UHGV virus genome: UHGV-0177678
Length of the DNA: 39,658 nt
From: a virus
Reading direction: 5' to 3' (one strand)
Positions within the stretch are counted from its first letter, which is position 1; every line of letters starts with the position of its first letter. Positions 1-39,658 of this stretch are shown one piece after another. A program made the translations under genes and the position numbers. The notes beneath the pieces were generated by a model. It worked only from the letters and a program-made list of their open reading frames with translations. It was not told the DNA's origin and searched no databases.

Positions 1-191
1 CCAAGAAACGAAATAATCGCGAATATCGCCTGTTTCCATATCTGGTGCGGCTCAGACGTCAACACATAGAGCGCAGCACCTCCGAGAGAGAAAAGCATTA
101 CGCCGGGAGTGGCTTCGGGGAAAAGGGTAGCAAGCGTCACCCCCACAGTCCCGGCAGCAAACCCACCAGCTACAGTTAATGGATCAGACAT
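1..191 (-). CDS. Lysis-cassette membrane protein, N-terminal part (putative holin or antiholin). It is cut by the window edge and reads in frame into 39451..39658 if the ends are joined.
   Basis: Start at 191 (CAT at 189-191 on the plus strand), translating MSDPLTVAGGFAAGTVGVTLATLFPEATPGVMLFSLGGAALYVLTSEP... with two hydrophobic helices. The frame is open down to nt 1. It sits just upstream of the second lysis membrane protein and the endolysin. Confidence 0.5.
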   Translation of the reverse strand, partial: MSDPLTVAGGFAAGTVGVTLATLFPEATPGVMLFSLGGAALYVLTSEPHQIWKQAIFAIISFL

Positions 192-266
192 ATGATTTCC
201 GTGTGTAGGGTTCAGGCTATCGGACTGGATTTAACACAAAGTACGTCGAGGATGATTCCCGTAGCC

Positions 267-300
267 TGAAAAAGAAGCCCGCCGAAGCGGGCAAAATGAG
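267..300 (-). terminator. Rho-independent terminator closing the late moron operon.
   Basis: GCCCGC (277-282), loop cgaa, GCGGGC (287-292). On the minus strand the stem is followed by UUCUUUUUC. It lies between the methyltransferase stop at 308 and the holin start at 191. Confidence 0.6.
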
Positions 301-307
301 GGTTAAC

Positions 308-922
308 TCAAGTACGCCTGAAAGCATAAGTACCAACACCTTTGCGCCCGAGCTCACACTCTATATTGTTGTGCTCCACGCATTCGAAGCCCTGCTCTGC
401 AAACCAGCGCCTGATACCTTCATCAGTGAAATACCAGATGTGCTCGTTCTTTCTGAAATGATGGGAGCGGAGAATGTCTCCGGCATCAGTGAAAATCGGG
501 ATCGACACGAACACGTATTCACTGGCCTGCTGTACCGCCAGCTCTGGCTCGTCGATGTGTTCCAGTACATCCCACATCGTCAGTGCTCGCCACTTATTGG
601 CGTAGAGATCTGCGAATGCGCCCCGCTCGTTCAGCCAGGCAATACCAGCCGGATTAACGTCATACCCAAGCGTTCCCGGTCGGGTAGAGACGAACTGACC
701 GGCACCGATACCAACGTCGAGAACAGGGCCGTGAAAATGCCGCTTCACCAGATCAATACGGGATTGCGTTAAAGCTCTGCCCGTTTCGGTTTCGGCCAGC
801 TCCTGATACTTCGCGAAATACTGCTCATCATACGGACGTGATGCCGGAACGGGATAACGTCCGATCCCCAGCTCCGGTAAAAATACCAGCCCGCTTTCCA
901 GTTCCTGATAAAACGACTTCAT
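308..922 (-). CDS. Class I SAM-dependent methyltransferase.
   Basis: Motif I VLDVGIGAG downstream of the chosen start MKSFYQELESG (CAT at 920-922). Last gene of a tightly packed four-gene minus-strand operon. Family assigned from motif recall only. Confidence 0.55.
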   Translation of the reverse strand: MKSFYQELESGLVFLPELGIGRYPVPASRPYDEQYFAKYQELAETETGRALTQSRIDLVKRHFHGPVLDVGIGAGQFVSTRPGTLGYDVNPAGIAWLNERGAFADLYANKWRALTMWDVLEHIDEPELAVQQASEYVFVSIPIFTDAGDILRSHHFRKNEHIWYFTDEGIRRWFAEQGFECVEHNNIECELGRKGVGTYAFRRT

Positions 923-1769
923 GGAGCCAGGCCTCGAATTTATCGGAGAAATTTGAAATCCGCTTGTCGCAGTGGTGATCCCATGCTTCACAGCGGCAGT
1001 AATTGTCGGGAATTGCCCAGCCAACACGAGAAAGGTCCATCGCCGGATCAGTTACGATTTCCGGGGCGTTGTGACCACCTCGCCCACCAGCGACAACGTA
1101 CACCGGCGTTTTATAGGCAATAGCAGCAGGAAGCGCCCAGCCCACTGGCGTAACCACCATGGCGGCATGCTCAATCAGGCGCATCAGCGATTTGAAGTTG
1201 AGCTGGCCGGAGTGCATGCGCAGATCTGCTTCGGGAAGTTCTCCGACGGCCCACTCCTCCCCCTCCTGCAGGTCAGCCACACTGATTACGCAGAAATGCT
1301 TTCTCAGTATCCGGGATGCCTGCAGCAGGTAATCCGGATCAGGATTACGGGAGTCACTGCGCCATTCGCTGCGAACAGTTGCCGGACGAATTACCGCGAT
1401 CGGCTTTTCCGACGTAAATTCAGCGGGTCCGTAAGACGGCAAATCAAGTTCTGACGGCTCGGTGCCAAACTGCTGGCGCATCGCGTCAAATATTGAACCG
1501 CGTCGTAGATGATCCGGACCGTAGAAAATCCGCTTTGTCTGGCGCATATCTGGCGGCAGGTGAAAAGTGGCCTGCGTCCGGTACTCGTTTTTGCGCTGCG
1601 TCCTGAGCGTTGTAAAGCTGCGAACGGGCAGAACGGGCAAATCTTCATACAGTTCAGGCCAGGCGGTCCGAATATAACTACCGGCAGGCAACTGCTTAAC
1701 GAAAGCACGCTGGTAGATGTTGTCACCCATGCCCAGCATGCCATCAATGAATAGAGGAACGTTTAACAT
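828..1769 (-). CDS. GT-B-fold glycosyltransferase resembling family GT9 (heptosyltransferase-like).
   Basis: N-terminal GMGDNIY parallels the WaaC/WaaF SMGD/VGDM motif. C-terminal LIEHAAMVVTPVGWALPAAIAYKTPVYVVAGG parallels the GT9 motif LI..A..VT.DSG..H.AAAL..P.V.LYGP. Overlaps the methyltransferase by 95 nt and the upstream gene by 7 nt. Confidence 0.45.
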   Translation of the reverse strand: MLNVPLFIDGMLGMGDNIYQRAFVKQLPAGSYIRTAWPELYEDLPVLPVRSFTTLRTQRKNEYRTQATFHLPPDMRQTKRIFYGPDHLRRGSIFDAMRQQFGTEPSELDLPSYGPAEFTSEKPIAVIRPATVRSEWRSDSRNPDPDYLLQASRILRKHFCVISVADLQEGEEWAVGELPEADLRMHSGQLNFKSLMRLIEHAAMVVTPVGWALPAAIAYKTPVYVVAGGRGGHNAPEIVTDPAMDLSRVGWAIPDNYCRCEAWDHHCDKRISNFSDKFEAWLHEVVLSGTGKRAGIFTGAGDRTLSRSGITSV

Positions 1770-2314
1770 GCTACCTCGCGTAATGCCTCATTGAGGCCGA
1801 GACGCCGGAAGCACTTAAGCGCTGTCTGGCGGCTGCTGTTGATGATATTTACCTTACCGCCCAGCGCTCTGGCAGTATTGGCAAACTCCCCGCGCCACCG
1901 CGTAACGCCCTCTGCTGTTGGGTTATCCAGATCGGCGTGATCGCCATGCCAGTGACTGCCGCCATTAATGGAGCAGTCAAACCCTAACAGGATGATGTTT
2001 TTCGCCCCCAGACTGGCAGCAAACAGAATTGAGCGCTGCCCGGAGTTGAAGGCCCACCGGGTATCTGTATCAAACAGATTTAGCCCATAGCGTTTATGAG
2101 CCCGGTAATTACAGGTCCAGCGAGAGGCGGAGGACGGCAGAACATCGATGTTTGCATCCCACCAGCGCAGATCACCCGCGTAAATGTATTCACAATCAGG
2201 CACGGCTCGCCAGGTGGAGTTAACAGCAATAACCGGCAGCCCCGATCCGGAGATCAGTTCGCAATCTGCTTTATTGAGGGATGGGCCTGATGCACAAATG
2301 ATGAATGTATTCAT
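1763..2314 (-). CDS. DUF115/Maf-like (MptE-like Rossmann) protein, putative nucleotide or sugar transferase.
   Basis: N-terminal FIICASGPSL resembles the G-x-GPSL motif recalled for DUF115/motility-accessory-factor proteins. 183 aa. Sits in the operon with the GT9-like protein and the methyltransferase. Confidence 0.3.
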   Translation of the reverse strand: MNTFIICASGPSLNKADCELISGSGLPVIAVNSTWRAVPDCEYIYAGDLRWWDANIDVLPSSASRWTCNYRAHKRYGLNLFDTDTRWAFNSGQRSILFAASLGAKNIILLGFDCSINGGSHWHGDHADLDNPTAEGVTRWRGEFANTARALGGKVNIINSSRQTALKCFRRLGLNEALREVAC

Positions 2315-2321
2315 GCATGCG

Positions 2322-2645
2322 CTACTTAATTTTATCTACCCATTCGCGCCAGCGCGCCTCGCGTATTTCAGGGGGCAACCGCTGGTCTTCAAAATGATTA
2401 GACAGATTTATTGAATCTGGAAGCAACGCCCAGGCAACATAGAACTCATGCGGCTCGAACTCGCCACCAGCAAACTCGTATGCACCGACATGGTAAACTT
2501 CACCATCTTCTTCGAATGCCAGTACGTGGGCAATATGCCAGCCATCGCAGGGGTTAAGCAGAAGAACCCATTTACCGTCGAGCTCCTGCGTCAATTTTTC
2601 ACTGGCAGGACGAAAAACCAATTGCTCAGTAATTTGTTGAGACAT
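2322..2645 (-). CDS. Small acidic hypothetical protein, first gene downstream of Q.
   Basis: Chosen start MSQQITEQLVF (CAT at 2643-2645) preceded by GGAG. The longer ORF-track start at 2828 would run into Q and the promoter region. 107 aa. Confidence 0.45.
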   Translation of the reverse strand: MSQQITEQLVFRPASEKLTQELDGKWVLLLNPCDGWHIAHVLAFEEDGEVYHVGAYEFAGGEFEPHEFYVAWALLPDSINLSNHFEDQRLPPEIREARWREWVDKIK

Positions 2646-2760
2646 GCAGGCTCCAGAAACGTCAAAGCCCCACCATTTCTGGCAGGGCTCGATTATTAAG
2701 CGTTGTGTCGAAGTGACCACTCTTAACAGGATATTCCGTTTTTTACGTACGTAAACACTT
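2646..2760 (-). promoter_or_regulatory. Putative late promoter and qut region with a tR'-like hairpin.
   Basis: 115-bp non-coding gap immediately 3' of Q on the minus strand. It holds TTTACG-16nt-TATCCT and TAATAAT-like elements, the palindrome TTTACGTACGTAAA, and an interrupted hairpin GCCCTGCCA-GAAA-TGGTGGGGC followed by a UUUGACGUUU tract (about 2657-2688). Confidence 0.3.
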
Positions 2761-3168
2761 TTATTTACCAGCCACCAATTTAACTTCTGGCTCCCGCGAT
2801 ACATATCTGTCCATCTCAAGCCGTACATCGAGCATCATCAACATACCTTCAACTACCCCTTCAGCTTTCTGAAGTTTTTTCCCAATATGACCGTCAGAAC
2901 AGGCATGTTTACGGGCCAGCGCCATAAAGGTCATGCCCATCACATAATAATCCACCAGCAGATCATGCAGGTCCTGGTTATTTTTATTCAGCCTGGCGAT
3001 GCACCCGCAGATAACCATTGCATCATCATCACAGCATTGTGGCCGCGATTTTACCCTCGCCGGAATGAGTCCTTTAAATCCAGCAGCAATAGAAGCCCAC
3101 GTAACATCTTCATTATTATTGGCTGCCCACGCTCCCCAGCGCTCTAATACCTGTTGGATGTCCCGCAT
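2761..3168 (-). CDS. Q: Late antiterminator Q of the phage 82/21/QuuD family.
   Basis: [34 protein letters not shown]...[18 protein letters not shown] closely matches the remembered QuuD/Q82 N-terminus and its Cys-rich zinc motif. Its start overlaps the primase stop (TAATG). Confidence 0.8.
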
Positions 3169-4142
3169 TATGCCGCCTCTTTTTGTTTCTTGTAGAAGAC
3201 CAGCTCACGAACCTCATCGCCATTCATGAGCATATCGTTAAAGTCACCGTTGTCCGGCCAGCGTACGCTGACTTTCACAAGGTCATTTTTCGCCAGCAGA
3301 TTGGCGTGGGCGCACTCAAACGCCGCCGCCTGACCGGTGGCAGAATGCTTGTCCATGTCAGCGAAAACGATCAGATGTTTTACCCCTGCCGGCACCCGGA
3401 ATTTTTTCATGAAATTGCTGTTCATGACCGCCCAGGTATTCACGCCATAAATCTGATAGCAGGAGAGCGCAGTTTCGATCCCCTCTGCGATCCCCAGCGT
3501 TGAGGACACGGGAAACATGCGAATGGCAACTGAGCGGGCGTATTCGAGGTAGTTGTCTTCCTGCAGGGATTTTTGCCGTTTGGCGCTTTCGCCCAGCGGC
3601 GCTTTCCGATCCCCTTCGAGCAAGGTCCGGTGGAGATAGCACAGCTCACCTTTATCATCGGTGGCAAGAGCATAGAGAGCATGATAAATCCTGCCTGCAT
3701 GGCGCTGCTTTTCGCAGAACCGGATCGCCTCAGAGGGTAATTTGTTGATCCCGCGCTGGCGCAAATAACCTTCCCCGTTGGTACCGCGCAAGGGCAGCAG
3801 CTTCGCGAATTTACTGATGGCGCGCTGGCGTAGCTTCGCCGCCGAGCTGTTGGCCGGGATTTTCTCCCGGCGGTAGTCATTGCCAATGAGCTGATCAACC
3901 TCCGCGCAGAGTGCTGAGAAAGTCTTCCCGGTTTGCGTGAGGGAGAGTAGTTTCATGCCGTCGCCGCTGCCACAAACGCAGATCCACGTCCCGGCACCGT
4001 CGCGGTCGTCAATGCGAAACTTGCTGCGTGCGCCGCATACCGGACATTCTCCCTTGTAGTGATTTTTCCCTGTTATCGGCGGCAAGCCGTAATGTTCAAG
4101 AATTTCCGTCCAGCGGCCTTTTGCCGCTTCTGCTGTCTTCAC
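3168..4142 (-). CDS. DNA primase with an N-terminal zinc ribbon and a Toprim domain.
   Basis: CPVCG...CVCGSG zinc-ribbon motif. Toprim signatures IAEGIETAL and FADMD. GTG start whose GTGA overlaps the helicase stop. Confidence 0.65.
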
Positions 4143-5761
4143 GCTGTTCTTCTCCCCAGCATACTACGAATGTTTTCAACCTTTTGTTTTGCGCTGATAA
4201 TCCGGCTTGTGGTGGCCGGACTGTCGGCGGGCTCACCCGCCTTGCTGTCGGCCTTCTCCCGCCCCTTCGCAAATTTGATGAGTTTGTGCCTGATGTAGTT
4301 GTTTACCTCCGGGGTAATCTCCATCGGAAAATCGCTCAGCCCGTTGGGCCATTCATTGAACTTTTCGCGGAATGTATGCGCACACCAGCCGTCGCTGATG
4401 GGTTTCCCCATCGAAGTGCGCTGGCGCTGATAGAATTTGATCTGGCTCCACCAGGACTGTTTGTCCGATTTGGTGTAAACCTTTTCGCCCTTGCTGAGCT
4501 TTTTGATATTGCGTTGCGTGTCGGTTTCCACATCCTCGCCGACCAGCGGTTTAAATCCGCATTTCGGGCAGACGTAGACACCTGCAGGCTTCATGAAATG
4601 ACACTCCGGGCATTCCTTCGGGAGTTTTTCCTCCCGTTCTTCGGATATGCGAGCTGCAGCTTCTTTCATCCCGTCGTTTTTGGAAGGAAGATCGTTGTAC
4701 TCGATGGCGTCAGGAAATCCCAGGCGATGGACGGTACCGCTGTGATCGAAGATAAGGCAGGCATCTTTTCCCGGGGCAGTTCGCAGACCACGGCCCAGCG
4801 CCTGAAGCCAGCGAATTTCGCTTTTTGTCGGTCGGGCGTAAATGATGCAACGAACGTCACTGTCGAAGCCCGCCACCAGTACGCCGACGCTGACGATGAT
4901 TTTTGTAGCGCCCGTCTCAAAACGGTGGATCATCAGCTGTCGTTCTTCGTGCGGCGTTTCAGCCACCATGACTTCGGCGTTAACACCGGCTTTGTTGAAC
5001 TGCATAGTGACGTAATTGGCGTGGGCCTTATTGACGCAGAACGCCACCGTCGGCAGGTCACGGCCATTACGCAGCCAGTTATCGACAATATCACCCACCA
5101 GATCGGAGCCGCACATAATCTCCGCCAGCTGTGCTTCGTCGTAGTCGCTGCCATACTCCATCGAGGCTTTTGTCTTAACGCCTTTCAGATCCGGTTTAGT
5201 TGGCGCGAAAAATTCGTAATTACTCAGATCACCGCGCTGAATAAGTTCTCCGATAGTGGTCGGCTTAATCAGACGCTGGTAGTAATTCCCCAGGAAGGGT
5301 GAAAACGGGGTTCCGGACAGGCCAATAACCTTCGCTTTGGTTTTTGTGGTGATCCGTTCAATCTCTTTAAGGATGCGGCGTTTGCGCAGGTGGGCTTCAT
5401 CCACAATCAGCAGATCGATATCCTGAGGAAATTCGCGGCGGATCAGCGTGTCAGCGCTGGCGATCTGAATCTGCAGGCTGGGGTCATAGTTCGGATGGTC
5501 GCGCCAGATAAAGCTGATCTGGTCCTCCGGAAGGCCATACTGAGCGAAGCGCTGCGCCGTCTGGTTAATCAGGATGGTGTAAGGGGCGACAAACAGAACG
5601 CGCATACCACGACTTACCAGACCAGCAGCAACGAAAGCAGCCAGACCAGTTTTGCCGCTGCCGGTGGGCATATACATCATGAAAGATTCGTATGCCTTCC
5701 AGTCACAGCGCAGCATATTGAGTGCGCGTTCCTGTGCAAAATTCGGTGTGATGTTCAACAT
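4139..5761 (-). CDS. SF2 DEAD/DEAH-box helicase with a C-terminal Cys4 zinc ribbon, putative replicative helicase.
   Basis: Walker A PTGSGKT. Motif II LIVDEAHL. C-terminal CPECH...CPKCG. ATG at 5761 (MLNITPNF) preceded by GGGG. The ORF-track start at 5767 is a TTG. Confidence 0.7.
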   Translation of the reverse strand: MLNITPNFAQERALNMLRCDWKAYESFMMYMPTGSGKTGLAAFVAAGLVSRGMRVLFVAPYTILINQTAQRFAQYGLPEDQISFIWRDHPNYDPSLQIQIASADTLIRREFPQDIDLLIVDEAHLRKRRILKEIERITTKTKAKVIGLSGTPFSPFLGNYYQRLIKPTTIGELIQRGDLSNYEFFAPTKPDLKGVKTKASMEYGSDYDEAQLAEIMCGSDLVGDIVDNWLRNGRDLPTVAFCVNKAHANYVTMQFNKAGVNAEVMVAETPHEERQLMIHRFETGATKIIVSVGVLVAGFDSDVRCIIYARPTKSEIRWLQALGRGLRTAPGKDACLIFDHSGTVHRLGFPDAIEYNDLPSKNDGMKEAAARISEEREEKLPKECPECHFMKPAGVYVCPKCGFKPLVGEDVETDTQRNIKKLSKGEKVYTKSDKQSWWSQIKFYQRQRTSMGKPISDGWCAHTFREKFNEWPNGLSDFPMEITPEVNNYIRHKLIKFAKGREKADSKAGEPADSPATTSRIISAKQKVENIRSMLGRRTA

Positions 5762-5767
5762 TATCAA

Positions 5768-6085
5768 CCCCTTTACGTTTTACTCTTCCAGGAAAAACCT
5801 TTCCCGATTTCATACCCGACCAACTGCGTACTACATTGCTAGTACAGTGGCGTTTTTGGGCTCTGTCTCTGAGATCTGCACCTACCTAACCAATGGAGCT
5901 GCCTTCTGGAAAAGGCCTATTCCCATCCCTCTCCGATCTCCCCCCTTACCCCCCTCTTACCTCTCCCTTATTTATGTACTAGCAAAAGAGTACAATGAGA
6001 CAGTAAAAGGCAATCGGGAGCTACCACCCCACCAGCAGCTGACACCTTTAAGTCAGACTGCAACCGGACATCTTTAAGCCCGGCA
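5768..6085. other. Candidate replication origin or regulatory region.
   Basis: 318-bp non-coding region upstream of the helicase and primase. It has a 47-nt near-pure pyrimidine tract (5922-5968), inverted repeats GTACTA-cattgc-TAGTAC (about 5834-5851) and TGTACT-agcaaaag-AGTACA (about 5974-5993), and CTAGTACA / TGTACTAG as mutual reverse complements about 127 bp apart. Confidence 0.3.
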
Positions 6086-6382
6086 TCATTTGGTGCGGTG
6101 TTGCGTTCCAACCAGGGGTGGTAGAGCCGTATACCCCTGAATTGCACGGCCGTGTGTTTCAACGAACCGGCGAAGCCTCACATTGGCTTCATGCCTTGCC
6201 CGGTTCTCCTTGCGGTATGACACGGGTTCAGCGTCAAACGTGATTTCGTAAACCTCTGCATACTTCAGCGAGACTTTTCGCCTCAGGGATGGAGGTAAAC
6301 CCAGTAGTTGCTGTTGTATCCATGCTGCGTCTGCCTGGCTGTAACGCGATGGCATTTCAACCTGCACATAATCCGTGTACAT
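6086..6382 (-). CDS. Hypothetical early protein (98 aa).
   Basis: ATG preceded by GGAGG (taaccGGAGGcgatATG). MYTDYVQVEMPSRYSQADAAWIQQQLLGLPPSLRRK... No family recognised. Confidence 0.5.
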   Translation of the reverse strand: MYTDYVQVEMPSRYSQADAAWIQQQLLGLPPSLRRKVSLKYAEVYEITFDAEPVSYRKENRARHEANVRLRRFVETHGRAIQGYTALPPLVGTQHRTK

Positions 6383-6393
6383 ATCGCCTCCGG

Positions 6394-6652
6394 TTAAAAC
6401 AGACTGTTCTGTCCCTTACGGGAGACGCGCTTCTTTCCTGCGCTACGTTCAGCCAGTGTTGTCTGTCCAAGGGCCCACTGCCGGGCACGGAAAAGACAAT
6501 CAGCGAACATGCTTCCCTTCCGGCTGGCCTGAGAACAGCGCCGATAATAATCAGCGCCATATTCAGCCCCCCCCCCTGGCGATCTCCGCCGGAAAGCCTT
6601 CACCTACCAGCGCATCCGTGATGTGCTTTTTGATAAATTCTTCCGGTGACAT
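6394..6652 (-). pseudogene. Early gene split by a G10 homopolymer tract (frameshifted or phase-variable).
   Basis: ATG at 6652 gives MSPEEFIKKHITDALVGEGFPAEIARGGG and stops right after the ten-G run (plus-strand C run at 6567-6576). The +1 frame continues as AEYGADYYRRCSQASRK...GQNSLF to 6394. Nine Gs would fuse the two parts into an 86-aa protein. Confidence 0.45.
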
Positions 6653-6653
6653 G

Positions 6654-6872
6654 TCACGCTCCAAACTTGTTCGCGGAGGATTGATAAATATCTGGGCGCA
6701 GTTCTGATCTTGTAATCACCCCAGCAGTCTCTTGCTCAAGCCGTATTGCGAGGTTGAATCCTGCGTTTTTATGCCCGTTAAAAACTAAGCGTAAATAGTC
6801 CCGCGTGGAGCCAACACTTTCAGCTAGATGGGTCTGCTGCTCTTTGGTTAATGAGTTCCAGTACGCTTTCAT
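6654..6872 (-). CDS. Cro-like HTH regulator (YdaS/Cro family).
   Basis: MKAYWNSLTKEQQTHLAESVGSTRDYLRLVFNG... with an HTH. GGAGG RBS. Diverges from the repressor gene across an operator-bearing intergenic region. The ORF-track start at 6944 lies inside that intergenic region. Confidence 0.6.
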   Translation of the reverse strand: MKAYWNSLTKEQQTHLAESVGSTRDYLRLVFNGHKNAGFNLAIRLEQETAGVITRSELRPDIYQSSANKFGA

Positions 6873-6961
6873 TCGATGTACCTCCGTGGTACATATTACA
6901 TCAAAATAATGAACCGTAAAGGAACTTGTACCGCACGGATACAACCTGAGAGAATAACCGT
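6873..6961. promoter_or_regulatory. Immunity-switch operator and promoter region (OR-like).
   Basis: Leftward PR candidate TTTACG-16nt-TAATAT with the half-site GGTACAT over its -10. Rightward PRM candidate TTGTAC-17nt-GAGAAT whose transcript would start at or near the repressor ATG (leaderless, as for lambda cI). Inverted CCGTGGTAC...GTACCGCACGG. Confidence 0.45.
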
Positions 6962-7636
6962 ATGAAAACTGTTCATGAAATCAGGCGTCTAAACGCCAGA
7001 AAATTACGAGATGGTGTTGGTGGAAACTCATTTTTTGCCAACATGATCGATCGTGAGCCTACTCAAACCAGTCGGTTTATGAGCGATGGTGCAACCAAAA
7101 ACATTGGTGATGCTATGGCAAGACACATTGAAAAATGTTTCGACTTGCCTCTTGGATGGCTAGATCAAGAGCACCAAACAACGAATGTTGCAAAAAATCC
7201 AGATGTTTCAGATACTAATAGAAATATTCGGATGGTCCCCGTCATCTCGTGGGTACAAGCTGGCGCGTGGACAAAGGTGGATGAACAAGAGGTTGATTTG
7301 TACAGCACTGAAACCTATCCATGCCCTGTGCCATGTGGGCCGATGACTTATATCCTCAGGGTTATAGGTGATTCTATGATTGAGGAATACCGCCCGGGAG
7401 ATATGATATTTGTTGATCCTGAGGTACCTTCTGTTCATGGTGATGATGTAGTTGCCTTGATGCATGATAGCGGTGAAACGACTTTCAAAAGACTTATAGA
7501 AGATGGTGGCAGTAGGTACCTCAAGGCACTCAATCAAAATTGGCCTGAGCCATATATAAAAATTGATGGAAACTGTTCAATCATTGGAACTGTTATATTT
7601 TCAGGAAAACCAAGAAGATACAGAAACAAACCATAA
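6962..7636 (+). CDS. cI/LexA-like repressor with an S24 peptidase autocleavage domain.
   Basis: N-terminal HTH region. C-terminal catalytic Ser in GDSM and Lys in TFKRL, as in LexA and lambda cI. Confidence 0.8.
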   Translation: MKTVHEIRRLNARKLRDGVGGNSFFANMIDREPTQTSRFMSDGATKNIGDAMARHIEKCFDLPLGWLDQEHQTTNVAKNPDVSDTNRNIRMVPVISWVQAGAWTKVDEQEVDLYSTETYPCPVPCGPMTYILRVIGDSMIEEYRPGDMIFVDPEVPSVHGDDVVALMHDSGETTFKRLIEDGGSRYLKALNQNWPEPYIKIDGNCSIIGTVIFSGKPRRYRNKP

Positions 7637-7646
7637 AATAAATTAA

Positions 7647-7671
7647 GAAACCTGCAATTGCAGGTTTTTTT
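7647..7671 (+). terminator. Rho-independent terminator after the repressor gene.
   Basis: AACCTGCAATTGCAGGTT perfect hairpin followed by TTTTTTT. Confidence 0.75.
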
Positions 7672-7675
7672 ATGC

Positions 7676-7734
7676 TTGACAGTGTACCTTTAAGGTACAT
7701 AATGTACCTATCAGAGCGATCGATGAGGTACATT
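7676..7734 (+). promoter_or_regulatory. Strong sigma70 promoter overlapped by a cluster of repressor operators (PL-equivalent).
   Basis: TTGACA (7676-7681), 16-17 nt spacer, CATAAT/ATAATG (7698-7704). Near-perfect palindrome GGTACATAATGTACC (7694-7708), plus GTGTACC (7682-7688) and GGTACAT (7724-7730). The half-site GGTACAT matches the OR-region site. Confidence 0.6.
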
Positions 7735-8016
7735 ATGAGCGTGAATAGCATAATCCAGTTAATCGAAATTGACTTAACCAGAGACATTAATGTAACTGAA
7801 CTCGCCAGTGAGGCAGAAAACAAAACAACTTCATTACTTGAAGCAATAAATTTTATTAGCTTAAAAATTATGGAAATGAGCGAAGGCTCAAAAGAAAGTA
7901 ATGACAAAATTAATTCCTTGTCGGGTGTCATTGCTGAATTAGCTGACTTAGCCATGGTGACTAATAAGATTTCAAATGAATCTCACTATCACAGCGGAAT
8001 GCGGGAAAGCAAATGA
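7735..8016 (+). CDS. Small acidic hypothetical protein A in the AT-rich early island.
   Basis: GAGG RBS then ATG at 7735. 93 aa, net charge about -7, coiled-coil-like. The ORF-track start at 7672 is the promoter -35 element, not a start codon. Confidence 0.5.
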   Translation: MSVNSIIQLIEIDLTRDINVTELASEAENKTTSLLEAINFISLKIMEMSEGSKESNDKINSLSGVIAELADLAMVTNKISNESHYHSGMRESK

Positions 8017-8351
8017 TTAATATCTCAACAAACAACGCAATCGACCAAGCAGAGAAAATCATCACTGATATTTTCGAAAATGGCGAGCATGATAAACAGA
8101 CTGGCGAAGGTCTTTTTCGTGTTATGACACTGCTAGCTGATGCCCGCTCAACGATAGGCGACATTGACGATCTTTTCTTTGATGTTGCTATTACGGCAAG
8201 AAAGTTAGAGGCACTTACTGCCGTTTATTGTGAGCAATATTTCACTGATGAAGATAATGAACGACAAGAAACATATTTGGCCGCTACGATTCGTGACTAC
8301 GCGTCTAAATCTTGCAATGAATTAAAAAGCATCCAAGAAAAACTTAATTAA
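8013..8351 (+). CDS. Small acidic hypothetical protein B in the AT-rich early island.
   Basis: ATGA overlap with the upstream stop (translational coupling). 112 aa with 22 Asp/Glu against 11 Lys/Arg. Confidence 0.5.
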   Translation: MINISTNNAIDQAEKIITDIFENGEHDKQTGEGLFRVMTLLADARSTIGDIDDLFFDVAITARKLEALTAVYCEQYFTDEDNERQETYLAATIRDYASKSCNELKSIQEKLN

Positions 8352-8423
8352 ATAACACAACAAATTTAATTACGTCTTAACTGGTGTGGCTTCCTGCAAC
8401 CTGAAAACAGGATGATTTTAAAA

Positions 8424-8540
8424 ATGACATTCATCAAAGATAAAGCGGCATACAAAACGGCATGTCTTTTCTTTATGGCCTATGGCGAGGAGTACCGCCA
8501 TATATCTGACCTTTTCATGCGTAAAGCTTACGGAGTCTGA
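8424..8540 (+). CDS. Possible 38-aa micro-ORF (MTFIKDKAAYKTACLFFMAYGEEYRHISDLFMRKAYGV).
   Basis: Found by manual translation; below the ORF-track length cutoff. Weak RBS. Its stop lies 2 nt before the next ATG. Confidence 0.2.
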   Translation: MTFIKDKAAYKTACLFFMAYGEEYRHISDLFMRKAYGV

Positions 8541-8542
8541 TT

Positions 8543-8743
8543 ATGTTAAGCAAAGATAGCTCACTCGAAACCGCAAAGAATACAGCAGATAACCTTTATC
8601 ATTTAATGGAGTTAATCAACTCAAACATTATTGATATGGACATTGAGCAAATAATTTCCCTATCAGGCCTCTGCCTCGATTTATCGGCTCAGGTTTCTAT
8701 ATGGATGGATTCGGAGTTTGAACGACGTGAAAAAACTAATTGA
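8543..8743 (+). CDS. Small acidic hypothetical protein C in the AT-rich early island.
   Basis: GGAG RBS. 66 aa, net charge about -7. AT-rich like its neighbours. Confidence 0.4.
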   Translation: MLSKDSSLETAKNTADNLYHLMELINSNIIDMDIEQIISLSGLCLDLSAQVSIWMDSEFERREKTN

Positions 8744-9074
8744 AATTCGCCGCCGTCATCTTGTTCAGGCAAAGCTTGATTCTGTTATGCGTAGGACGGG
8801 TGGAAACATCCAGATGGCGAAGCTTGATAACGGCACGCTGTTTCCGGTCGAGTTAACCGAAGAATTATTGACGAAGGCACTGATAAAGCTTTTCGAAGAA
8901 ATGATTTACGGCACGCATAAACGTACCGAAGCAGAATCAATTATTTCCGGTCATTACGCTGATTGCCTCGGGAAAAGCAAATTAACGCCTGATGCCGTGT
9001 ATTTCATGGATGCACTGATTGAAACACTGGCGGAAGAAGCAATGAAAAAACGGAGAGCACAAAATGCAAGCTAA
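8727..9074 (+). CDS. Hypothetical early protein.
   Basis: GTG start preceded by GGAG. An alternative TTG at 8718 is possible. GC content rises back to the genome norm here. Confidence 0.4.
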   Translation: MKKLIEIRRRHLVQAKLDSVMRRTGGNIQMAKLDNGTLFPVELTEELLTKALIKLFEEMIYGTHKRTEAESIISGHYADCLGKSKLTPDAVYFMDALIETLAEEAMKKRRAQNAS

Positions 9075-9294
9075 CCAGCAGTCAATATTACATCGCGGAA
9101 AGCTAATTCCACTTCCATTGCTGAATGTAGATCTGCATGTCTCCCCGGAATTTACCGGGCGAGTGGTAGTTCACATCAAAGAAGGCCGCCAGATTTGCGA
9201 TTACCCACTGCGTGAAGCCGAGCATATCAACACTTTATCTGGATTTCTGGCGCTAGCCCGACAGGCTGGCTGGATGGTTATTCCGCCTGAATAA
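9064..9294 (+). CDS. Hypothetical early protein (76 aa).
   Basis: ORF overlapping the upstream gene by 11 nt. Confidence 0.35.
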   Translation: MQANQQSILHRGKLIPLPLLNVDLHVSPEFTGRVVVHIKEGRQICDYPLREAEHINTLSGFLALARQAGWMVIPPE

Positions 9295-9313
9295 ATAGCG
9301 GAGGGCGGAGCCA

Positions 9314-9532
9314 GTGGCCCTGACAGCAATCCGAATTCCTGAGCGGGTACGCCTGCAGGCGATGCAGGTTCTGCAGCGATATCGGCGTAAGCGCATATAT
9401 GCACGACGCATGCGCCGTACTGGCTACCTCAGCCTGAAAGTTAACCCACGCTGGAGGCTGTTATCAAAAGACGATGGCCGGAGCTGGGAAGTAATGAGTC
9501 ATGAACGTTATTCGGGAGAAATAAGCAGATGA
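9314..9532 (+). CDS. Small basic protein, possibly DNA-binding.
   Basis: GTG start preceded by GGAGG. Arg-rich sequence RYRRKRIYARRMRR. Confidence 0.4.
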   Translation: MALTAIRIPERVRLQAMQVLQRYRRKRIYARRMRRTGYLSLKVNPRWRLLSKDDGRSWEVMSHERYSGEISR

Positions 9533-9942
9533 TCGACAACCGCACCGCCAGCGTGATTGACCTGGCCTTAAAGAAACACGACACGCCCGTTGGTCCGTTG
9601 TTCGTGGCTCAACGCCATGGACGTATCAAGAAGTGCTTTAGCCGTGACACTGCGATCCGCTATCTGGCGTTCTTCATGACCACCGAGGCTTTTGAGCGTT
9701 CAGGTTTTCCACAGCGTCACCCGCGGGTGCGTATTGATCGCGATGATATGGAGGTATGGCGAGACGGGGAAACAAAGGCGGAGTATCTGGCCGCCCACCA
9801 GCGTTGTATTCGCCGTCTGCGTCGTATCCTGGCGCGCAAGCGAGAAATGGAGAAATGGTGTGAAAAATGGGACGCAATGCACGAGCGCTACGTCAAAGAG
9901 GTGGATGCATTGCAAGCCATCAAACCAGCAGGAGTGTATTGA
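9529..9942 (+). CDS. Hypothetical early protein (137 aa).
   Basis: ATGA overlap with the upstream stop. Confidence 0.45.
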   Translation: MIDNRTASVIDLALKKHDTPVGPLFVAQRHGRIKKCFSRDTAIRYLAFFMTTEAFERSGFPQRHPRVRIDRDDMEVWRDGETKAEYLAAHQRCIRRLRRILARKREMEKWCEKWDAMHERYVKEVDALQAIKPAGVY

Positions 9943-10520
9943 TGGTTGATTCAACGTTTAACCCAGAGCCGACATCAACCGGCATCCGTTTTGGTAACCG
10001 CGTTATTGGCTATTCCGTTGCGGTTCGCCAGCTCGACAACGGTAATTATGACAAACGAATTCCGGATGGATTAGATCTGCTGGCTTGCATCATGGAAGCG
10101 ATTGAAAGCGGCTGGTTTACCCCGGGCATCGAGAAAGAAATCATCATTTGGCGCTGGATGCTGGTTGCCGTCTTCATTGCCGAGGAGCAGGCAAAGAACG
10201 GCACGGTTGAGGTTGCCAACGATTCTGGAGGGTTTGATACCGCAGTTATCTACTCAGGCCAAAACGGTTCAATCAGTGTTTATCCCGCGCCAGAGCGGTT
10301 CGCACTCGCAAGCTATGTGGAAGGGTTAGCCATTGAGAAATACGGTCAGGAACTCGGCCAGCAGATGGCGCTGCGCATGTACCGGGACATGTTAGATACG
10401 GACGCTGAGAACGGGCTTCGACTCTCAAAAATGGGCCGGGAGGGTTTCAATCTCCTGCATGACAGCTTCATTGAACAGATTCAGAAAGAAGGTATGCCTG
10501 ACATGCCGGTTATGCACTGA
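9942..10520 (+). CDS. Hypothetical early protein (192 aa).
   Basis: ATG overlaps the upstream TGA (TGATG). MVDSTFNPEPTSTGIRFGNR... Confidence 0.45.
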   Translation: MVDSTFNPEPTSTGIRFGNRVIGYSVAVRQLDNGNYDKRIPDGLDLLACIMEAIESGWFTPGIEKEIIIWRWMLVAVFIAEEQAKNGTVEVANDSGGFDTAVIYSGQNGSISVYPAPERFALASYVEGLAIEKYGQELGQQMALRMYRDMLDTDAENGLRLSKMGREGFNLLHDSFIEQIQKEGMPDMPVMH

Positions 10521-10531
10521 GGAGGACGAAA

Positions 10532-11281
10532 ATGAACACTGTAACGATCAATAACAAACAGCTGCCGGCAGTCGAATATCGCGGTCAGCGCGTTGTGACG
10601 CTGGCGATGATTGATGAAGTCCACCAGCGACCGGAAGGAACCGCTCGTGCAGCATTTAATCGCAACAAAGACCGCTTTGTTCGTGGTGAGGATTATGAAG
10701 AATTAGGTGCAGACACCATACGTACGGACCTTCCCGTTGGCGTTTTTTCGAAATTTGCGCCATCAGGAATTGTCCTCTTCGAATCAGGCTACCTGATGCT
10801 GACGAAACCATTTAACGATGATCTGGCCTGGAAAGTACAACGCGAGTTGGTAAGTGGTTATTTCCGTCATCAGCAACCGCAACCATTGACTGAAATCGAA
10901 ATGATCGCCGCAATGGCCGCCGATGCCGTTCGCCAGCAAAAACGCCTGAATCATGTTGAAGAGCAGATCGAAACGGTCACCGAAGCGGTGGAGAACATCA
11001 AGCGCGGCACCATGCGAGCCGGATATGTCGGTTACCGCCAGGTGGTAGCCAAAAGCGGAATGAGTGACGCCAAGTGCCGGAATTTGGTCAATGCCTACCG
11101 CATCCCGACAGACACGCACGAATTTATGACTCCAGACGGGCTATTGTCACGTAGGGCTATTGTCGAACTGGAGCCGTTTATGGCCGCATTTCGCCAGATG
11201 ATGTCAGAAGCTGAACCGCGCGGCACCCGCTGGTATCACCCTAAAATGGGCTTGTTCCAAGCGATCGGCTGGGAGGGGTAA
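10532..11281 (+). CDS. ORF6N/Bro-N-like domain protein, putative antirepressor.
   Basis: YRGQRVVTLAMIDEVHQRPEGTARAAFNRNKDRFVRGEDY resembles the ORF6N/KilA-N-type antirepressor N-terminal domain. Confidence 0.45.
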   Translation: MNTVTINNKQLPAVEYRGQRVVTLAMIDEVHQRPEGTARAAFNRNKDRFVRGEDYEELGADTIRTDLPVGVFSKFAPSGIVLFESGYLMLTKPFNDDLAWKVQRELVSGYFRHQQPQPLTEIEMIAAMAADAVRQQKRLNHVEEQIETVTEAVENIKRGTMRAGYVGYRQVVAKSGMSDAKCRNLVNAYRIPTDTHEFMTPDGLLSRRAIVELEPFMAAFRQMMSEAEPRGTRWYHPKMGLFQAIGWEG

Positions 11282-11283
11282 CG

Positions 11284-11706
11284 GTGAAAAATAATGAAAT
11301 ATGGAATCCGGCTGGCTCTGTTGAGCTGGCCCACCAGCAAGCTCTGACATGCGTATCTGATGCCTACCTGTTCCATCTGGTCAGCCTGCACCGTCGCCCG
11401 GTATATCGTCACAAGTACGGTGATATTTCGCTTAACCAGCCAGCGCTACGGGGCTTTATTGATTCGTACCTCGCTGATAAGGGATGGAGTATGGAGCGTC
11501 GCCGGGCGCATTACATCCGGATGCTGGACCTGATCAAATATATGCATCGCAGCAATGCGGACTTCGTCGATTGGGGAACTGTGCCAGCTCTAAACCCAAG
11601 GGGCATCCGCTGGATGAATGCCTGTTTCTCAAGGATGGGAGAGATGGTTAATAGTTTTGGCGGGTGGAATAACGTCGTGGCGAACGCAGACAGCGAGGTG
11701 AAATGA
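11284..11706 (+). CDS. Hypothetical protein (140 aa).
   Basis: GTG start preceded by GGAGG. Confidence 0.4.
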   Translation: MKNNEIWNPAGSVELAHQQALTCVSDAYLFHLVSLHRRPVYRHKYGDISLNQPALRGFIDSYLADKGWSMERRRAHYIRMLDLIKYMHRSNADFVDWGTVPALNPRGIRWMNACFSRMGEMVNSFGGWNNVVANADSEVK

Positions 11707-12059
11707 TGGACCGTGCAATGATCAAGACCGACTCCCTGAACACAATTGGGGAATGCCTCGAGCAGCTGGCGCTGGCCGAAGAAGGCCTTATCGCAATCGA
11801 CGGCCAACTGTTAAAGCATGATGCCGATCAGGCTTGGCGCAAGCGGGCAGAGAATGCCCGCCGGACCATTGGGCAAAAGAAGCGAATCATCACCGCTCGT
11901 TTATCTGTGCTTCGCCATCAGGAGAAAGAGCATAACCGGCAGATGCATCACACGCGTGACAGCTATCTGATTGCAGAGCTGCGGGAGATTGTCACGCCCT
12001 CTTCTTTCCTGCGCTGCGTACACCGCGCAGAAACAAAGCTGGAGGCCGCCAGTGAGTGA
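11703..12059 (+). CDS. Hypothetical protein (118 aa).
   Basis: ATGA overlap with the upstream stop. Confidence 0.4.
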   Translation: MMDRAMIKTDSLNTIGECLEQLALAEEGLIAIDGQLLKHDADQAWRKRAENARRTIGQKKRIITARLSVLRHQEKEHNRQMHHTRDSYLIAELREIVTPSSFLRCVHRAETKLEAASE

Positions 12060-12384
12060 ATCCAACTTGTTTGAATTGGTGGCGCTGATCAAGGCAGCAA
12101 AGAGCGATCCGTCAGCGATAGTCGATGCATTATGGGAGGCCGGTTATCGCCAGCCCGAAAGGAGCGAGAAGGAGGCGGCCAAAATAACTATCGACACCTT
12201 CTTCTACTGCATGGCGTTCGATATGCCGACAGATTTCTGGCCCCGCGATTATGACAGCGTTCTCCAGAATGAGCTGATGAAAGCAGTTATTGGTGAGGAT
12301 GGAGAGCTGGCCTACGCCACCGCCAGCGAAATAGCCAAAAGCGTTATCAACGCCGGATTTAGCAAGGAGGCCGCCAATGGGTGA
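12052..12384 (+). CDS. Hypothetical protein (110 aa).
   Basis: GTG start overlapping the upstream stop (GTGAGTGA). Confidence 0.35.
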   Translation: MSESNLFELVALIKAAKSDPSAIVDALWEAGYRQPERSEKEAAKITIDTFFYCMAFDMPTDFWPRDYDSVLQNELMKAVIGEDGELAYATASEIAKSVINAGFSKEAANG

Positions 12385-12446
12385 AATGGTCGATTTGAAT
12401 AATGCGTGGTGCCGCTGCCGTGGTCTGAGTGTGATGTGAGGTGATT

Positions 12447-12641
12447 ATGAGCGATTTAATGACAACAAAACAGGTGGCCGATTACTGCGGAGTTTCGGTG
12501 TCAACGGTGCTGCGCTGGAACAGCATCAACGGTAAAACCGGCCAGAAGTACCGCCCCGAGTTCCCGGACCCGGATATAAAATCCTGCCCAAATAAATGGG
12601 CGGCACATAAAATTCACAGGTTCGCCGGAGTTATCCAGTAA
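12447..12641 (+). CDS. AlpA-family HTH protein, putative excisionase or regulator.
   Basis: MSDLMTTKQVADYCGVSVSTVLRWNS... fits the AlpA/Xis HTH pattern. GAGG RBS. Converges on and overlaps the integrase 3' end. Confidence 0.6.
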   Translation: MSDLMTTKQVADYCGVSVSTVLRWNSINGKTGQKYRPEFPDPDIKSCPNKWAAHKIHRFAGVIQ

Positions 12642-13836
12642 CGAGAGACTCCACCCGATCCCACCACGCCTGATAGGCTTTGCGTTGTTCTTCCATGTAA
12701 TCGCTCTTGTCATAAACTTGCCAGACACCTGGCAGTTTATGACCGAGCATTATTTCAGCAACGTGTGGCTCTGTCAGATCAGAAAAATTTGTTCTCGCCG
12801 TTCTTCTCAAATCGTACAGTGACCAGTGTGGGAACTGATACCCCAGCCGCCGCCACGCATATTTCGTCAGGTTATACGGTAATGACTGTAATGACGATCT
12901 GCCAACCGGCTCCCGGCTATTCTCTTTCGTGAATACCATGACTGAGCCATTATTCATGGAAATAGCATATTTCACTAACTCTTCGACTGGCCCGATAATT
13001 GGGCGCTTGAGTGGCTTCCCAGTTACCGCTCCCGTTTTATGCCGCTCAGCTGGAACCGTCCATACCTTGCTGACCAGATCGAAATCACTCACTCTGGCCC
13101 CAATCAGCTCAGCAGGCCGACAACCAAAGTGCAGCAGCAGCTTAATAAAGACTCTGTATTTGGGAACTAAGCGGGAGCCATCAACGGCACCGTATAGGAT
13201 CTTGATTTCTTCATGGCTCAGGAATCTTTCACCCTGACCTTTTTTGATGTCCATATCTTTGCTGGTTATATCGGATAAAGGCCGATTCTCCACCAGCTTT
13301 CTTTTGAAAGCCCATACGTGAGCCTGCTTTGCATTCACCAGTAGCCTATCAGCTATTCCAGGCAACCGATCGCTGATTGGCTCCAGTACTTCCAGCCAGT
13401 CGTGAAGACTGGCAATATCATGCGGCAAATTACCAATTTTTGGGAACAGGTGAATTTCGAAAGACCTGAGGATTTGCTCTGCGCCTTTCTTATTTTTCAG
13501 ACAGTAGGCGTCATACCAAGCCCTGATCACCGATTCAACGGTTAACGCGCCCGTGGCGCGACGTTTTTCAGCCATCCTGACTAACTTGGGGTTTCTGTTA
13601 GCCTCCAGCTCACCACGCAACCGGATCACTTCATCGCGAGCCTCTTTGAGACCGGTAGCAGGATAAGAACCAATATCGATACGCTCGCCTTTCCCGGCCC
13701 ACTGATAACGATATTGAAACACAACACGTCCTTTCGGTGACACTCTTACAGATAGGCCATCACGATCGGATTTTACCATTACCTTTTCGCGTTCCTTTCC
13801 TGAGACCGAACGCAACCATGTATCAGACAGCGCCAT
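12631..13836 (-). CDS. int: P4-type tyrosine integrase.
   Basis: N-terminal arm-binding (DUF4102-like) region. Catalytic H-x-x-R in HWSLYDLRRT and Tyr in VWQVYDKSDY. Adjacent to the attP-like repeats. Confidence 0.8.
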   Translation of the reverse strand: MALSDTWLRSVSGKEREKVMVKSDRDGLSVRVSPKGRVVFQYRYQWAGKGERIDIGSYPATGLKEARDEVIRLRGELEANRNPKLVRMAEKRRATGALTVESVIRAWYDAYCLKNKKGAEQILRSFEIHLFPKIGNLPHDIASLHDWLEVLEPISDRLPGIADRLLVNAKQAHVWAFKRKLVENRPLSDITSKDMDIKKGQGERFLSHEEIKILYGAVDGSRLVPKYRVFIKLLLHFGCRPAELIGARVSDFDLVSKVWTVPAERHKTGAVTGKPLKRPIIGPVEELVKYAISMNNGSVMVFTKENSREPVGRSSLQSLPYNLTKYAWRRLGYQFPHWSLYDLRRTARTNFSDLTEPHVAEIMLGHKLPGVWQVYDKSDYMEEQRKAYQAWWDRVESLVTG

Positions 13837-14295
13837 AAACCACCTTGTACAAACTTAAAAAATCATCTTCGGTTTGTACATTATGTACAAGCACATGTAC
13901 AGAATTTTGCTAAAAGCAATCGCATTAAAGCGTGATCAATTGAAAGGAGTTAAAGCGGATTAAAGTAATTAATCGTTGATACAGCAAGAATGGCAGGTGA
14001 TTTGTGAAAGGAGTTTGAAAAATCTGACAGGTTTTTATTTTACTTAATGAGGGGTGATTCGTGGGGGTGCGAGATAATGGCAAAGGTTCTTCGTTTGGCT
14101 ACCTCTGCGAGATAGGAGCTCATTGTCATGTTATTCAATTCCGTTATGTACAAACGCATGTACAAAGAAAATTTTATGCCCGTGATTGTACATTTTGCCG
14201 CTGCCTGAGCATAGCAGAACCTCACGCAAGACGGACACAACTTGACACTGTATAAATAACCAGATAAATGTTAACTGTATATTCAACCAGTATTA
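13837..14295. other. attP region with integrase arm-type repeats.
   Basis: At least seven copies of a TGTACA motif in both orientations (TTGTACAAAC, GTACATTATGTACAAGCACATGTACAG, TATGTACAAACGCATGTACAAAG, GATTGTACATTTT). The core crossover site was not identifiable. Confidence 0.5.
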
Positions 14296-14307
14296 TTGGA
14301 GGCAGTG

Positions 14308-14574
14308 ATGTTCGTTGAACTCGTCTATGACAAGCGTAATGTTGATGGGCTGGCGGGGGCCAGAGAGATCATCCTGGCAGAACTGACGAAGCGAGTGCAC
14401 CAGATTTTCCCTGATGCCGAAGTGAAGGTGAAACCGATGCAGGCGAACGGCTTGAATAGCGATGCCAGCAAAAGCGATCGGGAAAAGCTGAACCGCATGC
14501 TGGAGGAGATGTTTGAAGAGTCCGACATGTGGCTGGTTTCTGAATTCCCATCAGTCCGCCAAGTTGGACTGTAA
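14308..14574 (+). CDS. dinI: DinI-like protein.
   Basis: The C-terminal EEMFEESDMWLVSE matches the DinI signature ETWESADDWFVSE. GGAGG RBS, ATG at 14308. Confidence 0.6.
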   Translation: MFVELVYDKRNVDGLAGAREIILAELTKRVHQIFPDAEVKVKPMQANGLNSDASKSDREKLNRMLEEMFEESDMWLVSEFPSVRQVGL

Positions 14575-14702
14575 TATCTCGTAGGATTCAGCAAGATGAT
14601 GCTGAGGCGTCGATCTTATGTCGTGATGGTGGTAGCCTATGTACCTTTGAAAACTGACGTATAGATTATGCGGTTCTATCTTAGGATCGAGGTGAGCGAT
14701 AA

Positions 14703-14876
14703 ATGAAAATTTCCATATCATCTTTGTCAAAGTGGGCCGTTAGATTAGCTGGAAGTTTAAGCGCATTATTCCTTTTGACAGGAAAGTCATGGGGTGATAT
14801 GTCACTTGCTACCATCGAGGTCTTAGCAATCATCATGTGGGCAGAAACTGAATATAGATTTTTGAAGAAAAAGTAG
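14703..14876 (+). CDS. Small predicted membrane protein (57 aa).
   Basis: GAGG RBS then ATG. MKISISSLSKWAVRLAGSLSALFLLTGKSWGDMSLATIEVLAIIMWAETEYRFLKKK has two hydrophobic segments. AT-rich. Below the ORF-track cutoff. Confidence 0.3.
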   Translation: MKISISSLSKWAVRLAGSLSALFLLTGKSWGDMSLATIEVLAIIMWAETEYRFLKKK

Positions 14877-14934
14877 GTTTCTGGTTTTTAACTATATTTT
14901 TTAAGACAGTTACTATTTTTAAGGTTGTTCACAA

Positions 14935-16089
14935 ATGAATGTTTTTGTTGAATATGCGATTTTGTTTACTTTCTTAATAGGGTGCGGATTAATATTTTCC
15001 TTACCTAAGTTTGGTTTTGTGGATGACAAAGAAATTTCCAATACAAATCATAACACCCCAATGGATGCATTAAGATTTTTTCTTGCGTCTTTTGTATTCA
15101 TCAGTCATGAGATAGGTTTCTTTTATTATTTTACTGATGGTAAATTCACACATCCATTTGTTGGCATTAGTATGCTTTCGCATGTTGGTGTGGCTTTATT
15201 TTTCTCTATTACAGGGTATCTATTCTGGGGTAAAATTAAGCGAGGCAGTGTAAATTGGATTTCTTTGTATAAAGGGAGATTCTTTAGAATAGTTCCTTTA
15301 GTATGGTTTAATTCATTACTTATTATTTTAATTGTTTGCTTTCTCTCTAGAGAAATGCCAAGCATGAATGCATTACACTGGTTTGACTTTATAAATAATC
15401 ACCGCCCTGATTTTACATCATATAAAGAAACATTTATGTTCACGGCTGGTGTATTTTGGACTCTTGCTTTTGAGTGGGGTTTTTACATAGCTCTTCCTGC
15501 CTTATCGTTGATTGTAAAAAGATCTTTTGAATTCAGCATGTTCTTTGTGTTCGTTCTCGTTTACGCTTCTCCTTACATAACATTAAAAGTTCCTTTTAAC
15601 TTTTTTTTGTTTTTTGCTATAGGAATGCTTGCGTCAGACGTTGCGGAAAAAATTAACTTACAACAAAAACACTTTAATTTTATATTCATTTCCTCTTTGA
15701 TTGCTTTGTTATTTTGCGATGACAGAATTTACCGAGTTGACTCTTTCTCGAATGTTCTTTTGTTTTTAATCATACTTAGCGTAGCTAAAGGGGCAGATTT
15801 ATTTGGATTGCTTAGAATAAGAGGATTCAGGCGGTTGGGTGTCGCAAGTTATAGCATTTATGTAATGCATGCTTTCGTTATAATGTGTGTGTTCAAGCTA
15901 TTTAACTCGCTAGGTATCTTAAAAAACAATCCAATTACAATAATGCTACCTCTAAGTATTTCCGTACTGTATATTTCATTAATAACATACCATTTAATTG
16001 AGAAAAGATTCATGACCCTTGGTCGAGGGGTTAAATTTAACGCCCCCGCACTTACAGATAAAAATGCTAACCAAATAGAAAAGCCATAA
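14935..16089 (+). CDS. Acyltransferase_3 family membrane protein, a lysogenic-conversion candidate.
   Basis: 384 aa with about ten predicted TM helices. The N-terminal RFFLASFVFISHE and the overall architecture are typical of Oac/OafA-type acyltransferases; the O-antigen acetylase role is inferred. About 33% GC, well below the genome average. Confidence 0.65.
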   Translation: MNVFVEYAILFTFLIGCGLIFSLPKFGFVDDKEISNTNHNTPMDALRFFLASFVFISHEIGFFYYFTDGKFTHPFVGISMLSHVGVALFFSITGYLFWGKIKRGSVNWISLYKGRFFRIVPLVWFNSLLIILIVCFLSREMPSMNALHWFDFINNHRPDFTSYKETFMFTAGVFWTLAFEWGFYIALPALSLIVKRSFEFSMFFVFVLVYASPYITLKVPFNFFLFFAIGMLASDVAEKINLQQKHFNFIFISSLIALLFCDDRIYRVDSFSNVLLFLIILSVAKGADLFGLLRIRGFRRLGVASYSIYVMHAFVIMCVFKLFNSLGILKNNPITIMLPLSISVLYISLITYHLIEKRFMTLGRGVKFNAPALTDKNANQIEKP

Positions 16090-16090
16090 A

Positions 16091-16120
16091 AAGAGGGGGG
16101 TACCCCTCTTTCATTTCTTG
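16091..16120. terminator. Bidirectional intrinsic terminator.
   Basis: AAGAGGGG-ggta-CCCCTCTT stem with T-runs on both strands. It ends the plus-strand acyltransferase transcript and the minus-strand late transcript after the fibre assembly gene. Confidence 0.65.
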
Positions 16121-16129
16121 ATATATATA

Positions 16130-16531
16130 TTAAGTGGCAGGAATTTCGGGCCATGTAATATCTGGCGCAGTTGATGTATCAACAGCCTCCAGTGCATCCA
16201 TATAGTCCAGCCATTCATTAAATGACTGCTTATCCTCATCAGACAGGCGTCCAAGTGCCAATTTCGAAGGCCACTGGTTGCTATCGATATAGTTATTGGC
16301 ATCATTGATTAATGACTGCTTTTGGTTTTCTGCCTGCTCAACAAGCTCTTCATGCGTAGGTTCTGGCTCAGGCGGAGCTTTAAACTCTTTGCCGTCATAA
16401 CTCCAGCCGATACCAACGCCGAGCCCATCAATGTTTACAGTCTCATACCCTTCAAAAATATTTCCCTCGCCATCCCACACGACAGTATTTACGACCTGCC
16501 CGTCCTTAATCAGTGCATAAATAGACATCAT
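16130..16531 (-). CDS. Tail fibre assembly protein (Tfa, lambda Tfa/P2 gpG-like).
   Basis: MMSIYALIKDGQVVNTVVWDG start. C-terminal DSNQWP...DITWPEIP is typical of the Tfa family. Its ATG overlaps the fibre gene's TGA. The longer ORF-track start at 16780 falls inside the fibre gene. Confidence 0.65.
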   Translation of the reverse strand: MMSIYALIKDGQVVNTVVWDGEGNIFEGYETVNIDGLGVGIGWSYDGKEFKAPPEPEPTHEELVEQAENQKQSLINDANNYIDSNQWPSKLALGRLSDEDKQSFNEWLDYMDALEAVDTSTAPDITWPEIPAT

Positions 16532-17484
16532 GCATACTCCTCGATAATGACAATACCCGAAGAACCCGCTCCACCAGCCACTGCCGTGGTGCCATTCACG
16601 TATGTGGTTGCCGCGCCTGCCCCCCCGGCACCATAACCTGTTCCAGAACCCGGCACGGAATTGTTTGTGAGTGCGTATCCACCGCCGCCGAGCACTGAGT
16701 TTCCCCCACGTCCCCCCTTTGCCGAGGATGTTGTTGTCGTTCCACCTGCCGTACCTGTTGCAAAGGACATTTGCCCCCATCCCCCCTCACCCGGAACATT
16801 CAGCAGGACACTGGAACCAGAACAATCAGCGGTTTGAGCTAAATCAGGCACCAGACTGAAAGTAGCTGTTCCCGATGCACCGTAATTTCCTCCAGCACCT
16901 CCGGGCGCGGAGATAAATGTACCGAATGATGATGCTCCACCGGATGTACCGTTCCCGCCAGCTGAACTGGTGCCAGCTGATCCAACGGTAACCGCAACTG
17001 AAGATAAAGAACTGGCATCAATCAGGCCCGTTTCACCATAAGTTCCCGCAGAGCCGCCATGCCCCGCGGCTAATGTCCCGGATGAGGTAGAGGCGGCAGC
17101 ACCACCACCAGCCCCGCCTCCACCGACGATGCGAACCCTGATTTTCTTCGTGCCCGCTGTTGGTGTATACGTTCCACTCGCAGTGAAAGTACGAACGTTC
17201 AGCAGACGACCATTTGTATTGGCTTTCAGGGCATTGAGAAAATTGGTCAGAACTACGGATGTGTTTCCGTTATCAAGAACGTCCTGGCCGGTACTGTCTG
17301 CGATGAATTGTCCGATAACGCTTGCCATCACCGTTCCCTGACGAAGGGCTTTATTCACCTGCGCACTCGCAGCTTTCCCGGACTGAAATCCTGTAAGTAG
17401 TGCGGTTAAGGCTTCCCAGTCTGCTTGCGACATGACGTTTGCGCCCGCGCCTGTAGCGAAAGGTTTGAAGTTATTTGTTGCCAT
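16528..17484 (-). CDS. Tail fibre, Gly/Ser/Thr-rich.
   Basis: Start MATNNFKPF; its ATG shares one nucleotide with the upstream TAA (TAATG). Long low-complexity GGGAGGG/SGT-rich middle section. Confidence 0.6.
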   Translation of the reverse strand: MATNNFKPFATGAGANVMSQADWEALTALLTGFQSGKAASAQVNKALRQGTVMASVIGQFIADSTGQDVLDNGNTSVVLTNFLNALKANTNGRLLNVRTFTASGTYTPTAGTKKIRVRIVGGGGAGGGAAASTSSGTLAAGHGGSAGTYGETGLIDASSLSSVAVTVGSAGTSSAGGNGTSGGASSFGTFISAPGGAGGNYGASGTATFSLVPDLAQTADCSGSSVLLNVPGEGGWGQMSFATGTAGGTTTTSSAKGGRGGNSVLGGGGYALTNNSVPGSGTGYGAGGAGAATTYVNGTTAVAGGAGSSGIVIIEEYA

Positions 17485-18164
17485 TAAAGTAATTTCCCCC
17501 ATGCTCCTACATCGAACCCGCCGATGTATTCATTGTCCAAATCAAACCCAAAGAATTTAGAGCCCTCGGATGGTGTTTCTATCGAAGGCGTTTCAACATC
17601 ACCGGCCCAGACGCCAGCAGCTTTTACAGTCAGGTAGCCCTGTTTGATAGCGGCGATCAGTTCGAGAGACACATCAGAAATATCAGTCTCGGGAAAAACC
17701 CAGACCGAAATCGTCATGTCCTGGTTGTCGACGATCTGCATCTTCAGGCCAGAGCCTGCAGTCGCAGCGTCAAGAATGGGCGGCAGGGAATCGTTGCGGC
17801 CGTCCCAGTTGTTGATAGCGATTTTTGCTTTCAGAATGATGCGGTAGGTGTCATCACTCAGCGAGGTATAACCGGAATCAGGGTCATACGGCCCTTGCCA
17901 CACACCCTGGTCATATCCAAGCCCGTCGGTGTCCCAACTGAAATAAACACCTGTAATCGGCTGGCTGATTATGCGGCTACGTCCGATCCAGAGCCCGAGG
18001 GTATCAAGCTGAACGCCTACAGCTGTGTCGATGTCAAACGCGCTAACCAGCCCCCGAGTGGCTGATGTGATGTCAATCAGCGGCCGGGTGCTCAGGTCGA
18101 TGTGATCAAAGTATTTCGGTCTGGTGGCGTGGTAGTTAGTGATTAAGTCTGTGTACTTGCTCAT
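17484..18164 (-). CDS. Baseplate protein in the Mu gp48/P2 gpI-like position.
   Basis: Sits between the J-like gene and the fibre. 226 aa. Confidence 0.5.
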   Translation of the reverse strand: MSKYTDLITNYHATRPKYFDHIDLSTRPLIDITSATRGLVSAFDIDTAVGVQLDTLGLWIGRSRIISQPITGVYFSWDTDGLGYDQGVWQGPYDPDSGYTSLSDDTYRIILKAKIAINNWDGRNDSLPPILDAATAGSGLKMQIVDNQDMTISVWVFPETDISDVSLELIAAIKQGYLTVKAAGVWAGDVETPSIETPSEGSKFFGFDLDNEYIGGFDVGAWGKLL

Positions 18165-19360
18165 GACGTCACCGTTAGAACAATGTTTTCGGGCTTACAG
18201 GACGCTGATTCGTTGTAGGCAATATTGATATTCGCCGCCGCTACAGTTCCCGCAGATTTTCCAATCAGTAGCTCCTGAATGTCGTAATAGCGTGCACTAC
18301 CACCACTCACCACGCCGAGGTTCGCCGGGGAGTAAATGCGGCTCAACAGAACAGAATCACCGATCGTCAGCCCGTTAATGTAATCCGCGACGGCCTGCTG
18401 AATCTGTACGCCAATTTGCGACGTGTAGCCTGTAAAGGCTTTCAGTGTGATATGCCCGTAAATCGGAACATCAGTCGAACGCGAAAAACTGATCACATGT
18501 GGATTGCCGTAAGTGTCCGGTACCGTGACAGAGGTCGTCCCGTAGGTCGCCGTTCCCTGCCCTTTATTACCCCGTAGAGTCTGGGCAATGTCTGTCACGT
18601 CCCCGCCGTCCACGATGGCCGATATAGAATGTGGCGGCAGCCCGTTACTATCGGTAGCGCCAGTATCATTCTCGTAGAGCTTGTGACGTGTCACGCCAGC
18701 AACGTTAGCAATCGCACCGTCAACGCCCTCAAACGGCGTGATAGAGGGTAGCGCGACGCTCTGCCCCTGCCTGATGCGCAGCTCTGCGTCGGTTTCTGCC
18801 GGTGTGCCAACGGTGGCCGCCGCCGGGTTAGTTACCGATGTCCAGCCTCGGGTCGGCGTGTTTATGGTAGTAATTGTCCCCGCCAGCGCTGCGACCGCGC
18901 CGCTGTTTGAGCAGGTGGCAGTTGCCGTCACCGTACCGTCAACGTCAATCACTACCGAGGCAGGAAGACGCCAGATCACGTTATTAGTGTCTTTAACGGT
19001 ACCGTTCGTGATAGTTGTCCCTGCGGTGCCGGTGAGCAGCAGATCCACGGTGGAGTTCGTCGCCCCTTTGCGCGCGATACCGTTAATTTTCACGTTACTG
19101 GTCAGCGCTGCGCCGTACCCGGTAGCAGGTGAGAAGCAGTTGTAAACGGTAATGGCCGTGTTATTTGCATCGTGAATAGCCAGCGCCACCAGCGCCACCA
19201 TCTGACCGTCTTTGCTGTCCGGCTCCAGATAAGCGTCACTGCCGTAAATCTGCTGGAAATAGCTTGTCAGGGTATCGAGTATCGTCTGGTAATCAGGCGC
19301 ACTGATCCCCTCAGCGGTTACCGTTGCCGATAAGCCGAGTGTGTCCAAATTGAGGGCCAT
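18161..19360 (-). CDS. Baseplate J-like protein.
   Basis: 399 aa. Position and length match Mu gp47/P2 gpJ. Confidence 0.55.
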   Translation of the reverse strand: MALNLDTLGLSATVTAEGISAPDYQTILDTLTSYFQQIYGSDAYLEPDSKDGQMVALVALAIHDANNTAITVYNCFSPATGYGAALTSNVKINGIARKGATNSTVDLLLTGTAGTTITNGTVKDTNNVIWRLPASVVIDVDGTVTATATCSNSGAVAALAGTITTINTPTRGWTSVTNPAAATVGTPAETDAELRIRQGQSVALPSITPFEGVDGAIANVAGVTRHKLYENDTGATDSNGLPPHSISAIVDGGDVTDIAQTLRGNKGQGTATYGTTSVTVPDTYGNPHVISFSRSTDVPIYGHITLKAFTGYTSQIGVQIQQAVADYINGLTIGDSVLLSRIYSPANLGVVSGGSARYYDIQELLIGKSAGTVAAANINIAYNESASCKPENIVLTVTS

Positions 19361-19714
19361 TTATGCCTCGCTGGTTACTGTCGTTGTTCCGTAGATAGTG
19401 TCGATTTCAGCGAAGAACTGGACGCGGCGCGTCGTCGTGTTCACTGTCGTATTGAAAGAGAGAATGGATTTAACGCCCCGCGTTTCGAGGATGCGCTTAC
19501 GGATCGCCAGGTTGTAGGTTTCCGGCTTCTGCTTACCGAGTACGGACTGAATCCACGGTGTCCCCTCTGTGGTGTCGAGAAACCACTGCCCATACCACAA
19601 TTCGAATCGCGTTTTCACAGCCTGCGCCACGGCCTCCGGTGAGTTAATCAGCCAGGTATCATCGCCGCTGCCAAAGGTGTAATCACCGTCGGCGTCTTCA
19701 CGTCTGTATCGCAT
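19361..19714 (-). CDS. Baseplate wedge protein (gp25/GPW-like).
   Basis: 117 aa. Sits between the spike and the J-like protein. Confidence 0.5.
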   Translation of the reverse strand: MRYRREDADGDYTFGSGDDTWLINSPEAVAQAVKTRFELWYGQWFLDTTEGTPWIQSVLGKQKPETYNLAIRKRILETRGVKSILSFNTTVNTTTRRVQFFAEIDTIYGTTTVTSEA

Positions 19715-20469
19715 CAGTTAGGCGCTCCTGTGTTACCGCCGCCGGTCTGTACTCCGCCGTGCGTATGAGTCATCAGGCTCTTACCTCCAGCTTTTACATC
19801 GTTAGTCACCGTGACAGGGCCGAGCATCGTCGCGGTACCGCCACTTTCACCCATCCCCTGAGAGAGATTCCCGTTTATTGTCACGTTGCCGTTTAGCGTG
19901 ATGGTGGGTGATGTGATCGTGGTACCTCCTTCTGCTGTCGCCGTCAGCGCGCCGGGGGTTTTAACCGTGATGTTATGGCCTGTGGCCACTTCCACAAATG
20001 CAGCGCCATCATCAGTACGCAGCTGCGCGCCACTGGTGCTTATTCCGCTTATTTTCTGCGCCTGAGACTGCGGCCCGACGATACAGAACGCATCCGATAA
20101 ATCATGCACCCGGTCGTCGACAGGCTCCTGCACCCCGCCGTTCTGCCACCAGAAATCGATGCAGCGATCGGCAAAAATCACCAGGCATTCATCGCCGGCT
20201 TTCACCGGGAACGTTAGCGTGCAGCCGCCGCCGCGCGGAAATATCACCGGCACATCCACCAGCAGCGGGTAATTTTTGGTAATGCGGTTCCCGTCGTTAT
20301 CCGTTTCAACCGAACGGATAGCAGGCTGCACAACCGCCGTCACCGCGCCGGGATCGAACGACTGAACGATGCCAGGCAAAGCGACGCGGATCTGGTTCTT
20401 TGTGGTTTCCCGCTCAGATTTGAATGTTTCGGCAAGGTCGCCGCTGCGGGTCTGGTCAGATACTGCCAT
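19714..20469 (-). CDS. Baseplate central spike (Mu gp45/gpV-like).
   Basis: ATG at 20469 preceded by GGAG (start MAVSDQTRSG). The C-terminal THTHGG resembles a spike-apex HxH metal site. Confidence 0.55.
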   Translation of the reverse strand: MAVSDQTRSGDLAETFKSERETTKNQIRVALPGIVQSFDPGAVTAVVQPAIRSVETDNDGNRITKNYPLLVDVPVIFPRGGGCTLTFPVKAGDECLVIFADRCIDFWWQNGGVQEPVDDRVHDLSDAFCIVGPQSQAQKISGISTSGAQLRTDDGAAFVEVATGHNITVKTPGALTATAEGGTTITSPTITLNGNVTINGNLSQGMGESGGTATMLGPVTVTNDVKAGGKSLMTHTHGGVQTGGGNTGAPN

Positions 20470-20480
20470 TTTGTAGGCTC

Positions 20481-20510
20481 CAGAAAGCAAAAACCCGCCG
20501 GGCGGCGGGT
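20481..20510 (-). terminator. Intrinsic terminator directly after the baseplate moron.
   Basis: ACCCGCC-gccc-GGCGGGT stem followed by UUUUUGCUUUCU on the minus strand. Confidence 0.55.
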
Positions 20511-20530
20511 CTATATGAATGGCTTTAGGT

Positions 20531-20878
20531 TTAGCCGGCTACTTTTTTACACGGGAAAGATCCGATGATTCTCGGCGCGTCCATGCTGTTCTGCAGCAGC
20601 TGGACATTCAGGAACGCTTTCCCATTGCGCTTGACGAACTCAAAGCCATAATTATTGCCATCGCGGGAAGGCATCAGGCCCATGTCAGTTTTAACGTTGT
20701 CCCAGTCATCTTTTTTGCCAAGAAACTTAATCTTCTGAGATGTTACCTGTTCACCGTTGATTTTCGTCCAACCGTTATCAGCTGCATGAAGTCGATATCC
20801 GCCGCATTGCAAATCAGCAAAAGCCGCTGAGCAGGAGAACAGTAACGAAATTGTCAGAACTAACTTCATACGCTTCAT
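20531..20878 (-). CDS. Secreted or lipoprotein moron (115 aa) inside the baseplate cluster.
   Basis: MKRMKLVLTISLLFSCSAAFA is a signal peptide with a possible LFSC lipobox or an AFA-D signal-peptidase I site. The mature part carries Cys at DLQCGG and FPCKK. GC content sits below its neighbours. ATGA overlap with the hub gene's stop. Confidence 0.6.
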   Translation of the reverse strand: MKRMKLVLTISLLFSCSAAFADLQCGGYRLHAADNGWTKINGEQVTSQKIKFLGKKDDWDNVKTDMGLMPSRDGNNYGFEFVKRNGKAFLNVQLLQNSMDAPRIIGSFPCKKVAG

Positions 20879-21942
20879 GAATAAATCCTTTGCTGCGCCG
20901 AGGACGAGAGTAAATCCGCCGCGCCACGCGCTTCACACATCATATCCATGTACCACGCTTGGCCCCTTGTGTCGCCAGTGTACATAATCCCGCGCACAAT
21001 ATAAACGCCATCCGTTGCGATGCTGGCTGGCTGCGCCGTGGTGCCGCTGAGCGTGATATTGCCGTCTGTATTCTGGTCGGTGATGCGGCCACCAGCCATC
21101 GCGATATCGTTGTTCGACAGCGCGGTGCGATAAACGGAAGCCTGATCCAGTTGAATGAGCCCGTTAACCCGGATATTCGGGTTTATCAGCGCGCGGACGT
21201 TTACGCCGTTGCCGATGGTCTGCTGCGGCATACCAATAAGTCCGGTGGCGCTGTTGAGCACAATCGCGTCGTGAACATACTCGTTATTCGCCACCATCTG
21301 CCGCTGGCCGTCCACGAACTGCCATGTTGCGCCACATTGTCCGGCCACGTTATCCATAAGATGCCGTGTCATGCCGAACAGCACCCGGCCCCGGGGGAAT
21401 ACTGTAGCAGGCATTTCAGGCGTCAGTCCTTCGGTCGCGCCTTTGGCCTCGAAGTCTTTCATCAGCGCGCGGTTCACGTCTGCGACCGTGTAACCGGCTG
21501 CCAGCGTCTGCGAGGTTATGCTGGTGGCAAAAGCCAGATCCGTATCGGCTGCCTGAATCAGGACGTAGGAATCAATGGGGCTGTCTTTACCGGTGACCGA
21601 GTAGCGTATTTCGCCGCTGAAAATCAGTCCGTAGTTCCGGCCATCACTTTGGCCCACGTCCGCCGCGTCGACTTCACGCACGGTCCCGACATCGCTTGCC
21701 GACACCTCCGGCGCGATACCATCGTAACCGGCAATCAGCCGCACTTTCGAAAACTCCTGCCCGGTGATGCGGTTCACCGTATCAGCTGACAGGTTGTAAA
21801 TTTTGAACGTTCCAACCCGCGACGCGCTGCTGATGTTGAACCAGTCGATCGTAAAGGTCACTTTAAAATCGCTGAGCTCAATACCCTGCCCGTTCTCGTC
21901 CACGAGCTGCAGCTCGAAATGCCTCATCCAGTTCTGTGACAT
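20875..21942 (-). CDS. Baseplate hub (Mu gp44/P2 gpD-like).
   Basis: 355 aa. Position between the tail proteins and the spike. Confidence 0.5.
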   Translation of the reverse strand: MSQNWMRHFELQLVDENGQGIELSDFKVTFTIDWFNISSASRVGTFKIYNLSADTVNRITGQEFSKVRLIAGYDGIAPEVSASDVGTVREVDAADVGQSDGRNYGLIFSGEIRYSVTGKDSPIDSYVLIQAADTDLAFATSITSQTLAAGYTVADVNRALMKDFEAKGATEGLTPEMPATVFPRGRVLFGMTRHLMDNVAGQCGATWQFVDGQRQMVANNEYVHDAIVLNSATGLIGMPQQTIGNGVNVRALINPNIRVNGLIQLDQASVYRTALSNNDIAMAGGRITDQNTDGNITLSGTTAQPASIATDGVYIVRGIMYTGDTRGQAWYMDMMCEARGAADLLSSSAQQRIYS

Positions 21943-21944
21943 GC

Positions 21945-22247
21945 TTACTCCGTTGATACCAGTAAATGACTGCGGACGCCCAGGTCGGTTTTCGTCGGAT
22001 AATCCTGTGTACTGTCGTCACAGACCACCACCAGCTTAAAGCCGAGGCCCATATAGGCGTACTGCGCCAGCAGGTCAGCGCCCGTGACGAGAGGAATACC
22101 GGAGATTACCGACTCCCCCCTGTCGTTCTGCAGGTCCAAAATCCAGTACAGATCGCGCCAGGTGATGTTAATCCGCCAGGTGGTACCTGCCAGAATGATG
22201 CTGAATTGCTGGTTATCCGCTGTCAGCGGGATTTCTTGAATTGCCAT
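21945..22247 (-). CDS. Small tail protein.
   Basis: 100 aa ORF between the hub and the gp43-like protein. Confidence 0.4.
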   Translation of the reverse strand: MAIQEIPLTADNQQFSIILAGTTWRINITWRDLYWILDLQNDRGESVISGIPLVTGADLLAQYAYMGLGFKLVVVCDDSTQDYPTKTDLGVRSHLLVSTE

Positions 22248-22834
22248 TAGCCGAGCCCCAGTAATGACGCCGCGTTACCCGTGATGCTTTTCAGCAGCGA
22301 GGTATTTGGCGGCTTTGTGGTTTTGTTGCCGGTATTCAATACCGCCGACGTACTGGCCCCGTCCTTCATGTTGGTTTTATCCGCGACAGTGATCTGCTGC
22401 GTCTGCGAGATAAGAACCTCCCTCAGGGTGAGGACGGCAGAGAGGACGTTTTCGGTTGTTCTGTCCGTCGTCACTTCCAGCGAGCGGATCAGCATGTTGT
22501 TGTAAATCCGCTTGCCGGTCACCACATCGAAAGGAATACGGCTCGCCTGCAGGTTAAGTATTTCCTGGTACGTTTCCTTAGGGCTCATGCCGAGTAAGTC
22601 GGTAGCAGTCAGATTGCTGGCAAAATCCAGCAACGATCCGCCACCAGCGAAACCGACCTCCATCACCACTTCAGACGGTTTTTTGTAAGCATGATCCGCG
22701 ACGGCGGCCCCAACTTCGACCGGGTGCTCTGTTATCTCCAGGGTGTCGGTGTGCTTTTCAGAAACAACCACACTGGGGATAAGCACCCCAATTCTCCTGG
22801 ATTGCTGATGAAAGAGAGTAGAGAGAATATCCAT
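22247..22834 (-). CDS. Tail protein in the Mu gp43 (DNA-circulation-like) position.
   Basis: 195 aa, immediately downstream of the tape measure gene. Confidence 0.4.
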   Translation of the reverse strand: MDILSTLFHQQSRRIGVLIPSVVVSEKHTDTLEITEHPVEVGAAVADHAYKKPSEVVMEVGFAGGGSLLDFASNLTATDLLGMSPKETYQEILNLQASRIPFDVVTGKRIYNNMLIRSLEVTTDRTTENVLSAVLTLREVLISQTQQITVADKTNMKDGASTSAVLNTGNKTTKPPNTSLLKSITGNAASLLGLG

Positions 22835-24843
22835 TAACCCACCTTCGTTTGATTGCTGCGCATAAGCTGAGCATTTGCAGACTGCTGCCGACGTTCTACC
22901 TGATTCCCCACGGAGTGCGGATCACCACCACCGTAAATGTGATAGGTGTTCTGTTGCTGAACCTGAGCCCCGGACGCGGGCATGTTGCTTAACACCTTCG
23001 GAATGTAGTTGCGGGTTTCCTGAGGCATAAGGGCCATACCGTGCTTCTGCACGTTCCCAATCCCCCAATTGTATGAGGCCAGCGCCTTGCTCAGATCTCC
23101 GCCATTCGCCTGCAGCAGCTGTGAGAGATACTTTGCGGCTGCCTGTGCGGCCTTCTCCGGGTCGAAAACATCATTCCCGCGCAGCCCCATGTCACGCGCC
23201 GTGCCGTCCATAAACTGAAACAGGCCTTTAGCGCCAGCGCCTGAAACGGCAAACTGATTACCGCCCGATTCCGTGATGGCTACGCTTCGCAGCAAACCTT
23301 CCGGAAGCCGGTAGAGCTGCTCCAGGTTGGTAAGCATCGGCTGCATCCATCCCAGCAACTCAGCGCCTGCTTTGGTTGGCTGTGGCCGCTTGACTGACTG
23401 GCCGAGCTGTTCAGGTTCATCATCACCAAACCAGCCGCGCACCGTTCGGCCCACGCTGCGAGGATCGAATCCCCAGTGCTCTTTAATCCAGTCGGCGGTA
23501 CCGTTGGCGCTGTCTGTTACCATCGGCATCGCTGACGGATTTTCGCTACCCTGATTAAGCATCTGTTTGCCGATGCTGGCGGCATCAGCCCAGCGGCCAT
23601 CTTTAATGGCATTAAGAAGGTCGGCGATCATGTTCAGCATCTTGCTGAACTCGCCCATCTGGTCGATGAAGTTGCTGAAATCCCACTTCAGGGACCATGA
23701 TTTGGGGTCAATATTGAGCAGTTTAGCCAGAGCTTTTGCCAGTTCATTAACAGATCCTTTCAGATCACGAACCATCTTCAGCGCAGCGTCGACTTCAGGT
23801 TTCCATTTCCCCCAGTCAACAAGGCTATCCCCGCCTTCCTTCCAGGTCTGATAGTCTTCCCACAGAAGGGCAATCCCGGCCGCCAGCGCCGTAATGAGGC
23901 CAATCGGCGACATCCAGAACGTACTGTTCAGTATGCGCAGCGCAATCGTCAGCGCGCCGAACAACGAGATCAGCTCCCGCGTTTGCTTGTCCAGCGATTG
24001 CCACCAGGTGATAAGGCTGGATGTTCCCTCAATTAGCCTGAAGAACAGCCGCCCGATGATGTCTCCGAGCGCCAGAATGCCTTTTATGGCTTTCGTCAGT
24101 GTCTGCTCGATGCGCGGGAAGTTATCCAGGATGTGGCGGCGCAGCGTGTCCAGCGAACCCGCCAGACCACCAGCAAGATTAGAGCCGATTTTGTCACGGG
24201 CCATGCCTGCCATCGCGCCGAACTCGCGCAGGGAGGTCATGAATTTGTTGGAGCTTCTGGCCGCCTCGTCAGCATTGAAGCCGATAGCTTTCGCCATTGC
24301 GCTGTACTGCCCGGTGAAACCGCCCACACCCCGGCGCATCGCCATGAGGGTATTTTCGTCAATACCCAGCATCTGCGCATACTGGTTAGCCCTGTAATAC
24401 GGCATGCTGCTAAGCTTCTGGCCGACGCCCGTAAAGATAGCGGCCATGTCGCGCATGTTACCGCTGGCGTCACGGGTCTGTACGCCCAGACGGTTCAGGA
24501 AACCTTCCGCTCCGGGGTTATGCCGCATAAACCGGGCGAGGCTTTCCAGAGAGGAGCGCGCCGCGTCGACGCTGCCGCCCACCTGCGAAACCGCATAGCC
24601 AATAGACTGAATCCCCTGAACCGTCGCTCCGGTGCGCTGCGACGCCCAGTAGAGATTATCCAGACCTGAGGCGATCTTAGCCGTGAAGGCCACCACGGCA
24701 AGCGCGGCACCTTCGACGGCCAATCCCATTTTAATGGCGTTTGCGGTCGTACCGGCGAGAACAGAGTCGAACTTTGACGCACCTGCTTCATCGATATCGA
24801 ATCCGAGCGAGACGAGGAAATCTTTAATAGTCTCAGCGTTCAT
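22834..24843 (-). CDS. Tail tape measure protein with a C-terminal soluble lytic transglycosylase domain.
   Basis: Start MNAETIKDF at 24843 after GGAGAGAGG. Long helical body. The C-terminal ESGGNQFAVSGAGAKGLFQFMDGTARDMGL is an SLT active-site motif. Confidence 0.7.
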   Translation of the reverse strand: MNAETIKDFLVSLGFDIDEAGASKFDSVLAGTTANAIKMGLAVEGAALAVVAFTAKIASGLDNLYWASQRTGATVQGIQSIGYAVSQVGGSVDAARSSLESLARFMRHNPGAEGFLNRLGVQTRDASGNMRDMAAIFTGVGQKLSSMPYYRANQYAQMLGIDENTLMAMRRGVGGFTGQYSAMAKAIGFNADEAARSSNKFMTSLREFGAMAGMARDKIGSNLAGGLAGSLDTLRRHILDNFPRIEQTLTKAIKGILALGDIIGRLFFRLIEGTSSLITWWQSLDKQTRELISLFGALTIALRILNSTFWMSPIGLITALAAGIALLWEDYQTWKEGGDSLVDWGKWKPEVDAALKMVRDLKGSVNELAKALAKLLNIDPKSWSLKWDFSNFIDQMGEFSKMLNMIADLLNAIKDGRWADAASIGKQMLNQGSENPSAMPMVTDSANGTADWIKEHWGFDPRSVGRTVRGWFGDDEPEQLGQSVKRPQPTKAGAELLGWMQPMLTNLEQLYRLPEGLLRSVAITESGGNQFAVSGAGAKGLFQFMDGTARDMGLRGNDVFDPEKAAQAAAKYLSQLLQANGGDLSKALASYNWGIGNVQKHGMALMPQETRNYIPKVLSNMPASGAQVQQQNTYHIYGGGDPHSVGNQVERRQQSANAQLMRSNQTKVG

Positions 24844-25078
24844 TATCCTCTCTCCATTTCTCAATACGGCGCTGGTTGTCCGCCTTAACGGCCAGGTGGT
24901 CATTCATCAGCGCGATATCGCACAGATCAACTGATCCATCCTTCAGCGCATAATATGGGATTAACCCGGCGTCCACCGGGTCAAGGAGATAAGACAGCCC
25001 GTCAGGCAGGCTGCTGAGGGTTAACCCTGAGTCTGGTCCGGCGTCGCGCTGGTAAGGCTCACGGGCAAAAAATTTCCC
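24833..25078 (-). CDS. Minus-one frameshift extension of the tail chaperone (gpGT/E+E'-like fusion product).
   Basis: Minus-strand GGGAAATTTTTTG (plus 25066-25078) holds two overlapping heptamers, G_GGA_AAT and T_TTT_TTG. The -1 frame then stays open for about 80 codons, ...LTLSSLPDGLSYLLDPVDAGLIPYYALKDGSVDLCDIALMNDHLAVKADNQRRIEKWREDNER, with its stop overlapping the tape measure start. Confidence 0.45.
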   Translation of the reverse strand, partial: GKFFAREPYQRDAGPDSGLTLSSLPDGLSYLLDPVDAGLIPYYALKDGSVDLCDIALMNDHLAVKADNQRRIEKWREDNER

Positions 25079-25473
25079 AGCGAATCGGCGACCACCCGCG
25101 CCACCAGCTGCAGCATGATCAGGAGATTGATGTCATCAAACATCAACTCACCGCTGTTGAAAACAGGCGTCCAGACCGTCCCGTTTTTTCGGGCCACAAC
25201 CGCCAGGCAAGGATGAATTATCGCGTTGGTGTCTTCCTCTTTCATCGAGGCCAGTTCGTCAGCGATACGCGGCAGCAGCGTTTCAAATACCGGCTTAAGC
25301 TCATCAAATTTTTTGGAGTCAACCTTACCGTCTGCTGGCAGCAGGGAGCGAATGCTCCCGAAGTCAGCCATCATCCCTGCGAGGAGCGGCAGTAGTTTGC
25401 GTGTAACCTTAAGCTGATCAAACACGTTGAGTTTTGCGGCGCGGTATTCCACGCCATTAATATTGCATTCCAT
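25021..25473 (-). CDS. Tail assembly chaperone (gpG/E-like).
   Basis: 150 aa, sitting between the tube and the tape measure. Contains a canonical slippery site near its 3' end. Confidence 0.55.
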   Translation of the reverse strand: MECNINGVEYRAAKLNVFDQLKVTRKLLPLLAGMMADFGSIRSLLPADGKVDSKKFDELKPVFETLLPRIADELASMKEEDTNAIIHPCLAVVARKNGTVWTPVFNSGELMFDDINLLIMLQLVARVVADSLGNFLPVSLTSATPDQTQG

Positions 25474-25476
25474 CTG

Positions 25477-25917
25477 TTAGAACTCCCCGAGAACTTCGTC
25501 AATCTTGCCGCAATCAAATACCCAGGCGACCGTCCCGGCTACCTTCGGGTTATTCCAGTCAGGCTGTTTCTGGAAAGCGCAGGAGCGCGCCGTACCGATA
25601 TCACCGGACACCCTGTTACGCACGACGATCACGTTATTTCCCCACAGCGCTGACGACATGCGCTGCGCGTTGTACATGATGGAAAGTTTTTTGTTCAGAG
25701 GGGATGTTTTAAGCAGGGTGACGGTAATAACGCCACTATTGCCGCCGTGGAGGCTGTGCATCACTTCACCGTCAGAACCGATGGTCATCGTGTTTTTTGC
25801 CTCGGTCATCGTGACCGTGATCCCCTCTTCGGAGTTGGCAGAACCAGCCCCAAGATCTAATGAACCTGTCGGCCCGGAAAGAGAAGCCGAAATATCAAGA
25901 AAAGAGTAAGCACCCAT
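25477..25917 (-). CDS. Tail tube protein (DUF3277-like).
   Basis: 146 aa, immediately after the sheath gene. Confidence 0.55.
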   Translation of the reverse strand: MGAYSFLDISASLSGPTGSLDLGAGSANSEEGITVTMTEAKNTMTIGSDGEVMHSLHGGNSGVITVTLLKTSPLNKKLSIMYNAQRMSSALWGNNVIVVRNRVSGDIGTARSCAFQKQPDWNNPKVAGTVAWVFDCGKIDEVLGEF

Positions 25918-25927
25918 TCGATTCTCC

Positions 25928-27085
25928 TTAACGAACCACGGTAATTGCTACATCGCCGTAATGAACGGCCCCGGCCAGTTTCGCGGCCACCTGAATCGGT
26001 ACGCCTTTACGCGCTTCACGATCGGTCTGCAGCTGGTTGTCCACAGTATCCGCCCAGGTGTAATACCCTTTGGTGAGGGTGTCGCCCGTGCCGAGTTGCC
26101 CCATCGGTCCGCCAGTCCAGATACCTGGTGCAAACAGACCGTTTTTGTCGGCCACATCCAGCACTTTTTCGATGTTGGCGATTCGGGTCGTTGTACCAGC
26201 ATCAGTCTGTGGGATCTTCGTGGTACTGGTGTAAAGTGTGTTGTAGTCGGCTGTCTGTACCGCGTTCTGCAGCCAGTCGAGCCCGTGACGCTCATCGAAG
26301 AAATCGCCGTTACACATCACACCTTGTTCGAGGATGGCTGTATCGTTCTCGTAGTACACGTAAACGTTACAGTTCTTCGCTTCCAGAGTATTCGCCTGTG
26401 ATGTGCCGATAGTTTCGTAGGTGATGCCAGGCAGTTGCTTGAACTTCAGGGTGATAGTGGTATTGCTGCCGGTGAAGTTGACCGTAAACGCGCGCCCAAA
26501 CGCAGACAATGCAGCGTAGGGACTGGTAGATGAATACTGGATATAGGTCCGGCTGTATTTCGCAGCCTTCAGTTTGGTAGCCAGATCGGTTTCCTCCGCT
26601 GAACTCAGAATATCCGCTTCGCTCGAAGTAATAGCCAGGATTCGCGAAACGGTCGCAGACTCGATCGCCGCAGAAACGGAAATCATGTCAGCATCATCCG
26701 GATAGTCAGCCTCCGGAACAGCCAGATGCAGACCATACCAGGAGTTGTAATCCAGCAACGCGTTAACCGCCTGCAACAGAGTTTCGGTAGGGCCAGACTC
26801 AGCCGAAGTGAGGCTATCAACCCAGCGGCCAACATACAGTTGCGTCGGACGCGGTGACTGCGAGAACCAGACTACAGCTGCTTTGTATTCCTCGCTATCG
26901 ACGCCGAAATCATCCCCGATATCTGCCGGATCGGAATACAGGCGCAGACGCTCGGTGATAGGAATAACAGTAGAATTACCCAGAATCAGCATCGAACCGA
27001 AATTTCGGCCCTGTGCGGCTCTGGCTGAAAGCGTCACGGTTACGTTGGTGACGCGATTTAAAGGCAAGCCTTTCGCCATGATCAA
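25928..27085 (-). CDS. Contractile tail sheath (DUF3383-like).
   Basis: 385 aa, first gene of the tail block and upstream of the tube. Confidence 0.55.
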   Translation of the reverse strand: MIMAKGLPLNRVTNVTVTLSARAAQGRNFGSMLILGNSTVIPITERLRLYSDPADIGDDFGVDSEEYKAAVVWFSQSPRPTQLYVGRWVDSLTSAESGPTETLLQAVNALLDYNSWYGLHLAVPEADYPDDADMISVSAAIESATVSRILAITSSEADILSSAEETDLATKLKAAKYSRTYIQYSSTSPYAALSAFGRAFTVNFTGSNTTITLKFKQLPGITYETIGTSQANTLEAKNCNVYVYYENDTAILEQGVMCNGDFFDERHGLDWLQNAVQTADYNTLYTSTTKIPQTDAGTTTRIANIEKVLDVADKNGLFAPGIWTGGPMGQLGTGDTLTKGYYTWADTVDNQLQTDREARKGVPIQVAAKLAGAVHYGDVAITVVR

Positions 27086-27687
27086 TCTCCGGTTGAGATC
27101 GCGACATTACCGTCGACGATGGATTTGATGTTGTAGGTACGAATTGTTTTGCGATTCAGCGTGATGGTGATGTCGTAGCGCCTCACCCACTGGTTGTTAA
27201 TCAATTCGGGGAGGTTATAAATATTCCCGATTTCGCTAAGGGACAGCCCTGCACGATTAAGCTCCGCATTGTTTTGTTCAATAAAGAGCCCTGCCCGGAA
27301 TGTTGAAGCCCTGCTGGATCCCTGAGGACCGTAGAAACAGCAAATGACGGTAACTTGCTCCCATTCCCATTGCTCTGAAGTGTTTTCGTCAATCTGAACA
27401 CTTGCAGGATTCACCGGGAGAGGTATCGAGGTAACTCCAAAGCCGCACCACGTTACCCCGTTGTTGGGGATCTGCGGCTGCGGGTCGGTCCATCGGGGGA
27501 AAACAAGCGCGGCCGGCAAGCCAGAAACACCACGAATCCACCGGCTGATTTCACGCTCCAGCGCCTCGTCATACTGGGGGCTATCCCCGACAGGCGTCAG
27601 ATAACCGCGTGCGGTGCTATCGTTACTCAACTGGCGTCCCTCCGTTAAAGTCCACCAGCTCACAATGTGCCTGGACGAATCCGGCAC
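27082..27687 (-). CDS. Head-tail joining or tail completion protein.
   Basis: 201 aa ORF between the connector genes and the sheath. Confidence 0.35.
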   Translation of the reverse strand: MPDSSRHIVSWWTLTEGRQLSNDSTARGYLTPVGDSPQYDEALEREISRWIRGVSGLPAALVFPRWTDPQPQIPNNGVTWCGFGVTSIPLPVNPASVQIDENTSEQWEWEQVTVICCFYGPQGSSRASTFRAGLFIEQNNAELNRAGLSLSEIGNIYNLPELINNQWVRRYDITITLNRKTIRTYNIKSIVDGNVAISTGD

Positions 27688-28027
27688 CGTAACTGGTGTA
27701 TGGGTCGACGAACGTCACGCGATAGTCGCGCCCGTTATAGCTCACGATATCGGCATCAAGTCGCGGGGCGCTGTCTGTACCTGGCTGGCCCTGAGTTAAT
27801 CTGAACTGCGTCACAATGAGGATCGCACCGCTAATGTTCTGGCCTGCTGCCATTCGCCTGGCTTCCAGAGAACGGTCAACCGTCACCACGCCAGAAAAAG
27901 GGATATCCTGAGCTGTGTTTTTCGTGAAATTGTCCTCATCCACCGTCTGAACCTGCCGGTGACACACCAGACTGGTGTCCATGAAGTCAGGATCGAGAAG
28001 AACATCGCTCACATCGAGAAGAGGCAT
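27623..28027 (-). CDS. Head-tail connector protein.
   Basis: 134 aa. Its ATG shares one nucleotide with the upstream stop. Confidence 0.35.
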   Translation of the reverse strand: MPLLDVSDVLLDPDFMDTSLVCHRQVQTVDEDNFTKNTAQDIPFSGVVTVDRSLEARRMAAGQNISGAILIVTQFRLTQGQPGTDSAPRLDADIVSYNGRDYRVTFVDPYTSYGAGFVQAHCELVDFNGGTPVE

Positions 28028-28572
28028 TATTTTTTCCTCACGACGTAGTTAATTGAGCGCAGCAGGTAACCGTGGGCATACAGCGGTTTTTCGCCAGGAA
28101 TGCCCTCGGCCCTTCTGCGTTCGAGGGTTTTCTCAGAAAGTGGGTGCAGCCGGTCACCAGCACCGATAACGGCTTTTGCAGCGTCACGGGCAATCTGTCC
28201 GGCGCTCTCCAGCTCACGCACTGCTGCTTCAGTCTGCCCCTCCAGCGCGGCGGTTGCCGCTGCCTTGAGGTGTGCAGTGGTTCGGGGTTTTGAATCCTCA
28301 ATCCCCATATCCAGAAAAGGACGTGGGGGAAGCGTGACCGTTGCACCGTCGATTTCCACCGTTGCCCCCGTCGAGTGGAGGTAGCCCAGTTCCGCGTTAT
28401 TAATCGGGGAGCCATCCTCACGCCCTGCCTTGTCCTCAGGTATTCCCACCAGCACATCCATTCCGGATAACTGCCGGAGGGATTCCAGAACAGCCACGGC
28501 GTTATCAGCGCGAACCGTTAACCCGCTTTTCATAGCAGCTGCCTGCCACCAGCGCCGAACATCGACCACCAC
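28027..28572 (-). CDS. Head-tail connector protein.
   Basis: 181 aa. Confidence 0.35.
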   Translation of the reverse strand: MVVDVRRWWQAAAMKSGLTVRADNAVAVLESLRQLSGMDVLVGIPEDKAGREDGSPINNAELGYLHSTGATVEIDGATVTLPPRPFLDMGIEDSKPRTTAHLKAAATAALEGQTEAAVRELESAGQIARDAAKAVIGAGDRLHPLSEKTLERRRAEGIPGEKPLYAHGYLLRSINYVVRKK

Positions 28573-28940
28573 CAGTAGAACTCGCGCCCGTAGGCGGTGC
28601 TGTTCCAGAAACCGGCATCCGGGTTGATTACCCCGGACACGTCATAGCTCACTGAAACCTTATCCACTGATTTAGAGGACACGACACCTGCTGCGCCATT
28701 GCTGTTCACACCACCAGCGGCAGCGGCGGCCAGCGTGCGGCCGCGCAGCTCCGTATAGTGAGCCGTGAATAGTTCGGCCAGGTAGACGAACTGATCGCCC
28801 TGTACGTCCTGATTCAGAAGCGAATCGGCCTGCCCCAGATAGAAATTCACTGAGGGGTCAGGGTAGCGGGTTGTATCGGCAAACTCGGGAAAGTCGGTGC
28901 GGAACTGCTCGTTAGTCGGAAGCCTGCTGTTTTTTGGCAT
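28530..28940 (-). CDS. DUF4054-like head-tail adaptor protein.
   Basis: Start MPKNSRLPTNEQFRTDFPEF matches the remembered DUF4054 N-terminal pattern. Alternative upstream start at 28997. Confidence 0.4.
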   Translation of the reverse strand: MPKNSRLPTNEQFRTDFPEFADTTRYPDPSVNFYLGQADSLLNQDVQGDQFVYLAELFTAHYTELRGRTLAAAAAGGVNSNGAAGVVSSKSVDKVSVSYDVSGVINPDAGFWNSTAYGREFYWWWSMFGAGGRQLL

Positions 28941-29322
28941 TTTTCGCGTCCCCGCCGGTGTTATCGGTTTTGTCCGTGCTGTCGGCAGATTTACCACCTG
29001 CTGGTGCCTGAGCGGCTGCCAGCTGCGCTTTCAGGTCTGTGTTTTCATTCCCCAGCGCGGTGATGGTTTTTTCATGCTCAGCCAGCTGCGCTTTCAGGGT
29101 GTTATTTTCTTCTGCCAGAAGAACAAGGCTCGCGGAAAGATCTTCATTGCTCTGCTCGTTCGCCAGGTCGGCTTCGTCAATCGGGCGCGCATAGGCTTTA
29201 AAGGCCCAGTGGTCCTTAACTTCTTTCGGGAAAGAGGAACTGTCGTGGATGCCCTGAGACAGCTCAAATTTAGAACCGTCGGCAAAGCTGAGAGTCGCGC
29301 CACCGGAAACAACGTATTTCAT
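28912..29322 (-). CDS. Structural protein with a coiled coil and a low-complexity acidic tail.
   Basis: GGAG RBS. Sequence ...NNTLKAQLAEHEKTITALGNENTDLKAQLAAAQ then AGGKSADSTDKTDNTGGDAKNAKKQQASD. First gene after the major capsid terminator. Confidence 0.4.
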   Translation of the reverse strand: MKYVVSGGATLSFADGSKFELSQGIHDSSSFPKEVKDHWAFKAYARPIDEADLANEQSNEDLSASLVLLAEENNTLKAQLAEHEKTITALGNENTDLKAQLAAAQAPAGGKSADSTDKTDNTGGDAKNAKKQQASD

Positions 29323-29331
29323 GTTTTTGCT

Positions 29332-29360
29332 CCATAAAAATGGCGGGTTTCCCCGCCTGT
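29332..29360 (-). terminator. Intrinsic terminator or attenuator directly after the major capsid gene.
   Basis: GGCGGG-gaaa-CCCGCC stem followed by AUUUUUAU on the minus strand. Confidence 0.55.
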
Positions 29361-29366
29361 TTCAGG

Positions 29367-30314
29367 TTAAGACGCCGGAACGTCCAGATAAGAGATCGTA
29401 TTGGAATACGGAGTTTCCACCTGGCCCAGCTTGCCGTAGTAAGTGGTCAACTGCTGCAGTCCGCGATACTCCAGCGGCGTGTTCAGCAGAGGAACCATAG
29501 GGAAGCGAACGTATTTTTCGTCCTGGGTGTAAGCAACGATACGATGCGCGCCACCAGCGCCACGCTTGGAGGCCCACTTCATGGAGACGATCTCCAGTGG
29601 TGTGCCGTTTTCCTGAAACGCGATGGTGTTAATCTTCACGTATTCGAGCACGGAGATATTCCCTGCAGAGGAAACCTTTTTGCTCGCCAGCAGGCCGAAC
29701 AGCTCCGGCGCAAGGCCGATTTTTGCCGGGCAGACCGCATAACCAGAACGAACCCAGCCATCAGACAGCACCAGGTTGATATCCTGAACAATCACATCCG
29801 GATCGGTGGTTGCGGTCCACGCTGCAGCTGCAGCAACAGGAGTAACATCCGGCAGGTTCAGCAGGCCAGCAACGCCGAGCTCGTTATCACCGATATAAAC
29901 CTGTTCGTCGGTGTCCATGTTCCACTTCAGCTTCATGCCTTCGTATTTCTGGACATCAACCGGACGGCCCAGTTTCTGGGCAGAAGCCAGTTCCGGCACC
30001 GTCCAGCTAATTTCCTGCCCCCACAAGGTGAGGTTGTTACGGGTAGGCTGAATATCGAGCTCGATACCAGGAATGGCAGTGGCTTTTTTACCGATCCAGT
30101 TTTTACCGTTAGGGTTTGGACCACCAACGCCGACGAAATCGGTATTAGTGAAGGATGACACTTCATCAGCGATAGAAATATCGCTGCGCAGCGGCATGTC
30201 GCGTGACCATTTGTAGGACACTAAAGGCATGTTCAGCGTCTGATCCATGCGCTCCAGTTCGCCGACCAGAAACGCGCCGGTGGAGTCGATGGTCGCTCTG
30301 TCAATTGTAAACAT
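29367..30314 (-). CDS. Major capsid protein.
   Basis: 315 aa. Sits downstream of the scaffold/protease-like gene and a small structural gene and is followed by a terminator. Resembles a remembered ES18-type capsid; no search was run. Confidence 0.65.
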   Translation of the reverse strand: MFTIDRATIDSTGAFLVGELERMDQTLNMPLVSYKWSRDMPLRSDISIADEVSSFTNTDFVGVGGPNPNGKNWIGKKATAIPGIELDIQPTRNNLTLWGQEISWTVPELASAQKLGRPVDVQKYEGMKLKWNMDTDEQVYIGDNELGVAGLLNLPDVTPVAAAAAWTATTDPDVIVQDINLVLSDGWVRSGYAVCPAKIGLAPELFGLLASKKVSSAGNISVLEYVKINTIAFQENGTPLEIVSMKWASKRGAGGAHRIVAYTQDEKYVRFPMVPLLNTPLEYRGLQQLTTYYGKLGQVETPYSNTISYLDVPAS

Positions 30315-30325
30315 TAATTATTCCC

Positions 30326-30829
30326 TCAGATGTTATAAGCGATTTCAATACGGCCGTCGGCTTCACCCGGCCCCATGACCTCTGCATTTGGCAGCTGAGG
30401 TGTATTTGATGCGGTAGAGTCCGGAGACAGCACAAAGGAGCCAACCGGGCTTTGAGTGGTGCCACCAGCCACGCGAACGTAAACCGGATCGCCTTTTTTC
30501 GCGGTCGCCGCGTTACCTGCGGTAGCAGTTACGCAGATGTAACCGCGTTTCAGGTTGTCACCAACCTGATTAACCGTCACACCAATGTAAGCAAGGTCCA
30601 GAGCAGAGGTAATCGGGAACGGTCGAACCAGAATCCCTTTCACTTTGCTGATAGTGTCGCCTGATTCCAGCGGAACGAATTTATCGTTCACGTATTTACC
30701 CGGCAGCCCGTAGGACGCGAACTGCTTCGTGTAGTCCAGGCTTACTGGCTCGATGGTGAGATCACGAGGACGGGTAACGCCCCCGGCAATGCCCAGGGGC
30801 ATGCGCGTTAAATATGCAGTACCTGCCAT
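30326..30829 (-). CDS. Head structural protein.
   Basis: 167 aa ORF immediately upstream of the capsid gene. Confidence 0.4.
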   Translation of the reverse strand: MAGTAYLTRMPLGIAGGVTRPRDLTIEPVSLDYTKQFASYGLPGKYVNDKFVPLESGDTISKVKGILVRPFPITSALDLAYIGVTVNQVGDNLKRGYICVTATAGNAATAKKGDPVYVRVAGGTTQSPVGSFVLSPDSTASNTPQLPNAEVMGPGEADGRIEIAYNI

Positions 30830-30840
30830 GATGATTTACC

Positions 30841-32115
30841 TTATTTGTTTTTTGCCCAGAATTCGGCGTTGACCTTGTTCAGTTCTGCCGGGGAAAGGTG
30901 TTTAGTGCTGATTCCGCTGTCCGTGGTGCGGGTAATGTTGTTCAGCGGGGTCAGCTGATTTTTCGCTTTATGCAGCGCCACGGCGGCAGTAAACACCGCG
31001 TCGACCGTAGCCTTAGGTGCTTTGTAGAAATCATCCACTCCGAACGATTTCAGGCTGTCACCGGTGCGCATTGCATGACTCAGCACCTGACGCTTCAGGC
31101 TCTTATCGCCAGCAGGCTGGAAGCCAGGGCAGATAATTTCCGCATCGGCGATCAGGTTGCGCTTAAAGGCTGCATCACCCGTCACTTTGCGGTTTTCTTC
31201 TTCGTCTTCGTCGGTGGTCATGTTGCCCGGGTCCGGATCGCCGTCGGTGGTTTTACCCTCCAGCTTTTCCAGACGAGCCAGCAACGCTTTCGCCCAGGCT
31301 GGAATTTCTTCATCGCCCGTGCCGGTTTTGTCTTTGTTCGGATCGCCTTCTTCCGTGGTGGTGGTGCGATTGCCTTCAGGCAAGGCGGTGGCCTGTGAAG
31401 GAATGTTGATGGTGATAGAGGAACCGGGGATTGAAGGCATGCCATCAGACGGCATATCCGGCGCTTCGTCGATGAGTTTTGCCAGTGCATCCTCATCTTT
31501 CGTCTTAATGGCCTGAGCCAATTTTTTAAGCCATGACATTACAGGCTTCTCCTTTGTTGTTGATGGGATGGAATCCCCGATTGCACAGCGGCCACCAGCA
31601 CGCCCCCGGTCGATGCCGACAGCGAGGTGGTTACCTGTGATTTGGTATTGCTTACCCTTACCGGGGGCCAGCTGCTTGTACTGCGCGTCATAACCACAGC
31701 TGACATCGGTCAGGCCAGAATTCACCGCGTCGATTGCTTCCTGCCGTTTAATCAGCACGTCAGCAATGAGCAAATCCGATTTATCGCCGGTGCCGCGCCG
31801 GACGTTCTGAATGTGTCCGTGCGCCAGCTCTGCGAAGTTAGAAGGGTTCACGAAAACGATGTTGCCCAGGCTGTCCTCTGGATGCCCCAGCGTGACGGCT
31901 ACGCCCTCAAAGCTCGCCATCGTCTCCGGGGAAAACACCTCGTCTTCTGTTCGCCAGACCGTCACCGTGCCGGTGCCGTCCGGTTCGAGGTCGATTTCCT
32001 CAGGTAAATAGACCTGCGTTCCTGTGCGTGCGATCGGCACGTCTTTACAAAGCAGCGAACCATCCGCCGTCAGATAGCGCGTTTCGCCCAGGCGTGTAGT
32101 GAAGAAATATTTCAT
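30841..32115 (-). CDS. DUF2213-like head scaffold or protease-like protein.
   Basis: 424 aa with a highly acidic low-complexity centre (TTTEEGDPNKDKTGTGDEE...DEDEEENRK). Sits between the Mu-F-like gene and the capsid, as expected for a scaffold or protease. Confidence 0.45.
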   Translation of the reverse strand: MKYFFTTRLGETRYLTADGSLLCKDVPIARTGTQVYLPEEIDLEPDGTGTVTVWRTEDEVFSPETMASFEGVAVTLGHPEDSLGNIVFVNPSNFAELAHGHIQNVRRGTGDKSDLLIADVLIKRQEAIDAVNSGLTDVSCGYDAQYKQLAPGKGKQYQITGNHLAVGIDRGRAGGRCAIGDSIPSTTKEKPVMSWLKKLAQAIKTKDEDALAKLIDEAPDMPSDGMPSIPGSSITINIPSQATALPEGNRTTTTEEGDPNKDKTGTGDEEIPAWAKALLARLEKLEGKTTDGDPDPGNMTTDEDEEENRKVTGDAAFKRNLIADAEIICPGFQPAGDKSLKRQVLSHAMRTGDSLKSFGVDDFYKAPKATVDAVFTAAVALHKAKNQLTPLNNITRTTDSGISTKHLSPAELNKVNAEFWAKNK

Positions 32116-32135
32116 GGGTTACCTGCTCGATTACG

Positions 32136-32166
32136 GGCAACAAAAAGGCCGCCAGGAGGCGACCTT
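32136..32166 (-). terminator. Intrinsic terminator between the Mu-F-like and scaffold genes.
   Basis: GGTCGCC-tcct-GGCGGCC stem (one G-U pair) followed by UUUUUGUUG on the minus strand, about 24 nt upstream of the ATG at 32115. Confidence 0.5.
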
Positions 32167-32199
32167 GTGAGATGGGAAAAATGTTCGAAATAACGGGCT

Positions 32200-32226
32200 A
32201 TTTAACATAAGGGTTCTTACCCGCAC
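32200..32226 (-). repeat. 27-bp conserved element, copy 2 (ATTTAACATAAGGGTTCTTACCCGCAC).
   Basis: 24 of 27 bases identical to 36094-36120, same orientation. Both copies lie in unusually long intergenic gaps just upstream of a morphogenesis gene. Confidence 0.6.
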
Positions 32227-32376
32227 CGACGAAAATGGACTCGATTAAAATGTCCCCTTAAAGCCGTAAAAGTAGCGATTAACTGGGCTGAAAATCGGCC
32301 TTTTCGAATACAACATTTTCATAACATTTCGCGGGTATTGCAGTTCGCATGAAAAGAATGCTCAAAGCCGTATTTT

Positions 32377-33105
32377 TCATTTTCTCGGTGCTGGAATCTG
32401 TACTTCAGGCCAGCATTTGCAGTTCGGCAAACATCCGGCGTGTCCGGTCATACCGTCCAGCGTCGGCGGGTTATCCCAACGCACAAATTTATCTTTCATC
32501 TTGCGGTGAGAATCCCGCGTTCCGGCCCCCTCAATACGCCACCAGTAGCCCTCTGAACCAACCGAAAGGGCTCTGGCCTGCGTCAGCGCGCCGGTAGCAC
32601 GTCCAATCTCTGTACGGGCAATCAGCTGCGCCCTGCTGGCGGCCACGTCACCGGAGGCCATGATCATCTCGTAGAGCTCGTCAGGACGTTCGCCAGTGAT
32701 AACCGCCTGCATTGCGCGCTGTTGTATGTCCATCACGCGATCGGCTGCTTCCAGCGGCAGGGACTTCATCAGCTGAATCTGGCGATACACGATATCCTGC
32801 GCCACCTGACCGACGGGGGTATTACCCACCACATCGCGCAGGCCAGCGCCGATTTCCTCTGATACCGATTTCCACAGGTTCCATTCCTCCTGCTCGACCT
32901 GGGCAAACATCCTTCGCCCGACCAGCTCTGCCCAGTCGCTGATTACCTCGGAATAGTCCACCAGCGTTTTCGAAATGCTGTCAGCGCTGGCCTGTGAACC
33001 ATCGTAGGTACCATCGACGATCTGCCCTATCTGGTTTGCTATCGCCAACAGGCTTTTTCGATACTGGATCTCCGATCGACGGCGGAGGGATGGTTTCAGG
33101 TTCAT
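32377..33105 (-). CDS. Phage Mu F-like head morphogenesis protein.
   Basis: The RTEIGRATG motif and C-terminal region are typical of the Mu F/SPP1 gp7 family. The start is uncertain because the ORF overlaps the portal 3' end. Confidence 0.55.
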   Translation of the reverse strand: MNLKPSLRRRSEIQYRKSLLAIANQIGQIVDGTYDGSQASADSISKTLVDYSEVISDWAELVGRRMFAQVEQEEWNLWKSVSEEIGAGLRDVVGNTPVGQVAQDIVYRQIQLMKSLPLEAADRVMDIQQRAMQAVITGERPDELYEMIMASGDVAASRAQLIARTEIGRATGALTQARALSVGSEGYWWRIEGAGTRDSHRKMKDKFVRWDNPPTLDGMTGHAGCLPNCKCWPEVQIPAPRK

Positions 33106-34450
33106 CCTCCTCCCACTGGGCCTTCGCATCTTCTATGTCCTCGTCAGTGATAGAACCACCGATCCCAATCACATCAGAAATGTTCCTGAGGTCGTTAAGC
33201 GCAGCTGCCGGAGGCATTCCGAGGTCACGAACGGCGGTACCGAGTGCAGTAACCACATTATTCGCCATCGTTGCGCGGTCCACGTCCGACATCTCCCAGA
33301 GCTTGTTAAACTCGAAAGTAAAATCGTCAGGTAGAGGTTCACCGAACAGCGAACGCCAGGAGATATCGAGCAGCCAGCGGATATGGCGGCGTAAGCGTCT
33401 CTCCTGCAGCGAGTTAACCCGGCTGTAGTAGTTTTCCAGATCTCCGTCGCCAGTGTTGAAACCTGCCGGGGACTGCCCGAACAGACGGACGAGAGGAATT
33501 CCCGTCGCGCCGGAAACCTGCTCAGCAAAGCGCAGAAGGACATCAGCGATACCCGCAAACGTATAGCTGTGGGTTTCGAACTTATCCTTACCATCCATGA
33601 TGGTCATGCCTTCGATGGTCTGGAACTGACGTATCATGTCCAGGTGCTTCATCAGCGCCTTTTCAAGGTCGCCTCCGGTAGCAAGAATTTTGCGCAGGTC
33701 TTCAATGCTGTAGGTTCGCAGATGCGCTTTGTGGATCAGCTGTGTGGTGCCGACGGTCGCAGTATCAAATGCCTCGATACGCTCGAAAATACGCTCCACA
33801 ACAGACATCCCCCAGCCGTTTTCCGTCTGGGCCTGCTGGAAAGGAAGCGTATCGCCCTCCATGCGGATAACGCGGCTATGGTGGATCTTCCAGGGGGGAA
33901 TCCCCTGCTGGTTAGTGATTACCTTGTAATATTTCGGTTTCCCAAAATCGGGACCGTAATCGGTAACGAGATCGTAATAACTCGGGTTAACCATCCAGCG
34001 GTCAAGGCTCATCACGCCCTTAAACTGCCCCTCTTTGATGCGATCCAGTTTCAGCGGGGAGGACATATCCTGCCCTTCAAGCAGGACCACCAGCACCGCG
34101 CCACCATACAATCGTGACCATTTGAGGTTATCGTTAAGCCCATCCCATATAGCCAGCTCATCCCAGAAGGTTTCGAGCTTGCCCTTTTGTCCGGGTTTCA
34201 GCTTTGAGCTGATGTTAATCCCCTTGCGGGTCATATCATCGGCCATCGCGTCCACACCGGCACCAACGAGGAACGATGAACGATACGCAAACTCCAGCAT
34301 CACCCTGTTACGGCTGATGTAGCCGGGCATGTACATTCCGCCCGTCTGGATGTTTCTCGTGTCGCTGCCAAGTTTGGCCGTGAAATTGTTGTACCCGTCA
34401 GCTGTCGCAACGGGCTTTTGTGCGCCGTTCTGGCGTTTCTTACGGGACAT
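32981..34450 (-). CDS. Portal protein.
   Basis: About 490 aa directly downstream of TerL. Chosen start MSRKKRQNG at 34450 after GGAG, 2 nt past the terL stop. Confidence 0.65.
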   Translation of the reverse strand: MSRKKRQNGAQKPVATADGYNNFTAKLGSDTRNIQTGGMYMPGYISRNRVMLEFAYRSSFLVGAGVDAMADDMTRKGINISSKLKPGQKGKLETFWDELAIWDGLNDNLKWSRLYGGAVLVVLLEGQDMSSPLKLDRIKEGQFKGVMSLDRWMVNPSYYDLVTDYGPDFGKPKYYKVITNQQGIPPWKIHHSRVIRMEGDTLPFQQAQTENGWGMSVVERIFERIEAFDTATVGTTQLIHKAHLRTYSIEDLRKILATGGDLEKALMKHLDMIRQFQTIEGMTIMDGKDKFETHSYTFAGIADVLLRFAEQVSGATGIPLVRLFGQSPAGFNTGDGDLENYYSRVNSLQERRLRRHIRWLLDISWRSLFGEPLPDDFTFEFNKLWEMSDVDRATMANNVVTALGTAVRDLGMPPAAALNDLRNISDVIGIGGSITDEDIEDAKAQWEEDEPETIPPPSIGDPVSKKPVGDSKPDRADRRWYLRWFTGQR

Positions 34451-34451
34451 G

Positions 34452-36068
34452 TCACGCTCCGGCCAGTTTGGCCCAGTTATCAAGAGAGGAATCCATCGGC
34501 GCGTAGTTAATCATCACGGCGTCGGCGAGGTTCGGCGATTTTGTACCTTCCGGCTGTTTATCCACGAGGATTTTACCGACGGCGTTTTTCGACCATGTAG
34601 GCTGTGAAAGCTCCATCAGCAGGCGGTCAATATTTTCAATCTCGCTGCTTATCGAAATGATTTCGTCGGGGTTGTAGTCCATCCCGTTCAGCGCGCGGAA
34701 GGTGTTACGAAACAGCTTGCGAAGATGCCACCAGCTCTGAGCTTTCGCGTTCGCGAAGAAGTCTTTATTCAGGCGCGCCGCTTTACCGTTATCACCAGGA
34801 ACGGCTTCATCTTCCGGATCGAATACGCTACCGCTCCCACGGAAAGGCGTAGCTGTGATTGTTCCCCGGCCTTCAGCCTGCCTGAGCTCGTTTATCACGC
34901 GAGCATCGCCACGCGCCCCCGCGCCCAGACCGTCCTCATCAAAACGGAACTCATCCAGACCGTAATCGTCACAGTACCCAAACGATTTGACGACAGAGGC
35001 GTAGATGTCGCTGCCAATTCCAGACCATTCGTGAACGTTCTGCAGAAGGAAGCCATAGCGGCAAGAAAAGCCGTTTTTGTCTTTCCCTTCGTCTGCGATA
35101 TCCATTGCGCCGAGGCGCTGGCCGCTGGGCTGAATACCCAGTTTGATATGCGCGTCGACGGCAGCCTGCACCCATTCTGAAGGAATGAGAATCCCCTCTG
35201 TGGATGCGCTGTAGTTCAGGTCCAGTTCCTGAGCAACGATAATCGGATCATCAATTTTCAGACATTCGTTGCGGTACCACTCATCATCCTTGCGCGGGTC
35301 GCTGCGCCAGTGGAACGTAAACACCGGGATATTTCCGCTGTGGCGCTTTTTAGCAAACGGGTTATTCATGCCGTTGACCGAAGAGAGGTCTATACGGCAA
35401 CGGGTCGTCTGAGAGAGCGCAGCATCGATGAGTAATGGCCGTTTGAGGAATGCCGACTCATCCACGAAATAAAGCGTGGTACGGTCACCACGACCAATGT
35501 TATCGCCAGCCTCTCCCTTGATGATCGCCCCTGATTCCGGAAATTCCACCTCCATGAATCTGGAGTGTTTTTTTTCATTCCAGCCACCGCGAAACTCTAC
35601 CGGGAGCAGTTCAATAAATTTTCTTGCTTTCCAGAAAAGTGATTTTGGGTCGCTCGTGGAATCCACGTACATCTCTTTACGGCTACCAAAACCAATCACC
35701 ATATCTTTGTTAAACAGACACAGGGAGCAGGCAAGGCCGACAGAAGTCCAGCTCAGCCCCATTTCACGGCTTTTCTCTGTGAGCCCGTTTTCACGATTTC
35801 CGCGTCTGTCCATGATCCAGTTAATCCATTCCTCCTGACGGGGGAACAGCAAAAACGGGATGGTCGCAGGCAGGCCATAATCGAGGTTACGCGGATCTGT
35901 CGTCATGCCCCAGTCGATGATGAACTGGGCCGGGTTAGTGCGGTAAAACTCACGGAGTGCCGGAAGCATTTCAGGCGCTTTCCTGATCCGCTCCAGCCTC
36001 TCCATTCTCCACTCAAACACGGCGATATAATCCGGTTTGCGGAAGTCAAAGGGGAACGGGATCGGCAC
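34452..36068 (-). CDS. Terminase large subunit.
   Basis: About 538 aa with an ATPase domain then a nuclease domain, directly upstream of the portal. Probable GTG start at 36068 after GAGGAA. The ORF-track TTG at 36083 is likely the RBS region. Confidence 0.7.
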
Positions 36069-36093
36069 AGAAAAATTCCTCAAAAACGCCCCG

Positions 36094-36120
36094 ATTTAAC
36101 ATAATGGTCGTTACCCGCAC
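36094..36120 (-). repeat. 27-bp conserved element, copy 1 (ATTTAACATAATGGTCGTTACCCGCAC).
   Basis: Lies 26 nt upstream of the terL start, inside a 183-bp terS-terL intergenic gap. Confidence 0.6.
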
Positions 36121-36266
36121 TGGCGCAACAGCATCCATCACGCAAACGGCGCGAAGCCTCTGTTTTGAACAGAAAAGTGGTCAAATCGGGATGAATAAAA
36201 CGTGCATAAAACGGGTCAAAAAGTGCATAGCGTTTTTTCGGTTCGAAACGCCTGTTTTTGCAATTT

Positions 36267-36869
36267 TCAGCCCATGAATTTTTTGTAGATATCTGCGGCC
36301 TCATGCGGGGACAGGTTCGCCGCGTCGGCTTTGGCTGCCTCGTCCATATTGTTGAACGATTCGAAAATTTTCGGTGCTCCCAGCTCCATAAGCAGGGTTG
36401 CCGGAACCTTTATCCCCTCAGCCTCAAGCAGCTGCGCCGCCTGTAGCGCAGAGTATTTCCCGGCCACCTTATGTTTCATCACCTCGCGAAGCACATCACG
36501 CTGGCGTTCTTCCTCGCTATAGACGCTGGTACCAAGACCGAGAGCCTTCGAGAAAACAGCAATATCGTTATGCGTGGGCAGAACATCTTCAATGGTTGTT
36601 GTCAGCCCCTTTGGTCCCCGGCTAACAATCTTTCGCTTGCGAACGTCCAGGCTTTTACCTGCAACATTGTTAATTTTTTCCATCAGAACTTCGCGAGCCT
36701 CGGTAAAGGCACGATTAAAGTCGGCATGTTCCTTGCGCCAGTTGCGGATAGTCGCCTCGTCAATTTCCAGTCGCTGGGCAACCATGCGGTTTGAGATCTT
36801 GTTACGGGCCAGAGCCATATCAATAACGATACCGACGTAGGCCTTCTTAAAGCTATTTTTACGGGCCAT
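36267..36869 (-). CDS. Terminase small subunit.
   Basis: 200 aa with an N-terminal HTH-like region. Directly precedes TerL. Confidence 0.6.
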   Translation of the reverse strand: MARKNSFKKAYVGIVIDMALARNKISNRMVAQRLEIDEATIRNWRKEHADFNRAFTEAREVLMEKINNVAGKSLDVRKRKIVSRGPKGLTTTIEDVLPTHNDIAVFSKALGLGTSVYSEEERQRDVLREVMKHKVAGKYSALQAAQLLEAEGIKVPATLLMELGAPKIFESFNNMDEAAKADAANLSPHEAADIYKKFMG

Positions 36870-37115
36870 ACGCTTACCTGAAATCGAGTGCTGTTTATAT
36901 TTTGTTCAAAATTATTTTTCCGCATTTTGCGTGCGGAATAATTCTGAGAAAAAATCTGCTCCGGGGCCGCAAGCCTGCTGGGTTTAAGTGCGGAATTAAA
37001 AACGTCAAAAAATGCGGAGTTATCGATTTTCCGTAAAAACTGCGATTTAATGCCCGGAGGCCGCGCAGAATGGGGAGATAGTGGATCGCCCTAATATTTC
37101 CACTATGTGGATAAC
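36870..37115. other. Packaging-site candidate (cos/pac) and possible recombinase target region.
   Basis: 246-bp non-coding region upstream of terS. TGCGGAAT appears at 36932-36939 and 36989-36996, with CCGCATTTT and its inverse AAAATGCGG nearby. Inverted repeat AATTATT(TTT)CCGCA-ttttgcg-TGCGGAATAATT at 36911-36946. Palindrome CCAC-TAT-GTGG near 37090. Confidence 0.35.
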
Positions 37116-38120
37116 TCAGTCCAAATCCATCTCCACCACTTCACCGAACAGGTGACCGTAAACATCCATTGTGGTTTTGATGTTCGAATGCCCAATAAGT
37201 CGGGAAACCTTCAGGATATCGACGCCTTTGTTTGCCAAGCGAGATACAGCAAAGTGGCGAAGATGATGGAATCGCTTAATGCCATAGTCGTTCAGAGTTC
37301 TGACGAGAACGCCCTGAGTGCCGTAGCTGGTAGCGAGGCATGCGCCGGTAAACTGGTTGCAGATAAGAGGCTCAGAGGTACCGAGTTTACTTTTATCCAG
37401 CAACGCGAAAAGCTCACGCGGCATCCGTACCCGGCGCTCCACTCCTCTTTTCAGCCCCTCATGTATAACGCCGTCAACAACATGCCCCCGGATGTCGATC
37501 CAGTCGGCTGACACGTCGTTATACGTAACCGCCAGAGCCTCACCGATGCGCAGGCCACAAATCCCGAGCCAGCACGCGATACGCTCACGAACTGGCGCGT
37601 TATTCAGTAGCTCCCTGACCGATGATGATGGCGGTATGGTGATAGGCCGACGCTTCCGGCGCGCGGGACGGTCAACAGGGTTAAAAGTGATGAGCCGCTT
37701 TTCCACCAGCAGGAAAAAAGCCGAACGAATCCAGCGATGGCAGCCGGTGCGAACCGAATCAACGATATCGCGATGGCTGATATGGAGAATGTTTTTTTCC
37801 AGTATCGGCCCGTCTACAGCGAGAAGATCGTGACGGCATTTCGTATATGACGAGAGCCGTATGATATTTTTTTCCAGCTTGCCGGCCTGATACCCCAGAT
37901 AAAACAGAATTAACTTTCGGAAAGACCAGGAATGGTCTATTCCGGTCCAGCTGGCAGTTCGACAATCCAGCTCGATATTCTGTTTTTGCCAGAAAAGATG
38001 TGCGGCATCATCAATATTCTTAAAAATGCGGCGGCGTCCATGTCCGGATTTTTCATCCTTCCAGTGGACGTAATATTTTGATTGTCCATTGGCATCAGTG
38101 GATTCTTTTATCGAAGCCAT
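37116..38120 (-). CDS. Orphan tyrosine recombinase between the lysis and packaging modules.
   Basis: ATG at 38120 after GAGGA. Box I GLRIGEAL, H-x-x-R in HHLRHFAVS, and the catalytic Tyr in GHSNIKTTMDVYGHL. This is in addition to the P4-type integrase at 12.6 kb. Confidence 0.7.
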   Translation of the reverse strand: MASIKESTDANGQSKYYVHWKDEKSGHGRRRIFKNIDDAAHLFWQKQNIELDCRTASWTGIDHSWSFRKLILFYLGYQAGKLEKNIIRLSSYTKCRHDLLAVDGPILEKNILHISHRDIVDSVRTGCHRWIRSAFFLLVEKRLITFNPVDRPARRKRRPITIPPSSSVRELLNNAPVRERIACWLGICGLRIGEALAVTYNDVSADWIDIRGHVVDGVIHEGLKRGVERRVRMPRELFALLDKSKLGTSEPLICNQFTGACLATSYGTQGVLVRTLNDYGIKRFHHLRHFAVSRLANKGVDILKVSRLIGHSNIKTTMDVYGHLFGEVVEMDLD

Positions 38121-38196
38121 ACTGAACAATCCTCACTCAAAAAACATTATCAAAGCCACTCAGTGAATGACTTTTGTAATGTCATGCTGGCAATAG

Positions 38197-38742
38197 TCAT
38201 TGCCTGCCCTTCTCAATTTCACGTATTCCAGCCAGCTGGTTATTTGCTTTTTCGATAGCGGCCAGCAGCGGCTTAATCCAGAGAACAGCCTGACAATACG
38301 TCAGCGTGCTGGTGGTAGTGGCACTATCACCGGCTGCGTCAGCGTTCCCGGAATCGGTGTGCATTGCGCTGGCACGTAGACGGTGCGTGTATTCGAGCAG
38401 CCCACCAGCGACATCAGCAGGAACAGGCAGATCACAGGTTTTTTCACGGCGGAGAATCTCCCGATATTCAATAACAGTTTTATCGGAGCTGGCATCAATC
38501 AGTGAATTTAGTCGGCTGGCGTTTTCGGCCACCTGGTTAAACCGGTTGAAGTTGAAAGCCTGAGCAGCGATAACCGTCCCCTGCAGGGTGTTGTCACTGC
38601 GCAGAACGTTATTATCACTCTTTAGCGTAGCAACGTCAGATCGGCTGTTTGCCAGCAGGACACACAGTACGGCGACTACAGCAATGACGACCACCAGCAG
38701 TATCAGACGCCATGAGGCTTTAATATCAGCAAGGGTAATCAC
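38197..38742 (-). CDS. Rz: Rz-like i-spanin.
   Basis: N-terminal TM segment (LILLVVVIAVVAVLCVLLA) then a periplasmic coiled coil. Follows the endolysin gene. Confidence 0.7.
   Translation of the reverse strand: MITLADIKASWRLILLVVVIAVVAVLCVLLANSRSDVATLKSDNNVLRSDNTLQGTVIAAQAFNFNRFNQVAENASRLNSLIDASSDKTVIEYREILRREKTCDLPVPADVAGGLLEYTHRLRASAMHTDSGNADAAGDSATTTSTLTYCQAVLWIKPLLAAIEKANNQLAGIREIEKGRQ
38301..38447 (-). CDS. Rz1: Rz1-like o-spanin lipoprotein nested in the +1 frame of Rz.
   Basis: GTG start. MKKPVICLFLLMSLVGCSN has an LVGC lipobox and is followed by a Pro-rich mature peptide. Fully inside Rz. Confidence 0.65.
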   Translation of the reverse strand: MKKPVICLFLLMSLVGCSNTRTVYVPAQCTPIPGTLTQPVIVPLPPAR

Positions 38743-39179
38743 GACAGGAACAGAGCACGCTCCGCCTCACGCCGACGGGTCAGTCCAGTCAGGACTTTGC
38801 CACCGGCTTTATTCCAGCGCAGGAACTCGTCGGCAGCGCCAGCGTAATCACCGGCGTTGAGTTTGCGCAGGAGGGTCGATGTCGACAGGGAGCGAGCGCC
38901 GAGGTTATACGTGAACGACACCAGCGCATCGAACTGGCCCTGAGTCAGTCCGACCTTGACCAGGCGCGAGACGTCATTTTCGTAGCTGACCAGCCCTGTT
39001 TTCAGAAGGCGCTCTGCAGTGTCCTGTTTAATGATCATCCCGGCGCGAATTGGCTTTCCATCGACAGGCTGAGTCCACCCATAACCAATCGTCCAGACGC
39101 CTACGCTGTCCTGGTATGCAGCAAGCTTGCATCCTTCAAACTCTTTAATCAGGGAAATCCCTTTATCACTGGTTTGCAT
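38739..39179 (-). CDS. Endolysin, GH24 (T4/P22 gp19-like) lysozyme.
   Basis: Start MQTSDKGISLIKEFEGCKLAAYQDSVGVWTIGYGWT carries the catalytic E-8aa-D-5aa-T pattern. The TAATG overlap joins it to the upstream holin. Confidence 0.8.
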   Translation of the reverse strand: MQTSDKGISLIKEFEGCKLAAYQDSVGVWTIGYGWTQPVDGKPIRAGMIIKQDTAERLLKTGLVSYENDVSRLVKVGLTQGQFDALVSFTYNLGARSLSTSTLLRKLNAGDYAGAADEFLRWNKAGGKVLTGLTRRREAERALFLS

Positions 39180-39454
39180 TACGATGCCCTCACAAATTTT
39201 GCTAGGTTCCCACCGGCCAGCCAGACCGCAACGCAAACCGTCGCATTCAGCATGAATTCACCAGGGTCAACCTGCATGTAATCGCCGTGGATGATCCGGA
39301 ATGCGGTATACCCGGCGGACAGAATTATCAGATACGCAAACAATGAGACGCCACGCCGATATGATTTTCCCGTCTTATTGAAGAACATCAGACGGAACAT
39401 TATCAGCAGGCAAACCACCGCATTTGCGTGAGGAATCAGCGAATCCCATATCAT
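39179..39454 (-). CDS. Holin-like membrane protein with three TM segments.
   Basis: 91 aa with three hydrophobic helices. ATGA overlap with the upstream gene's stop. Confidence 0.55.
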   Translation of the reverse strand: MIWDSLIPHANAVVCLLIMFRLMFFNKTGKSYRRGVSLFAYLIILSAGYTAFRIIHGDYMQVDPGEFMLNATVCVAVWLAGGNLAKFVRAS

Positions 39455-39658
39455 TCATCACCCCCATCCAGTCCGGGAAGGCTCCCGTTTTTGGATTTGG
39501 ACAAAATGCGAAGAAGGATAGCGACCGAAATGGACGCGGCCACCAGCGCGCCGATATTTGGTGAAACTTCGATGGTCACTGGTGGCGTCAGCAAACTAAG
39601 TGCTGAGTTAATAACGCCTGCCATAATTGTCGCCATAGGCACCGCGAACGAGACGCCA
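39451..39658 (-). CDS. Lysis-cassette membrane protein, C-terminal part (continues from 1..191 if the genome is circular).
   Basis: The frame is open from the window edge. Two TM helices and the charged tail SKSKNGSLPGLDGGDE are typical of a holin C-terminus. The frame is continuous with the gene truncated at nt 1. Confidence 0.5.
   Translation of the reverse strand, partial: GVSFAVPMATIMAGVINSALSLLTPPVTIEVSPNIGALVAASISVAILLRILSKSKNGSLPGLDGGDE

Follow-up and report, generated by a model that had tools for sequence, protein, structure and literature searches.

The window analysed here, the whole 39,658 nucleotides of the virus genome UHGV-0177678 that were available, carries near its start a compact run of four genes, all on the minus strand, directly downstream of a Q antiterminator gene (2761-3168, also minus strand). 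In the order of transcription, these encode a small acidic protein of 107 residues (2322-2645; phrog_17248, 5.5e-61), a Maf/sialyltransferase-like catalytic domain protein of 183 residues (Maf-like; 1763-2314), a GT9-like GT-B glycosyltransferase of 313 residues (828-1769), and a class I SAM-dependent methyltransferase of 204 residues (MT; 308-922). The identity of Q is confirmed by a full-length match to Pfam Phage_antitermQ (5.4e-54) and by phrog_79. The packing is tight, as had been claimed: the stop of the Maf-like gene and the start of the GT9-like gene overlap by 7 nt (ATGTTAA), and the GT9-like and MT reading frames overlap by 95 nt, with the disordered tail of the GT9-like protein (the last ~23 residues) encoded within the overlap. 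The PHROG matches of the four proteins (5.5e-61 to 4e-111), the 539 homologues of the GT9-like protein, and the 523 IMG/VR loci encoding a relative of it together show that these are real genes rather than chance reading frames.

The gap between Q and the small gene contains, on the minus strand, a candidate pR'-like late promoter (2692-2719; TGGTCA, a 16 nt spacer, AATAAT), followed by a 9-bp hairpin and a U-rich tract (2666-2689), which may constitute a tR' or Q-engagement region. The start would lie near 2685. A scan for sigma-70-like sites found 2 with 3.0 expected, i.e. chance level when taken alone; the promoter-like site and the hairpin are, however, conserved 3' of the same Q in four other loci (L019, L022, L054, L082), whatever gene follows. 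The hairpin is predicted to fold at -21.6 kcal/mol, and there is one compensatory change, from G-C to A-U, in L054 and L082. On the other side of the genes, 3' of MT, a scan identified an intrinsic-terminator-like hairpin and T-run (267-292, minus strand), with a stem of six G-C pairs and a TTCG loop (GCCCGC-TTCG-GCGGGC, 292-277) followed by TTCTTTTT. Only a subset of the related loci keep this hairpin, and the idea that it is a fixed component of the module was therefore rejected. Beyond it begins the lysis cassette, the first gene of which, also on the minus strand, encodes a 132-residue membrane protein; its reading frame runs from 191 to the window start and resumes in frame at 39658, ending at a stop at 39451, so that the window is circular or permuted. 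The E. coli match of this protein (H10) is annotated as a 'putative holin', and genes for a 3TM holin, a lysozyme and a spanin follow. The four reading frames, Q, the terminator and the lysis genes thus all lie where the sequence-only reading had placed them. The layout, i.e. Q, a late-promoter-like site, an early-terminator-like hairpin and then late genes, is that of a lambdoid late operon, and the sequence is in keeping with late expression of the genes that follow Q.

Comparison with related loci indicates that the unit is not of four genes, as first proposed, but a three-gene module to which an unrelated, sporadic small reading frame has been added. Of ~88 loci, just three (the window, L019 and L022) contain the small acidic gene; its product has no match in Pfam, NCBIfam or PADLOC, and no tblastn match in GenBank phages, and it is an occasional passenger outside the conserved triad. 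The order Maf-like, GT9-like, MT is, by contrast, fixed across the ~85 loci that were fetched, with the Maf-like gene directly upstream of the GT9-like gene in 84/88 and MT directly downstream of it in 81/88. Gene fusions include a Maf-like protein with the GT9-like domain (P0069), a true Pfam Glyco_transf_9 domain with the GT9-like domain (P0280, 3.9e-20; P0235), LicD with the GT9-like domain, and MT with the GT9-like domain. In one locus the LicD fusion, two methyltransferases, a cytidylyltransferase and a second LicD come directly after the capsid gene. A near-identity DNA search with positions 1-3200 gave no match in GenBank phages, and in complete E. coli genomes gave matches in 10 of 5426; nine of these span the three enzyme genes and none includes the small gene or Q.

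The position of the triad is equally informative. The slot between Q and the holin gene is that in which Stx and other lambdoid cargo genes are found, i.e. 3' of Q and pR'/tR' and 5' of the holin gene, and expression of the triad would likewise be expected only after induction. It is, however, not a defining position but one of three late positions. The triad lies between Q or another late regulator and the lysis genes in 54 loci, between the lysis genes and terminase in 21, and within the head/neck block in D3, PAJU2, L004-L006, L125, L133, L147, L093-L095, Mulvp2 and the cyanophage BUCT-ZZ01 (where it is beside gp14). The more distant carriers are Pseudomonas phages D3 and PAJU2, HK97-like prophages and a T4-like cyanophage, and in these the triad often comes right after the major capsid gene. 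In L098 and L099 the triad lies beside ribonucleotide reductase, outside the structural region, and in the jumbo phage Eowyn its gene context is uninformative; these loci count against a virion target. The positions after the lysis genes and in the head/neck block indicate that the triad behaves as an accessory to late morphogenesis and not as toxin-like cargo, and the embedding among morphogenesis genes elsewhere argues against a host-directed moron of the toxin type. That the same trio recurs in hundreds of phages of Gram-negative bacteria, often beside capsid genes, suggests that the most likely product is a small sugar chain, methylated and carried by virion proteins. Of the three targets suggested from the sequence, i.e. 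virion proteins, the LPS core and DNA, synteny thus favours the first, and a glycan-building system remains the best overall reading. We consider that there is about an even chance that the triad is such a glycan-building module, acting late and in the cytoplasm to O-glycosylate virion proteins as its candidate acceptors.

The three enzyme assignments differ in their basis, Pfam supporting that of MT and predicted folds those of the two transferases. MT belongs to Methyltransf_23 (5.3e-12; 46.2 bits, cut-off 27) and to phrog_6564 (3e-82), and the motif I (GxGxG) is present in its sequence as VLDVGIGAG; a search against PDB sequences gave no informative match. The family of MT bears on the proposal that phage DNA is the acceptor, being glycosylated and methylated before packaging as a protection against restriction, in the manner of Mu Mom and the 5hmC glycosyltransferases. 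DNA is the sole component common to all carriers, and phage GT-B enzymes are described that transfer heptose or Kdo to 5hmC using E. coli metabolites, some of them encoded in clusters near structural genes (bioRxiv 10.1101/2023.12.21.572611). The sugars in such systems, however, require a hydroxymethyl-pyrimidine handle, and the window reading frames scanned with Pfam and PHROGs (reading frames of <110 residues in the early region in part) yielded no cytosine-5 MTase, TET/5mYOX or dNMP hydroxymethylase; moreover, MT, as read from its sequence, has no DPPY-type motif. The DNA glycosyltransferases described for such systems resemble T4 beta-GT, BshA and MshA, rather than GT9 enzymes or TibC (bioRxiv 10.1101/2023.12.21.572611). 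Modification of DNA is, in our assessment, very improbable. Maf-type enzymes are, to our knowledge, known to act only on proteins.

The Maf-like protein scores just below the Pfam cut-off for PF01973 (32.4 bits, cut-off 34.6), whereas most of its homologues have a precomputed match to this family. Its predicted structure has the central Maf/sialyltransferase-like fold with nucleotide-sugar motifs: SGPSL and NSG..GFD align with the Cst-II segments GNGPSL and TSG..GID. The invariant residues S91 and D113 are 22 residues apart; in CbMaf and GkMaf the catalytically required Ser and Asp/Asn are 23 apart (bioRxiv 10.1101/2020.06.03.131540). By comparison with the Maf flagellin nonulosonic-acid glycosyltransferases (DUF115/PF01973; PDB 5mu5) and the GT42 enzymes Cst-I and Cst-II, the phage protein is the central catalytic domain only (183 residues versus ~630), the flanking N- and C-terminal Maf domains being absent. 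The flagellin context of Maf is also absent, since the phage gene sits in a late operon, and an HWHGDH motif is peculiar to the phage family. A different role can be envisaged, in which the Maf-like protein is a pyrophosphokinase of the MptE/thiamine-pyrophosphokinase type and the trio makes or destroys a soluble metabolite late in infection, including for anti-defence purposes; we regard this as improbable. With respect to virion glycosylation, Maf enzymes can attach Kdo in O-linkage with the CMP-Kdo that E. coli itself makes, which supports that assignment, and the Maf-like protein of PAJU2 carries the annotation 'structural protein'.

The GT9-like protein is so named on the basis of its predicted fold only, a two-lobed GT-B fold nearest to those of GT9 structures. 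Membership of the GT9 family, to which the sequence-only reading had likened the protein, was not borne out: no Pfam family, including PF01075, matches at E ≤ 0.1, and alignment of the family profile with hhalign is not significant for E. coli WaaF (E 0.0055) or WaaC (E 0.69), such that the protein was not filed in GT9. HMMER searches with the protein and the family profile against PDB sequences gave nothing at E ≤ 10, and neither NCBIfam nor PADLOC has a match for any of the four cluster proteins. The family profile extends to only 871 representative clusters and apparently stops short of the GT9 family, which is far larger. In the N-lobe, the GMGD motif, with the invariant residues G15 and D16, is found where helix 1 begins, the position also of SMGD13 in WaaC and VGD13 in WaaF, although hhalign left the N-lobes unaligned; the reference catalytic Asp residues are D13 in WaaC and D110 in TibC. 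In the C-lobe, by contrast, the D(T/S)GxxH donor-site motif of GT9 enzymes (D261 in WaaC) is replaced by (P/G)VGWxxP, in which, according to the same weak alignments, a Val takes the place of the Asp. Given the lack of a Pfam GT9 match, the weak alignment with WaaC and WaaF, and the Val at the D261 position, the sugar donor can be named as a candidate only.

By predicted fold, the closest characterised structure is that of the protein-glycosylating TibC, with WaaF and WaaC the nearest others. [quoted passage not shown] The barrel is absent from the phage protein, the catalytic N-lobe of which begins at residue 6 (313 residues versus 406 in TibC), and identity is ~11%. The four Cys residues of the TibC iron finger (Cys339/342/358/370), which also contacts the substrate (PMC4358343), are spread over ~30 residues. 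The GT9-like protein has, roughly at the equivalent place near the end of the C-lobe, four invariant residues (C258, C260, H265, C267; CxCx4HxC) that differ from these in spacing and ligand set.

That WaaF and WaaC are the nearest structures after TibC is also what would be anticipated if, in the infected or induced cell, the two transferases decorate the inner core of LPS, or another lipid-linked glycan, with heptose or Kdo-like sugars that MT then methylates, so masking receptors against loss of progeny on debris or excluding other phages. The hosts are nearly all LPS-bearing Proteobacteria, and phages do remodel LPS, D3 itself being a serotype-converting phage. The missing WaaC D261 motif, however, is contrary to this proposal, as is the encoding of the GT9-like protein, unlike WaaC and WaaF, in phage late operons. 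Known conversion genes adjoin int/att and are expressed in the lysogen, and that slot in the window is occupied by an Acyl_transf_3 gene; the triad occurs in late operons without exception, in many cases flanked by capsid and neck genes, and lytic jumbo and T4-like phages are among its carriers. LPS made minutes before lysis would hardly alter the cell surface. On balance, we consider an LPS acceptor unlikely.

Returning to the virion as the acceptor, the best fold match of each transferase is an enzyme that O-glycosylates proteins in the cytoplasm, its substrates being subunits of extracellular assemblies, and the two-transferase scheme that we infer is modelled on these closest characterised relatives, i.e. 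Maf, acting on flagellin, and TibC, acting on autotransporters. The two transferase folds, the Pfam family of MT, the invariant motifs, the gene order, the fusions and the strictly late-operon location are directly supported. The module would, following Q-dependent read-through, be transcribed with the late genes, and the two transferases would act in turn, in the cytoplasm, on Ser/Thr residues of a newly made virion protein, before or during assembly, with capsid, cement or neck, or fibre proteins as candidate acceptors; MT would then cap or modify the sugar. In this phage the candidate acceptors include the major capsid protein (29367-30314), the cement protein (30326-30829), the sheath and tube proteins, and the fibre (16528-17502). 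More speculatively, the donors may be the host LPS-core precursors ADP-heptose and CMP-Kdo, which would explain how the module could function in any proteobacterial host without its own genes for sugar-nucleotide synthesis. In the phage studied here, the module would have moved to the slot between Q and the holin gene, with the unrelated small gene inserted ahead of it.

A functional precedent comes from the mycobacteriophages, in which phage-encoded glycosyltransferases are reported to decorate capsid and tail-tube subunits (Freeman et al. 2023, as cited in PMC12619734 and PMC12801897). The mycobacteriophages differ in that their hosts are Actinobacteria and in that the acceptors are C-terminal extensions. 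The capsid proteins adjoining the triad have no such extension, the Pfam capsid domain reaching the last residues, which counts against virion glycosylation and led to rejection of an acceptor of the mycobacteriophage type. A further point against it is that phages with the triad build their heads and tails from proteins of several families unrelated in sequence. A collagen/GKDG-repeat protein, encoded upstream of the triad in D3-like phages, was considered as a universal acceptor and rejected, since neither the window nor any close locus encodes it. The cyanophage host may, to judge from marine Synechococcus LPS, lack heptose and Kdo, a point against the proposed donors. A literature search found no study of the triad. 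Nor did the library searched contain an experiment showing glycosylation of D3 or PAJU2 virions, which also counts against the proposal.

The carrier hosts are nearly all Proteobacteria; the host-range scan of the genome collection comprised only 10 loci, obtained with a narrow search pattern. The presence of the triad in the classical phage D3 shows that it is not peculiar to the phage analysed here, and it may be, although we put this forward tentatively and with less confidence than the proposal for the triad itself, that D3 and many other tailed phages infecting Gram-negative bacteria attach O-linked glycans to their own virions by means of a dedicated three-enzyme module. The module would draw on the host pools of ADP-heptose and CMP-Kdo, and its product, a di- or oligosaccharide capped by a methyl group, would be carried by capsid, neck or fibre proteins. 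The virions would thereby gain a glycan coat, built by enzymes unrelated in sequence to characterised glycosyltransferase families. As far as the literature search found, documented cases of phage enzymes that glycosylate virions are confined to the mycobacteriophages, in which the modification alters immune recognition. The proposal, if correct, would extend virion glycosylation to phages of Enterobacteriaceae, Pseudomonas and other Proteobacteria, which include those most used in therapy and the commonest prophages of pathogens, and would bear on how virions are recognised by antibodies, how stable they are, how they adsorb to debris and which hosts they infect. Two enzyme families so far uncharacterised would be defined at the same time, one a minimal Maf-like domain and the other a TibC/GT9-like family without a Pfam model, and both might serve protein glyco-engineering in E. 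coli. Cultured carriers include D3, PAJU2, PMG1 and Mulvp2, and the question is thus directly testable.

The conserved unit in this region is a triad of minus-strand genes, encoding a Maf-like protein (1763-2314), a GT9-like protein (828-1769) and a methyltransferase (308-922), and not the four-gene operon proposed in the sequence-only reading. The comparison covered 80 of the 523 IMG/VR loci with a gene for a relative of the GT9-like protein, to which E. coli prophages, cultured phages and metagenomic contigs were added before all ORFs were clustered. Of 88 loci, 84 have the Maf-like gene immediately 5' of the GT9-like gene and 81 have the methyltransferase gene immediately 3' of it, departures that apparently reflect locus truncation, frameshifts or noise in ORF calling; by contrast, the small gene at 2322-2645, for which the sole match is phrog_17248, a family of unknown function, is present only in the window and two other clustered loci (L019 and L022). 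The coordinates proposed for the four ORFs are nevertheless exact and, since each matches a PHROG family (5.5e-61 to 4e-111), all are conserved genes rather than chance ORFs. They are also tightly packed, as had been stated, i.e. the stop of 1763-2314 and the start of 828-1769 share ATGTTAA, and 828-1769 and 308-922 overlap by 95 nt.

The GT9-like protein has no match in Pfam, NCBIfam or PDB sequences. Its AlphaFold model (42 homologues) is confident (pLDDT 91.7), with disorder confined to residues 291-313, and its top match is TibC, a protein heptosyltransferase that acts in the cytoplasm on Ser residues of an autotransporter, with Asp110 serving as catalytic base and an iron finger of four Cys touching the substrate as well (PMC4358343). 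In the phage family a GxGD motif at the start of helix 1, resembling SMGD13 of WaaC and VGD13 of WaaF, is invariant, as is a CxCx4HxC cluster late in the C-lobe. The likeness to a heptosyltransferase stands in predicted fold, but membership of GT9 by sequence is rejected (hhalign E 0.69 with WaaC and 0.0055 with WaaF); in the same weak alignments the position of WaaC D261 is a Val within a GVGWxxP motif. Searching 1.84 billion representatives with the family profile found only 871 clusters, so the family is a discrete one. The overrun of the GT9-like ORF into the methyltransferase gene (828-922) is more suggestive of stop-codon loss than of a functional tail: the last ~23 residues, which the model shows as disordered, diverge rapidly between relatives of 313 aa, and most of the family (about 287 aa) lacks them.

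The DUF115/Maf assignment of 1763-2314 holds in predicted fold. Pfam MptE-like/DUF115 scores just below threshold (32.4 against 34.6 bits); the family profile is collinear with two segments of the sialyltransferase Cst-II (SGPSL/GNGPSL and NSG...GFD/TSG...GID), each match being weak alone. S91 and D113 are invariant and spaced by 22 residues; in two Maf enzymes the catalytically required Ser and Asp/Asn are spaced by 23 (10.1101/2020.06.03.131540). The phage protein corresponds to the catalytic core of a Maf only. A role as a pyrophosphokinase, for which the structural match is weaker, or in small-molecule metabolism, is quite improbable. The homologue in phage PAJU2 (ORF010, L007 6450-7019; 45% identity) is labelled 'structural protein' in GenBank AP009624.1 and, from that label, may be carried in virions. 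That of phage D3 aligns over 5117-5647 of L008, across the overlapping annotated orf6.5 and orf7 (4944-5662), an annotation which may split or mis-start the gene. In the E. coli DX6 prophage (L001 7444-8013) the gene matches in two pieces, residues 1-105 in one frame and 103-183 in another, and the annotation has a 97-aa ORF; it is probably frameshifted or decaying, and the endolysin of this prophage is likewise frameshifted.

The third triad protein is, from its profile match (Methyltransf_23; score 46 bits, cut-off 27) and a visible motif I (VLDVGIGAG), a class I SAM methyltransferase, as previously called. Natural fusions confirm a functional link within the triad, the partners of the GT9-like domain all being glycan-assembly enzymes: Maf-like (P0069), LicD (P0217), methyltransferase (P0252) and true Pfam Glyco_transf_9 (P0235 and, at 3.9e-20, P0280). 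Judging by N-terminal extensions of ~130-290 aa, many other family members would also be Maf-like fusions. The metagenomic P0280 (1032 aa) carries an intein (Intein_splicing and LAGLIDADG_3) between its two transferase domains.

In the window the cluster follows a full-length Phage_antitermQ protein (2761-3168; 5e-54), as had been claimed. The promoter proposed in the intervening gap is represented by a promoter-like site at 2719-2692, although the scan by itself does not make it stand out (2 sites found, 3.0 expected). Directly 3' of it is a hairpin (2689-2666) and then a U-rich tract; site and hairpin are conserved in four further contigs, again 3' of this Q and regardless of the following gene, with one G-C to A-U change in the hairpin being compensatory, and in L054 they directly precede the Maf-like gene. 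The cluster ends, as read previously, with its own intrinsic terminator, having a consensus stem at 292-277 (GCCCGC/TTCG/GCGGGC) followed by TTCTTTTT; a terminator 3' of the methyltransferase gene is seen in only some of the loci with the triad between a late regulator and the lysis genes. The adjoining lysis genes are likewise present: an ORF starting at 191 exits the start of the window and resumes in frame at 39658, with its stop at 39451 (1-191 plus 39451-39658; 132 aa), overlapping the next start by ATGA, and is followed by a 3TM holin, lysozyme and spanin. It follows that the window holds a phage genome, circular or circularly permuted, that is cut within its lysis cassette.

The proposed Q-to-holin slot applies to the window, with ends joined, and 54 loci, in which a late regulator (Q of the window or another antiterminator) precedes the triad and holin, endolysin and spanin follow, but this is one of three kinds of position, all of them among late genes. 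In 21 loci the triad lies between the lysis genes and terminase and portal, and in distant relatives (30-50% identity) it is within the head/neck block. In D3 the Maf-like gene is directly 3' of the major head gene, with orf12 and orf13 (GT9-like and methyltransferase) flanked by the genes for head closure and the tail terminator; the whole triad of PAJU2 lies after the head-tail adaptor. A capsid gene confirmed by Pfam (Phage_capsid) precedes the triad in L125 and L133 and the Maf-like gene in L147, where the other two are three genes further on; multidomain versions are directly 3' of the capsid gene in L093, L094 and L095; and in BUCT-ZZ01, a T4-like cyanophage, the GT9-like and methyltransferase genes are two genes beyond the neck gene gp14. 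Exceptions to this late-gene placement are L098 and L099, where the triad adjoins ribonucleotide reductase, and the jumbo phage Eowyn, where its neighbours are uninformative. An expanded module directly 3' of a protease-capsid fusion gene in L094 (10001-13848) encodes LicD::GT9-like, Methyltransf_24, a cytidylyltransferase, another LicD and Methyltransf_23, which suggests that the same glycan is decorated with a phospho-alcohol of choline-, glycerol- or ribitol-phosphate type.

Both transferases are closest to enzymes that O-glycosylate protein Ser/Thr in the cytoplasm, before the modified proteins enter extracellular structures. This likeness, together with the fusions, the predicted strict late expression and repeated adjacency to capsid and neck genes, makes virion proteins the favoured target of glycosylation: the two transferases would put a sugar on them and the methyltransferase would then modify it. 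That the triad instead modifies host LPS, as its resemblance to WaaC/WaaF and its host range would allow, is unlikely, since conversion genes sit at int/att and are lysogen-expressed, whereas the triad is never there, and the conversion slot of the window is occupied by an Acyl_transf_3 gene. This gene (14935-16089, plus strand; membrane protein, Pfam 6e-27) is in a low-GC island (14000-16100; 32-38% GC) between tail-fibre genes and the integrase; it is probably a gene for lysogenic conversion, of O-antigen acetylase type. Glycosylation of DNA with heptose and Kdo is a real phenomenon (10.1101/2023.12.21.572611), but it requires a 5-hydroxymethyl-pyrimidine pathway, none of which was found among the ORFs of the window that were scanned, and the enzymes it uses are T4-beta-GT-like, making DNA a very improbable target.

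With virion glycosylation as the preferred reading, the absence of sugar-nucleotide synthesis genes from the triad, and its almost exclusively proteobacterial hosts, mean that, speculatively, ADP-heptose and CMP-Kdo, universal precursors of the LPS core, could serve as donors; when expressed in E. coli, Maf enzymes O-link Kdo drawn from the endogenous pool. With respect to acceptors, head and tail families differ between triad carriers, and the capsid proteins adjoining the triad have no C-terminal extension. A collagen- or GKDG-repeat protein, absent from the window, is encoded near the triad in D3-like/HK97-like phages (L005 8119-9108; L006 6103-6873; PAJU2 ORF007, L007 4724-5728; L146 5370-6665; also L153 and L137), a few genes upstream in most of them and, in L137, downstream at a greater distance. 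A C-terminal domain (...GDGxTYGGxxWIAQ...) is conserved in most copies, and the protein is a possible glycosylation substrate in these phages.

No paper on the triad was found in the literature searched, and database labels for its proteins are hypothetical, 'alpha-2,3-sialyltransferase', 'GT9' or 'methyltransferase'. Protein heptosylation, Maf glycosylation and mycobacteriophage virion glycans are already known chemistry; the enzyme combination, its wide spread among phages infecting Gram-negative bacteria and its late/structural context appear uncharacterised, and the cultured carriers make its function directly testable. Elsewhere in the window, a second tyrosine recombinase (37116-38129, minus strand; Pfam Phage_integrase, 3e-15) lies between the spanin and small terminase genes, and its family recurs at the same place in many related contigs.

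Follow-up and report, generated by a model that had tools for sequence, protein, structure and literature searches.

A tyrosine recombinase gene constantly paired with one small-terminase family and a predicted pac-type repeat array in Enterobacterales phages

In a SEN34/Brunovirus-type genome of a temperate Enterobacterales phage, a complete tyrosine recombinase (Rec) is encoded directly upstream of the small terminase gene terS, and the same order was present in every informative locus that we recovered. Judged from comparative sequence analysis, rec with its terminator hairpin, the conserved leader linked to it (~80 bp, with AAATCGCAGTTTT as its last element) and terS with its upstream repeat array appear to form a fixed three-part packaging-recognition module. 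This conserved rec-pac-terS module is undescribed in the literature searched, as full-text searches returned no description of it. A second recombinase in a temperate phage is usually dismissed as a remnant or an additional integrase, and for small terminases and their recognition sites the prevailing view is that they act with the large terminase (TerL) alone.

Results

Genomic context of rec

The analysed window, UHGV-0177678, comprises 39.7 kb and represents a complete, circularly permuted phage genome. Its late operon lies on the minus strand and leads from the holin, the endolysin and Rz (with the Rz1-like frame) to rec, followed by a 246-bp gap, terS, a 198-bp spacer, terL and the portal gene (Table 1). 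For TerL, alignment of the start region with homologues indicated that the GTG at 36068, and not the TTG at 36083, is the likely start codon. The terS-terL spacer contains a hairpin (36230-36251), two copies of TATGCAC and a motif resembling R0, TTAAATCGGGGCGTTTTT, at 36082-36099. The canonical phage integrase is the enzyme that accounts for chromosomal integration; a general recombinase was not detected within the 39.7-kb window. In relatives, the slot between Rz and the hairpin that precedes rec takes up extra genes, e.g., one encoding a DUF6236 protein.

Table 1 Coordinates of the late-region features and of the canonical integrase in the window
Feature	Position	Strand	Evidence or remarks
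Holin	39179-39454	-	late operon
Endolysin	38739-39236	-	late operon
Rz spanin	38197-38742	-	phrog_214; end of lysis cassette
Rz1-like lipoprotein ORF	38301-38498	-	embedded in Rz
Hairpin, terminator-like	38140..38182	-	RNAalifold, upstream alignments, terminator scan
Rec, tyrosine recombinase, 334 aa	37116..38120	-	PF00589, phrog_1, catalytic residues, AF2 model, Foldseek
Rec-proximal conserved leader	37049..37115	-	locus alignments; single-copy in genome
R0 motif AAATCGCAGTTTT	37036..37048	-	invariant in all loci with Rec at least 54% identical; single-copy
Predicted TerS-site (pac-type) repeat array	36914..37022	-	repeat search; covariation with TerS HTH
A/T-rich conserved block ATTTTGAACAAAATATAAACA	36892..36912	-	between array and terS ribosome-binding site
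Small terminase TerS, 200 aa	36267..36869	-	phrog_26539, phrog_309; weak Sf6_terminase/HTH matches
terS-terL spacer, conserved	36069..36266	-	median identity 97% across loci
Large terminase TerL	34452..36068	-	phrog_2
Canonical phage integrase, 401 aa	12631..13836	-	phrog_1, 4.7e-67

Rec is an intact tyrosine recombinase with a predicted Int-type architecture

The open reading frame of rec spans 37116..38129 on the minus strand, and the start was assigned to the ATG at 38120 because the homologues all begin with MASIK. Rec matched the tyrosine recombinase superfamily profile PF00589 well above its cut-off (E = 2.6e-15; 57.1 bits compared to a cut-off of 27.1) and phrog_1 with an E-value of 1.3e-28. 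It also possesses the catalytic residues of the superfamily, with R191, K224, H285, R288, H311 and Y321 being invariant in alignments of 11 and 37 homologues that reach down to 23% identity. As all six catalytic residues are invariant, rec is not a pseudogene. Correspondingly, the first-pass annotation of the window, made from the sequence alone, was right in describing a complete tyrosine recombinase, and the motifs GLRIGEAL, HHLRHFAVS and GHSNIKTTMDVYGHL are all present.

In an AlphaFold (AF2) model with a pLDDT of 88, Rec is predicted to fold into three domains, i.e., an arm-binding-like N-domain (residues ~3-52), a core-binding domain made of helices and a catalytic domain (residues ~160-325). 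The N-domain consists of three strands (3-8, 14-21 and 28-33) and a helix (36-52) in the model; the N-terminal region gave no match to Pfam. In Foldseek searches, the best matches were Tn1549 Int and full-length lambda Int (6e-9 to 7e-9), the latter being aligned with the Rec model over 361 columns. XerA (5e-7), an integron integrase (1e-5) and Cre (~1e-4) followed at lower rank, with Cre chains occupying position 34 or lower. The XerC and XerD equivalog profiles of NCBIfam scored only 28.4 and 25.8 bits against Rec, compared to cut-offs of 335 and 330. According to the model, Rec is predicted to be an Int-type enzyme (lambda-Int/Tn1549-like) and not a Cre-type one: the arm-binding, core-binding and catalytic domains of a heterobivalent integrase such as lambda Int can all be assigned in the prediction, whereas the two-domain Cre/loxP type would be without the arm-binding domain and would have Cre as its closest fold. 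The Cre/loxP-like arrangement that had been proposed for this region thus does not hold for the enzyme, whose model has an N-terminal sheet-plus-helix domain and fits lambda and Tn1549 Int better. The position of rec is likewise not that of an ordinary integrase gene at a prophage end beside the attP used for chromosomal integration.

The Rec family is small and discrete, comprising 25 clusters at E <= 1e-30 among the 51,619 tyrosine-recombinase clusters that were matched. Recombinases of Bacillus phages that appeared in tblastn searches were ordinary integrases of lysogeny modules and were set aside.

rec is constantly linked to one family of small terminases

Every informative locus displayed the order rec, a gap of 150-600 bp (usually ~245 bp), a member of one TerS family and then TerL. 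In IMG/VR, all 70 of the 70 Rec loci with downstream sequence had the TerS family downstream, and about 90 informative loci found with Rec as seed all exhibited Rec followed by TerS. Conversely, when the TerS profile served as seed, Rec was located upstream in 74 of 78 loci, and the remaining four contigs end less than 220 bp from terS. The TerS proteins of Rec-linked loci are all homologous by alignment, and a tblastn search with TerS against 50,697 phage records produced matches only in phages that carry Rec.

The prophages bearing the pair reside in Enterobacter, Citrobacter, Klebsiella, E. coli and Salmonella. The same order occurred in nine species genomes, in E. coli and in the phages EKP1, LS-2018a and phiSG1, and it extends to the phage-plasmids Yersinia pestis pTP33 and Sodalis phiSG1 as well as to those of Arsenophonus and Erwinia. 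The pairing spans myovirus-like and P22-like prophages in addition to phage-plasmids, holds down to ~25% identity and across at least three TerL families, and survives the exchange of TerL, virion type, lifestyle and the DNA-binding domain of TerS. SEN34 shares the TerL and virion genes of the window and has an unrelated TerS and no Rec; the TerS proteins of SEN34 and the window have only a C-terminal tail in common, and this tail matches TerL-partner tails. Thus, the description of rec as an orphan second recombinase of the late region was correct in that the gene is intact, is the second of its kind, lies between Rz/Rz1 and terS and is far from the integrase; however, it is not an orphan, as the arrangement is recurrent.

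Within relatives, extra genes enter between Rz and rec, but never between rec and terS. Nor does rec resemble an accessory cassette ('moron'), as it lacks a promoter, has a terminator upstream and is present in all informative TerS relatives. A nested mobile element, another of the roles initially envisaged, is contradicted by the joint occurrence of Rec and the TerS family in every informative locus and by the Rec-linked flanks being single-copy.

A few records carry variants without rec. The YP3 record contains terS and the leader without rec; this record appears to be chimeric, with two sets of baseplate genes and a terL that is fused to R0 without a ribosome-binding site. We considered the second YP3 locus as an empty site and rejected it, as half a hairpin and nine unexplained nucleotides remain there and the record is chimeric. 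L254 was discarded as a decayed remnant with a different breakpoint, and P0042 and P0032 as deletion fusions. None of these four variants resembles the product of site-specific recombination. A recent sweep of the rec block was also rejected, the median nucleotide identity being 97% for rec and 96% for the portal gene. The tight physical linkage of the two genes, with usually ~245 bp between them, could alone account for part of the co-occurrence of Rec and TerS.

The repeats upstream of terS covary with the TerS DNA-binding domain

Repeat searches within the gap identified repeats of 10-13 bp that are clustered 5' of terS; in no more than 110 bp, this array holds three copies in direct and one in inverted orientation. 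The direct 13-nt copies begin at 36929, 36986 and 37010, with spacings of 57 and 24 nt, and constitute R3 (36929-36941), R2 (36986-36998) and R1 (37010-37022), respectively; the inverted copy R4 is located at 36914-36924. An inverted repeat is formed by arms at 36914-36924 and 36932-36942 (11 nt, 91% complementary, 7 nt apart), and the repeat that had been flagged as lox-like is this R3/R4 pair, a part of the repeat family and not an isolated site. Of the five matches to WWWTYCCGCA in the whole genome, three are located here, inside a stretch of 84 bp. In the direction of transcription, about 60 distinct loci follow a common plan, in which the rec stop codon is succeeded by ~67 bp of leader, AAATCGCAGTTTT, R1 and R2 at a distance of 24 nt, a GC-rich spacer, R3 with or without the inverted R4, the A/T block and the terS ribosome-binding site. 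Analogous arrays occur upstream of terS in every lineage.

To compare alleles, we used a set of 55 loci whose Rec is at least 97% identical to that of the window. Type A loci of this set have T(T/C)CCGCA repeats and a TerS 87-100% identical to that of the window. Loci of type B, the commonest allele, have GATAYGCCGCA repeats without an inverted copy and a TerS 82-85% identical to that of the window. L117 (TerS 80%), with a rearranged and longer type-B-like gap, and L121 (TerS 82%), with type-A-like repeats, fit this division poorly. The A/T block ATTTTGAACAAAATATAAACA is retained in types A, B and C and also in L018 and L009. When types A and B were aligned, identity was ~99% over rec, the leader and AAATCGCAGTTTT, fell to 40-70% over the array and the initial ~94 codons of terS, and returned to 98-99% from the LPTHND motif on, through the spacer and terL. 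The divergence begins directly after R0, and the divergent part of terS (about 36590-36869) is the one that codes for the HTH DNA-binding domain. As borders of the exchanged cassette, R0 and the motif resembling it ahead of terL were considered and rejected, as the right-hand mosaic border is situated inside terS at LPTHND.

Other TerS alleles are accompanied by other repeats, i.e., ATATGTCGCA, TTCCGAG, AATTGCGAT, AATTAATGTACA and AATTAATTAACACG. Across at least eight alleles, the TerS recognition helix TIRNWR pairs with T-type motifs (TCCGCA-type), and TIRRWR pairs with G-type motifs (GCCGCA or GTCGCA). Since the repeat sequence changes together with the TerS HTH while Rec remains constant, the array, a cluster of repeats 5' of terS, is taken to be of the pac type, that is, predicted to be recognized by TerS. 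These alignments suggest that the repeats co-evolve with the DNA-binding domain of TerS and that the two make up an exchangeable specificity cassette. We are confident that the repeats belong to TerS and that Rec is the constant partner of the TerS family.

A Cre/loxP site would be expected as an inverted repeat that has a spacer of 6-8 bp and stays with its recombinase, whereas the only repeat of this kind, at 36914-36942, covaries with TerS. Inverted pairs with exactly 7 nt between the arms recur in the window, Arsenophonus, L152, L009 and L161. A further element at 36989-37018, which had been noted beside the lox-like repeat, also follows the TerS allele, Rec being 97-100% identical with either repeat type.

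rec is probably transcribed late together with the terminase genes

A terminator-like hairpin (38146-38182), CATTACAAAAGTCA-TTCACTGAG-TGGCTTTGATAATG followed by T6, ends ~20 nt ahead of the ribosome-binding site of rec; whatever the upstream gene, it accompanies rec. RNAalifold on 25 loci yielded 15 base pairs, six of which displayed compensatory changes, and G-U pairs occurred on the sense strand only. The restriction of G-U pairs to the sense RNA and the T-run behind the hairpin led us to reject it as an attC-like or core site. A promoter scan found no sigma-70-like promoter before rec. As rec has no promoter of its own and is located behind a terminator in a Q-dependent late operon, Rec should be made together with the terminase. 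We infer from this arrangement that rec is expressed late with the terminase genes from the Q-dependent transcript.

The Rec-linked leader is the best candidate region for the Rec site

The leader sequence is the same in loci with differing TerS alleles. It contains a perfect 8-bp inverted repeat, ATAGTGGA-N13-TCCACTAT (37078-37085 and 37099-37106), and the invariant block GATCCACTATCTCCCC; R0 is followed by an inverted repeat of a T-tract and an A-tract. The conserved blocks beside rec are TGGAAAT, GATCCACTATCTCCCC, AAATCGCAGTTTT and the 8-bp inverted repeat. The leader is the best candidate region for the Rec site, and the inverted repeat at 37078-37106, GATCCACTATCTCCCC and AAATCGCAGTTTT are candidate sites within it. 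The 13-nt spacer of this inverted repeat is atypical for a core site, and the repeat is only partly conserved in other lineages; an Arsenophonus plasmid possesses a comparable inverted repeat just after the rec stop codon.

No second copy of the Rec-linked DNA (the hairpin plus 37036-37115), which might act as a partner in inversion or deletion, was found in the window, and none of the assemblies showed an inversion, a junction or another product of recombination. DNA inversion, which had been among the earlier suggestions, is unlikely, with all ~150 loci being in one orientation. Searches of the leader revealed no convincing RNA structure or known RNA family, and neither a small ORF nor a sigma-54 promoter was conserved in an alignment inspected by eye.

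Discussion

So far, our findings suggest that the repeats next to terS belong to TerS, while the DNA next to rec is constant and may belong to Rec. As the Rec-linked DNA is present only once per genome, the only reaction on phage DNA would therefore be one between the same site on two genome copies. Rec most likely recombines two copies of one site beside pac, thereby interconverting genome monomers and multimers. The Rec site would probably lie in the leader region (37036-37115), and the recombining copies may be a pair of circles, units within one multimer or the opposite ends of a terminally redundant molecule. Such a reaction would fuse monomers to multimers and resolve multimers, and it could also close terminally redundant DNA. 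If it took place late, it could provide headful packaging with substrates that exceed unit length; in relatives that are phage-plasmids, this reaction could resolve dimers or close incoming DNA.

The obligatory link to TerS, together with the predicted late expression, speaks for a role in forming the packaging substrate, while the occurrence of the deepest branches on phage-plasmids speaks for dimer resolution or cyclisation. Classical lambda genetics offers a parallel to the former, in which dimers made by Int rescue packaging if general recombination is lacking. Since pTP33 carries RecT plus a nuclease, Rec does not just stand in for general recombination. Taken as a whole, a packaging-recognition module plus a Rec that acts between genome copies is the best explanation at hand, and we put it forward tentatively. 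The part of it that assigns to Rec specifically a late multimer-forming role is possible, though on balance somewhat unlikely. It is doubtful whether site-specific recombination is built into headful packaging to the extent that Rec, expressed late and possibly assembled with TerS on the adjacent repeats, makes the multimeric or otherwise processed DNA on which the terminase starts. If so, rec, the pac array and terS would be a single unit, in function and in evolution, movable between phages that differ in their TerL, virion and lifestyle modules, for which we are equally hesitant.

A different possibility is that Rec is a strict analogue of P1 Cre, which would act shortly after DNA entry or during the carrier state, cyclising terminally redundant DNA or resolving dimers at a site other than the flagged repeat. 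The deepest branches of the family (25-43% identity) consist entirely of extrachromosomal phage-plasmids that encode no tyrosine recombinase besides Rec, the nearness of Rec to pac echoes P1, and the Rec-linked site is single-copy. However, the predicted architecture with three domains is of the Int type, and with no promoter and a terminator before rec, early or lysogenic expression is not evident. The phage-plasmids also have a serine recombinase able to resolve dimers. In P1, lox lies within the redundancy of the first headful; if packaging in the phages described here proceeds from terS towards terL, a site upstream of pac would be expected outside it. Overall, we consider a strict analogue of Cre rather unlikely. 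The suggestion of cyclisation or dimer resolution as in P1 Cre-lox was nevertheless sound in one respect: recombination between identical sites on two copies remains the most plausible reaction, whereas the site and the enzyme type differ from what had been proposed.

Rec might also be a secondary integrase that targets a second bacterial site or integrates the phage-plasmids, in line with its predicted lambda-Int-like three-domain architecture and with its annotation as 'site-specific integrase' in plasmid records. This is improbable, as rec lies in the interior of all chromosomal prophages, in one piece with terS, and EKP1 too has a separate integrase. Moreover, a search for a bacterial attB with the 89-bp leader gave no match in 5,426 E. 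coli genomes, except for five that already carry the prophage module. The strict pairing with one TerS family would also be unexpected for such an enzyme.

We give still less credit to rec being a passenger gene that is kept by linkage or as a selfish cassette without a role in the phage life cycle. The post-lysis slot is known for accessory genes, extra genes do enter upstream of rec, and one doubtful record (YP3) has terS without rec. However, the catalytic residues are all kept (100% down to 23% identity), the pairing outlasts swaps of TerL, virion type, lifestyle and TerS DNA-binding domain, the interval between rec and terS never receives insertions, and the promoter-gene-terminator layout of accessory cassettes is absent. 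Finally, there is very little chance that the inverted repeat at 36911-36946 with its 7-bp spacer, initially read as lox-like, is the crossover site of Rec: the repeat is real, has the dimensions of a core site and recurs as a 7-nt inverted pair in other loci, but in each locus its arms correspond to the TerS motif found there and vary along with the TerS HTH, so that it tracks the TerS allele and not Rec, loci with ~99% identical Rec differ in the arms, and type B has lost the inverted copy.

Among known systems, lambda Int and the Tn1549/Tn916 Int proteins share with Rec the catalytic hexad and the predicted three-domain layout, including the N-terminal three-stranded sheet plus helix, at only ~16% sequence identity for lambda and Tn1549 Int. 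Unlike the genes of lambda/Tn916-type integrases, rec is not found at a prophage end or beside an integration attP and has no recognised excisionase partner; instead, it is located in the late operon and linked to the terS recognition region. P1 Cre is, like Rec, a phage tyrosine recombinase that is separate from integration and encoded near pac, and many relatives of Rec are encoded on phage-plasmids. For both enzymes, the likely reaction is one between identical sites on two genome copies. Rec differs from Cre by a weak fold match (~1e-4), an extra predicted N-terminal domain and the lack of an independent promoter, and the recombinase gene of P1 is not known to lie immediately upstream of terS, as rec does. 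XerC/XerD, which act at dif, and the integron integrases display a weak similarity to the Rec catalytic domain at the profile level (25-42 bits compared to cut-offs of 220-435). Xer proteins have no N-terminal arm-type domain, unlike the predicted Rec, and no dif-like 28-bp site is present here.

The repeat array itself resembles established pac and cos arrays, such as the P1 pac hexamers, SPP1 pacL/pacR and the lambda cosB R sites, which likewise consist of short direct or inverted repeats. Like these, the array described here is positioned just upstream of terS, has a GC-rich spacer flanked by repeats and covaries with the TerS HTH. It is known from sequence, and it differs in adjoining a constant tyrosine recombinase, for which we found no counterpart among pac/cos arrays in the literature searched.

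The pac specificity cassette, consisting of the repeats and the TerS DNA-binding domain, offers a clean natural example of a swap and may be useful for predicting pac sites. Beyond this, a discrete clade of recombinases is found only beside one TerS family, from prophages of Enterobacterales to phage-plasmids of Y. pestis and insect symbionts. If the pairing is functional, site-specific recombination would be linked to the formation of the packaging substrate or to genome closure, and this would bear on replication in recombination-deficient hosts, on transduction and on the maintenance of phage-plasmids.

The pac repeats and the 5' part of terS are exchanged together
In phages that are otherwise 98-99% identical, the TerS-site repeat array and the first ~94 codons of terS were swapped as one unit, with boundaries at AAATCGCAGTTTT and the LPTHND motif. 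On this comparative evidence, the array and the 5' portion of terS would constitute a natural 'pac specificity cassette'. Further repeats occur in the intergenic DNA between rec, the second tyrosine recombinase gene, and terS: a GC-rich direct repeat has one copy in the Rec-linked leader and the other in the R2-R3 spacer of the array. As similarity between the copies reaches 16/23 nt in the homologous locus L015, AAATYGCAG included, this region appears to have arisen through internal duplication.

Features of the window and of related loci
Feature	Record	Position	Remark
Exchanged cassette	window	~36590-37035	
GC-rich direct repeat, TGCTCCGGGGCCGC / TGCCCGGAGGCCGC	window	36957-36970 and 37051-37064	
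Invariant motif R0, CATTAAATCGCAGTTTTT	window	37036-37048	upstream of array
R0-like motif, TTAAATCGGGGCGTTTTT	window	36082-36099	directly 5' of terL
terS-terL insert	L161	6268-6932	
terS-terL insert	L010	about 7900-8216	
Rec-linked hairpin	window	38140-38182 (-)	
DinI homologue	window	14296-14574	
O-antigen acetyltransferase gene	window	14935-16089	33% GC
Serine recombinase	L309	31468-32070	phage-plasmid member
Serine recombinase	L310	8176-8781	phage-plasmid member
Serine recombinase	L004	9040-9645	phage-plasmid member

The terS-terL spacer and the hairpin upstream of rec
The terS-terL spacer, whose conservation (97%) exceeds that of both terS and terL, carries a motif similar to R0. Two relatives bear small inserts directly behind this motif; one is a two-gene cassette, putatively HicA/HicB-like as judged by eye, and the other comprises ~330 bp. 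The start of terL is most likely the GTG at 36068, which gives MPIPFPFDF and corresponds to the ATG starts of homologues, and not the TTG at 36083 of the mechanical ORF list.

rec is accompanied by a terminator-like hairpin with six covarying pairs. Relatives such as L092, L123 and L126 have a different, perfect 14-bp hairpin at this position, which shares the outer CATTA...TAATG ends. Since this alternative hairpin lacks a T-run and already lies downstream of a canonical terminator, the rec-linked hairpin may have a role beyond transcription termination.

Adjoining the integrase, the DinI homologue and the low-GC O-antigen acetyltransferase gene look like lysogenic-conversion cargo.

Doubtful records and phage-plasmid relatives
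The record of Yersinia phage YP3 (L003, PV092592.1) looks chimeric or mis-assembled. It contains baseplate and tail-fibre sets twice, Q is followed directly by Rz, and rec by terL with neither terS nor a ribosome-binding site between them; the endolysin gene and a degraded Rz lie in a second locus, together with the leader, a duplication of the R3 segment, and terS. The occurrence of a SEN34-like, Enterobacterales-type phage under the labels Elizabethkingia phage (EKP1, OM284015.1; L002/L303) and Chryseobacterium sp. (contig L017), with Rec 72-77% identical, suggests host mislabelling or contamination.

In the phage-plasmids of Yersinia pestis (pTP33), Arsenophonus and Erwinia, a gene located between terL and portal encodes a conserved serine recombinase (about 200 aa); these elements thus possess two site-specific recombinases within the packaging gene block.
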